DNA from: Psilocybe cubensis
Taxonomy: Eukaryota
Direction of reading: 5' to 3'
NCBI GenBank assembly: GCA_017499595.2
Contig: CM039000.1
Coordinates: 3,100,001 to 3,164,000, forward strand
Length of the DNA: 64,000 nt
Of this stretch, positions 1 to 64,000 are shown piece by piece (within the stretch, counting starts at the first letter, position 1; each line of letters begins with the position of its first letter). Under the pieces are notes generated by a model. It searched no databases. It was not told where the DNA came from and worked only from the letters and a program-made list of their open reading frames with translations. The translations under genes and the position numbers were made by a program.

Positions 1-2288
1 TCGGGTATCTAGAAAGTGATAAATGTGCGAACAGTCGAAAGGAAGATGTTGTTCTAACCTGAGAGTATTTTTCAGACTGGAAAGCGCGAGCAATAAAGTC
101 ACCGGTCTGATTAAAGTGTTTCAATCGAGTGTGTTGATATACAATATACAGGGGTCTTACTTCTTGCGTGTTGCTCAGGTAGATCTGTGTTGATTCCAGG
201 CATTCGGTCAATAAAGTTAGGTCACCAATTGAACCTAGTGAAAAGGTTGACGCCCGAGAAAGAATCAGGTGAGAAAGGGTATCATTTTGGACTTGTTTAA
301 TGTGCATAGCACGGTAATGCTCAAGAGCCAATGCAGGAGCACCTAAAAGCGATGGAGATAAATCAACAATTGATACATAACTTGTCCAGGGAACCATTAC
401 TCGCCAAGTAATCGGTATAACCTGATCAAAATCAATCTTGTCAAAAACGATTGCTTGCTTCTAGAAAGAGCAAATTCTAGCAAGTAAGTAGCATCCAAAA
501 GGTGGTTATCCTTTCCAGTCAATTTCCATAGGGTGATGAAGGCATTTGCAGCCAAGAGGGCAAAATCGTCAGCAGGTTGAAGTTCTGTGGAAGGAAGTCC
601 AACTCCAAGAGCGAGACCCTCAAAGTAATAACGAGCGTATGCGGCCACACGAATCAACTCTTTCTCAGCCGTAATCTCCGATTCAGAGAGTGTATAACGA
701 ATAAGTTTGAAAGAGTTAATTAGGCGGCGCAGTTCAGAGATTGTGGTCTGTTTGCCGACAGTCAGAATTTCTCGGAGAGCGTCCACCTCGCATTTAGTTC
801 GACTCACAAAAGCTGTCGGAATTGCCTCCAGGAATGTACGTAATATGGACAGACTTTCTGCATCTAAAATCACGAAGGGTTTTAAATCCTCAAAGCAGCA
901 AGCCTTGTCTCCGAACTTTTCAAAGTATTGCTTCAGTAGTGAAACCATTCGCGTAGGTTCTATATGGGGCGTTAGCGGGCTCGAAAAATTGAAAATTTAT
1001 GTGCCGACCTTGCGACAACCCGTGAAGGCGTGCTCGTTTCTCGAGGTCTAACAGTGCTAGAAGGCCAGAGCGATCTTTTGTACTATCCTCTTCGGCAATT
1101 TTGGAGAATATTTCCTGAGCGTGATTTACTTTTTCCCGGGCATCTGCTTCACCAATTATTAAAGGTGTCGTGTCTGGTAAGGTACCATCGAGAACGGCGA
1201 GAAATTCCAACCAATTACGGTCCCTGGTCCAGCATAAGCCAAATTCATATAATAAATAACGCCGCATACTTCTTTTCTGTTATTAGTTGCTCTGCGCGTT
1301 TAGCTTCCTGCTGATATCTGCCTTGCTGAATCATAATCGCGCGACGAATCTCATCGCACGCGAGACTGGTGGAGCAGATACTTTTCCCAACATCACTCTC
1401 AATGAGTTTGTCAGCTTCTTCCCATAGTTCTAGTTCTCGGAGGATGGAGAGGTGAAGATGGAAACGTTCAGCATTGACATATGATGGAGTAGGTGAAGAT
1501 GCAATCAGGCGATGTGCAAGTTTGTAAAGAATAGGGCGCATGGTTGGCGGTGTATTCGCGTCTTTAGCCTATAAGGGCTTGAAAAACTATAAGGAGAAAA
1601 TAACCATGGTAATGTCGTACCTGCAGGACTGCACTTATAACACTCCAGTATAAATAACGCTCTTCCTGAAATTGTTTATACATGCGCGTCGCAATCTAAG
1701 CAAATGTCGTAAGAACGCGATGACACACCCACCAGAACAAAACAAGACACACCTGATGCGCGGATTTCCAATGGTTGGCTCTGACGTTGGCAAAAAAAGT
1801 TTGCTGTCCAAGTTCTTCATTTGTTGGTTGCTTTTTGAAGGCGTCTTCGAACATGGTGACCAAGTCGTTGTCTTCCATAAAGTTAAAAACACGTATGGGA
1901 ACACGAAAAAATATAACGTACGTCGTCCTAGGCCACGAAGAACATGCATCATCGCTGTCAACACTGCATCATCGGTGGGTTTTGTTTCGAGAACTTCGTC
2001 ACAAAGGACAAGTGATTCTTCGACTTTTTGTGATCGAATCAGAGCGAGTGCTTTTAAGGACTGGTATAACTTGTTTGAGAATTCCCCAAGTTAAGGAAGA
2101 GAGGTAAAATGACCTTGACCAACTCGTTCTTTGGGTGCTTTTTGAGAAGTTTGTTGCACGCAACAATGGCCGACTTGTTCGAACCGGTGTCCAAGGCATC
2201 TATGAACTCGTCAGAAATCGAGGGTGGACAAAGTTATCCTGTTACCATAGATTGGTTTTATCTGACGGTCGAGAGCTGCTGCAGACAT
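1..2288 (-). CDS. MDM20: N-terminal acetyltransferase B (NatB) auxiliary subunit, multi-exon, 3' part runs off the window
   Basis: ATG at 2288; spliced start MSAAALDRQIKPIYDALDTGSNKSAIVACNKLLKKHPKNELVK (TPR-like). Later exons give YFEKFGDKACCFEDLKPF and TELQPADDFALLAANA, typical of the Mdm20/NAA25 family. Confidence 0.85.
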
Positions 2289-2513
2289 TTGGAAAATGAG
2301 AAAGGCTGAGAAGTAGAAGGAGTGTTATGGTCTAGCTTAAAGCACTAACCGTAGTTCGCCGATCATATCCAAATTTTGTTTCCGAATTCGCTTCAAACTT
2401 GGTCAGGGCCGGTTCAACCACGAGCTTATTTAATTTGGACTAACCACCCAGGTAATGTCTACCTCGCTATTCGTAGTACTATCCCTAACGAAGTCTGATT
2501 TATTGTCATAAGA

Positions 2514-2770
2514 ATGCCACCGTACTTGCTAACACGGTCTGTCGCTTTACACAACATGATAATATAAACTGATTGTATGAGTTCACCAGCGGCATCGATC
2601 CCTTCCTCGGCCTTTTCACTGGTTTCCTGGCCTTTTACCTCAATGAAACTCATCCGAGGACCGGGAGACCGGAGGGCGAAAGATTGGTGGACCTTTTGAA
2701 ATGGAAATACGCCAAGTACCAGCAGAAGCAGACAAAAGTTCAATTGCCAGCTCCAGAGGCTGCACAATGA
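2514..2770 (+). CDS. NCE101: Non-classical export protein 1-like small membrane protein (2 exons)
   Basis: Spliced product MPPYLLTRGIDPFLGLFTGFLAFYLNETHPRTGRPEGERLVDLLKWK resembles the yeast Nce101 pattern (PxLL...DP, TM segment, E...GRP.G..L.EL). Confidence 0.7.
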
Positions 2771-2840
2771 ACGAGACGCGCTGAAAATGTCATTAATTAT
2801 CTGTGCCTATTCATACTGCACTCGGATATGACCTCAATCA

Positions 2841-3373
2841 TTATGATCTCAATAAGTCATACAACATCGACATGACGCCCTGAAAGACCTCTTGTTCGCC
2901 TTGGGGATCGTCTTCGCCTTGCCGTTGGCACAATGCGAGCCCAACGACGACGCTCCTTCTCAACCTTTCCAGACCTAACAATGCTTCTTCTGTCCATACG
3001 ATTGTTGCTATTTGTGAGGCATATAATGAATGGAGAGTTTGCTGGTGAGGTGAGGGAGCACTTCCCAAAAGTGGTGTCAATTGGATCGCAGGAGACGATT
3101 CTGGTAGAATAAGCTTATTGGGTTGTGTTGGGTCTGGCACTCGAGGTATAAGAACTGCTGTAGCAGGCAACGTTGCTTGTATCTGTCGATAAATTATTTC
3201 GCCTGTTTAGCTTTACAGAATGTCGGAAATCAGGAACAAATCAGCACCAGATTGCCCACTTTGCCTATTTGTGTTACGAGAATGACTATACGGTCCGCAA
3301 AGGTTTGCATAAAAACTTGTGTATGTTTCCCATTTAATGTTCTAGAGGTTTGACGCGGCGTGAATGTAGCCAT
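2841..3373 (-). CDS. Proteasome assembly chaperone 3-like (PAC3/PSMG3), 2 exons
   Basis: MATFTPRQTSRTLNGKHTQVFMQTFADRIVILVTQIGKVGNL, then LTPLLG and VVVGLAL, typical of the PAC3 family. Confidence 0.75.
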
Positions 3374-3605
3374 GTTTTGAGCAAAGGCGTAAATCGCTTC
3401 GACTCGCGCTCGAATCAAGACGGGGAGGCATCTAATGATCCATGTGTATTTGTAATCGTGGGAACCCTAACTGTAGCGCCGCACTCGGATGAAGTCCTTG
3501 TGTGTCAATACAGTCCGAGGTTCCGCTGTGCCTCTTCAGAGGCTACATGGGCAGGATTTGGCGACGCTCTATCGAGCCTATAACTCAGGAGATATACCGT
3601 GATCT

Positions 3606-6600
3606 ATGGATATAATTCAAGACTCATCGAACACGGGCCCCTCGTCTCCTCAGAAAGGAAAGGGAGTGGAGGCCGATCCTAAGAGCTGGCGCGCAGGTTG
3701 GTGGGACTTCTATCCCTTGCTTGAGCACCCCAAACGGCAAGTTTTATTCCTCCGACTATTTGTTTATTGTCGAGTTGAAAATGTTCTCTCTTTGCAGCCC
3801 CGTGCAGTGGTCACGGTCGTCCGTTATATTTACTGCCCATGCAACTCAACCGTTTATAACTGGACGCCATTTTTCCTCGTCAAAACAATTTGTGTTGCCA
3901 TCTCCGGCACCCATTAGCAATTCACCCGCGTTGTATGACCCCCCTACTCTTATTTCAATTTCTCCGGACGATTTATGGCTACTTGCGTATTTCTATCGAC
4001 GCACGGGTGAAGGCATCGCGTGCCTTTGGAAGCGAGGCAATCAAATCGACAATTGGCAAGTGAAGGATTCTTGGACTTGTCTCAAAGGATGTGGTATTGT
4101 GACCGTTTCGTGGCTGGAATCGCAAAGAGAGGCAAGATATGCACCTTTTCAAATGTTACATTACGTTTACCTTGAAACAGTGGATAAATATCTCACCAAG
4201 TGGACCGACGCGCCTTCCCTTGCGTGGACCCAAGATACCCGTCGCAGACATGACAATGCTTTTTGTCACTGAAGACAATTATCTTCATGTTACGTATCTA
4301 CGACAATATACCAACACATTGAAGACCCTTAAGAAATCGTTGAACGTCCCTGGTGTAATGAAGGAAGGAATGTCGCCACTTGACTACGGCGAAAGCCCAA
4401 ATCATAGACAATGTATGAATGCAGCTATAGGACTTTGTTATAACGGTGGGGATTTTCCTATTTTTCAATCATTGTGTTGCTGAAATGTCATCAGATCCAA
4501 TTATTATGATTGCATCCCAGTCACGACGTATACCAGCTCCCTCAATTACTCCTACAATATCTGCCCCACCGTTCAATCATATGGATCTCTCAGCTGGTGG
4601 AGATTCTACGGATCCAAACGCAGCAGATCAAAGAACAAATGACTGGGAGAATTGGGGTGACGAAGGAGTCATCGAAATCTTCGAATGCTATATAAAATAC
4701 GACGGCGAATCCCTAAGTAATCAGTTGCATTTAATCTAATTAATAATATCTGACGAAAACTACAGTGCTTGGGATAATTCAATTAAGCCATATTGATTGT
4801 CCACCGTACTCCTTGACGAGCCTCGAATGGGTATCCGTCCCTTCGCCTAAAACCCCTGAAAAAGGGAAGATAGGATTGATGACGGCTTTTGCTGATTTTC
4901 ATGACTGTATGTTCTTTTGCCTGGGTCCTACGCATGTATTCATGACATATTCGCCGCACAGTCAAGAAACCACCAACATCGTTACTTAATTTTTATGGAC
5001 CATTCACCAAGACCAATGCAACTCGCCATGTAGTTAGAAATCAAACTTTTAATTCAAATTCATCATTCACTCATGTTTCCCAGGCTTCACTTTCAACTAC
5101 GAGGACGATAGAGGCCGGTGTTGTAACGCACATTGAGCCATTCATGGACACAGGAACACTTGCATTCGCATATATTTTGCATTACTCAGGGACTTATGGC
5201 AACGGTAAAAATAAACCGCAAAACACTGTGGTCGGGAACGTTCACGTGCTAAATATGTTAGTGTTCATAATCTTGCCATTCAATCATTCTAACATTGTTT
5301 GCTAGACCCACGTTTACTGAAAGCGCCAATTTTTCCCCTGCTACAGTTGAGGTTCCATTAGAAAAGTTAGGAGAAGACCGTAAGCATATTCCAGTCTTTT
5401 CGTGGCTATCCATATCACACAACAAATTCAGTGCCATTCTTTGCCGCAATTTCGCCCAATCGAAAATTTATATGCACGCTTTCATGTTCTTTGACTCGGC
5501 CTTCGCTTCAAACGCATGCACTTCCCACCTTGATCTCCTCGGAATTGATGTGTAAATCTGTTTGAAAACCTCTGTTGATATATGTTCAAACCTAACGATG
5601 ATGCGTAGCTTCACGTTTATCTTGGGCACTCGCCGCTGCCATTCTTTCACATAGATCTACAGTAGACCTTGTTCATGCCATATGTGGCCCACAAATGTCG
5701 AATGACGACGCAGCAACTGTCTTATCTAATGCTCTCGCACTATTGGAAAACTTCAATGGCACCGACTCACCATCTCGATATATTTGTGACATTATGGGAG
5801 TGGCGACCGATATATATAAGTACGTATGTTTAAGAAAACAGCGCTTTCTTGTATTTTTCATTGACTATTATATTCGAAGGTTGAAAGCAGAGTCTACTAA
5901 CGTAGAGTCAGAAAATGAATTGTTCCAATCCCGGTGCCAAGCAGCGCATGACATATGCTCCATGTCCGCATGTATCACTGCTTTTGAAGACAGCAAAGAA
6001 GGTGACGGGTATGATCTAGGTAGTTCCCCTCCTTGTTGCTTCCCCATCAACGAGAATTTGACTGCCGTCGTTTGTAGATGCTGTATGGCAACTAATTGCG
6101 TTTAGCAACTGGGTAATTGGGTTCACTGAGAAATTAATGAAAGCATGTATCCTTGCCAGCAATGCTATTGCAGAACCCTTAGAAGGATCACAGTCAGGTG
6201 TGTTGCTATTACTGTATACTATTTAGTTTGTTGAACATGTATATAGATTTTGGATTGTTCGAACAACCAATTCTATTGAACCTTTGCCACCCTTTTGCTC
6301 TGCGGAACTTCATTTCTTCATTGAACCACGTCAAATCTTTTCGGGAATTCTTAGCTGCTTTACCTGCTGGTAGCGGCAATGCACAAATCGCTCAGTCGGT
6401 CCTTGTAGATTCGGTCGATTACTCAGGTGTTGAGTTCGGGAGACTGGTACCCCTTCTACAGGAAAGTTTGGAGAGCGCTCAAAAGTTAGATGGTGAGCCT
6501 TTTGATACTCGCTGTTAACTTCTGAAAACTAACACAAAGTGTAGCTTCAGAATGTCGGAGGGCTCTGGCGGCGTGCTGTGCCACCAACTTGATGAAAACC

Positions 6601-6930
6601 GAACTTACCGAGATACTGAACAAGATTTCACAGTCCGAGTCGCTATTAAATAAACCGGCCTTGTTTATCAAGCCGTATAATCTAATCGATGGATTGGCTC
6701 GTCTATCCCTGTTATCAGGTCGTCGGAAGAACGATGAAAAGGATATCATCACAAAAATGGCTATCCCTAAGCATACTGCCAGGGACCGATGCCTCCGCTG
6801 CGGGGGCAAGACTGTGATCGACCGCAACACGGCTACTCCTCGACCACGGGTCCACACAAAATGGCACCTCTATGAGCTTATGTGGCAGCTACGTTGCGTA
6901 TGTGGCGGGGCATGGTCGTCAACTATCTAA
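3606..6930 (+). CDS. MED16: Mediator complex subunit 16 (Sin4)-like, multi-exon
   Basis: N-terminal beta-propeller-like exons (VQWSRSSVIF, LISISPDDLWLLAYF). The C-terminal zinc motif CLRCG...W...RCVCGGAW matches the CxRCG...CxCGGxW tail of Med16. Confidence 0.75.
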
Positions 6931-6982
6931 TCCGTGTTTGGTTTTGTATTTTAGGGTTACGATTTGGCATATATACATACGT

Positions 6983-8743
6983 TTACAGCTTTGAATGAAT
7001 AGTCTGATCGGAGCCCAAATAAAATTCAGCCGCCAACTTGACTTCGTTCAACCATTCTGTTACGATATCTTCTTCATAGACATTATTGTCCCAATAAACG
7101 GTTAAGGTCAAATGATCATGTGAAGTTGATGCACCAAGGTAAAGTTCTGTGGGTCGGCATCGCAATCTCGTTGTAGACGACTTCAAAGATATTAAAGGTT
7201 CCTCTTTGCCGTCTTGTGGGCTTAATGGATACGTTCTTGGAAGTAGTTTGTCGGTCTTGATAAAATGACTCAGAGTGTAAATGAAACTTGTGACATTCAC
7301 CAAAAAGGAACTTACATTTCCCATACTAGAACCTCCATTGCAGAAAACCAATCCGGCTGTAGCCTGTTCCATTGGCGACATAGGTTTATTACTGAGAGTC
7401 TTCGGAGGTCCTCCTCCAAGCCATTGGCGAGCCGCAATTTTGTTCCTTTGTATCCTGGCAGGAGCACCCACTTCCTGAAATTCCAAAAATAATGGATGCT
7501 TCGTAATTTCTATAGATTGCTCCCTGACTTGCTTGCATCTGAACAGAAATCTTTTCTTCGAAAGAAGGTCTCCAAAATGAGGCATATTCATTCCTGGTCG
7601 CAGGCGTGTCGTACCGAGCGGCATTGTGGGAAGCGCAAAATAAAAGAAGCCAATTGAGACGCAGACGTTGGATGACCCGCCAGCTTCATACCAATCCTTG
7701 TCCAAAAAAGGTCGCAAATTGAGAGGCCCAGCGGAGGTCATCGGTTCTCTTATTCTGAACTGCCATTCCTCTTCGTCTATTTCTCCGCGTAGGTATCGCC
7801 TTACTAACACTCGGGTGAGTGCAATTTGCCCCAGGACAGGATACGCATTTCCGAATGTCAAACCGTTTTTACGACAGTTGTCAATTATGAGGTTAGATTT
7901 GTCGGGAGTCAACGTGGTTCTTAATGTTTTTGAGAGAGGTGGGGTGTAAGGTGTGATTTGTGATACTTTTCGGGGGAGGGTATGCCCGCCCTTCAGTAAT
8001 CTATTTGAGAACTTTGCGAAATGAAGAATAGTAAAGGTTGGACTTACTTTGAGATTTGAGGCCCTTCTAGCTGCCATTACACTGGCAATGGCTTTACGCC
8101 ATCGTCTCCTTGCCACATTGTATTTAAGGTGGGGTGCCAGACTTTCTGACGATACTGAAAGTTGTAATCGATGTTCTAAGTTAACCTCCGGGTGGGTTTC
8201 ACGACAAAGTGAATCCAGGAAGGTTTTGAGGAGGGTAAGGTTGGCCATTCCATCGACGATAGAATGGGCAACATGGAAAAATATGTGGAAAACACCCGGA
8301 AGGTCTGTTCTCTCTAGGATGAAAAGGCATGCCAGTAATTTATCAGAAAGAAGCTGATCTTGCACGACTATCCTTTCTGCGATGCGTTCAACGTCTTGTG
8401 CGGATGAAACCTTTTGAAATATTATTTCCCGAGGACGTATGGTGCGTAGACTTTCTTCTGTGACGACAAAGTAAATCGAATCATCGCTGTGAGCATCGTA
8501 TGCAGCAGCTATCAATGGATATTGGCGTTTAATGTAAGACCATGCTTTCGCGACATTAGATGGGCAAAGCAGGTCTTGAGATGTCGACAGTGGTTGCAAT
8601 TGTACTTCCGCTTGCTGCAAAGTATCTGCTGTACGGCAGAAGATTGCATCTAAGTAAAACGCAGTTTCCGTTGTACCAAGAGGTCGTTCCCACGCAACAA
8701 TTGGCCCAGGGCGTAATTTCCAAGTCGAGGAGGGCATAACCAT
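6983..8743 (-). CDS. Condensation-domain / alcohol acetyltransferase-like CoA-dependent acyltransferase with C-terminal PTS1 (SKL)
   Basis: Catalytic-type HSIVDG (HxxxDG), PLNLRP and SSMG motifs; C-terminus HSKL-stop; probable introns 7991-8047 and 7256-7315. Confidence 0.7.
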   Translation of the reverse strand: MVMPSSTWKLRPGPIVAWERPLGTTETAFYLDAIFCRTADTLQQAEVQLQPLSTSQDLLCPSNVAKAWSYIKRQYPLIAAAYDAHSDDSIYFVVTEESLRTIRPREIIFQKVSSAQDVERIAERIVVQDQLLSDKLLACLFILERTDLPGVFHIFFHVAHSIVDGMANLTLLKTFLDSLCRETHPEVNLEHRLQLSVSSESLAPHLKYNVARRRWRKAIASVMAARRASNLKVSPTFTILHFAKFSNRLLKGGHTLPRKVSQITPYTPPLSKTLRTTLTPDKSNLIIDNCRKNGLTFGNAYPVLGQIALTRVLVRRYLRGEIDEEEWQFRIREPMTSAGPLNLRPFLDKDWYEAGGSSNVCVSIGFFYFALPTMPLGTTRLRPGMNMPHFGDLLSKKRFLFRCKQVREQSIEITKHPLFLEFQEVGAPARIQRNKIAARQWLGGGPPKTLSNKPMSPMEQATAGLVFCNGGSSMGNVSSFLVNVTSFIYTLSHFIKTDKLLPRTYPLSPQDGKEEPLISLKSSTTRLRCRPTELYLGASTSHDHLTLTVYWDNNVYEEDIVTEWLNEVKLAAEFYLGSDQTIHSKL

Positions 8744-9306
8744 GTTGAGGAGGAAGATGGCGTACAGAATAAGTCGATTTGGATGATGAGACTTTTACCA
8801 CTGCCCGGCAAAGCCATTTCCGTGTGACTCATGAGGGTGGTGTGAGCTGTTGTAGGCTGATGGATGACTTTATTTTAAATTAGAAAAAGAGGTGGATCAT
8901 TATAATATTTTTGCCAAGCGACCGTTCGCGGCAGCATGTGGATCATCGTGGACCACGGCCCGGTAGCGTGCTCAATTCGAGATCTTCAACCCTTGGTCGG
9001 TTTGGAATATTTTTATCAGGCAACTTCCTCAGAATATCTCGAAAGAAATTCACAAATTCTGGTAGCCTGCATGCACACTTATGTATGTATAAGGTCGCGT
9101 CGTCCTGGCGCGCGTCGCGTCTTGCAATATTAAATAGGTCATGTGATGAACATACGGTATACGACAAAAATCCCAATCCGTGTTCAGTGAATCTGTGGTC
9201 ACTCAGATCCCATCGCCCTTGTTAGCAGGAGTGATCTGACTTTACCGCTGTCGAATCTCTAAGTCGCGACCGCTGACTCCTTCAAGATATTTTGACAGTC
9301 TTCCTA

Positions 9307-10746
9307 ATGGAACAGGACGCCGGCCCCGCTGTTGATCGCAATTTTACACTAGACAAAACCTTGACTGTACCTGCACATATATCATCTCTGGCCTTCGGAC
9401 ATGCTGGACATGTATTTGCTGGCTGTGGTATGGTTGATATACTGGCCTTTTGCGATTAAATGACTTACTTCGTGTACAGATGATGGATCTCTTCGTGTCT
9501 ATGATCTGTCCTCGTATAAAGTATTGAAGGCCGTTAGAGGGCTTGGAGGAGAAGTATCGTCAATAGTATGTATGAAGAGACCTGGTTCAGAACTTCGAGA
9601 TGCTTGGGTCGCACACGGGCAACATGTTGGTCGTCAAAGATGCTCATTCCGTGAAAACTGTGTCAATAACTGTTTTTAGATCTCCAAGTTCAAGTTCGAT
9701 CCGGATCCCATGATCCAAACTCTTGAAAGCGCCTTGGTTTCAGTTAAAGTTGGAGAATCTGATGCAGATGTGTTGAACGAGGTGGGTGTAGTTATATCGC
9801 TATATGGAATTCGTGTTGACTTAATAAGCTTGCCTTGAACGCGAACAAAAGTCATCTGGCCTTTACCATGGATTCCGGTTTTGTGGGTGTCCTTGACTTG
9901 TCAAACAATTCAATTACGAAGATGGAAACGAAACATGACAGTGTAAATACGGTTGTCATCCAACTTTCCTCAGTTCTAATAAATTTTGCTTCAGGTGTGC
10001 GGCAGCGTAAAATTCGTTCCAGGTCGGCCACGGGAGTTGATCAGCGGTGGATATGACAATATCTTGCTACACTTTGACTTCGTGCAAGGCAAAGTCCTTT
10101 CTCGCCGACAGATAGGTGATTATTTTTTGAGCCTCCATCTATCTATCGCTTATCTAGTTTCCTCAAGACACGTTTGCCCTTGAGGGTGAAATTTCGCTTT
10201 CTCCGCCTTTTGTCATGTCAATGGCCATGTCAGATACTGGTGTCCTAGCGGCTGGAATTGCCGATGGTAGACTTTGGATAGGATTTGGAGGAGAGAAAGT
10301 AGTCCTTCCAGGTTCTAAATCTTCCAAAAAAAAGGTCAAGATGTGGGAAGGTCTTGATGAAGATCAAATCCTTCTCATCAAAGTCGCGGAAGGCCCTATT
10401 GTGGCAATGTGCGTTTGTATTCCAGTCATCCTCCAGTACCTTAGTTAACACTATTTCTAGGGCCTTTTCGGAACACCGAAAATTGACAATCTCTACCCTA
10501 ATGGGGGTCATTACTCAGTACCGTCTCATCTATGACGAAGTGCTAGGCAGCGTTGTTCTCCAACAGCTGTGGCAAAAAGCAAGTCCCGGAATCGAAAAAG
10601 TCAACGCCTTGATCGCCGACGAAAAGCGTATCATAGTAGGTGGTTTCTCTGCCAAAGGTCGAGGCGTTATTGAGGTTTGGAAAGAAACGCCCCAACCTGC
10701 GCAAGACCAGGAGGGCAAAAGTCTCGCACCAACCTCCACTTCATAA
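9307..10746 (+). CDS. WD40-repeat protein (WDR53-like), multi-exon
   Basis: Spliced blades AGCDDGSLRVYDL, DSGFVGVLDL, ISGGYDNILLHFDF and AAGIADGRLWIG. Confidence 0.75.
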
Positions 10747-10796
10747 AATTATACTGTGTGGTAACCAAAAATACTCTAAAACACGAATTATCAGTG

Positions 10797-11706
10797 CTAT
10801 GGTCTATTCGATTCCTCAAATTCTCGTTCATCCCGGACTTGCTGTTCCAGTGCTGCTATCCGTCTCAAATGTGAATCTCGTGTTTTCTTCAACTTCTCCA
10901 GATATTCTTCGTCTGGCATCGGTTTGAATCCAACAAAACCTAGCAGGGACTCCAGAAGGTGCACTGAACCCTCAAGAGGTGCTGAATTGTTTTGAATCCG
11001 CGAAGAAGGGTCTGCTATAGCAGGTCTATTTTCCTCCCTCAACTTCGAGATGTAATTCAGTCGGATGATGTTCAGTTCGTTGAAGCCATACTGAAGAAGG
11101 GTACAGACTGTTCCAGCAGTTATCATTACTGGGATGACACCTGGCTTCCTAGCTTTAGTACGAGAATGGTCAATATATTGCAATTAAGTATTAAGTAAAG
11201 ACCTACATATGGCATGAAACACTCCAACAACTGAGGCACCACTAATAGCACTATCAAGTAATTGGTTCGTTCGAAGGTCGGATAGAGAAACGGGTGTATT
11301 TGAGGAGTAGGGATCTTGAGATAGTGGTCTGCCCGCCTCTTGCCTTCTGTGAGCGTATTGTGACCATGGCGCCAAACGGTTAAGCGTCGGGCTAACAAGA
11401 AATTCGCGGCAACCTAGTTATGTGTCCAGGTGAATTTGTGAAAGATGAGAAGAAAGCAGATGGAAATCGCACCGAAGAACGATACACCTGTTAAACCGCT
11501 GTTGGCAGCAGCTGTTAAGGCCATGAATCCTGGATGCGGTAGTTTTCGAATGCTAGCATATGTTCCAGACACGAAGGCACTAGTGGCTGCTGTTGTATAG
11601 AAAGAATTTTATTAGCCCCGCTCGACATTCGCTGGACAAGAGCAAAGACGGACTTGCATATCGTTAGGGTACCCAGACCTATTGTCTGCAGTCGTGAATG
11701 TTCCAT
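10797..11706 (-). CDS. Hypothetical membrane protein with Gly/Ala-rich helices (Tim17/Tim22-like), multi-exon
   Basis: Spliced MEHSRLQTIGLGTLTISATSAFVSGTYASIRKLPHPGFMALTAAANSGLTGVSFFGCREFLVSP, then LDSAISGASVVGVFHAI and a coiled-coil C-terminus. The first intron is GC-AG. Confidence 0.55.
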
Positions 11707-11914
11707 GGATAGAGTCAAGTTGAGGTGAACCTTTGAGATTTTTGTCAAAGTTATGCGGATCAGAGAGGCTCCAGCCAACTGAGGCCAAACAGACGCGTCC
11801 ATTTAGCCGGCGGCAGCAGCACCTGCTCGATGCTCTCATGTCCGAGTCCGACAGTCACTTGTAATAAAAACCCAGCTACCTTCATCTTTTTGCATTGACC
11901 CGAGATCCCGATAC

Positions 11915-12659
11915 ATGCCCCCAATGTGTTGCCTCATCTCTGAAGTTAGCTTTGACAGTCGCTAATATCCCTTTCTAGCCGCGACAAGTTTACAATCCAC
12001 TCCAAAGCAGTTGTTTGCCAGGATGTCGAACTGAAGGGAGACATCACCATTGGCTCAGGTTAGTCTGCGTTACAGCTATTATTTTTCTCCCCTCAGCTTA
12101 TTTCTCTTACAGGGTCCATCGTACACCCCAAAGCCACAATATTTGCTATAGCCGGTCCTATCGTCATCGGAATGGGCTGCATAATTGAAGAGGGCGCGAT
12201 CTTGGTCAATAGGTAATACGCCGATGCATTCATACCTGGTGCTTCGACTCTGAACATCTCATAGGCGTAAAGAAGTAATGCGTATTGGAGATGATAACCT
12301 CTTTGAAATTGGATGCCGTATGTCGTCTCTAAAACCACTTTCGCAGACAAGGTACTGATGTACCTACAGGCATTGAATCGCCTTCAATAGGAAACTTTAA
12401 TACATTCTCAACGCGTTCAAGAGTACACCACACAGTTCGAGTAACGTCTTACTGCGTGATTGGGGCTGGAGCGCTACTAGTCCCAACGGAAGATCAAACA
12501 CTCGAAGATTACACAGTTATATATGGCCCTGCTGCAGAACAAAGGACATGGAGTGGGAGAGGAAAAGTGCAGGAGGCCGATCTTAGACGAAAGCATGCCG
12601 AGTATTTGCGTGAAATGCTTCCCAAGTTCAACAGATTAAGGCGCGGTGATGGAACATGA
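11915..12659 (+). CDS. DCTN6: Dynactin subunit 6 (p27), left-handed beta-helix, multi-exon
   Basis: Spliced [41 protein letters not shown]...MRIGDDNLFEIGC...YLREMLPKF. Confidence 0.85.
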
Positions 12660-12861
12660 TAACAGTTTGTTAGGCTGGAATTTAAAGTGTAATGCTTCAA
12701 TTAACGTTACATCACAGGATTACACGGCTTTCTACTTTGTTCTATATCTCTCGCTCTAGATCAATAATTGCTTATACTATCTTGCACGGTGGAAATGGGC
12801 GTAAATCTAAGTGTATACTCATGATTTTCCGGACGATTTGGATGATGCATGAAACAAGTAC

Positions 12862-14243
12862 TTACAGCATATCAAACACCTCATCTGGAGAATAATCTGT
12901 CCATTCGTCTCCGGTCCATTCCATAGCTCCTCCTGATACTTCGATACGAACCCCACGGTCATTGCAGGCATTTAACCAGGTATACCACAGACTTTCTTCC
13001 TCCTCCAAAAGTATAGGAGCCGTATTGCTCCTACCCTGTACAGACAAAAAGATTTTCACGCACTTTAGGTGCGGAAAATTATACGGCGACAAAAGGGAGG
13101 TCAACATTTCGTCAAGCTGCATGAGTAGCTCCGTACAGGCGTCAAGCTTCATCATGAGCATTTGGCGACGCATATGGTCGATGTTTTCTATCATGATGCA
13201 CTCCAAATGCTCATGTCTGATATGCCTCTCCCAAGAAGTCTTCAGGTTCGCCAACTCGCCAATGTTGACAGATAATGTGGTTAGACTGGGCCAGTCATTC
13301 AGGTTGGCAAAGACTCCCCAAGAGTTGGAAATCGAGCAGTATTGAACCAAGCTTCTGTTAATAAGGGGGAAGCCCATGGTTGCTAAACCCAAAATGCATG
13401 CCCGAAGGCTGGGTAGCTCGATTCTACTTATATAGGTTTCGCATCCCGCTGTCGCGATCAGGGCACGGATGTTGGGCAGAACAATTCTTGTCTTCAAACG
13501 ATCCAGCGACAACAAGCAGCGGCAAGGAACTAGCCACAATATTTCTAAGCGATTCCCCAAGGTCTCCTCGATGATAGGTAATATACAATGGTCAGCCTTG
13601 ACTTCCAGGCGCGTCAATCTAGAATTTTGCGAGAGACGCCTCAGAATTTTGGGAAGCTCGTATGTCCATGGTTCGTCTGTCGAAAAAGCCGAGGAAAAAG
13701 ACGCGAGATTCGGACAATGTTTGAAAATACGGGACATCGCGATCGTGTGCTCGGGTAACCACGCGTGGACTCCTTCCAGAACGAGGTCAATCCTAATCGT
13801 CCATCTTCCAGGACCTTCCCGACAATCTTTCTGTGGTGACAACCTCTTTAGGGTGTCCGCAATGAGACTGGCGTCTTCTCCTGCCCTTATTCGAAGATGT
13901 TCGAATATGATCGGCTGTGCGACTCTGCTCCAATATTTGCAGACAAGGCAAAATGCAAGCTTCGCCTGCATCGCTTCTCTATATCGATTGCTGAGACATA
14001 TTCCATGGCGGTCGCGAGTGAAAGCGGCTATGGCAGCGTAGTCGTCGTCAACTTCGAAGCAACCGGGTATATGTGTTGCAAATGCGAAAATCTTCTCCCA
14101 TATTTCCACTGGTAAAATAGGGGCATATCTAGGTTGCCGAGGCTGTTAAAATTTTGTAAGTATTGTAAGTTCGTCAAGTTTGAATGACGACAAAAATTAC
14201 AAACATCGATGACTGCCGTATTGCGGTGCATCCAGGATTCCAT
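12862..14243 (-). CDS. F-box-like / LRR(RNI)-like protein, probably one short 5' intron
   Basis: PILPVEIWEKIFAF...FCLVCKYWSRVAQPIIFEHLRI is an F-box-like signature, followed by LPNIRAL, LPSLRAC and FPHLKCV repeats. The short first exon MESWMHRNTAVID (ATG 14243) is inferred. Confidence 0.65.
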
Positions 14244-15833
14244 ATCAGGAGAAAAGGTTTCGTGTGTGTAAAGAATGCTGCAGAGCAGGCAGAATTTGTT
14301 TGGTAAATGTTTTTTAAGATGCAGGGCACGTCATGAAGGGTATTTTGGAGCGGCTCGAGATTAGTGGTGTAGTAAAAAAGAGGTGCGACTCGCGTCGCTC
14401 GAGGGCTGACAGACACGGTTAAGGCCTGAGACATAAATATCGGACAAGAAAAGACGCACTTTGATACCAATGCAACCTTTACCATTTATCCTTGTTTTTT
14501 TTATCTGCCATTTTCGTTCCTCTCGACCCTTCAAGTTCGCCTCGCCCATTCTCTGTTTTGCTGTCAATTTTTTTCCTCTTTCATCCTTTTATGTACATTT
14601 TGTGTTGTACCACTCTCGAAATCGAAATCGATGTCCATTCAAATCGCGCAACACAATTTTCTGTCAAGTTTTATCGGCTGCCAGTGCCCGCTATGGTCAG
14701 TAGCAATTTGCAGGACAGGATTCGGAGGGGGGGAAGATGTAGATAAGATTGTGTTAGAAAGTTCAAGGCTGATAACAACATGGACGAGGACACCGGGAAC
14801 ATCATCAAGAACATACATGTCCGGTGTTTTCTTAAGTTCGGGTAACCACTTCAGTAATACAAGGGGTCTATTTTCGAGGTATGATAGTATGGTATGGTAT
14901 GATATGATATGCTAACAGCGATCCCAGATGGAAGTATGTATGTGCGGAAAATAAGAAAACATAGTGTAAATCAGAAAGCAGGATGCGATGGGATGGGAAA
15001 AGATGGTCAGTAATCGAAAAGCAACATTAAGAGCTAAAAAAACACCCATCGTTCGGTTGGTCGTCGCTCTCCCATGTAGGAAGATGTGTCTACGTAAATA
15101 TATACAGTGGGGTTATCATAAAGAACATATCGCAGGGCATCATTTGGGTTGATTCTATGATGCTCGGCCGCACTGGAGTAAAATCACAGGCGCGAGCGCT
15201 AGCGCTTGCTTTGCTCTTTCGCTGTTAAAGCCCCCTCTGGACCTTGGTCGGAATGGTCGGATCTGGTCGAATTAACATTTGTGATAACATTGTCGAGAAT
15301 GATGCAACACCGATGCCGACGACCAGAACTCGTGTAGGAAGACAAACCGAAGTCAAAACAAGGATCATTGGTGACGATATTGAGGAGCAACTTGGGAAGG
15401 AACATGATAGGTGAACAGGGGAGAAAGAATGCAAAGGAGAGCAAGTGTCTTAGCCCTCCTACGTCAGAGCAATTTGTCCTGTACAACCTGGGAATCATGA
15501 ATTCGTTTAAGCGCCTAGATTTGAAATACGAGTCCCTTCGCAACCTCAATTGAATTGAGAGATTGAAAGGCATCGCGATGACCATCGCGCAAAGATACCG
15601 GACCGAGAATGACAAAGGATAGTCTATGATAGTGCAGTTTGTGGGGCATCCTTGGGAGGGATTTTGGTTAATCCACGAAGTATTGTAATGAGATTGGACG
15701 GAAAATGGACGAAGTGGTGGTCCAAGGCCGTACCAAGAAGAACGAATGGTCGATATTTTCAAATACAACAGCAAAAGGAGTAAGAGTAAGGCGGAGCCGT
15801 GGCCATCGACGAGGGTATTGTGATATGGGGTTT

Positions 15834-17692
15834 TCAGCGTTTCATGCCCAGGACGATGGGAGGTCCGGCGACTTTGCTCCAGCGCGATTGTGCAAGTGGA
15901 CCATATCGGAATTCTAGGCGCGGTGTAGTGCCCAGTGTAATGGAAGCAGGAACAGGTGGAGGTCGCATTTGATTTGTGTGTGGGTACTGGTGCGCCTGTG
16001 GCTGTGGCTGCTGGGGTTGTCCAAGGCGGGCTTTCCATGCTGCTCGGATAGCATTTGATCTTTCAAGAAGCTGTAGTTTTATGCAGCAATATAGTATACG
16101 GTAAGCCATGGGGAGTTAGATGACTGAGTTGACAGAGCACATACCGCTTCCTTTTCAACCCCATCTGCAATGCTAGATATAATGTTTTCGACGACACTTT
16201 TGTGATTTCCATTCGGTTTGTCGTCTCTAAAGCGCATCATTCGCCATCGCGAAATATTGGAATCCCAGTGGACTTCTACTATCCGGTCGTCAACCTGTTC
16301 GCCGGACTTCTTTAACCTATGGAAACGGAGAACAAAATGTTAGCGATGCACAAGAAACTTCTTTTACAACTGGCTCGGAAATAAGTCAAGTCAGGTTAGT
16401 ACTTACTCCTCCCATTCGTCATCATTTACATACATGTCATCATAAAGCTCATACCTCCCGCCCCCGTTCCAGACGTGTAACAAGAACACAGGTTTAGCAG
16501 TCCAGTCTGGCTCGTCTTCATCGTATCGTGTGGGAGGGAAACGAAGCACAAGTTTGAAGTCGATCGAATTCTCGGATGGTGGTTTCCACTTCAATCTGAA
16601 ATAGAAGTTGAGTAATGAGGCGACGTGTTGGATACAATCGGGCATACATGTTGGGGTCAGTGCCGGGTGTATACGGCGAATTCACGCAGGTGTAAATAAG
16701 CCCATCGTTGCCATGCTGCAGAGCAGGAATGTCATCGTTGAAGACATTCTCAACGTGATATGATAATCTGGTGTCTTTAACTTTGATACTGAAATCCAGT
16801 GAACGGTGAGAACGAAGTTAGATAGGTGCAAAATGTACCTAAAAGGCTGCACTTCCATCATCTTGGGGTGATCCATCAACATTTTTGCATGGGGTTTGAA
16901 AAACCATTGCTTCAATCTCTGGACGAAACGTCAGCAACCTCCCGACTGATAATCGCAGGAAAGACCTGACTCCGTATCTCTTGTCTAAGGGCCTTGACAT
17001 AACGTTCTGATCATCGATTACAAGGCAATCGAAGGCGAGGAACCGCATCTTTTCCTATAGCAGCAAAAGTTAGACCCATTTGTTGCAATGCTGCAGGGGC
17101 TGTACGCACCTGTTTCGTCCGTGGATCAACATCAATGACAAGTTCTCCGTCGACAAGGCTACTTCGAAGCGGCAATTGGGGATTTTCATGGTGGGGAAAG
17201 AAGAAGCCTTCGATTTGACGGTATTCATTGTGTCTGTCTATCTAGTGCACGTCAAAAAAGTGAGTCACTTGCTCCGCGACGCGTAAAAGGGCGCGTTACC
17301 AGATAGGCCGTTTGATCATTGTTATCCAGGTTAGTTACCACGAGGAAAAGTACTCGAATGCCATCCGACTTTTCGCAGACCCAGAAACTGCCACAAAGAA
17401 AGCGAGTTTTAGAGAGGTGCGTGAGAGCTAAATACTGAGAAATGGCGCACTCTTGGGTTTCTAATTTTGCTAAGTCACTAGAGGCAAAACTGACAGGCTG
17501 GCTTCCGGGAAATCTAAAAAGAGGCAGGCATTCGAGGATTATGGTTAACGCCGCACGGGAGTAAGAAAGGATCAGCATGACCTGCCTTTCGTGATTATCG
17601 AACTGACACAAGCGAGCGACATGCATTTTGAGCCATTTGTCCTGGTCAGAGTACTTTGGAACAACGATTCCGGGGAGTTTTGGTATGGGCAT
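15834..17692 (-). CDS. CEG1: mRNA capping enzyme alpha subunit (GTP:RNA guanylyltransferase), multi-exon
   Basis: FPGSQPVSF, motif I VCEKSDGIR (KxDG), FLAFDCL, HGNDGLIYT, LKWKPPSENSIDF and OB-fold RWRMMRFRDDK. Confidence 0.92.
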
Positions 17693-17984
17693 TATAGTGG
17701 TGGTGGATGTAGAGAGTTCATGCAAGCAGGGCCTTGATAAGGCGTTTATATAAGTAGAGAGCAACTATTACACCCTGCAACGCCTAAAAACCTCCAACAC
17801 ACAAAGTCCCGTGCTTGCCGTAAATCTTAAGTAAGCTGACCTCCTTTCGGCTAACTTAAGAGAAGCCTCGTTCTCATTGTCGCCCACATCGCAACCCACA
17901 GATGATCAGATGAGAAAAAGAAATGTCATTCAGAAGTACATGATAAACAGCGATGTAACAGGATAACAGAAATAACAACTAAAA

Positions 17985-18799
17985 TCATCGGTCCTCTGCC
18001 CATTCCTAATAGGAGCAAAAACATTAGTTTCCTTGCTGATGCTCTGATAAAAAATGAGCGCTTACGTTCTCCTTCTTGATCTGGGCCTGATGATAGGAAG
18101 AACTCGATGAGATACTGATCGATGTGATTGTGCAAAAACTACTAACCTCCTCCTCGGGTGTGAAGTCGTTAACAATATTGAAGAGCTTGCGAATCTCCTC
18201 GGGGGTCTTGCCCTTGATCATGTTAGCGACGGTCTTACATCCAACATCGCTGTGGGGTAGTCCGACCTAATTAGTGACACGTGGGAGTGAGTCAATACAC
18301 GGCGGCTTACAGAAGTGATTTGATGTCGAGGTAATTGGCCGCAAGAATGATTTCGAACAGCATCTCCTGGTCTACCGTAATGAATTTTTGGTCCCATTCA
18401 CTGATATCAGTCGTGCGTTTTCTCGTCTCGTCTTGGCTCTGGTCAGCGTCAGCTGCGGGAAGGGGCTCGCCACGATGGTGTTCGCAGTACTCCAGAACCT
18501 AGATTTAGAACGAGTGGCGCACGTACTCAGTGTCGTGATAAAGACATAAATGAGCGTGCTCAGCGCACCTTCTTCATGACACTGGATGAGACATTGGGCA
18601 AAGGGATGGGCTGGTCAGACTCGCCAACATCTAGAGAAAACACGATCAATGGACAAGTCGAACAGGAATGCTTGCAAACACATAATTGCACAGCAGTTAT
18701 CCACGCACCCTCAAGCATGTTCTTAATCAAAACCGAGCGCTCGACAACATCCTTGTCGGCGTTGAATTGTTCGTTGTCGGAGGTGACGAGAAGAACCAT
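17985..18799 (-). CDS. SKP1: SCF ubiquitin ligase subunit Skp1, multi-exon
   Basis: [12 protein letters not shown]...[22 protein letters not shown]...[14 protein letters not shown]...[24 protein letters not shown]...ENEWAEDR-stop. Confidence 0.97.
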
Positions 18800-18969
18800 T
18801 TTGAAGGGAAAGGATATAAGGGGTGGTATAGAGTCAGAGTAAGTGATTGTTCTAGGTGAAAGGATACCTTTATAAATTGGTTGTGTGTGGTTCGGTGATA
18901 GCCGACGGTCCCAAGGGTCCGTGCTTTATTATCTTTTTCGAGTCAACGCGACTAGTATTACAACGAAGA

Positions 18970-19561
18970 ATGTCCTTTCTAACTCGTTGTATAGACTTGG
19001 CCAAACGGTCGCCCTTCACTTTTCTAGGTTGGGCCTTTTACTCTCGTCTTCGTCGCATTGACTGACTTGGTACAGGGGCCGTTCGTACTGCTACAAAGCG
19101 CGCTGGCGGCACAGTCCACAATCATGGTGGTTCCCCTGGCAAACGCCTAGGTGTCAAAAAATTCTCTGGTATTGTCTTGCCATTGTACTCTGTCATAATG
19201 CGACTAAGGACGTCGTCCCATTTAGACCAATTTGTTCTTCCTGGCAATATCATTGTGAGACAGCGCGGCACATTGTTCCATCCTGGCCAACATGTACGTC
19301 CCGTCCCGATTCCGGAATGAGACTATTACTGACCCCCGGTCTGTTTAGGTAAAAATGGGACGTGATCACACAATATATGCCACAGTGCCGGGCTTTGTTC
19401 GTTTCTACAAGGAAAAGCATATGAGAGGGGAGCGCAAATATGTTGGCGTTGTGCTCGAACGCGGAGATAAACTTCCACGCGACGAGGCCACCCGCGGGCG
19501 CAGTCGTTTCTGCGGCATGGTAGATCGAAACAGCCCCGAGTTCTCGCTTTCTACCAGCTAG
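18970..19561 (+). CDS. MRP7: Mitochondrial ribosomal protein bL27m, multi-exon
   Basis: [10 protein letters not shown]...GKRLGVKKF...[29 protein letters not shown], the L27 signature, preceded by a basic presequence. Confidence 0.9.
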
Positions 19562-19903
19562 ATACCCAGCCAGTGTAGGTTGGATTGATGCTCGTCGGTG
19601 CTGTCAGCTGTGTATTTATATCATCTCATTAGAGGCTTAAACACCTAATCTTAATAAATCCAGGCTTGTAAAAAAAATCTGAAGCTGTGTTGTTGATGGA
19701 CCCTGTTGCTCTTTCTGCTTCTGTTCTTTTGTGTTTGAAGTGCTTCAGAACTCTTAGCATTGTGCACCGCAGTCGAAGGGCTACGAAGATCATAAACATG
19801 TCCTCGGCTCTATAAATAGTCACATTCACAGGGCAACGGTTCGATACCGCCTTAAAGCATCCCGATATCCTTCCTTTCTCAAGGCGCAACCACCACCACC
19901 ACG

Positions 19904-20874
19904 ATGACCACCGAGGCAAATCCGACACCTTTGCTCACCATCACGCCCTTGAAGCCGTCTGGTATGTGTGAAGTGGGATGCTCAAAGAATAGGAAATTAA
20001 CTTTGTTCTGTGCAGAGATACCTCCAGAGGAAAGGATAATTGCTGAAGGAAAGACATTGATAGAGTCGTCGGTGTCGTGGAAAGCCGGAAAAACATACTT
20101 CGACGTCGTCAAGACCAGCACTCGTGGCAAACTTGCAGGCGACGGCGCTCCTTGGCATTGCCGTTACAGTGTGCACAAACCAGACGAAATCACTTTCGAT
20201 CAGCTTTGGGAAAAACTATCCCGTAACAAGGCGGAAAATGAGCTACAGTGTGTTTTCCTCCTTTCCTCCGTCCGTCGGTTCTGTTACCATGCTTATCAAA
20301 TTTTCATTGGAAAAGGTTTATACATGAAATTCAGAAAGTCAACAAAATAAAAGAACTGTCTCCGACTGCCTCCATTTGGACACTCTACTATACCTTCCTC
20401 CCACCAGTTTCACCTCGCGTTTTTACTGTGGTTCAGGTTGTCCATCTCTCTGAAGAGAAACCACGAACAGGGTGAATTCTTACCGATGATGTCAAACAAT
20501 GGCTCGATCTCAACCATGCTGTTCCAGGTTGATCGTATCTCTTTCCATTGATTTAACGTCTAAAGGTGATGAAGAACTCCACCTCCTCGAAGAAAAAGGT
20601 ACCAAGGGTCGCTATGTTAGCGTTGAGAGAGTCATGGAGCTGGAAGACGGTACTACGGAATGGCGTATGGCTACATCCAGTACCCCAGGTGGCAACATTC
20701 CCAACTTCCTCGTTGAGAGCACTATGGCTAAGAAAATTGCCTCAGTGCGTGCTATCTCCGTTATTTAGCTTCGGTTCCGCAGTTTATATACTAACATGGC
20801 TTGCCTAATCACCTTTTCTTCAGGATGTGCCGCAGTTCATCAAATGGTTCCAAAAATCAACATCAAAGAAGTAA
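19904..20874 (+). CDS. DUF3074 (START/SRPBCC-like) protein, multi-exon
   Basis: PWHCRYSVH, YTFLPPVSPRVF, GRYVSVERV, EWRMATSSTPGGNIP, DVPQFIKW; TATAAATA at 19811. Confidence 0.75.
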
Positions 20875-21094
20875 AGAGCTCATTTTGTTCTATCATCTTG
20901 TTTTAGCGGCAGCATACATGGCTTCTGCTATATATTTAGGAATAATTGTTTACAAAGCGCATTTAACATGGAAAGAGTTCTGTGCGCGCTTCCATATAAA
21001 TATTGGTTCAGACTATTTTGATTTCTCTAGGTATTTGATACAAACAAAAATTCCTCGATTACAGATCCCTGAACAAAAGAAACGTCCAAAATTT

Positions 21095-23339
21095 TCAAGC
21101 AAGTTCAAGGTATCGTTCAACTATTACAATTCAGCCACAATGCATCAGAAGAGTGTAAAGAAAAAACTTACCTTCCCAATTAGTCACAGCCTCGTTCCAA
21201 AGCTTGACTTCATGCTCTCGAGTACCGCCATAATGATCAACAAAGTCGTTTCCAAACACTTCAGGTTCACGTGCGATGCTATCAGGACGCATCATGCGGG
21301 CAGTGGCAGACTCCAACGATGTGGGTAGCATCTTGATCTTATTCAACCCCCGACGATGAGCCATCTCCTTTGTATATTGATTGTCAAGAGTAACACACCT
21401 TTCCATTGCTTCTATCTTCCGGGCTAAAATGAGTGATGGGTGGGCCAGGGAGTGCGAGCTTTTTATTGATGCCTCGCAAGCCAAGTCTGAATATGGCGCT
21501 TAGAGCAAAGTAAGGGTTCATGTCTGCCCCTGGGATACGCACTTCCATCCGTGTCCCTGCAGGTGGACAAGATGGCGGCGAGATGATCCTGATCGAAGCT
21601 GCTCGAGAATCGTAGCCATATGTCACAGCATTAGGCGCCCAGAAGGCCTCTCCGCCGACGAGGCGTTTGTAACCGTTGATAGTAGGCACGACCTAAACAA
21701 CGTCAGTGACCTTGTAGTTCATTCGTAGGTTGTAAAGCATCGATACCGCAGGCATGACTGGGGTGCAAAGTAAATGAGTACTAGAAACAAGGAAGTTCGA
21801 AAAAACAATGTCGCACCGTCAGCAATTCCATCAAGTATTCCAGCAAGGAACCATTCCGCTTCCTGACTGATAAACTTCGTATCTTCATTAGTGGCATTGG
21901 GCCTCCCACTTTTCAATTCCTCGTCCGTGACAGCAAAGATGTTTCGGCCTTTTTTGTTTCTGAGCGATACATGGACATGTCTGGTGAAAAGGTTAGGTAA
22001 GACGTTTGTTTATACGTTTGCAGGCTTACCCGCTACAACCAGGAAGCTTGATAAGTGTTAGCGTATAGAAACAGCAGTGTGCTTTGGAGAACTTACTCCA
22101 CCCCATGGCTTGGCCATAAAGCTGGGTATTATACCATGCTTCATACCGACACTTTTGGCAATATATTTGAATAGAATGGCATTGTCAGCCATTCTCAAAG
22201 CTGAGGTATAAGCAAGTGCGGTCTCTAGAACTCCTGGACCAGTTTCGGTATCTAATAGATGTGTAGGTAGGATCACCGAAACCTAGGATATGAATCTTAC
22301 GGTGTCCTTCGATCTGAACATCAAATTTGAGGCTTTCGTCGAACAAGTCGTGGAAGTAGTCATTGTTGAGTTGAGTCCTAAGTAACGAATATCCATGCAC
22401 TTGATTTGAAGTCAGTCGAATGAACTACATCTGAGTTGATTGATTGTGTCCTAACTTCCTGGGGTCAAAGGATGAAGGTTTGTGAAGTTCTTCTCTGCCA
22501 CTGACTGTGCAGTCTCTGTAGACCGACAAAATCAGCGTGCTCCAGATACTATTAACCAAAAGTGAATACCTTTGAAATTAAAGTACTATTGAATCACCCA
22601 AAGTCAACACAACAGCTTTCTGAATGTTAAGAAAGTTTGCAATACCTCATACTCGACACCTGAGTAGCACTGATAGCCCATGCTGTCGGCTTGATCTGTG
22701 GTCAACTTGAGCACACCGCGCGGGTCTACCGGGAGCGGCGCTTTGGTGTCTGGATCCAGAAAAGAAACAAGGAAAAAAGGAACATTTCGTTCCCAGGGTA
22801 TGCGACGGAATGAGGAGAGGTCTATGATTGCAGTGATATCTCGATATCCATTGGCCTTGTTCGAAATCAAGAGTTCTTTCGAATACACAGCATCATGGAT
22901 GTCCCATCCACTATTAACATAGTCTGGAATCAGAGGTGCGAATCAGCCGGTAGCGGTTTCCAACATACAAAATAACACTGCAGAATCCGAATCCATCTGA
23001 TTTGGCGGCACTCAGGAATTTTTCGGTTGACTGTGTATTGTAAAGATCAGAAGCCGAGCGATAGATGCAAGTTAATGACTGTTTCAAATCGCACCATAAA
23101 TTTACCTCGCAGCACGCCATCGACTGGTTAGAAGTTACTCAGTTCCCCGAATAACAGAAAAGAGTGAGATGACTTCACCGTCAACGCCTTAGGGACACGG
23201 AGCAAATGAAAAGATAAGGATTAACTTTGTTATGGGTTGGCGTTGCATCCAACTCACCAGCAACTTTGATCTTGGGTTCCCCATTGAGAGCCTCCTTCAG
23301 TTCATCAAATGATTTTAGTGCGATTTGTGTAGGAGACAT
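21095..23339 (-). CDS. Glutamine synthetase-like (type I / FluG-C / gamma-glutamyl-amine ligase family) protein, many exons
   Basis: DVDGVLRGK, SGVEYEYF, HTETGPGVLE, SFMAKP, GCSGHVHVS, PTINGYKRL, RAASIR, RMEVRIPGADMNPY, WEVERYLELA-stop. Confidence 0.88.
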
Positions 23340-24166
23340 TCTGGCGATGAGCGTGGTAAAGCAGTATAAGGTCAAGCAAGTTCATTGTTACTTGTTGAGG
23401 CGACTCTTCTATGATGTAGTAGATCACCAAAAGGGGAATGTATGTACAATGAATTCCTCCGCGTGATTCGACCGTCATCGTCCTTGTCTTGGTTTGCTCA
23501 CCACTGGGCCTCCGCCCCTTCGTCAACTTTCTGGGTAACGTCTCATGAGACACCCACATCAATACACCTCAATGATCATGTTCGAAATGCTCCAGCGTTG
23601 ACAGCGAAGGATTCAGAGCAAGGTACGAGTCAGAATAATCTCAACGCGCAACGAATCTCGCGCCTCGCGCCACGCGCCTATCGAAGTCGTATATTAAAGC
23701 CAGCTTGCGAGCTAGCTCCGAGAATCAAAGACTTTGAATTCTTGAAGTGTATGACTTTGGCAGACTATCAGAATTTGAGTTGAATCTACCACCTGAATAG
23801 CTTATGCACCTCTGCCATCTTGTCGTAGTGGCACGTTGATGTGCGATGATATGATAAATGAGAATCCGGTGATCCTTTCGAACCAACTTTAATTGACAGT
23901 CATCCTTGAACGAATACCATCACCTTCTTCTCGCTATCCTTCATCAATGGCCTGTGGGTCCATGTAGAATGCTCTCAAGACTTGGTGGTCTTCGGCTTAT
24001 TGGACGTCCAATCCGCCCGAACGCTTACTCAGAAATGTCAATGATGACTTATCAATCATGGACGGCAGGTCTTATCTTTCGGTGCAGAAGTGGTAGAATC
24101 ACCAAGCTCAATTCCTGATTGTTATTTCTCATCTTCATCACCTTCAAAGTCTTACACTTTTCGAAA

Positions 24167-25899
<1,733 letters not shown>

Positions 25900-27223
25900 A
25901 TAATTGCATTGTCATGCTGCTTTACATTATCAAAAAAACTTTTTGTCGCCAATTTGCGTACACTTTAAAGCAACGTGTACTTTAATCTATGTTCTTTAGG
26001 TCGGGTGACAGCCTTTTTCCGTAAAATGAGATTACGGATAAGGATGAAATGAAGACTTTTCACCAGGGCCAGGGCCAGGGGCAGAGTAAGACAATATTGA
26101 CTTTGATTTATTTCTGAGAGAACAGAAAGAAATGGGCAGAGAGAGAAAAAAAGGGTCGTAACGGGGTCGTGAGGGAGACAAAGACGAGAGCGAGATAACA
26201 ATGGGCAACATAGGTAAGTAAAAAGAGAAATGAAACTTGAATGCATATCTAATCGTTACAAATGCTGAGGAGTTCGAGAAGAAAAGAACAGATGAAGGGA
26301 AAGGGAAACAATGAAAGAACAAATAACATGAAGAGAAGGATCCGTGAGTGTAGACATTTGTCTCTACGTATCCTTGTATCTTCCAACGCCACGATATAAG
26401 TTGTGAACAAAAGTTAGATGAAACAATATATGAAAGGCTGTAGATGAAATGATATGAAAACAACGTGAAGATGCGTAAAATATAAGGAATAGATAAACGG
26501 CGAATTTATCGTGATGGGGAAAATAAAAATGTCGTACAATGCATCAACGCGCCTTGGATGGACTGGATCAAGCGGAAGAGAGTGCAGAGATATCTCAAGG
26601 TGGGACCATATGACCACTGGAGGGTACGGCGGAATGAGAAGGCCGCCACAGGATGGCCAAGTCCTTTCCAGTTGCAATTGATAAAGTGGTATCCGGTTCC
26701 TTGGAAGGTGGAAACGAGGAAGTCCATCGGGCACAGCTGTTGGATTCGTGAAAAGTAATAGCCTTTTGAACAAGAACTATTGTTTTTTTTAAAAAAGATG
26801 TTGATTGAAAAGGCGTCGTTAAGAGGCGTGGCGTCGTGTAATGAAACAATGCGATGAGAATGAACAAATAAGCAAGATTGTTGAAGAATGAAATAATGGA
26901 TAATTGCAAATGAATATAAAGTGTTGATGGACGATGCGAGTGTTCGGTGACTGTATATTGATTTGGGAGCCTGTATCTGGGAAACTCCCGAGCAGTTGCG
27001 ATGTATGGATGGTGAGAGATGAAGAGGAATGTTGATATATGCTGAAAAGCTTGTCGAAGTGCAGATGCCGTTTGCAGTGTGGGTTGCGCTGAAAGTAAAA
27101 GATGATACCGGGTAATGGAGAATCTGGAGAGATGGCAGAGCTAAGAGAAATAGCCATGGGGTGGTGTCGAACCCCTGGGTAATTTTTGACGAAATCCCAT
27201 CCTTGACTTCGTTGAAGACCCGC

Positions 27224-28047
27224 TTAGTTGAAGAAACTGATTGCGGAGGACAGGGGCGAGACAGCAAAGTCTGCGTACTTGTTTGTCTCGTCGTCTTTGA
27301 GCGACAGGCAATCGTTGAGCGCGAAGGAGCGCATCAAAATGGGGGCCAAAGCGGCCTGGCGATTGCGCTTGTCAAGAGGCAGTGGGAGTAGATTGGCTTC
27401 GGTGAAACCCATGTCCAAGTCGGACATGCCCATGAAGAGATCCCCGATGGGAGTCTCTGCAGCCTCCGGAGTCGATTCCAGGGATGAGGAAGACGACTCA
27501 AGGGAATGATGCCGGCGTGTCGGCGTGTGGGGGGTAATCGAGAGTCCTGCGAACTGCTCGGTAGGTACGACAGCTGGTGAAGTCTGATGAATTGGAATAA
27601 TCAGGTGTCAGTACATGCAAGGTACAACAGGGGAGAGCCGAAGAAACGGAGACATGCACGAAGGCAGATTCAAGGTGAAGAGGAGGGGAAAGAAAGACCG
27701 ACCTCGTCAGAGACTGTCACAGCGGGCTGGACCCATGGCAAGGGCAGGGGTGAGGGGTGGTCTACACCAGGATCCACATGGGGGATGTGGATACCTGCGC
27801 CGAGGAACACGTCGAGAGGGACGATGTCCTGATTGCCACGGTTGCGATCCTCCAACTCCTGGTCAGGGCTGGACTCGCGCTGACCGTCTGTTACTCTCCA
27901 CCACTCTATGTCTGCGAGAACGCGCCTGGCTGAGGTCTCTGAGCCCGAAGAGCGCCTGTGGCCGTTCCCTCTGGCTGCAAGGAGACCAGACGAGTAGGGA
28001 GAAGAGCGGACGGCGGGACTAGAGGCAGTACGACGAAGAGAAGGCAT
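27224..28047 (-). CDS. Hypothetical Ser-rich protein, 2 exons, with long 3' flank and 5-kb upstream region
   Basis: MPSLRRTASSPAVRSSPY...RRVLADIEWWRV; intron after VSDE (gtcggt..atcag); second exon ends SSAISFFN-stop; TATATAA near 28151. Confidence 0.65.
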
Positions 28048-31000
28048 GTTGTGGTTAGGGAAGAAGGGCAAGCCGCCTAACGCAGTGCCAGATGGATGAG
28101 AGGACGGGAGGAGGGAGGACACAGAGAGCGCCAAAAATTGCGAGTTAGTTTATATAATTTCCAGCTAAGTCTAGCAAGAGATAAATTCGAAATCTCTGAT
28201 CTCGGGCCCTCTAACTCCCACAAAAATTGGCCGTTCTTGATCCTCTATCTTCCTTGTCTGCCTGTCTGACGACCAGAAATCCTCCCCAGAACCCAGCGAG
28301 CCTCTCTTTGGCCCGAGAACAACAACAGCGGCCACTGGCCAGTCTTTGTGCAACCTTCTGCCCAATCTAGCTGCTCCCACGCGATCCGTGAATAAATAAA
28401 ACATGGATACTGCCTCTTCTCTCTTGGCGCCTCATAGTTTCCGTCATCGCATTCAAACCATCCGATGCCGCCCATTACAGTATCACTGTCTCTCAGCGAC
28501 CGTGTTGCGCGGGCCCATCTTCATATCTATTTTATATTTTATTCCATAACTTACGCCCGTAAGTACTTTCCGTAGAAAGGCAGAAAGGCATGAGGCAGCA
28601 GGCAGAGGGGAAAAAGTTCTACGGATCAAGGGTAACCCACCAGCGGCGACGCCCGAAAGACAAGAAGACACTTATACGTCTTCGTCGGCACCTCCTCATG
28701 TCTTTTATGAACGCGTCTGGCGCACAATTTACTCAGTCGTTGCCATTTGACCACGTAAAAACGCGTAAAAACGCGTCGAATGATGTGCGGGACGCGACTA
28801 ATTAGCCGGCGCGCGCGTTAAAGTCGCCCAAGACCGAACCTGCGCGTCCCTGCCGCGCAACATCGTCCCATCAATTCCGCCTATTTTCGTCATCCTCGGT
28901 TTCCGCTGGGTTTCCAGTGCTTTCCACACATTTTCGGTCGGAGAACTGCTTCTAGTTCCAGCGGTATCAATCTGGGGGACCAGGGGATTGTATACCTTTC
29001 GGAAAGGAAAGCTTTTGCCACGCGTGACAGCAATCAAACGATACTCTCGTCATCATTTGTCTCTGCGGAAGAATTTCAGCATACGGCCTTCCATCTGTGT
29101 AGTTCTTGATTATAACGTGAAGTAATTAATCAGTCTGATCGCCTAGGCCACCTACTCTATAGCGTTTTGAACGGTTATAACGGCCAGGAGCGTCCATTCC
29201 TATCGTCCGCACCAGTCCGCACAAGAATAGGCGTGTAACAGGATAACTAAGCTTCATCATTAGAAGGCACACGATTGATAGATACCCACAAGGCACGCGA
29301 AAGTGGTCTCAATAGCGCCGATTCCTACACCCGTGACAGAGAATCTGTTGTGATTTTGAGTTGAACACTCACACAGGTCTAAAGTAATTGCCATGTTCGG
29401 GTCCGCCCCCCTACCATTTCCCAGTATATGGCGTCAATCAAGGGTTTTGACACTATAAACCCCTCGCAATGGATAAGACTGAGCCACAACCTGTCAATCT
29501 CACAAAAACACAAAAGTTACTTATACAGCCGAAGACAAGAGGTACGCGATTAACTGGCGAAAACTAAGCATTCCATTGGAATCACCAGCTATCCACACAC
29601 AGACGGCAACCACGATGAGCAGCGATATTATTATCTTCTACATATGTTGCATGCGATGTCACGGTGAGAAGGGTCTATTTGCCATACTCCCAGCGACCAG
29701 TGATCAGAGTGCGTCATGAACGAGTAATAGGCCAGCTTTCCATCTTACTAGTACCGGCCATCGGTTCATGTAAAATGACATCCATGCGTGCTAGACCTTC
29801 TGACAGAAAAGACGTGTGATGGACAACCCTATTTTGTTATTATCACTTTGCAGGAAAACTAAGAGGCCGAATCCAATGGTCGACGGGCGGTATAATACCG
29901 GCACGCCAGGCAAAATGAAGAAAGCGCGACTACACTACCAATATTCTGGAAAACGATAAAAAGCTGGTAGACCAAACGACTTCATGACTTTCTCATGTCT
30001 ATGGCTTTAAGCGGCGTCGGTGTACGTCGCGTTCGACACCCAGCAACGATGAACAAAAGCTTACACATTTGCATACAAAGGTTATAAATCGGTGTATCCA
30101 TTGGCTGGTTCCATTGCACAATCACCGACTGATTCTTGATGCTCAAAAATACAAGAATGGGTGTGAAAGTGCGAATGAAGCTTCGCAACTTAATTGACAT
30201 ACAAAATTGAATGCTCCACTGCGGACAAGCCAGAATTTCGACACTGGGTGACTGGTTAATGGCGCTAGTAGGCCTATAGGCGCTACTCGAACCCTACCAA
30301 AGGAATTGCCGTAAGTATATTACAGCAGCAATTTGCAGTAGAAAACACAGCATTGGTTTTGACGTACGCGGTACTTTCAATGTTTCATTTCACTTTAATT
30401 ATTCATGCTGGACGATTCCGAATTCGCAAAGGCCTAGGAGGTCTCAAAAATACATGGGACGTTCCCTGTCGGTAGCACACAACGAACACGAAGGGCTACG
30501 TGAACATCAAAGGTAATTTTTGGACTCAATTGAGGGGAGAGAGCGAGGTTGAAAGGTTAACGCATGGGCGATGACCTGTGGGCGGGAAATACCATAAGGA
30601 CACTAGCGCGAATTGGACGTAAATGGCCATTTCAAAGGGCATTCATTCTTGTACAAGAGCCGCATCATTCCAGGCATCATTGTCGTCAACTCGCATGTCT
30701 TCAGAACAACAGTGTTAAGGGGGGCCGATCTTGAAATACGGTGTCCTGTGGGGCGAGAGCAGGCTGAGACAGCCTTGGGAAGACATCTGCTGATCATCTC
30801 TTCCATGTTCTTGTCAATTCTTATCCCACTCTAAGGCTCCGCCATTCTCGCGTAGAATTCGGGTCCCAATGTCCGAATCACGTGTATTCGCGAGCGGGGG
30901 ATCCATAGGCTTCAAATCGCGCCTATCTCTGAAAGCACTGCGCAGGATATCATAACACACGACACCACGGGTGAACGGATTTAGCGCAATCCGCTATGGC

Positions 31001-33054
31001 CAACAACTAAACAATAACCTCTTCGACATGGCGTCAGCGTCGTGCAGAGGTTAGAAGTCAGTCGGTGGAGGATCGGCCTGTCCACAATCACAGGAGTGGC
31101 ATAGGTAGAAACGTAGTAGTTATGGGTAGCCGTGATAAAACGTTATCCATGATGGAAGTCATTTACGCGTCACAACCCCGTAAAACGGAAGCATTGCAAT
31201 TTGCCTGCCTGCAGAAGAATACATTCGTTGGTGCGATTAGGGAATAACCTATACCAAAGCCACACAATCGATTTTCGAAATTAATAATGTCCTAGAAGCC
31301 AGAACTAACCGGCGGCTAAATTGGCGAAGGCGCCTAACCGCATAACCTTCTCGAATGGGTTGGTAAATGTGCCTTGACTCCTCAATCGTTGGGGTCACAA
31401 TTTTTTTCTTTGGGTACTTATTCGATTTGCCTGCTTCAATGTCGATCGACGAGGCGTAACCTATGTGGGATAGAGTGCTTTATAAAAAGGTTGATAAATT
31501 CCGAGGCTTAGGTTCAGCCACCAACAGTCAATAATTTGACTGACTTCATAAAGTGATGTGATCCCATAATGCTGCGACCATAGTGCGAGGGCAACGCAAG
31601 CAGTCCCTTGTCAATAACGGTGTCTGATGTAGAAAGAAGGGCTTTCGAATAAACCGTGGATGCCGCTATCTGCGCTGTCCGGCAGTGTTTTAATCAATAT
31701 GGGCCCCAAGGACTGAGAAAAGTTGATGATCGAAATGATACTTGTGGTGCCAGGAAAGTAAAAAAACTTCGTGAGAGTCCTGGGTAGATATGGGTTAACG
31801 GGCAACCTTGCGAGTAATTGGAAAGGCGTCAATGCAGTAGCATAAGGCTGTAATTGAATTTACGCAAACGAACATAACTGCGTTAACATATAAATTACCA
31901 GTGATTAGATAGAAATGTACCTAAGATAAATCACACCATGGTTGCCTATAAGGTGCGAAGGGAGTAGTAGCCTTGTGCCGTGCCATTGCCTAGTGGCAAC
32001 GCTCTTTATAGATCGATACAACTCAAAATCCACAAAGCATTTCCCAATACAAGCCCTTGCAGATAGTCTATACCCATCCAAAGGATACGGTCAATGGATA
32101 TGCACAAAGGCTACAAAAGTAACTAATGAGCGTTTTGGGTAGGTATACTTTCCCTGGCGGCGGCTATAATTCAGGTTCAGGTGTATTGTAAGATATCCGA
32201 TGACATACATAGATTAATATTCCGAAGAGTGATTTGAAGGTGTGCTTATCGCGGTCTTCATCGTATGCAACTAATGCGAATATTACTATCATTGGACCTT
32301 CCAGACATATGGATAGCAGGGCTCACCGCGGAAGATCAACACGCCGACTGGGCGTGATATCGAAAGGGTTTCTTATAGAACCAATGATAGGTCCAAACAG
32401 ACCGGAGTGGTGTTGCCTGTACGACGAGGGTAACGATTGAAAAACAAGCCGAGAGAATATAAAAGGCTTTTAGATAGGTCCGTATGCCAGGAACTGGATT
32501 TGGCTTACTATTGCTGATGGTACGACATTGACAGCAGCATTTTGCGGTGCATTCATCCCCGGGCGGTTACAAAGTATTTGAAGAAATTTAGGATCATATT
32601 AAATCACCATTTCTGCTTTCCCTGGGATACCCTACTCCAAAACACAGGCTTCCGAAGAGCAGAGGTCCATTGTGCACCAGGCGTTCCTGAGAAAAAGATT
32701 GATCGGCCTTGGTATATCAAGGTCACTCTGCAAATTTACTATTCGAAGAGTTACTGAAGGCAGACTGTAAGTCTAGGCCATGAAAAGTCTGTACATGCTG
32801 AGTAGGTAAGCTAGCTGTCAGGAGCTTCAAAACCTACAGCTAAGCTTACCGACGTATAACCTACAATCGTGCATTTCCTAGTGGGCAGATGTCATGCTCT
32901 GCAGTAAGTGGCGCGATACTGGGAAATTGAGAAGTCGTAGTTCAATGAAGTGGGAGAAGGCCTGAGCAAAATATGATACGGTAGTTGTGGTGAAGGACAG
33001 ACCAAGGGTGACAGAGACGCGAACATGGGATGACTGACCCGATTAGGTACTAAG

Positions 33055-33078
33055 TTATCGCCGTATCTTATCTTATCT
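33055..33078 (-). promoter_or_regulatory. Cluster of GATA sites (GATAA plus AGATA x3) upstream of guanine deaminase
   Basis: TTATC at 33055-33059 and tandem TATCT TATCT TATCT at 33064-33078, about 150 bp before the ATG; a further GATAA near 33144. Confidence 0.45.
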
Positions 33079-33223
33079 GGACTCTACTTGGCTCGAATGA
33101 CAGCATGCTCCTTCCGCCGACCACCACGATGTAATGGCATGTCGATAACCGTCCCCTATTCCTGATGTCCCTACTTATACCCGCTTCCATCCGTTCTAAC
33201 TCTGCTCCCGGTGCTTAAAAGAA

Positions 33224-34958
33224 ATGGAGTCGATAAAGAAGTCGTGTATCTTCTATGGCGCTGTCATCAACCCCAAATCCCTTCAATCCTTTTCTGTATC
33301 TCCTCAGTGTCTTCTCGCAGTTGATGCCATAGGCAACATAGACTGGATTGTCGATGATGTAGAACCACACACCCTCCAGGATGTCCTCGCTTCAAAAGGA
33401 TGCATAGAATCTGAGGTTATAGCTTTAAGGGAGGGTGAGTTCATTATACCTGGCTTTATTGATACACATACAGTGAGTTTTTCTCTTCGATTAAGGAGGT
33501 GCAACTTTGAACCATAACTTCAACAGCATGCGCCGCAGGTGCCTAACATGGGCACGTAAGCACTCAATCTTTATCGAGCCATGGCCCGGACAAAGTCTAA
33601 TCTATTTTCCTCTCAGAGGTGGTCAATACGAACTCCTAGACTGGCTTGAGAATGTTACATTCCCTACAGAAGCAAAGTTTTCGGATGTCAATTTCGCTCG
33701 AGAAACATATACATCTGTAGTTCGCCGCGTTATCGACTCGGGAGTGAGTTTCAAATTTACTGCCCACTTTCAAAGCTAACAGGTTGAAATGATAGACTAC
33801 AACATGCTGCTACTACGGAAGTCTTCACCTTGAGGCCACAAAGATTCTGGCGGATATTGTGTATGCTTTCGGCCAGCGAGCCTTTGTTGGTGTATGTGTC
33901 TTTCTCTTGGATTTACTGTCTCCATTGACATTGTGAGTGACAGAAATGCAACATGAACCGACATTGTCCTGGCCACTATATTGAACCTTCATTCGAAGAT
34001 TCGGTGGCAGACACACAAACATTAATATCATACATCCGTTCCTTGTCGCCTCAGCAGGATAACTCTTCTCAAGAACCACTAGTGCAACCAATTCTTACAC
34101 CTCGATTTGCCATTTCGTGTACAGACGATTTGCTATCATCACTAGGAAACCTGGCTTCATCCGACCCTAAGTTAAGGATTCAAACACATATATCGGAAAA
34201 CAAGTCGGAAATATCATTTACCCGTGAGCTATTCCCCTCTGCCTCCAGTTACGCTGGTGTGTACGACATGTTTGGTTTGCTGCGTCAGAATACTATTTTG
34301 GCGCACGCGGTACACTTGACAGAGGACGAAATTGATCTTATCAAGTCCAAGGATGCAGGTATAAGTCATTGTCCCACAAGTAATTTCAACCTGAGCAGTG
34401 GCATCGCACCTGTAGGAGTCTATTTGGACAAAGGGATTAAGGTACGAGTGTGACTATCTTGCATTTTTAAGTATACGCTGATCCTGCCCAATTTAGGTCG
34501 GTCTAGGAACCGATGTTTCTGGAGGCTTCAACGTATCCATTCTCAACGCCATACAAAACGCGAGTGTTGCGGCCAAGGTCTGTTCTCTTCAAACTGGGAA
34601 CTCTGGATCAGAATCAAGTTCGATGTCTGCTATATATGCCAACAAACAATTGTCGATTCCCTCTTTATTCTATCTCGCCACCATAGGCGGAGCGGCTGTC
34701 TGCGGTTTGGAAAACCAAGTCGGGTCCTTTGCTACTGGGAAAAGTTTTGACGCACTGATAGTAAATGTCCGCGACGAAGCTGGCAACCCCACCATTTGGG
34801 GCTTGGACGACACGAATTTCACGAATCTTTCAATCGAAGACAAAAAAAAACATTTGGAAGGTTGGCTCGAACGATTCTTGTTTTGTGGTGATGATAGAAA
34901 TATCGAAAGAGTGTACGTGCAGGGCACCTTCGTCGGCGGAAGGACGTTTCGAAGGTAG
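33224..34958 (+). CDS. GUD1: Guanine deaminase (amidohydrolase family), multi-exon
   Basis: PGFIDTHTHAPQ, LLDWLE, PILTPRFAISCT, QTHISEN, LAHAVHL, SHCPTSN, VGLGTDVSGG, GDDRNIERVYVQG. Confidence 0.92.
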
Positions 34959-36602
34959 ACGATGAACGGAGATAACCGCAGTGGAATGATTGACTTTCTG
35001 GTTGCTGACCGACCCGAACCCTGGGGATACATCTATACCTCACCTATGCTAATATTTAATTATGACTTACGACTAAGTATCATTATATATGATATGCTCA
35101 AGTCTACTAGTTACGGTCAAAATTGACTTCATTTCATTAAGTACATGCCTCTGAGACAGACCGGCAAACATCCAAATGCTGTCAGGTATGAAGTGGTATG
35201 AAGGTCGGCGGCAGTTGTGGCAACTGTTGGAAGTTCAACTGATCAACTTCGGTGTCAATAGAGACCTTCTACCTAAACCTAAACACTCTGTTCAGCTACA
35301 TAAACTCTTACGTTCAACTTCAAGTGTCCCATCCTCTTCTTGGGTGAAATATGACCCGTATACTTGTGTTGTGGTACAAAAACCTAACTCATAAAGAGCG
35401 CGATAGGAATGCGACCTCGAAACAGAATTGGCACCGTGACCGCCTGTCAACCTCTTTACGCCTGCTCGTTCTCTACTAAAATTCGATATAACATGGCTTT
35501 GGAAATACATGAGTCCTTTCCATTGTATAGTTTTCCCACACTACCAACACCGTGCATCATCCAGAATGAAAACCTAGAGTCAGTGTTCGAAGGGATTGAT
35601 TACTTGATTACGATATGTGTTGATAAAATCTGTTGCAGGTTGACTTCCCAACGCATCGAGTAGACATCAAAGACTCTTTTCCAGCATGATTCAGTTTAGC
35701 TTAAAAATTTCAATACCTAAGCGGCAGCTATTTTTCGTTCGTCTTTGAAAGGTAGACGGAACCTGGGAAACAAAAATTACAATGTGAAGGACGGTTAACT
35801 TTCATGGTTACTATCGCTTGAGTGCCTCCTCGTCAAGGAAGAATGTGAGTATTTTATCATCTCAGAATGCTGGAGTAAACCCTACTGAGAAGACTAATTT
35901 TAACAACAGTTCTAAATATCTGAATTTTGCTGTCATGAAAATAGACTGTTGAGCTAACAGAATCTACCCAAGTTTTTCTTCTTGGTCCACTGGCGGCATC
36001 TCTCTAAGCAGGTCTGGCTTACCAATTTGCCTAGAATGCAATGCTCTTGTCTTGGTTCTAGTATGTGGCCGCGCTTTGTCCTCTCTACGCTACGGCCCTC
36101 AGAGATCATAGACACAATCTACCAGCTCATTTCGTACCCCGTACAATACACGGAGTCTTTATCTGTTCGTGCCCCGCAGTAACAATATGTTATTGCCTAA
36201 ACAACCTGCAAAATCCCAAATCGATTTGGCCTACGAGAACACACTGTGCACCCAGGGACGTACGAAGAAGAGATATTCAGAATGCCGTTAAATCGGTTGG
36301 ATTGCCCATAACTTACAGCCCCTGGTCGTACAAAGCGTGAAGTGGCCCCGCCAGGCCAATTGTTCATCTCTCTGGGTCATTGTTTGGTTCTAGAAGGCCC
36401 GCCAAGTTTTGCTTTTTAGAGATATAGTAGAGCCAAAGAAAGGCATCGCAGTCTAAACAAGGATGTGCGCGCTTTGACACAGCCGCCTTTTTAAAAGCCT
36501 CGAAAAACTGACGTTGTTATTCAGTTCTTTTCCATCTTGTCTCAACACGAAACCAAGATACTTTGCTTCGAACCTTTATCAACTCTCCAAACTTGTTTCC
36601 GA

Positions 36603-38657
36603 ATGTCGAACCCAGCACAGACTAGCTCCAAGAAGCTCGGAAAGCGCAAAGCACAGGATGATCCAGGATTTGTGAGTTTTGAGTCTTTCCTTTTTCTTTC
36701 TTGATTATATTTCTAACCCATATTCGAACGCAGCAAACGTTAGCGGACGACTTTGATCAATTTGTCCAAAGATCCGTATTGATACAGATGGTGTCGCGTA
36801 CAGTCAATGTCAGTCCCTTCCCTATTTTTCTACAGCAGCAGAAAACATATCATTTTTCAGGCTCAAGACGTGGAACCACTGTTTTTGTCATCTGCACCAC
36901 GCAGCATGCAATGGGCGATAGAATCTGGGCTCATTGTGCTTAGTAGCTCCTCTAGCACCCTGTTGTTTACCGTCATGGGTGGTATGAGTCCCGGCATCAT
37001 TGTCTGCGATAGCGACAAAAATTTTCGAATCGCACTTGACCAGAAACAGCTTGAATGTTGCAAGACGTTCATCGACGGGCACAGGTTCAGAAACCTTAAA
37101 GTGGACAAACCCCTGTACAATTTTCTTCACAAGAAGGGTGTTGATCACTCTGTCTTCCAGCAGTATCCCAACGGAGAACTCTATATCTTATACCCAGAAT
37201 CCTACCCCCCCGGGCTCACTCACGCATTGTCAGAAAACACATTGGCAGTAAACGAATGTCTTACCATCAACCGTGATCTTCAAATCGAAAAACACATAAA
37301 ACTTGCTTCCGGATTTCTCACCTCCATACGGACTCCAATGGGGCGGATTGGCACTTTCAAATCCCCTGTTGTACACCAAAGTCCTTCACAAATTGGCGCC
37401 AATAAATCTCACAAGGTTCAAGGCTCAGCAAACGGATCCGTCGTCCCACCGAGCAAGAAGCCCAGGACGACACCAACTCATCCACAACAGCAAGGGCCAA
37501 CGATCCCCGTCCCCTCTTACAACCCTCGACTGCGTAACATCAGGGGTAACACAGACCATACTCTGATGCCTCCTCCTCAAATCCCGAGGCAACACCATCT
37601 CCCTACCAATTCTCAAACCGCACGTTCACGTACCCAGAGCAGCATGTCTTTATCGAAATCTTCCCAACCACAGTTTCCAGATCGTTACGATGAAACGGGA
37701 ATGGGTATTCATTCGTCACCCAGAGCGCGATCGACTGCCACTAGCAGTTTGAACCAGCTCGTACGACAGAATTCTGAGCCGAATTTCCTTACCAACGCGC
37801 CAGGCGGATTTCTTGCAAGATCGGTTCACACACCAGAGACGGCGGTACCAAATTCCTTCAATTTGCAAGGTAATAGCAATCCCTTGCAAACTACAGCGGA
37901 AGCCGGTCCTGCCCTTATGCCTGAAGGTCGTTATGGGCAAACCTCGACTGTGCATCATGTTGGACAAAATGTTGTGGCACAGAGTTATATCCCTAATGTT
38001 GCACAAGCTTACGAGACCTCGACAGGGACCGACTCCGCTGTAGCAGAGAGCCAACATTCAAATTCCTATTCGCAATACACCGAGTCTGCGGATAATACAT
38101 CCTTTGGAAGTCATGTTGTACTACTTGATACCGCCTCTGGCAGCTTCTCCCAGGTGGCGGTGCAAACGGCCTCGAGCGCCATAGGTGCTCAAGACCCTAC
38201 TATCAATGATACCTATAGAAACGTCGGCTCTTACCAAAACCTGGCAATACAAATACCTGCACTAGACACTGCGGCGTTAATTCCCACCCCCCCTCTTGTG
38301 TCTAATAGCACCTCTCAGTCGGGAACACAAATCAACTCTGGTTCGGCAGGAACACCGAATATCTTGGATCACTCTGCATATGCCCAAGATTCAGCAAACC
38401 CAGCTTTCGCACATAAATCTCTGGTGCAAAATTCCGAGACCCAAGAAGGCGACATTCCAGCAGGGACATATCAGCAGACCCAAGGAGCTGAAATGCATGG
38501 TGGGGTAAACATTGATTCTTCCTTCGACTGGGACCAGTTTAGCGGATTGGAAGCGTTGTCGGCTACCGATGTAAGTCAATTCGCATCTGGGTCCATCGGC
38601 GGCGACCTTGCTGAGGTAGGGAATTGGCTTCAACAGTTTACGCCCCCCGAGCAGTAA
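36603..38657 (+). CDS. Orphan protein: basic NLS-like N-terminus, ~190-aa globular segment, long S/T/Q/P-rich region, acidic-aromatic C-terminus
   Basis: Exon 1 at 36603-36671 (MSNPAQTSSKKLGKRKAQDDPGF, gtgagt donor), exon 2 from 36734, long exon 36861-38657 (616-aa ORF in the track). Confidence 0.7.
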
Positions 38658-39825
38658 ATCCCGAAACATTAACCGACCGACTGCTTTTTAACATTTTTCT
38701 AGACTTTCCGACGGGGTACACTTTTCTTTAATCTGCTTTCTTGTTTAATTTTTCATTAGCATACTATTCTCATTCTAATCTCTTGGTTTATCGGTTTTGG
38801 CATCGCGTCCTGATTTTCTTTTCGTCCGTATTTCTTTTTGTACATACTATCTACACGTTACTATTCATCCATTATACACTATTGTCTTTTCGTCCTGTTT
38901 CTATACATCTAATAAATTCGTTTAATACACCAAAGCCACTGAATGCCCGAACGTCCATGAGCTTTGACTTGCTATCTTTTTACAAGGGCCTTACGTCGAA
39001 AGGCTTCGTCTTGTTGCCGAATGTTCACCACAATTATGTCCGTGACGAACATCAAGTGAGACGAGAGATGCATGGCAGTCTGGCAGTACATTCTTACGAA
39101 AAACATCTTCTGCCTGCGTGAAATTTTGAACAGTTTGAAGCATGAAACTCAAAGACTGCACGCGGAGATGAAAACAAGAAAAACCCATCCACAAAATCCA
39201 ATCCAATCCAATTCCAGTAGTAAGATAATTGTAATGTTACAAAAATTAGGCGCAAAAAAAGGGGGCACTGTTAAGCCAATCCAAGTAAGATTCAGTTCAA
39301 GAAACCAAAAGAAAAGAGGGGACAGCAGAAATATAACTGAAGAATGAAGGAATGAAAGGGAGGAGAAAGGAACGATGGTCAGTCTCTCTTTAGCGATGTG
39401 CTTGTGCTTGTGCCTGTACTTGTGCGTGTGCGTCGTGTGTTCTGGTATCTGAGTAGTAATGGGTAGTAAATATAGGAAGAAGGGGTTCCCGAAACCGGAG
39501 GTATAGAGCAAGCCCGCAGGCCTGGAGCAGCACAGGCCTACGCGACGGCCAGCAGAGCGCGGTTTAATATAGTCTAGTCCAAAAAGCCGCGATGGAGTAC
39601 TGGAGAGAAGAAACGGATGATTCCGTTGGGTCGTAACTGTTAAATCAAGAACGAAGGAGGGGTAGTTTGTGGGTGATCAATTTAAGAAAGAAGAATCCGC
39701 CAGATGAAAACCAAATGAAATGAAGAAGTGTCCCGCAAGAACAGAAGAGCCAGGAAGCAAAAAAAAAAAAAAAGAAACAGAGAAAAAGGGAACGAAATGA
39801 GAGGAAACATATAAGTTATATCGCA

Positions 39826-42800
39826 TCACCTCAACCCGCTGTCACCCGCATCAGCGCCCAACCCATCCGCGCCCGCCAAATCGATGAACCTCGTCACCCG
39901 TTTCTTAGACCTCAGCTCTCTTCTTCTCTCCCATTCCTCATCCTCATCTCGCCTACCATCCTCACCATCGCTCCCACTTCCACTCGCCCCGCCACTCCGT
40001 CCTGCCTGAGCAGCATGCCGCTCGCACAACATGCGCCCGTCAACCTCCCAGTACTCCTCCAACCGCACCCTGCATGGCTCGCGCCCTGGGTGCTCGCAGG
40101 TCATATGTTCGGGGTGGTACCGATCACCTGTGTGTGATACGGCACAAGGGCCCTCGATGGGCTGCCCACAGCGCGCCGCGGCACAGAGCGAATCGTTCGC
40201 CTCGTGATAATGGTAGGCACAGAGCGGCTGGCCATCGTACACGTAAAAGGTTTGGTTTGGGAAGGGTTTCTGTGGAATTTAAGAATAGGTAAGTTGATTT
40301 TGATAATTAAAAGAGTAGAGAGGAAAGAGTACGAACGTGGCAAACATGGCAGTTAAAGCACTCTTTGTGGTATTTGCCCTTTAGCTGCCCATCCGAAGAT
40401 GATACCGCCTGTCTCTCAATAGGCAAATTACACCGTCGGCACTATTAAAAAGTATTAGCAAAGGAACGCAACAATGTCTGACAAAAAGAATGAAAGAAAA
40501 ATTTAAAAAACATACCTTGGGCAAATACATATTTTTCCAACAGCTCTCACACAACACACCCCCACTATCCACCGCAATCCACCGTCCATTGTCAATCGTC
40601 TTCGCACACTTCAAACACGTCTTTGGTCGCCTCGTCGTTTTCCTGGTACCAGTAACAGCACTAGCATCCGAACCCGCGCGTGAACCTCCACCAGAAGCAC
40701 CACCGCTACCGCCCAACAATTTATCACGGTCAAGTTGTGGGCTCGTCATCGAGCGCGTGGGTAGCTTGATCGGCTTCTGCGAGCCGTCAGGCGACTGCAA
40801 CCCTTGCACAGTATTACTCCGCTGCGTCTTCGCCCCGCCTGTATTCATATTCATATTTTCGCTGGCAGCGTTCGCAGCGCGGATATCGACGTTAATGTTC
40901 CGCATTCGCCCACGCCTGTCCTCCTCGTCCTTGCTCTCCAACGACCCTAACCGTTCCCTCTCCCTCTGCGCCTGCAAATCCGCATTGCTCGTAATCGATC
41001 CATCGCGCTTGCGTTCCCTCTCTGTCCTCTCTCCCTTGACACTGCCATTTCCACTGTCTTCCACACCACCCGCCGCGCGCCGGATGCTCCCACCCAAGAT
41101 ACCATCCCGCTTCAAACTCCTGCTCCTCTCCGTCGCAACGACACCCGGCCCACCCATACGCGCATACTCGCTCGGCGGGGTCTGCGAGAGACCCAGCGCC
41201 TGGGCGATCGCCGCAGACGCCGTCGATCCCGTGCGTTCGCGCACACGCTGCTTCAGCCCATTCTCTCCACCCTCGCCATCCACGGACGAGTAAGAAGACG
41301 ACGCAGACGTGTCGCGCGAGTGTGTCGGACGCGGCTGACGGCTATTCAGAGACGAGCCGGACGCGCCCAACGCGCCGCGGTCCTGCGATCTACTACGACT
41401 CCGCGTGCGCACCGAGCCAAACTGCATAGCGGACGACTTGCTCGCGCTGCTGCTCGTCGACATCTTGCGCAGCATCTCCGCCATCCCTGCGGCTGGCAAT
41501 GGCGGGAGCGGCTGTGTGGTTATTGGCGGCGGCGAGCTCTCTCTGAACCGGTTCCGCGCGACACTTCCGCTGCCTGCGCTGTGCGCGCTTGACATCGACA
41601 GCATGCGTTTCCTGCCCTCGTGCTCTTCATCTGCGCCCTCGTCGTCCGTAGAATCTGCGTACGCGAGTCCACCGTACTCCGACTCTGAGTCGATTGGCGA
41701 GATCGGGGGAAGCTCGTTCTCTTTAATTTTGTTCTTCGTCAGCGTGAGCGGTTTGGTAAATGACATTCCCGACGCGCCGCTCTGCGATCGTGAGAGGACA
41801 GAGGTGCCTGTGTAGCTCGAGGCGGAGGAGGCCGTAGCCGTTCGTGTGAGGTTTGTGTTTCCATTCGCGCTTGTCGGGGGTGGAGGCAGAGGAGACATTG
41901 GCGGCTGGTTGGGGTTGGGCGCGGATTTGTTGATGTTGTTGGTGGGGAATGGCATGCCGCCACCGCCGCCTACGCTGACGGGTGACATGGGTGGGCCAGG
42001 CGAGTGAGACGAGTAACCCGAGCCTGCTGAAAGAGGCGGCGTTGCGTTCGAAGCTGCATTGAGGTGTCATTTAAAGCACAAGACATGGAATAGCAATTAA
42101 TAAAATTAAATGTGATGATCAGTAAAAACCTCGACGCGTTAATTTCAAAAAAATTGCTTACACCGTGGTATTGAATCTATATCCAGCAATCTAGGCGCCA
42201 TACCAGGCGGTGGCATCGGTCGATACCCTCCTGGTCCTGGTGGTGGTCCTGGCGGCGGCATTCCACGTCCTTGCATCGGCTGCGGTCCCATCATCATCCC
42301 AGGACCAGCTCCCTGCATCCCACCAGGATTATGCGGACTTACAAACATCGCCGCCCTCGCCGCCGCCGCAAACCCGCGCCTGCCCACCCCAGCCATCCCC
42401 GCTTCGCCGCCTGATTTTGTATCGATGCCTCGCTCTGCCGGGGGCACAAAGTTTTGTCGATACAACGTGTTATTTCTGTTTATACCGCTGCCTTCCGCAG
42501 TCGGTTTGAGGTTGTTGTTATTGGGATTGTTAAAATTGGGCTCGGAAATGGAATGAGATGGAGGAGACGGGCGAGCAATGGGTGGTCCCACAGGCCCAGA
42601 AATTTGTGGACCCGGACGGTAGTTTCCATTAGGGTAGGGTCCGGGACCGGTGTTGTTAATATTTAGAGGTGGTGCGGAGCCTGTGCGACTGGGGAATGAG
42701 TTTGAGGTCGGGAAGGGGATAGTTGCACTGGGCGGACCGCGCGGGGTGGCGCTGATATTAGAATTGGGAGAAACGGGGCGTCCGCCTTGGACGGGGGTCG

Positions 42801-43485
42801 TAGATGGCGAATCAAGGAAGGAGTTACCGGGGCGCGCGGTCAATGGCGACGACTGCTTTGAAATAGATCCTGCATTTGACGGCGTGCGCATGCGGTTTGG
42901 GATAGTCGCTGACCCCGGCGGAGGCTGCGTACGTAAAGGTGACGCAGCAGACGAAGAGGATGCAGCATACGAATTCGAGTACGAGTGTGAATTGCTGCTG
43001 CTGGGGGAGGGATACGGCGGCTCACGCGGCTGCGGGGATCGCGCATCGCTCCTGTTTGACGTCGACGAATCTGCGCGAGCAAGGGGGCTTGATCTAGGTT
43101 GAAAGGAGGGCTGAGTTGGCGAGGGTGGACCTCGAGCATTAACATTGATTCTCAACCTCGAGGCTGAGCTAGAACTTGGGACCTGAGCAGGCGCCTGTAC
43201 TTGCGGTGGTGCTCGTGGCGAGCTGGCTGGGCCGCTAGCTGGACCAGCGGCGACACGACTTTGGAGCCTGTCTGGAAGAAGAGCGGTGGCAGCCTCTGGA
43301 GTGATGGCGGGTTTTGGAAGAGATGGAACTGGCGGGGGCGCTGTGCAGGTGTGGTCGCCGAGCTCATCGAGGGGAACAGGCTTGTGGCATGTAGAACACT
43401 TGACGGTGGGGAGGAGCTGGGATATCCTAGCTGGCTGCTGGCTGGTTGGGCTGCTGCTAGAGGGCGAGAGGAGGGAGGCTATCAT
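39826..43485 (-). CDS. LIM-domain protein (paxillin/Pxl1-like) with N-terminal CxxC...HxC finger and long disordered middle
   Basis: CSTCHKPVPLDELGDHTC near the N-terminus. The C-terminal LIM fingers read CLKCAKTI...CESCW, CRRCNLPI...YHKECFNCHVC...CAYHYH and CAAARCGQPI...YHPEHMTC...CERH. Confidence 0.85.
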
Positions 43486-45902
43486 TGTGGGACATGGACA
43501 TGGGCGTAGTAAGCTAACATTTATTTTGCATATAATAGCCGAGCAACATGTGAACCACTCGTTGCTCTGCTATCACACAAGCACAAATGTCCTCCTATGT
43601 CTGTCTGCCTTGAGTACTTTCCCTTGACGTAACTAGGCCGCTTTGACTCTGATGATTTCATCCATCTCGTAACTCTAATCTTCTATTTCATGAATTACAA
43701 CTAGGCTCTTAGCTCAACGTCGGTCCCGTTTCTGACTTGTCAGACTTCATACAGCATCCCCGGCATCTCCATTCCCAAGCCTTCCACCCATACTGTCATC
43801 ATAGAAGCTTCTCCGTTGTCCTCTTAACCAAGGCAACCAAGACTTTCCGTCTTGTAGGTCCAAAATATTTCTCTGCCTCGCATAAAATCCGACTACAGCT
43901 CCCGTATCGAGGATAGGCGCTATCTCTGGTCAAGCGATCCCACGGCCTGTGCTTCGATGCATAAAGTCCTGCAAAACATAAACCACTTTTCTTTCGCGCG
44001 TCCTCGTGCACCCTTCCAGTCAGTCATGCACAAGATCCCTGAAAAAGTGCACCCGTTCTCACCATATGATCCTTTCCTCAGCTCTCGACATCAAACTACG
44101 CCTATTCTTTTGTTATAAACAGGCATCTAAAATAATCCCGATTTTCCTACAGTAGGCTGGAAATAGATAGAGACAGCCTGCTAGCGTGGATCTCGAGAGT
44201 CGTTGATCTCTCACTACTCCATCTTCATGGACAGCTCGCGATGAGCGACCGAATTACCCTCCTTGTTTTCCGACATCTTAACAACGCATCGAGAAAATCA
44301 GTGTGGCAGCTCCCTTCCCTTTCGCACAATATCCGCATGTACCACGGGTGAAGACACGACTGCATATATCGACGAAATGCCCTTCTGACGGTTGAATTAA
44401 ATACCCACCGCGCATATTGGGGACGAAGCTCGAGTTGAGCTCGCGTCTGGCTTGCACGTTGATGGATATACACGAGCCGTCAATGTCTTATCGCAAACCC
44501 TCTACCTCCGACATACCTTTCCTCTTGAAAGCAGTGTCGTGCTGTGCAGCGCTGGGGTGTTTATCTCGAATGGGATATAATTTATCGATGAACGAGACTC
44601 TCGTCAGCGAGTGGTCAGAGGTCAGAAAATGAACTGCTAGTCATAGAATCCGGAACAAGAGCGTTCCAGAAGAGAGAGATATCACAGAAGCATCGACAGC
44701 TGGGTAGACTCGGAAAGGGCGATATAGTTATCGGTCACTCGACCCTTAGCACGTCGCCTGTGTGGCTTACTTAGGCATACACGAGGCGGTTCACGACATG
44801 CACGGTTTGAATGGCCAGCAGCGGTGCTCTGCTCTAAAAAATATATCGTGATTATTGGGGGCGTGGCGTATTTTCTTAGATCTGCCCCACAAATCACCAG
44901 TCGTCATGAATCACAATGAGGGTTTACAGTTACATCCGACGGGGTACGGTTAGCTAGGTCCGACGTAACTGGGGTCCATGTCCCGGAATACAAGCTTTCT
45001 GTTTGCTGTCCACGACATGATTATCGACTGCGGGCGTGTTCATCTAATGCGCTACTATGCGTATACAGGCATCGCTTTTGAAACCAGAACATCCACCTTT
45101 TACGTTTGACAACTGAGCCCGGCTTTTCTTTTCTGGATTTCTGGCTGTCATTCCACATAGGCTCTTAACTGTATGTCTTGCAACAATCCAATCTCGTCCA
45201 ATCCCCAAGCACAGAAGGAAATGTGTTTTCATATTATGCCGGAGTGATCTTGTCCTTCTATATCATCGAAGCAGCAAATGGAGCTCGATCAAGTTCGCTT
45301 GCAAACAACAATCGTATCCTCTTTATTATCATCAGCTGTGCCAATACTCATGCAGCCCCATTATGGACTTCATAAAGGGGATTCCTCGTATGGTACCTAA
45401 GGTGCTGTGGTGTATATTAGAACCGGCAAGTATTCGGAAACTGATCGAATTAGAAGAAGGTGCGTGTTCGGTCACTCCAAGGTATGGGCTGTATATCTAA
45501 CCCGTATCAGGTAGACAGCGGTACGATATAACGAAAAGTCATGGTCCGAATTTTAATCCCACAAAGATTATGAAAACAGATGAAAAGTTGCGTGCAACTC
45601 GAGAAAAATAAACCAGTAGATAGAGATCTTGTTTCTTGCTTTGATTAAACGTTATCGGATTACTCTTCCCCATTCAACGCAGCAAGCCCAGTTTCAGGCT
45701 TCGTTGGTACACCTAAAGGTAAGATTAATTAACCACCACCATAACCGAACTATGCATACTATTGACCACTGATGGCTAAAAATAGTACAAACCTCGAAAA
45801 AGCGAGCAGCAGTCTTTCACTTTTGGCTCACGTTAATATTCACCGAAGATATGCGATTCTTCCTATTGATACAATCGCATCCATAGCCATGGCACCGCAT
45901 AC

Positions 45903-47768
45903 ATGTACAGGAATCAAACTGGCATCCCCATCGGACGCTTAAAAAGCAGCCTGACCATCAGCCAAGGGTCACGAAGCATCAAAACTTTGAGCAAAATGCT
46001 TGGACACATAGCAGAGAAAATCCAGTCGACCTCGCCGCGCGTCCTCTCTAGCTGGAGGAGATCGAGCCGTAGCGCTGCCCCCGTCCAGTCGCGTCCTCTC
46101 GCTGTGCACGGCAAGCGCCGCCCATTCTCTCTCGAAGCGATCAAAGCCATCTTCGTCGTTGCGTCCAGGAGCATCCGGCGATACTGTATCCCGCGAAACG
46201 ATGTTATCCAGTTCACGCTTAACTGGACTATGCTTGTCGGGACTTGCCTCACGGGCTTCGTCTTCTTCGCTTTGCACATGACTGTAAAGCCAACGCAGTT
46301 TGTGGCGCCAATGGACATGGACCCTTCACTGTTCCAGCCGGATGTAAGTGTTTTACTTCTGTTGCTAAAGGCAAAGGTTGTAATACTTCTCTTCTCCACC
46401 TCCGCCAGGTAAATCTCACTGCAGAGGTTGTTTCTGTCGATCCGGTGTCGAGGACGATTATCATGAACTGGTACCCTGAGCTGGTGGACCAGTCGTGTAA
46501 CATCAGCGACCCAATCATAGTTGATATATTCATACCGAAGTATACAATGCCATCTTCCATCATTCCGACACCACAAGCTCACTTTGTGAATTTTACGTTC
46601 CTGTAGGGTGCTCCTTGACGCCACCAGCCCTTCGTTTTCGACCGACACGGACGATAACGCGGTGATTCGTATGAATAACACGGCGCTGTGCTTTGCTCTC
46701 GACCAGAACTATATATCGTTCCGCACGGTCACTAAGCTCGTCGCGTCGAAAGAGTTCCTTGTCGCAGAATCGATCGGCACACAGAGGACGTTCCAGAGCT
46801 ACCCATTTGACGTGTCAGTACATCGTTTAGATATATATGTCTCTCCTGGTTCAATGCTAACTTCTGGTTTTTAGTTATGTTGCACCATTTACATTTTACT
46901 CAGAGAACTTGGCAACACCTGGAGTCACCAAACCCCTACGCGTGAGCCAATCATTCGGTATAGCCGTGTAAGTGTTCTGCTAGAACCTTTATATGAGCGA
47001 GTAATTTATAGAAATTCAATGGGAATATCCAGGAACTTTGAAATATCTCTTATTAGATATTTCGTCGCCATGCCATATATCCACACTGAACAAAACCTTC
47101 AATTTTATCTCAAAATCGAAAGATCGACGGCGACGAAGGCGTTTGTGGTTATTGTCGCTATAACAAATTGTATGTCCTATCTATACCCACACATACTATA
47201 CAACTTAGCGGACTCATTGGTCGCGTCTAGGGATAACGGCTGTGACCTTCCTGACGATTTTGGCTTCCACTCTCGTTTACCATCCGCATGAGATTTATAG
47301 TGAGCTGTTTGTGGTACCTGTAGGAGCCGTGTTTGCCTTTTCGTCGGTCAGATCCAATCTTCCAGGCGCTCCGGCAGGGTTTGGTATGGTGTTTTATAAT
47401 TAACCTATGGTCGTTTAATTGATCTCGTTTTATTTCTTCAGGGGCAACCATAGGTTAGATCATATTGGACCCTCAACACTATTGAATGACTCTAACTTTT
47501 ACTTCGTATAGATCTTTATACGATCTTACCCGTGCTCGTGATCATGTCCTTCTGCGTAAGCAATGTAGTTTGACGCTTGCTTGAACATACCGACTAAATC
47601 ATTAATACAGAGCGTCGCCTTGCTGCTCACCGTATTATATCGAAGGATAAAGGAAGAAAAGGCCAAACATATCAAGATTACAGGTAAGTCAACCATTTAT
47701 ATTGAGTAGAACTAAGAGTCTTATACCATACATTACATTCAGGCGACGATGCTTCAAGTCAACCATAA
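45903..47768 (+). CDS. Multi-pass membrane protein, DUF4436-like, many exons (start uncertain: 45903 or 45996)
   Basis: N-terminal TM segment, QSYPFDxY motif, KIERSTATKAFVVIV, then VRSNLPGAPAGFGATIDLY and a terminal TM segment; 12-nt micro-exon 47442-47453. Confidence 0.65.
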
Positions 47769-47978
47769 TGATATCTTTAGAACGTCGAATTGGCGCCAGC
47801 CTTAATATTGTTTACGACTTCTCAGAACATTAAAGACAATCACGAAGACGATCAACGTCAATCAATGCATGCAGGTATCCATCTCAGATCTCAGCGCCTA
47901 ATAGTCAATATTCCCAAGTGTATATCTGAAAACGATCAAACTATTTTAATAACTTGGCGCCCAATGACCATCCGTGAT

Positions 47979-49643
47979 TTAAGGACTTCTCTTCTCTCCC
48001 CATCCAACGTTCATAATGAGTGGCCCATACGCCGTAGCGGTGATGTATATGTTGGGTATCACTGTTTCGCACCACTGTTTAAAAGGCATGTCGGCCAAGG
48101 CAACTTCAAGTTCTTCCTTCCAGTGCCTCCTATAAATAGCCTCGTGTGGGATTGATTCCCGTCTCTTTCCTGGCTCCAAGACAGAAAGGAAGTGGATGTT
48201 GAAGTTCTTCGCCGTACGACGTATCCATCGACGAGCATGTAACTCAGTGTCCCTTTCTAGCATAGGAGCCGATAAAGTTCCTACAAACACTGCAATAAGA
48301 AGCTTTACGATAGCTTGCGGGCCAACGAACATATCGTAGAGATTCAACTCCATAAGCGGGGCTCTTGAACGCAAGAGGAGGGCATGCAGGTCGTTCAGCG
48401 AGTTTGAATTTGCAGAAAGTACAATGTCGAGGCCAAGTTTCTCTAGTGTAGGAAAAGAAAAATGCTTCAAAACATCGACGGTATCGAAATGGGAAGGAAC
48501 TAAAATCAATGTTTTGAGCGCAGGAAGTTCAGTATGGAAAGAAGTTTCCCCCGTGTGTGCATTGGACCGCCGATAAGATAACTTGAGAGGCGGGATGTTG
48601 GCGCAGAGAGAATAAAAATCTAGAGCAAGGGTTCTGTTTTGCACAACGTTCAGGTTCTCATCGCGGTTGACCAAGGACCGAAGAGTAATACTTGACGCCT
48701 GAACACATCGTGAAAGTAGCATGATGCAATTGATTTCATCCAGTTCTCCTGCAACGTCAATAATGTTGAGTTTCGACCAAAGCAACATCGAGTAAAGGTA
48801 GCCCCTTCTGAAGTGAAGCGAAACGGGGTCATTGAGTTCATACCCGTACGTCAACTCTTTCACGTTGGGTAGACCTTGAATCCTGGTTAAGAGCTTGAAT
48901 GCAGCTCCGGTGGAGCATTTCGTAGTTTCCAACCTGACACGTATGACACTGTTAGCGTGTTCCGTTATTTCCGTGCTGGAGATAAAATGTTCTGCGGTTT
49001 CACTATTGAGATCCAAGTCGATGTCGAGCCAGATCAACCTGGTGGATGGACGGAAGAGAATGTCCAGCATTTCTTCCATACATGTATCCCTTTTCGATTT
49101 CGAGCCACACCATACACGAAGGCACAAAGGTGCCCTCCAGGAAAACACGACGGAAACCCACTGTGATATAGCATATGGTGTGATAGGATGCCTACGATAA
49201 GAGTACAGGGGTTTGACCGAATCCTTGTAATAAAAGTTATAGTGGCGTTTGCCTTGCGCAGCGACAGTCGAAGAGAAAACGAGGCCATGCGCAGGGTCCA
49301 CTGGCATATGATGGACATTTCTCGTATTTACCGAGCTGGGATAGATGAAAATAATATTTTGATGCGCGTCCAGAGGAAAAAGAGGCTTCGTAACGTTCTC
49401 CATCGACTCAGCTTCGCGATTACTTCTTGAGCCAAAGGGGTAAGCATCACCATCTACCGAAGTTGGAGGCGTAGTGCTAGGTTCGGCAACGTTTGTCGAA
49501 GAACTCGAGGTGCTGGTAGACTTGGGCCTGTGATTTTGGTGGTGTCTGGCCGCGTAGAGCCTGGCGAAAACTTTTTCTTGAGTAGGGGTAGAACAGGTAG
49601 TCCACTCGTCTGAGCCACCTTTAAGCTCACTGAGGGGTTTCAT
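47979..49643 (-). CDS. Hypothetical LRR/RNI-like protein of the expanded agaric F-box-LRR type, single long exon
   Basis: 554-aa ORF with LPNVKEL, WSKLNII, LPALKTLIL, FPTLEKLGL and LLLRSRAPLMELNL; no convincing F-box at the N-terminus. Confidence 0.55.
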   Translation of the reverse strand: MKPLSELKGGSDEWTTCSTPTQEKVFARLYAARHHQNHRPKSTSTSSSSTNVAEPSTTPPTSVDGDAYPFGSRSNREAESMENVTKPLFPLDAHQNIIFIYPSSVNTRNVHHMPVDPAHGLVFSSTVAAQGKRHYNFYYKDSVKPLYSYRRHPITPYAISQWVSVVFSWRAPLCLRVWCGSKSKRDTCMEEMLDILFRPSTRLIWLDIDLDLNSETAEHFISSTEITEHANSVIRVRLETTKCSTGAAFKLLTRIQGLPNVKELTYGYELNDPVSLHFRRGYLYSMLLWSKLNIIDVAGELDEINCIMLLSRCVQASSITLRSLVNRDENLNVVQNRTLALDFYSLCANIPPLKLSYRRSNAHTGETSFHTELPALKTLILVPSHFDTVDVLKHFSFPTLEKLGLDIVLSANSNSLNDLHALLLRSRAPLMELNLYDMFVGPQAIVKLLIAVFVGTLSAPMLERDTELHARRWIRRTAKNFNIHFLSVLEPGKRRESIPHEAIYRRHWKEELEVALADMPFKQWCETVIPNIYITATAYGPLIMNVGWGEKRSP

Positions 49644-50165
49644 CGACAGTAAATATGGGAATCTTGTGCCACGAAAGATGAACTACGTCGAGAATATTTC
49701 GAGGCCACAGTGTTAGGGATTTTGTTTCGTTTGGGGAAAGGTTCTGTTTCTTGCCCATGATGTCGTGTTTATATGCCATCGAGCTTAGGTAGGACCTTGT
49801 GGCAGGATTGCCCATCAGTTTCTCTTGAACTTTTTCCTTGAAAATATAAGTTGTGGCAGTAAAACCTAAGATAGAAAGATACATACATTGGTGCAAGTAA
49901 TGCCTAGACCTGCGGTTGGGAGGTCAAGGTGACGAACAATTTCCACCGCAAATGTAGATAAAGGACTTCAATGGTGGCTGGAAGAAACACTCAAAGGGGT
50001 GACCAAGGTACTTATCCGCATTTGGTGATGAAAAGCCCCTATTGATACCCGGCCCGCTCATCATTGTTGTTACCTTCCAAGGGGCATGACAAATACCAAG
50101 CTATTGGACGCGCAACAACGCGGCCGCGTCACCTATACCAATTCTTTCAAGTCTACTTCATCATC

Positions 50166-51447
<1,282 letters not shown>

Positions 51448-51550
51448 GCGTGAACCCGACGATGTGTACAATTAGCATGTGAAATAATGACGTTTTGTTG
51501 GTTCATTGGATTTCATTTGTAGCGGTTGAAAACTCGACTCTATTGAGCTT

Positions 51551-54250
51551 TCAGCTATGTAATTCTTCTTCGTACTGGTCAACCAACATCCTTTCTTTTT
51601 CAAAGAACGTCATGGTTTCTAGGGGTTGCCACTGCAACAGGTTGAGAAAGCGATCAATAAAAGGGAAAAGACTAAACTTACTTCTGTGGAATGCCGAACT
51701 TTCCAGTAAATGAAGAGGAGAGGGACGACTGCGATCATGGTGTATGAGAACAGGAAGGATGGGACGTCCCATCTCCCTGGCAGGAAGACGGTATAGCCGC
51801 CTACGAATGCCATCGTAAAGGTAGCCACGAACGCGTAATATCTACAGAGAGGTTATCGTAATGAGCCTCATGATGACGTATGTGCATAGATAGAAACTTG
51901 CCCGCAAAACGGTTGCCAGAAGCTTTTGTGAGGAAGACTGTCGCGAGATATTCCTTGAGCCTTGAGTGCCTTGAAAGCAGATATTAGGTTAGTTCCACCA
52001 AATATTAAGGGACGAGTGTGAGGCATTGACCAACCTTATGGAAGCGAATGTAGGTGAAGGAAATGATAGCATAATTCATGAGCTGCGAAGCTGTCACCAA
52101 GTTGACAAACCTATGGCCAGAGGATTGAATGAGTGAATCGTGAGTCGATATCATTAATGCAGTAATACCATACCATTGAATGACCACCGCAGCGTTATTC
52201 GACAATTGTAACAGAGCTGGAAAAGGTATCTATAAATAAATAAAAGACACGAATAGGAAAGCTTGACCCACAAATCAACGAAATCCCAAGCGTAAGCGCG
52301 ACACAATAGATCGGCACACCGCTACCCGTACACCGCGTGAGAAACCGCGGCGCCTTGCCTTCGAGCGCGAGCCCAAACAGCGTGCGCGACGCACAAAACA
52401 CATAGCTATTTCCTGCTGAAAATACAGCGGACAATATAAGCGCGTTCATGATATGCGGTAGCACCGGAATTTTGAGGTGCTGCATCGCGATGACGTAGGG
52501 CGACGCACCTGCGCCGGGGTGCGCGTTCGATATGGCGTGGAGCAGGTCCGGGTCGTTGTAAGGCACGACGGTGCCGACGCACAGAGAGCCGAGAATGAAG
52601 AACGCGGTGAGGCGGTAGAAGACGCTGCTGAATGCCTGTGGCATATTGCGCCGCGGGTCATGAGCCTCTCCGGCGGCCATTGAGACGTAATCAGGTCCTG
52701 CAAAATGTGAGTTTTTAAAATAGGAAAAAAATAGAGAAGATGATAGGTCACGGACCAGCAATTGTGAATGAGGCTTGGATCAGACATGCAAGGAACCCCA
52801 TGAATTGGCCTAGTGAGCCGGTCTGGATGTACTCGGCAAACGGTGCTCCTTGGACTTTCGCAGCTGTACACACCACACAGGTTGCACGCTGAATAAAGTG
52901 GCTAAACAAATCAAACGAAGCAACTCACGATTCCAGTACCTGAATCCATACGCATCGTGCAAGGGATTACCTCCCACCATCGTCACAAACGTGAAGATGA
53001 TAACGCCAACAGCTAGAATGGCCTTTCCAAGGGCTAGCCAAAATTCAGATTCTAAAAACAAATCACCGTCGTTATTATTTTTAACGAACAACTTTGGATA
53101 ACTCGCGGTTTACTCACCACCGTAGAAGCGGACGGCAAAAACGTTCAGCAAACTAGACGAATTTTTGACATGAGAAAGTTGTATTCAGGGAGAAAAAGGC
53201 TGAGAGAGCAAAGGGGAAATTGCATGCCTCACCAGTAAGCGACCAAAAGAAAACATATGACAGACGCTGTGGGTATCTTATCTGTCCAGAACTGCAGAAC
53301 AACATTGAAGGCGACGATTTCAAAGGGTATCAGTGCTGTTTCGAATACGAAGAAGTTGACCCCTGCGCAGAATCCGAGGGCGGGGTCGACGAATCTATCA
53401 GCGTAGCGGACCTATACGCATACATGTCAGAGTCAACATTCATTATGTCGGTGGGTAGAACGGTGATATGCATACGAACAAACGGTGAAGATATGGGCAT
53501 CCATGTCACCATTTCGGCTAAGAACATATGTTATTTTCGTGAGTTCAACCGAATCAATGGATATAAATCAATAATACTTACAGAGACAGTTATTCACGGC
53601 CATTATTACGGTACACCATAAGCTAAACGCGATGAAAAGACTCCCTAGATTAAAAGGCTCCGTCTTCAATATCGCAGGGATGAAATCAAGTGGGAAAAAT
53701 AAAGGCTGACCTGGACCCCCTTTTGTCAGGCTGCTTCCAATCTGCACGAATAGCGCAGTGCCCACGGTGCCTAAATGAAAAAAGTAGAAAACAAACCAAC
53801 AACACGTTTTCGATCAGAAAAACTCGACGCCACGAGAAAAAGACGAGATCCAAGCACCACGGCGAGGTGCCATTGGGTGCGAATGTGAAGAAAAAAAATC
53901 GTACCTCCAATTCCAATAAGCTGGATATGTCGGTTCTATGCATAGCACAGCGCACACAAGGACACAAGGCAATACGATCCATCAGCTTCCTTTCTTCCTT
54001 TTTTGATATCCTACTTCAAAAAACACACCTTGAGAGTCCTCCGTGTCTTATCGAACACAAACGATGCTGATGCCTTGTCGTCGTCCACGTTGCGTATTTC
54101 ATCTGGTGCGCCAAGCGGCATCTTCTTCACCGAGTCTGCATCCCCGTCGCGGGTTCTGTCCTTGTCATCCATGCTCTTGGTGTTGCTTTGCCGCCGTTCG
54201 AGGGTTGGAACAGTGTCCGAGGGAGTCGTCCACGATGTAGATTTTATCAT
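51551..54250 (-). CDS. Amino-acid permease (APC/YAT family, Agp2/Put4-like), many exons
   Basis: HIQLIGIGGGIGTALF, GGPGSLF, LAEMVTWMP, YGESEFW, GPDYVSMAAGEA, SPYVIA, SRTLFGLA. Confidence 0.9.
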
Positions 54251-54325
54251 CGCGTACAAAGAGTTTAAAAGCTCAAGAAAGTGTGTACAAATTCGTAAGG
54301 TTCATAAAGCGGCGTTCAATAGCGG

Positions 54326-54346
54326 CAGTCAGTCAGTCAGTCAGTC
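54326..54346. repeat. (CAGT)5 microsatellite upstream of the permease
   Basis: cagtc agtcagtcag tcagtc read directly. Confidence 0.7.
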
Positions 54347-55464
54347 AATCGAGGATTCCGAGCTGGACTCCAAGTCTAGTCCAACCGAACGCTGGAAATT
54401 TGAAAGCGACTATTCGAGTCAAGCTTCCTGCTTCGTGACGTGATAACGATATCCTGACAGGAGGAAGAGGACTAGGAGAGAGGGGGTACAGTGGGGCAAA
54501 ATTATCCAGCGTCCTCCATCCTTGGTATTTATACATCCGCCTCGTCGAAATTGCAAAATCTGGGCGGTGGGACGAACAGATCTGGATTTTTCCTGCCATT
54601 CGAAAATGATGACGAAGTGTTCCGACGGCGTTTGCGCCTCCTGTATATACGAACCTAAGTATAATCATAATCATAATCGTACACAGTGGCAAAACGGTCC
54701 CAAAGCGAATATGCGAGACACAGTATAAAAAAAGGAATTCCAAGTGAAGCGTCAGTGACGGCGGCTAACGCGTGGATCCTCCCGGATGTCGGGGACGTTT
54801 GATAGCCCCTTGGCGTAGGAAAATACGAAAAAGGGATAATATATATTTGTACACAGTTCGTATCGGTGCAAGCGGGATTTTTGTGATTTGGGCAGTGTAC
54901 ACTGCACAGGGGCTGGCGAACGGGGCGGGTTCATCATCACCGAATAGGCGATGAAGACGTGGATTATGTTAATGAACCCCTCAACTCCAAGTCAGCTGCG
55001 AATGACTGGAGCAAGAAACATGGTGATGATGAAAGTATGGGCTTACTTTACAGCGATCCGACGGAGATACATACCCCGGAACCCCAAAAGAAGACGCTTC
55101 ATCAGCTCGAAGAACAAAAATGGAGCGGCGGTGGTACTAATAGTTGATCTACGTGAGGAACCAGAGGTTATTTGTGGGCTGTAAATCAAGGTAATACTGG
55201 CGCAGGTCGGAGTCGGGTGGGAGGAGTCGAAATACATCATGCAGGGTCTACCTTCCCAACAAAGAATCTAATCTAAATTTAATCAAGTCTGTGGCGTCCC
55301 CTTTGATTTTTGTCTAATCGCAAAGCAGCGCCAGCCAATAGGTAGATCAACGACTAGACAGAATTTATTAACGACAAAAACCCAGATAGAGCAGATAATA
55401 GACAGATATAAGGTAACATAAATATGTGCGCCGCGCAGAGGACGAGGCACACTTCAAATTTCCA

Positions 55465-56712
55465 TCAAGTCTTGAAGGTATGCACAACGTCGTCGTCCTC
55501 GTCGCTCCACAGCAAATCAAAGTCTTCCTCGTCACTGGGGAAGCCCAGGTTATCCTTCCGCCCACCGGACGCAGGAAGAACATGGTGTCTTTAGAATAAA
55601 CATTGTGAGCAAGTCGAGCCAGTAGACAGAAGATAGCACACGCACTTGTCGAGGAACTCTTCCAGCCCAGCATCACCTGCTTCCCAATCCACCCGTACCC
55701 AGTTATGCACAAGTTCGCCGTTGCGGTACACCAGCATCGTAGGTAGCATATCCAGATCGACTTCATCTTCCTCATATGCATCTTCATCGTCTTCGTCATA
55801 GTCTTTATCGTCGTATGCATACGGATCGTCGTCGTCGTCTTCACGCACAGAGTTCAGGCGGGATTTAAGGGGTTTGGATTTGTTCGAGGAGTTCCGTGAG
55901 GCGAAACCCAATGTTGCGGCTCGCGCGCGGAGGAATTTGGTATCAGGGTATGTCCGCGCTAGCTTGGCCAGCGTTTCGTCAACAAGGTAACATCTTTCTA
56001 ATGACTAGAAATAATAACAGGTTTGAGAAGAGAGAATTAACAAGACAACAAGACCACTCACCGAGTCGTACAGATGCACCACGACCCAAACGCCCTTATC
56101 TTCTTGCTCAACCGCGCTCAAAAACCCCTTCAACCCAACCTCCCTAAGATGCCCAAACTTTGCCTCCCGCTTCTGGCCAAACACATCCCGCCGCTCGCGC
56201 ATCCTATCAAATTCCCTCATAACTAAATCGTCCGCCTTCTCCCCGCGCCCCGCCTTCTCGCGCTCCTCCTCAAGGAACGTCTTCCCGCCCAAATTCGTCG
56301 CCTCCATCTTCGCGCGCAGCTCCTCGGCATCGCGCAGGCGCTTGTCGCGCTGGATCTCAGCCGCCTCGTCGCGATCGCGGATGACGCCCTTGACGCCTGT
56401 GCGCCCGGGGCCCATGCCGATGGATTCCTGTTGCTGCTGCTGCTGGGCGTCGAGCCGCTTGGCGGCGTCGCGCCGCGCGGTGTCGGAGTCGTAGTCGAGC
56501 CCCTTCTCCTGCGCGGCGAGCTCCTCGTCGTGCCATCCGTGATCGGAGTCGTGGTCGGGCGAGGGCGAGCGGGGTGGCGAGCTTGACCGCGAGCCGCCGT
56601 TAAAGAAGTCACCGGAGAGGATAAGCGCTTCGATGTCTGCGTTCTGGTGTCAGAACGAGTGTGAGTATCGATGTGATTGCGATTGCGATGAGGACGACAT
56701 GCAGCTCACCAT
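55465..56712 (-). CDS. Phosducin-like protein (thioredoxin fold); the first coding exon is only the ATG
   Basis: GRTGVKGVIRD (phosducin TGPKGVI motif), FGHLREV, VVVHLYD, LPTMLVYRNGELVHNWVRVD; ATG|gtgagc at 56712. Confidence 0.85.
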
Positions 56713-57176
56713 TGTGGTTAAGAATGCGTGGGGAAGATGGATAAGATATGAACGAGCGAGTCGAGCAGAGGCTTGTATCCGGATAATAGGTTTATTTATT
56801 TAGACGAGCTGTAAGCCCTGTATGTATAGATGGATCATTAACATCAGCGATCGAGATCTGAGCTCGCTCATGTACCTGTTCCAAGCAGATTCTACGAGCA
56901 CATTGGATGAGGCATGATGTACCAGATATGCAGAAAGTTCAGCTCACAGTATCTTCCTGGCCAAGGCGCTGGAGTTGGGAGCGGCGGAGGTGAGGAAGAG
57001 GATTGGGGAAGGAGGAAGAGGTACGCTGGTCAAGCCGTACGTGGTCCCCCTATAATTGAATTGAAAAAGGCCCTGGATCCACGTGGGGCCGCCGGAAAGC
57101 CAAGCTAAAACCCCCGCGGCTAACAGGGACAAATATGTCCCAATTAGGGAATGGGAGCCGACAAGGACCTACAAGC

Positions 57177-57318
57177 TGTCACGGTTTAGACCGTGACCCT
57201 AGTCCGTGCACAGGTCCAAGCACCGTCTAGTATTTAGTTCGTAGATTACGCACCTTTGTTCCTTGTCGAATCAACACGTTTTCCCTGTTGTCTTCGAATC
57301 CTGTCCTTGCCCGTGACA
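57177..57318 (+). repeat. 5' LTR (142 bp)
   Basis: TG...CA ends with 8-bp terminal inverted repeats; identical by eye to 62726-62867. Confidence 0.95.
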
Positions 57319-57320
57319 GT

Positions 57321-57330
57321 TTGATTCGAC
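57321..57330 (+). other. Primer-binding site complementary to the LTR R region (self-priming type)
   Basis: TTGATTCGAC lies 2 nt after the LTR end and is the exact reverse complement of GTCGAATCAA at 57265-57274. It lacks the TGG start expected for a tRNA-CCA primer. Confidence 0.75.
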
Positions 57331-57434
57331 CACTAACATATTCTTGACAACTTTGTATTCAGTCTAATTTAACTTACCCCAGTTTATATTATCTTCTTTC
57401 CCACGAAAACCTGCCCAACCGTGTACAATCAACA

Positions 57435-58529
57435 ATGTCTCAGAATCCCCAGTCATCCTCTTCACTCCCTCCCTTTGAATATCCAACTCTCAACCCTCAA
57501 CAACCCTCAGAAAGTCAACAAACCTCCAACCAATCACCATTCTCTTCCGTCGATCATGAGCGAGATGTGTTGTATCGAAGCATCTTTGCTTTGGGAACAA
57601 ACATGGACAGTTTCGTGCGACATCAAACCGAAAGCACGGCTGCTACCAATGCCGTTCTCAATGCAATGATGGAACGCTTGACGCTTTCACGCCCAGCCGC
57701 GGCCAGTTCGAGTGTACCCAAGTTCCGTGAACCGCGCAAATTTAACAGGAAGGCTGACGAAGTCGAACCTTTCCTGCGCGAGATTCGTTACGCACTCAAC
57801 CTCCAAGCTAATGCGTTCTCGACCGAACTTGCGAAGTGTCAATATTTTGCATTGTACCTTGCAGATGGCACTCCGACAAGCTGGTACACTACGGTCGAAC
57901 GCTCGCCTGAGAAACGTGGACTCCTTGACAACTTCGAGTTACTTGTCAAGGACTTTATTGAACACTTCGACGAGCCGGATCGTTATGCTAAAGCTTTACG
58001 CAAGTTGCGCAAGCTTCGACAAACCGGTTCCGCCGCCGATTACACTTCGCGCTTTCTCGAACTTGTCAGTGAGCTTAACTGGACCGATCAGACGAAAATT
58101 CAGCACTACTTCGATGGATTGAAGGATACGGTGCAGGATACCTTGGTAAATCGCAAAGGGCGATATTTTACGGAGAAATTTGTGGAGTTTTACAAGCTAT
58201 GTATTGTTATCGACAATGAACTTCATGAACTCTCACTTAATCGCAGAGCAAACTCGTCCTTTGTACCCAAAAGAAATTCCTTCTCAAACCATTCCATCAT
58301 CGCTCCTCCTCAACATGCATCTACGTCTAGCAACCCGGATGTTGTGCCCATGGAAGTTGATGCTATGCGTCGAGGCATTACGTCCGAAGAACGTCAACGT
58401 CGTCTTAACGAGCATCTTTGTTTGTATTGCGGACAAGGACAACATTTGGCTGCAAATTGTCCCAACAAATCAGCAAAAGCAAAGTCGAAGGAGAAGAGAA
58501 AGGCTGCTCCCTCGTCGGGAAAAGCCTGA
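57435..58529 (+). CDS. gag: Retrotransposon Gag (capsid plus CCHC zinc knuckle)
   Basis: 364-aa ORF with LRQTGSAADYTSRF, YFDGLK, PMEVD and CLYCGQGQHLAANC. Confidence 0.95.
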   Translation: MSQNPQSSSSLPPFEYPTLNPQQPSESQQTSNQSPFSSVDHERDVLYRSIFALGTNMDSFVRHQTESTAATNAVLNAMMERLTLSRPAAASSSVPKFREPRKFNRKADEVEPFLREIRYALNLQANAFSTELAKCQYFALYLADGTPTSWYTTVERSPEKRGLLDNFELLVKDFIEHFDEPDRYAKALRKLRKLRQTGSAADYTSRFLELVSELNWTDQTKIQHYFDGLKDTVQDTLVNRKGRYFTEKFVEFYKLCIVIDNELHELSLNRRANSSFVPKRNSFSNHSIIAPPQHASTSSNPDVVPMEVDAMRRGITSEERQRRLNEHLCLYCGQGQHLAANCPNKSAKAKSKEKRKAAPSSGKA

Positions 58530-61500
58530 CCGGTAGTTCTTCGTTGGCCCTTGAGCTGCCGGAAAAAGATGAGAGGGCCCATCAGACCATTTCGGCGGCC
58601 AGCCACGTTCGTTGTTCTGACGGACGCTGGTTACCAGTTCGTCTTCCTGCTCCTGTTTATGTTTTCTCTTCTGCCCATTCTTCTGCTTCAATTTCGCCTG
58701 CTCATTTCTTTATTAACGTTACTTTATCTTTTCCGAATCACAAACCCATTCATACTTATGCCTTAATCGATTCTGGTTGCACAGATTCGTGTATTTCTGA
58801 CCGTTTTGCCACTCGTTATTCTCTTCCACGCCGTTTAAAACCTGTTCCTGTTCCAATACTTGCTGTTGACGACCGCCCAATTGCTTCGGGTCTAGTCACA
58901 CAAGATGTATTCACAAATCTTTCTGTTGATAAACATTCTGAGAACATTGCACTTTCAGTAGTATCTGTAGCATTTCCCATTATTCTAGGACTAGATTGGC
59001 TGCGTCGTCATAACCCTGCAGTCGACTGGTCTGATCCACTTATTTCTTTATCTTGTTGCAATCTTTCTCGTAGTAACAGAGTTTCAGTTCGACCTAGAGG
59101 CTTTGGTCTCGACAGTCATTCTAGTTCTAGTTTTGTTCAAGCTTGTTCTGTATTCCGAGTAGGGCTAGGCCTTGGTCTACGCGCCGACTCACCTTGGTTT
59201 TCCTCTGTCTTATCACCATCACCACCTCCCCAATCCTCTTCCTCTTCCACACCCAGTAACCCTCCCGCACCTTCGTTCCTCAGCTTCATGACCCGATGGA
59301 CTGGCTACGGTCGCTCCAACCTCGATGACATCACCATGAACCCGAAACCAAAAATCAAACTCCTCAACATCAACCGCTTCAAAAAGTATTCAAAAAATCA
59401 ACAAGTCTGCCTCCTCCGTGTTCATTCCCCCGATTCTCCCGCCTACATTGCCGCTACTAACCTCTCACCTTCACCTTCTATCAACGACATTTCCGAACCG
59501 CCTCCCATTCCAGCCGACTCACCACTTCCTGCAAAGTACTTTCCCTGGGCCAATTCAGTCTTTTCACCAACAGCCGTAGACGAATTACCTCCTCATCGTC
59601 CTTACGACTGTGCAATCGAGATTGAAGAAGGAAAGGAACCTCCATTTGGCCCAATGTATCGTTTAACCCAGGATGAACAAAAAGCCTTGTCGACGTACAT
59701 CGAAGACAATCTCAAAAAAGGCTTTATTCGTCGATCTACATCCTCCGCCGCCTCTCCTATTCTTTTTGTTCGCAAGAAGACGGGTGATTTACGCTTATGT
59801 GTAGATTACCGCGGGCTGAATGCGATCACCAAAAAGAACCGCTACCCTCTTCCTCACATTGACGACCTCCTCGATCGTACTCAAGGTTGCAAATTATTCA
59901 CTGTCATCGACCTTAAAAATGCATTCAATCTGATTCGCATTAAGGAAGGTGATGAGTGGAAGACTGCATTTCGGACAGCTCTCGGCCTTTACGAGTACCT
60001 TGTCATGCCTTTTGGTCTTACCAATGCTCCATCCGTTTTTCAAGCTTTTATTCAAGACACCCTTTGCGATTTTATAGGTGTATTTTGTGTTGTTTATCTT
60101 GATGATATTTTGATATTTTCTCGCACTCAGGAGGAACACGATATGCAGGTCAAGCTTGTTCTCGACCGATTGAAAGATGCACGCCTATTCGCTAATCCGA
60201 AGAAGTGTGAATTTGACAAGTCCGAGGTTGAGTACTTGGGGTATTTGATTGGTGCTGACGGCATCAAGATGAACCCTAAGAAGCTTGCCACGATAGCCGA
60301 GTGGCCTGTACCTCGTTCTACTCATGATGTGCAAGTTTTTCTTGGATTTTGTAATTTTTACCGTCGTTTCGTTGATCATTATGCAGATATTGCCCTTCCT
60401 CTTCATCGTTTGACTCGGAAAAATGTTTCTTTTCATTGGACCGACGTCGAAAGAAATGCTTTTGAAACTTTGAAACGTTCTTTTACTTCTTACCCTGTTT
60501 TACGTCATTTTGATCCTTCCAAACCTGCCACTCTTTCTACCGACGCTTCTGACTTTGCTCTTTCTGGTATTCTTCAACAACCTGACAAAGATGGTCTTCT
60601 CCACCCTGTGGCCTTTTATTCTAGAAAATTCTCCCCTGCGGAAATCAATTACGAAGTCCACGACAAAGAACTTCTTGCCATTGTCGACTCGTTCCGAGAT
60701 ATGCGCGCTTGGCTCATGGGTACTACTCATCCAATTTCAGTATTTTGCGACCACAAAAATCTGGAATACTTCATGAATACCCATGTTCTGAATCGTCGCC
60801 AAGCCCGCTGGTCAATGTTTCTCTCGGAATTCGATTTTCAACTCGACTGGAAACCAGGTTTACAAAATCCTGCCGATGGACCTTCTCGACAACCCGATTT
60901 TGAGCCCAAAAGGGGAGATGACGTCTCTGTCGCCCAGAATAAAACACTTCTCACACCCTACCATCTTCAACGCATTCATTCTTTTTCTTCACCCATTCCT
61001 CGTCCTACCCCTACAATTTCAATTTCTGCTACTAGTTCCACAATTACAACCCTTTCTATTGACAATTCCGAACTTTTACAGCGTTTCCAGGCGGCCTATC
61101 GAGAGGATACAGAATGGCGCGAAGCACTCGTTCATGGAAACCCGGATTTCTCTGTCAAGGATGATATCATTTTTTATAAAGGTCGTGTCTTTGTTCCACA
61201 GTCCTTGCGTGCTGAAATCCTCTACCAGCGCCATGATTGTGTGCTTAGTGGTCATCCCGGTCGCACCCTGACTGCCAGTAATGTCCTTCGTGACTACAAT
61301 TGGCCTGGAGTCCAGACATATATCCGCCGCTATGTTCAAGCATGCGACGTATGTAATCGTATCAAGATTCCACGCCACAAGCCTTACGGTCTCTTGAAAC
61401 CCCTCGACATTCCTACGCGTCCATGGAAGTCTATTTCGATGGATTTCATCGTCAAATTACCCAAATCCCACAATTATGACTCGATTTGGGTTGTTTGCGA

Positions 61501-62713
61501 TCGTCTTACCCGTGCCGCTCATTTCATACCATGCAATGAAACAATTTCCGCCCCTGATCTTGCGTGGTTATTTGTCGATCGCATACTTCGTTATCATGGT
61601 CTGCCGGACTCAATCATCTCGGATCGAGGTTCACTGTTTGTCTCAAACTTCTGGAAAGCTCTGATGTCTCGTCTTGACATTAAAACTCGTCATTCCACTG
61701 CCTATCATCCCCGTACAGACGGTCTTACTGAACGGACGAATCAGTCACTCGAGACATACCTTCGTGCATACTGCTCCTATCAACAAGATGATTGGGTTGA
61801 TTACTTACCACTCGCCGAGTTCGTTTTCAACAACACAGTTAATTCTTCGACCAAACAAACACCTTTTTATGCCAACTATGCTTATCATCCCACCTTTTCT
61901 CCTCAAATTGCAGAGATTTCTACGGTGCCAGCTGCTGAAGACTTAGCCAAACGTCTCGACGTTATTCATCAAGAACTCAAGGCCGAACTTCAGTTTGCTC
62001 AGGAACGTCAGAAGGAAACTTTTGATCGTAAAGTTCTCCCTTCGCCAAAGTACGCCCCTGATCAGCTCGTTTGGCTCCTTCGTCGTAACATCCGTACCAC
62101 GCGCCCTTCGTTGAAGCTCGATCACCGTCGCCTGGGACCGTATCCCGTTATTCGAGAAATAGGAAATGATTCTTATCTTTTAAAACTTCCGCCCTATCTT
62201 TCGCGTTTACATCCCGTTTTTCATACTTCGCTTCTTGAACCTTACTCTGACCCTTCTGAATTCCACCCCCATGCTTCGCCTGACCTTTTTGTTCTCGCGG
62301 ATGACCCCGCATTATCTATTTCTTCCTTCCTTGATTGTCGTAAAGTAGGTCATCGTTACGAGTATCTCGTGCGATGGCAAAATTCTTCTGACTCCGAAGA
62401 TTCTTGGATTCCACTTTCTGATATTCCTACATCTTATAACGAACTTTTAACTCGATTCCACCGTCGGCATCCTCGTGCACCACACCCTCATACTTTCGAT
62501 TTCGACCGTAACCTCCACAACATGGACAATCCGACGGTACCCGAGGAAAACAATTCAAACCCTTCCATTCCTTCTGATTCTATTTCACACATCCGTCCGA
62601 CTACCCCTCCTCCTGTTCGTAACAACCTCCGTAGTTCTTATGTACCCCCTCCTTTTACCACCCTTCGTTCTGGTCGTATATCTCGTCCTCGACCTTCCCC
62701 AGATGCCGCATAA
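58418..62713 (+). CDS. pol: Retrotransposon Pol (protease, RT, RNase H, integrase, chromodomain), -1 frame relative to gag; probably entered by frameshift near 58520
   Basis: ALIDSGC (PR); LCVDYRGLN, MPFGLTNAP, YLDDILI (RT); TDASD, DKELLAI (RH); H..H..CDVC, SMDFI, SDRG, DGLTER (IN); GPY; YLVRW..EDSWIP (chromo). Uninterrupted 1431-codon frame. Confidence 0.95.
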   Translation: MFVLRTRTTFGCKLSQQISKSKVEGEEKGCSLVGKSLTGSSSLALELPEKDERAHQTISAASHVRCSDGRWLPVRLPAPVYVFSSAHSSASISPAHFFINVTLSFPNHKPIHTYALIDSGCTDSCISDRFATRYSLPRRLKPVPVPILAVDDRPIASGLVTQDVFTNLSVDKHSENIALSVVSVAFPIILGLDWLRRHNPAVDWSDPLISLSCCNLSRSNRVSVRPRGFGLDSHSSSSFVQACSVFRVGLGLGLRADSPWFSSVLSPSPPPQSSSSSTPSNPPAPSFLSFMTRWTGYGRSNLDDITMNPKPKIKLLNINRFKKYSKNQQVCLLRVHSPDSPAYIAATNLSPSPSINDISEPPPIPADSPLPAKYFPWANSVFSPTAVDELPPHRPYDCAIEIEEGKEPPFGPMYRLTQDEQKALSTYIEDNLKKGFIRRSTSSAASPILFVRKKTGDLRLCVDYRGLNAITKKNRYPLPHIDDLLDRTQGCKLFTVIDLKNAFNLIRIKEGDEWKTAFRTALGLYEYLVMPFGLTNAPSVFQAFIQDTLCDFIGVFCVVYLDDILIFSRTQEEHDMQVKLVLDRLKDARLFANPKKCEFDKSEVEYLGYLIGADGIKMNPKKLATIAEWPVPRSTHDVQVFLGFCNFYRRFVDHYADIALPLHRLTRKNVSFHWTDVERNAFETLKRSFTSYPVLRHFDPSKPATLSTDASDFALSGILQQPDKDGLLHPVAFYSRKFSPAEINYEVHDKELLAIVDSFRDMRAWLMGTTHPISVFCDHKNLEYFMNTHVLNRRQARWSMFLSEFDFQLDWKPGLQNPADGPSRQPDFEPKRGDDVSVAQNKTLLTPYHLQRIHSFSSPIPRPTPTISISATSSTITTLSIDNSELLQRFQAAYREDTEWREALVHGNPDFSVKDDIIFYKGRVFVPQSLRAEILYQRHDCVLSGHPGRTLTASNVLRDYNWPGVQTYIRRYVQACDVCNRIKIPRHKPYGLLKPLDIPTRPWKSISMDFIVKLPKSHNYDSIWVVCDRLTRAAHFIPCNETISAPDLAWLFVDRILRYHGLPDSIISDRGSLFVSNFWKALMSRLDIKTRHSTAYHPRTDGLTERTNQSLETYLRAYCSYQQDDWVDYLPLAEFVFNNTVNSSTKQTPFYANYAYHPTFSPQIAEISTVPAAEDLAKRLDVIHQELKAELQFAQERQKETFDRKVLPSPKYAPDQLVWLLRRNIRTTRPSLKLDHRRLGPYPVIREIGNDSYLLKLPPYLSRLHPVFHTSLLEPYSDPSEFHPHASPDLFVLADDPALSISSFLDCRKVGHRYEYLVRWQNSSDSEDSWIPLSDIPTSYNELLTRFHRRHPRAPHPHTFDFDRNLHNMDNPTVPEENNSNPSIPSDSISHIRPTTPPPVRNNLRSSYVPPPFTTLRSGRISRPRPSPDAA
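58517..58579 (+). other. -1 programmed ribosomal frameshift signal: slippery heptamer plus H-type pseudoknot
   Basis: G GGA AAA in gag phase at 58517-58523, 6-nt spacer, stem 1 58530-58539/58553-58562, stem 2 58546-58552/58573-58579. Confidence 0.8.
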
Positions 62714-62725
62714 AAGGGAAGATGA
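62712..62725 (+). other. Polypurine tract
   Basis: AAAAGGGAAGATGA abuts the 3' LTR and overlaps the pol stop codon (TAA 62711-62713). Confidence 0.8.
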
Positions 62726-62867
62726 TGTCACGGTTTAGACCGTGACCCTAGTCCGTGCACAGGTCCAAGCACCGTCTAGTATTTAGTTCGTAGATTACGC
62801 ACCTTTGTTCCTTGTCGAATCAACACGTTTTCCCTGTTGTCTTCGAATCCTGTCCTTGCCCGTGACA
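62726..62867 (+). repeat. 3' LTR (142 bp)
   Basis: Identical by eye to 57177-57318 and followed by the TSD CAAGC. Confidence 0.95.
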
Positions 62868-63710
62868 CAAGCTTTTTGTGAGGGTTATTGATGAAGAGTG
62901 ATAGAGCGGCCAATGCGACGTCAATTTATATAGAAAACTGCCGGAATATCTCTGATTTATATGTTTTCGAGTTTTACGATGAAATATTTTTATCTACAGG
63001 AGGTGTTCGCCTTCAAGTTTGAAAAAGCCCGTCAAATGCGCACCAAATGTACAAAATTGGGATCATATAAGTAACAAATCTTTTGGCAGAGCTAAGGGTC
63101 TAATCTATAAAGATATAATATCAGTTTAAAGTCCTAACAGTGGGTATGAACCCAGGATGCTGCGCTGCGCTTTATTTTTAGACATCTGATCCTCGCGTCG
63201 TTTGAGCTCTGTGCATCCTTAGCTTCACCATAGCCTTGCACACAATACATGATTAATAGAGTAGTTCGAGTCAATTTATGAGCAACAAACGATCTTAAGA
63301 ACCCAACACAAATATTCAAGAATCAAGGCGTTGTATTTTAAAAAATAATTCATCAGATACCAATAATAAAACGTATCTACGCAGCATCATTCTCACATTA
63401 TCATAGATAATCCAAGAGACACAATCTGCTCTTCCCAACTCCTCCTCGAGAAACATCAGACAAGGGCTGAAGCAGAGGAAAGGACGATGCCCAAATAGGC
63501 AACAAGTGATACTGCAAGGCGCGATTCCCACGCCCCTTTGTCTCTTCCCCGCGATCATCCCACCTCGCAAGGCTGGAGCTCCACGCTCGCGGAGTCGACC
63601 ATCGCCCTTCTCTCTGTGCCTGCGCCTGACGGCGGGGCCTGTACTTGTTCCTGTACAATACCACTGACGACCGATACCCATAACGAGCTTGACGACATTT
63701 ACTGATCACC

Positions 63711-64000
63711 ATGTATTCCGATCCCCACCTCGACGCCCCGCCCCCGCCCTCCCAGTTCCGCAGACCGTGGTCCCCCGACGTCTTTGATCCCAACCCCACT
63801 GCAGGCCCCTCGTCCAGCCGCTCTCCAGTCGATGCAGGCGGGTATGACTCTGCCTATCCCACTGAGCTGTATGCCATGCCTGCGCACCACCACCGGCAAT
63901 CCCACAGACTTGGAGGCTCCCCTGACCGCCGACAGCAGCAGCGACGAGAACCTTCTGATGTCTCCGTCGAAGCCCTAGATCTGGCAGACTATGCTCGCAC
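63711..64000 (+). CDS. Hypothetical protein, 5' end only (runs off the window)
   Basis: CACC-ATG context after a pyrimidine-rich leader. Open to the window edge: MYSDPHLDAPPPPSQFRRPWSPD...REPSDVSVEALDLADYAR. Confidence 0.6.
   Translation, partial: MYSDPHLDAPPPPSQFRRPWSPDVFDPNPTAGPSSSRSPVDAGGYDSAYPTELYAMPAHHHRQSHRLGGSPDRRQQQRREPSDVSVEALDLADYAR

Follow-up and report, generated by a model that had tools for sequence, protein, structure and literature searches.

The Ty3/Gypsy chromovirus described here probably primes its own reverse transcription in the manner of Tf1, with a segment of its own RNA (57265-57274) as the primer and no tRNA. It lies in a stretch of 64,000 nucleotides that was analysed as a whole and is hereafter called the window. 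An earlier note on this DNA had proposed Tf1-type self-priming by a primer roughly 10 nt long at or near 57265, and the proposal was supported by the layout found in relatives of the element, by compensatory change among them, and by the spacing of a TATA-like box. All coordinates given in the earlier note were right, namely those of the two complementary arms, of CACG and CGTG, of the ACAGT bulge, and of TATTTAG at 57231.

Anatomy and recent movement of the element

The complete element occupies 57177-62867 and is intact over its 5691 bp (Table 1), and one copy of it was found within the 64,000-nt window. Pfam domains in pol follow the order RVP_2, RVT_1, RT_RNaseH, Integrase_H2C2 and rve, which is the Ty3/Gypsy order, and a Chromo domain (1.5e-07) was detected at pol residues 1308-1353, C-terminal to SH3_Tf2-1. 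The top PDB match was Ty3 Gag-Pol, with 7q5b at 3.3e-137 and 4ol8 at 3.8e-81. The Atlas clusters nearest to pol were mostly from Basidiomycota, a weak sign that the host is a basidiomycete. When the border is placed by the TATA spacing described below, the 5' LTR would be split into U3 (57177-57264) and R-U5 (57265-57318).

Table 1. Features of the chromovirus, with positions in the window
Feature	Position	Strand	Description
Target-site duplication CAAGC	57172..57176 upstream, 62868-62872 downstream	+	5 bp; abuts both LTRs
5' LTR	57177..57318	+	142 bp, TG...CA; 100% identity to 62726-62867
Terminal inverted repeat of LTR			TGTCACGG at the start, CCGTGACA at the end
TATA-like box TATTTAG	57231..57237	+	Starts 34 nt 5' of putative primer base 1
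Putative self-primer GTCGAATCAA	57265..57274	+	Perfect complement of 57321-57330; would be nt 1-10 of the RNA
Second primer-core copy TCGAATC in U5	57294..57300	+	Alternative pairing partner of the PBS, competing with the primer
Predicted U5 hairpin CUGUC...GACAG	57301..57319	+	Directly 5' of the PBS; compatible with the primer-PBS duplex; from constrained fold
Spacer GT	57319..57320	+	2 nt; separates the terminal CA of the LTR from the PBS
Putative PBS TTGATTCGAC	57321..57330	+	Starts at +3 after the terminal CA of the LTR
gag	57435..58529	+	364 aa, CCHC zinc knuckle; Pfam Retrotrans_gag 8.2e-13
Candidate -1 frameshift site GGGAAAA	58517..58523	+	4 nt 5' of the gag stop codon; proposed from sequence and frames
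pol open frame	58409..62713	+	-1 relative to gag; protease, RT, RNase H, integrase, Tf2-like SH3, chromodomain (Pfam)
Polypurine tract AAAAGGGAAGATGA	62712..62725	+	Adjoins the 3' LTR
3' LTR	62726..62867	+	142 bp; same sequence as the 5' LTR

Raw DNA reads of strain X12, which carries the same species label, were compared with window positions 56900-57700. In twenty-three reads, the upstream flank was joined without a break to the sequence 3' of 62872, a junction that represents an empty site with a single CAAGC. A contig of strain X9 connected the flank to the LTR, indicating that the insertion is present there. The read depth in X12 was about 20-28 in the flank, about 80-100 in the LTR and about 30 in the interior, which suggests one or two full copies of the element and a few extra LTRs. 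An insertion that is polymorphic between strains and has identical LTRs is a young one, and the element thus appears to have been mobile recently, as judged from the identity of its LTRs and the empty site in X12.

Among the X12 reads of the LTR, 13 of 76 had G>A within the primer, at 57268, and the PBS carried no matching change: no variant at 5% or more was seen at 57321-57330. The source of the changed reads may be a solo or diverged LTR. Reads and contigs of X11 gave no match to 56900-57700. The single contig obtained from X10 (151 nt) contained only the LTR before it ran into unrelated sequence, and was uninformative for co-variation.

Complementarity of the LTR and the PBS

The sequences GTCGAATCAA (57265-57274) and TTGATTCGAC (57321-57330) are perfect reverse complements over 10 nt. 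The duplex is exactly 10 bp long, and the next pairs outward are T-C and C-T mismatches. The claim that a complement of the LTR interior occupies the position of the PBS was confirmed, because the bounds of the LTR are set independently by the identical 142-nt repeat and by the CAAGC duplication.

To judge the match against chance, random 22-nt windows from the element interior were compared with the fixed LTR, and a complement of at least 10 nt was found in 4 of 2000. In a position-free test, a 10-bp inverted repeat with a loop of 25-300 nt was sought anywhere in a 1400-nt window, and was found in 17 of 100 shuffles. The position-free scan therefore has no discriminating power; the significance rests on the position of the match, and anchored tests were preferred. 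Taken by itself, the position-free frequency would suit a chance inverted repeat without function. We consider this extremely improbable, since the match at the fixed position is rare and relatives show this positional pattern again with other sequences, and these comparative data effectively refute it.

No TGG was present in the 22 nt that follow the LTR (57319-57340), so there is no canonical site for the 3' end of a tRNA. A tRNA search found none in the window and none in any of the fetched loci of relatives. An Rfam scan of 57000-57600 gave only a chance match below threshold.

We also analysed how the RNA is predicted to fold. The duplex of primer and site alone had an energy of -9.6 kcal/mol. 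CACG (57275-57278) is complementary to CGTG (57312-57315) across ACAGT (57316-57320), and this extension brought the energy to -13.0 kcal/mol. The earlier note had described the extension as a continuation of the helix. The complementarity stands, over 4 bp that are too few to carry weight by themselves, but it is not part of the favoured fold: when the duplex was enforced, the best fold reached -15.5 kcal/mol, and in it the U5 hairpin at 57301-57319 replaced CACG/CGTG. In the unconstrained minimum (-16.1), the PBS paired with TCGAATC at 57294-57300 and not with the primer. The primer duplex and this rival hairpin were approximately equal in an 81-nt context, with a pair probability of about 0.5 each, and the rival hairpin dominated in a 176-nt context (about 0.9 vs about 0.1). 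The primer duplex is therefore not favoured by the folding model.

In a post-hoc test, a second complement of 7 nt arose in 1 of 1000 shuffles of the loop, and no comparable second copy of the primer core was found in 15 relatives. The copy may have been left over from an internal duplication, or it may serve as a regulatory competitor. The competitor hairpin and the primer-PBS duplex are mutually exclusive, and their predicted energies are about equal. It is conceivable, but we think unlikely, that TCGAATC, extended by CUGUC/GACAG, forms a built-in competitor that sequesters the PBS in a U5 hairpin, acting as a two-state switch between reverse transcription and translation or packaging.

Layout, co-variation and TATA spacing among relatives

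A search of public contigs with the RT yielded 17 relatives in IMG/VR and 80 in metagenomes, with RT identities of 35-57%. In-frame stops were present in 88 of 98 sources, indicating that most relatives are decayed. An alternative genetic code was considered for these stops and rejected. All three stop codons were used. TGA mostly took the place of R, and TAG often that of W; this points to decay by transitions. A second scan, made of viral contigs with the integrase region, found no relatives.

The ends of the LTR could be defined from LTR pairs in seven elements, the incomplete 3' copy of L024 being placed by homology to L026. Five of the seven (the window element, L024, L026, L048 and L095) had a perfect complement of 9-10 nt exactly at +3. 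Random windows matched equally well in 29 of 2000 cases for L024 and 55 of 2000 for L026, and in 0 of 2000 for both L048 and L095. The other two, L018 and L051, are old decayed copies with LTR identities of 92% and 89%. The 3' LTR of L018 pairs with its site at 10 of 11 positions and the 5' LTR with 3 mismatches, and L051 has an unchanged primer with 2 mutated positions in its PBS.

We then scanned for the pattern of CA, 2 nt and an arm of at least 9 nt with its complement 25-300 nt upstream. Its frequency was 0.51 per kb in the zone predicted from the position of RT, five times the 0.10 per kb found outside this zone; on the reverse strand it was 0.11 per kb. As a whole, 17 elements had one layout: an LTR with terminal CA (in one case TA), a 2-nt spacer, and a site of 9-13 nt complementary to the LTR, with the LTR end taken from the motif instead of from an LTR pair in 10 of them. 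This set includes one family that was located through the LTR-end motif, and leaves out L051 for its decayed site. The match was perfect in 14 of the 17, one had a single G-U, and L018 was mismatched. Altogether, 11 distinct sequence pairs of primer and site were found in the 17 elements. In L039, the LTR with its primer was found and the PBS was absent; the alignment to relatives begins only about 220 nt further in, so that L039 looks like a deletion copy.

The LTR and the loop of the window element were among the shortest in the sample. The earlier note had called the arrangement very compact. The loop is indeed short (46 nt), but it is not unique in this, as the loops of L042 and L096 measure 44 and 43 nt.

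Comparison of related copies for compensatory changes, proposed in the earlier note as a check, gave a positive result in one alignable family of 8 sequences, in which co-variation was counted. Pairing in the primer-site helix was kept in 78 of 78 cells, one pair with G-U, and 4 of the 10 pairs had changes on both sides. The covariation score of 0.361 (shuffles: 0.124) was equalled in 0 of 500 shuffles, and pairing was 32-45% when the helix was slid by 1-3 columns as a control. RNAalifold, unprompted, found the same helix in this family together with a nested U5 hairpin adjoining the site. A C-to-T change in the primer between L048 and L012 is matched by G-to-A in the site.

The relationship of the elements was examined by quick maximum-likelihood analysis of 83 RT segments, from the window element and public contigs, with SH-aLRT as the sole measure of support. 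The window element fell within a clade of 14 rows (SH-aLRT 100). The 5' region was available for seven of these rows (the window element, L018, L021, L024, L026, L036 and L051), and complementarity was perfect in five; the two others were the decayed copies. The remaining examples of the layout fall in other large clades.

These comparisons bear on the source of the primer. Priming by internal tRNA fragments, with half-tRNA sites, occurs in other retrotransposon groups according to PMC6317226, and a host tRNA or tRNA fragment might likewise pair with 57319-57340, the match to the LTR being incidental. We regard this as very improbable here, because TGG for a tRNA 3' end is missing and because almost every related family has a different site, which always changes together with the LTR segment. 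A site that differs by family yet changes with the LTR segment suggests that the element's own RNA, and not a conserved host tRNA, is the source of the primer.

Co-variation proves that the pairing was selected, not what its function is. The duplex might accordingly serve packaging, dimerisation or translational control, or have some other role as an RNA structure, and a different primer might be used; the competing hairpin through 57294-57300 hints at some structural switching. Several observations make this quite unlikely: the 3' arm stands at the place of a PBS, at the LTR end plus 2 nt, in 17 of 17 elements, no TGG-type PBS follows the LTR, and the same layout constitutes the experimentally proven primer in Tf1 (PMC7175516, PMC10085805).

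The start of the transcript was approached through the TATA-like box. In 13 of the 17 elements, a TATA-like box started 31-35 nt 5' of primer base 1 (34 nt in the window element), and the same 13 elements had no other TATA-like match within 60 nt upstream. L036 and L048 had degenerate TATA-like versions at the matching place. A scan constrained by the TATA-like box returned 15 rows on the plus strand, from which duplicates (L008, L016 and L036 as doubled circular contigs, and both repeat copies of L021), L015 and L043 were discounted, and 9 distinct valid loci were obtained. On the minus strand it returned 4 rows, consisting of L096, which is a real element lying in the opposite orientation, and three 8-mers. 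The conserved spacing speaks for transcription beginning at the first base of the primer (57265) or very close to it. Poly(A)-tailed contigs were sought as marks of transcript ends, and none were found. Of the 15 sequencing runs listed, none that carried the element was recorded as RNA, and two runs guessed to be RNA contained almost none of its sequence words, which speaks neither for nor against expression.

In L024 and L026, the TATA-like box was located 50-52 nt upstream of the primer instead of about 33 nt, and L051 had the same spacing. Therefore, a start exactly at the primer is not universal. Since this is the sole TATA-like box before the complementary segment in L024 and L026, the element might self-prime with an internal primer, the RNA starting upstream of 57265 or at multiple positions, and only the cut at the 3' end would matter. 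There is a small chance that this is correct for the window element. The box at 31-35 nt in 13 of 17 elements, with no other up to 60 nt, argues for a start at the primer, as does Tf1, whose primer consists of RNA bases 1-11 (PMC7175516).

Proposed mechanism and known systems

On the reading that we consider probable, Tf1-type self-priming, the RNA would start about 30 nt 3' of the TATA-like box, at 57265 or a few bases from it. Its nucleotides 1-10 (57265-57274) would fold back across the 46-nt R-U5 loop and pair with the PBS at 57321-57330. By analogy with Tf1, the RNase H of the element would cut the RNA 3' of the paired segment, and the released 3' end would prime minus-strand DNA through U5 and R without a tRNA. 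The attached primer would then be copied in plus-strand strong-stop synthesis, and the site would be renewed in every cycle. Such renewal would keep primer and site complementary while they drift between families.

To our knowledge, self-priming is among the few departures from tRNA priming in retroelements, and it has been proven experimentally only in elements of fission yeast. The novelty of the mechanism was overrated in the earlier note, because it is not new: it has already been described, and widely predicted, for members of the Tf1/sushi group, one of them from a basidiomycete (PMC7175516), and the window element is a further example. Knowledge of the mechanism itself is unchanged by it. 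The window element is a clean natural example outside fission yeast, being intact and strain-polymorphic with identical LTRs, and would suit experiments on self-priming in a basidiomycete-type host. The set of compared elements, with its 11 co-varying pairs, its fixed 2-nt spacer and a TATA-like box about 33 nt before the primer, provides a simple rule for annotation, and the same rule could be used to predict the transcript starts of such elements.

Ty3 of Saccharomyces cerevisiae resembles the window element in superfamily and domain order, and is its closest solved structure. Ty3 is primed by the initiator tRNA and is not known to have a chromodomain, whereas the window element has a chromodomain and lacks a TGG-type site. 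The window element also differs from Tf1 in its second primer-core copy in U5, the competitor for the PBS, and the LTR of Tf1 is much longer than the 142 bp found here.

Tf1 and Tf2 of Schizosaccharomyces pombe share with the window element the Ty3/Gypsy affiliation, the chromodomain, and a PBS after the LTR-terminal CA that matches no tRNA 3' end but the beginning of the RNA of the element itself, which in the window element is the putative start (PMC7175516, PMC10085805). In Tf1, RNA bases 1-11 pair with the PBS and an RNase H cut falls between bases 11 and 12, compared with a duplex of 10 nt in the window element (PMC7175516). Tf1 has a single ORF, unlike the window element with its -1 frame change between gag and pol (PMC10085805). 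For the Tf1/sushi chromoviruses, PMC10085805 describes self-priming as the common feature, the last two bases of the LTR as always CA, and a 'pretzel' of three duplexes that surrounds the primer duplex. Candidate side duplexes of a pretzel in the window element are short, CACG/CGTG with 4 bp and 57286-57291 with 57332-57338; both vie with the U5 hairpin, and the element has no alignable close relatives.

Tj1 of S. japonicus, Tosmo1-3 and Tcry1 are like the window element in that self-priming was inferred from sequence, and a pretzel can be drawn for them (PMC4600332, PMC10085805). In these elements an in-frame stop separates gag and pol, in contrast to the -1 frame change of the window element (PMC4600332). 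Tj1, for which the same type of sequence evidence was used (PMC4600332), was shown to transpose.

Tcn1 of the basidiomycete Cryptococcus neoformans is, like the window element, a chromovirus for which self-priming has been proposed (PMC7175516), and the Atlas clusters mentioned above place the neighbours of the window pol mostly in the same phylum. Among surveyed plant elements, 12% were predicted to use self-priming, mainly in the Tcn1 and TAR lineages, and in non-seed plants it was predicted for most elements of the Tcn1 clade (PMC6317226). In the Tcn1-like SM-Tcn1, a tRNA site and a self-priming site are both described as lacking (PMC2864245). In domain order, C-terminal chromodomain, place and complementarity of the PBS, and co-variation of primer and PBS, the window element agrees with the Tf1/sushi group, and it probably works like a member of that group.

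Sequences around the primer-binding site

The primer core has an additional copy in U5 of the window element, downstream of the putative self-primer (57265-57274) that pairs with the primer-binding site (PBS, 57321-57330). A copy of this kind was obtained in 1 of 1000 shuffles of the loop, a post-hoc comparison that places its occurrence beyond random, and none was found in the 15 relatives compared. RNA folding predicted that the second TCGAATC together with CUGUC/GACAG can tie up the PBS in a hairpin, which is incompatible with the primer duplex.

The bases directly 3' of the PBS were similar in the window element (CACTAAC, 57331-57338) and in L018, a metagenome contig chosen as a reverse transcriptase relative (CCACTACC, 8444-8451), although the PBS itself was unlike between the two. 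Judging from these sequences, the PBS-adjacent bases may be a conserved element.

GGGAAAA near the end of gag is probably a -1 frameshift site linking gag to pol.

Features of the element and its variants (window positions)
Feature	Position	Description
Near-palindrome, first 20 nt of LTR	57178-57197	GTCACGG TTTAGA CCGTGAC; self-comparison, 90% over 20 nt
X12 LTR variants	57240; 57250; 57258; 57268; 57278	C>T; G>A; G>C; G>A; G>A
Second primer-core copy, TCGAATC + CUGUC/GACAG	57294-57319	Predicted hairpin able to sequester PBS
GGGAAAA	within 58517-58529	Matches X XXY YYZ in gag frame; gag stop codon 4 nt downstream

LTR variation and insertion polymorphism

The start of the LTR is nearly palindromic, and the LTR-end motif is consequently found three times in 142 bp. 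Reads from X12, another strain under the same species label, and a contig from strain X9 were compared with the window. X12 carried five LTR variants, each at a frequency of roughly 15-30% among reads of the LTR; one of the five falls within the primer, and no PBS variant at 5% or more was found in the X12 reads. The five LTR variants probably derive from an LTR at another locus, either diverged or solo. In 23 X12 reads, the upstream flank was joined straight to the sequence beyond the downstream CAAGC (57172-57177 to 62868-62902). Such reads represent the empty site, indicating that the insertion is polymorphic between strains. The insertion was present in X9, where the polypurine tract (62712-62725) reads AAAAGGGGAGATGA versus AAAAGGGAAGATGA in the window (the X9 sequence has a loose end before 57177).

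Structure and decay of the relatives

The IMG/VR 'viral' contigs L001-L017 are LTR retrotransposons assembled as though circular, with exact terminal overlaps of 27-123 nt at the contig ends because the two LTRs collapsed. Among other relatives, L039 (1-700) had a normal LTR, primer included, and lacked about 220 nt past the LTR, the PBS and gag start being part of the loss. The terminal repeat of L021 (1-556 and 5770-6329, 96% identical) does not stop where the LTR is inferred to end but continues into the leader, which suggests tandem elements with a common LTR or a chimeric assembly. An additional 9-10-nt inverted repeat, TAGAACAACT / AGTTGTTCTA, with a loop of 254-271 nt, was found inside the LTR of L001, L013, L014 and L031, and in L031 it sits 44 nt upstream of the self-priming site.

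In-frame stops occurred in every contig of L001-L017, and in 88 of the 98 sources when pol regions of L001-L097 were analyzed (TGA 229, TAG 164, TAA 36). TGA was mostly opposite R, and TAG was often opposite W. By its sequence pattern, this C-to-T and G-to-A decay of pol resembles methylation- or RIP-type mutation.
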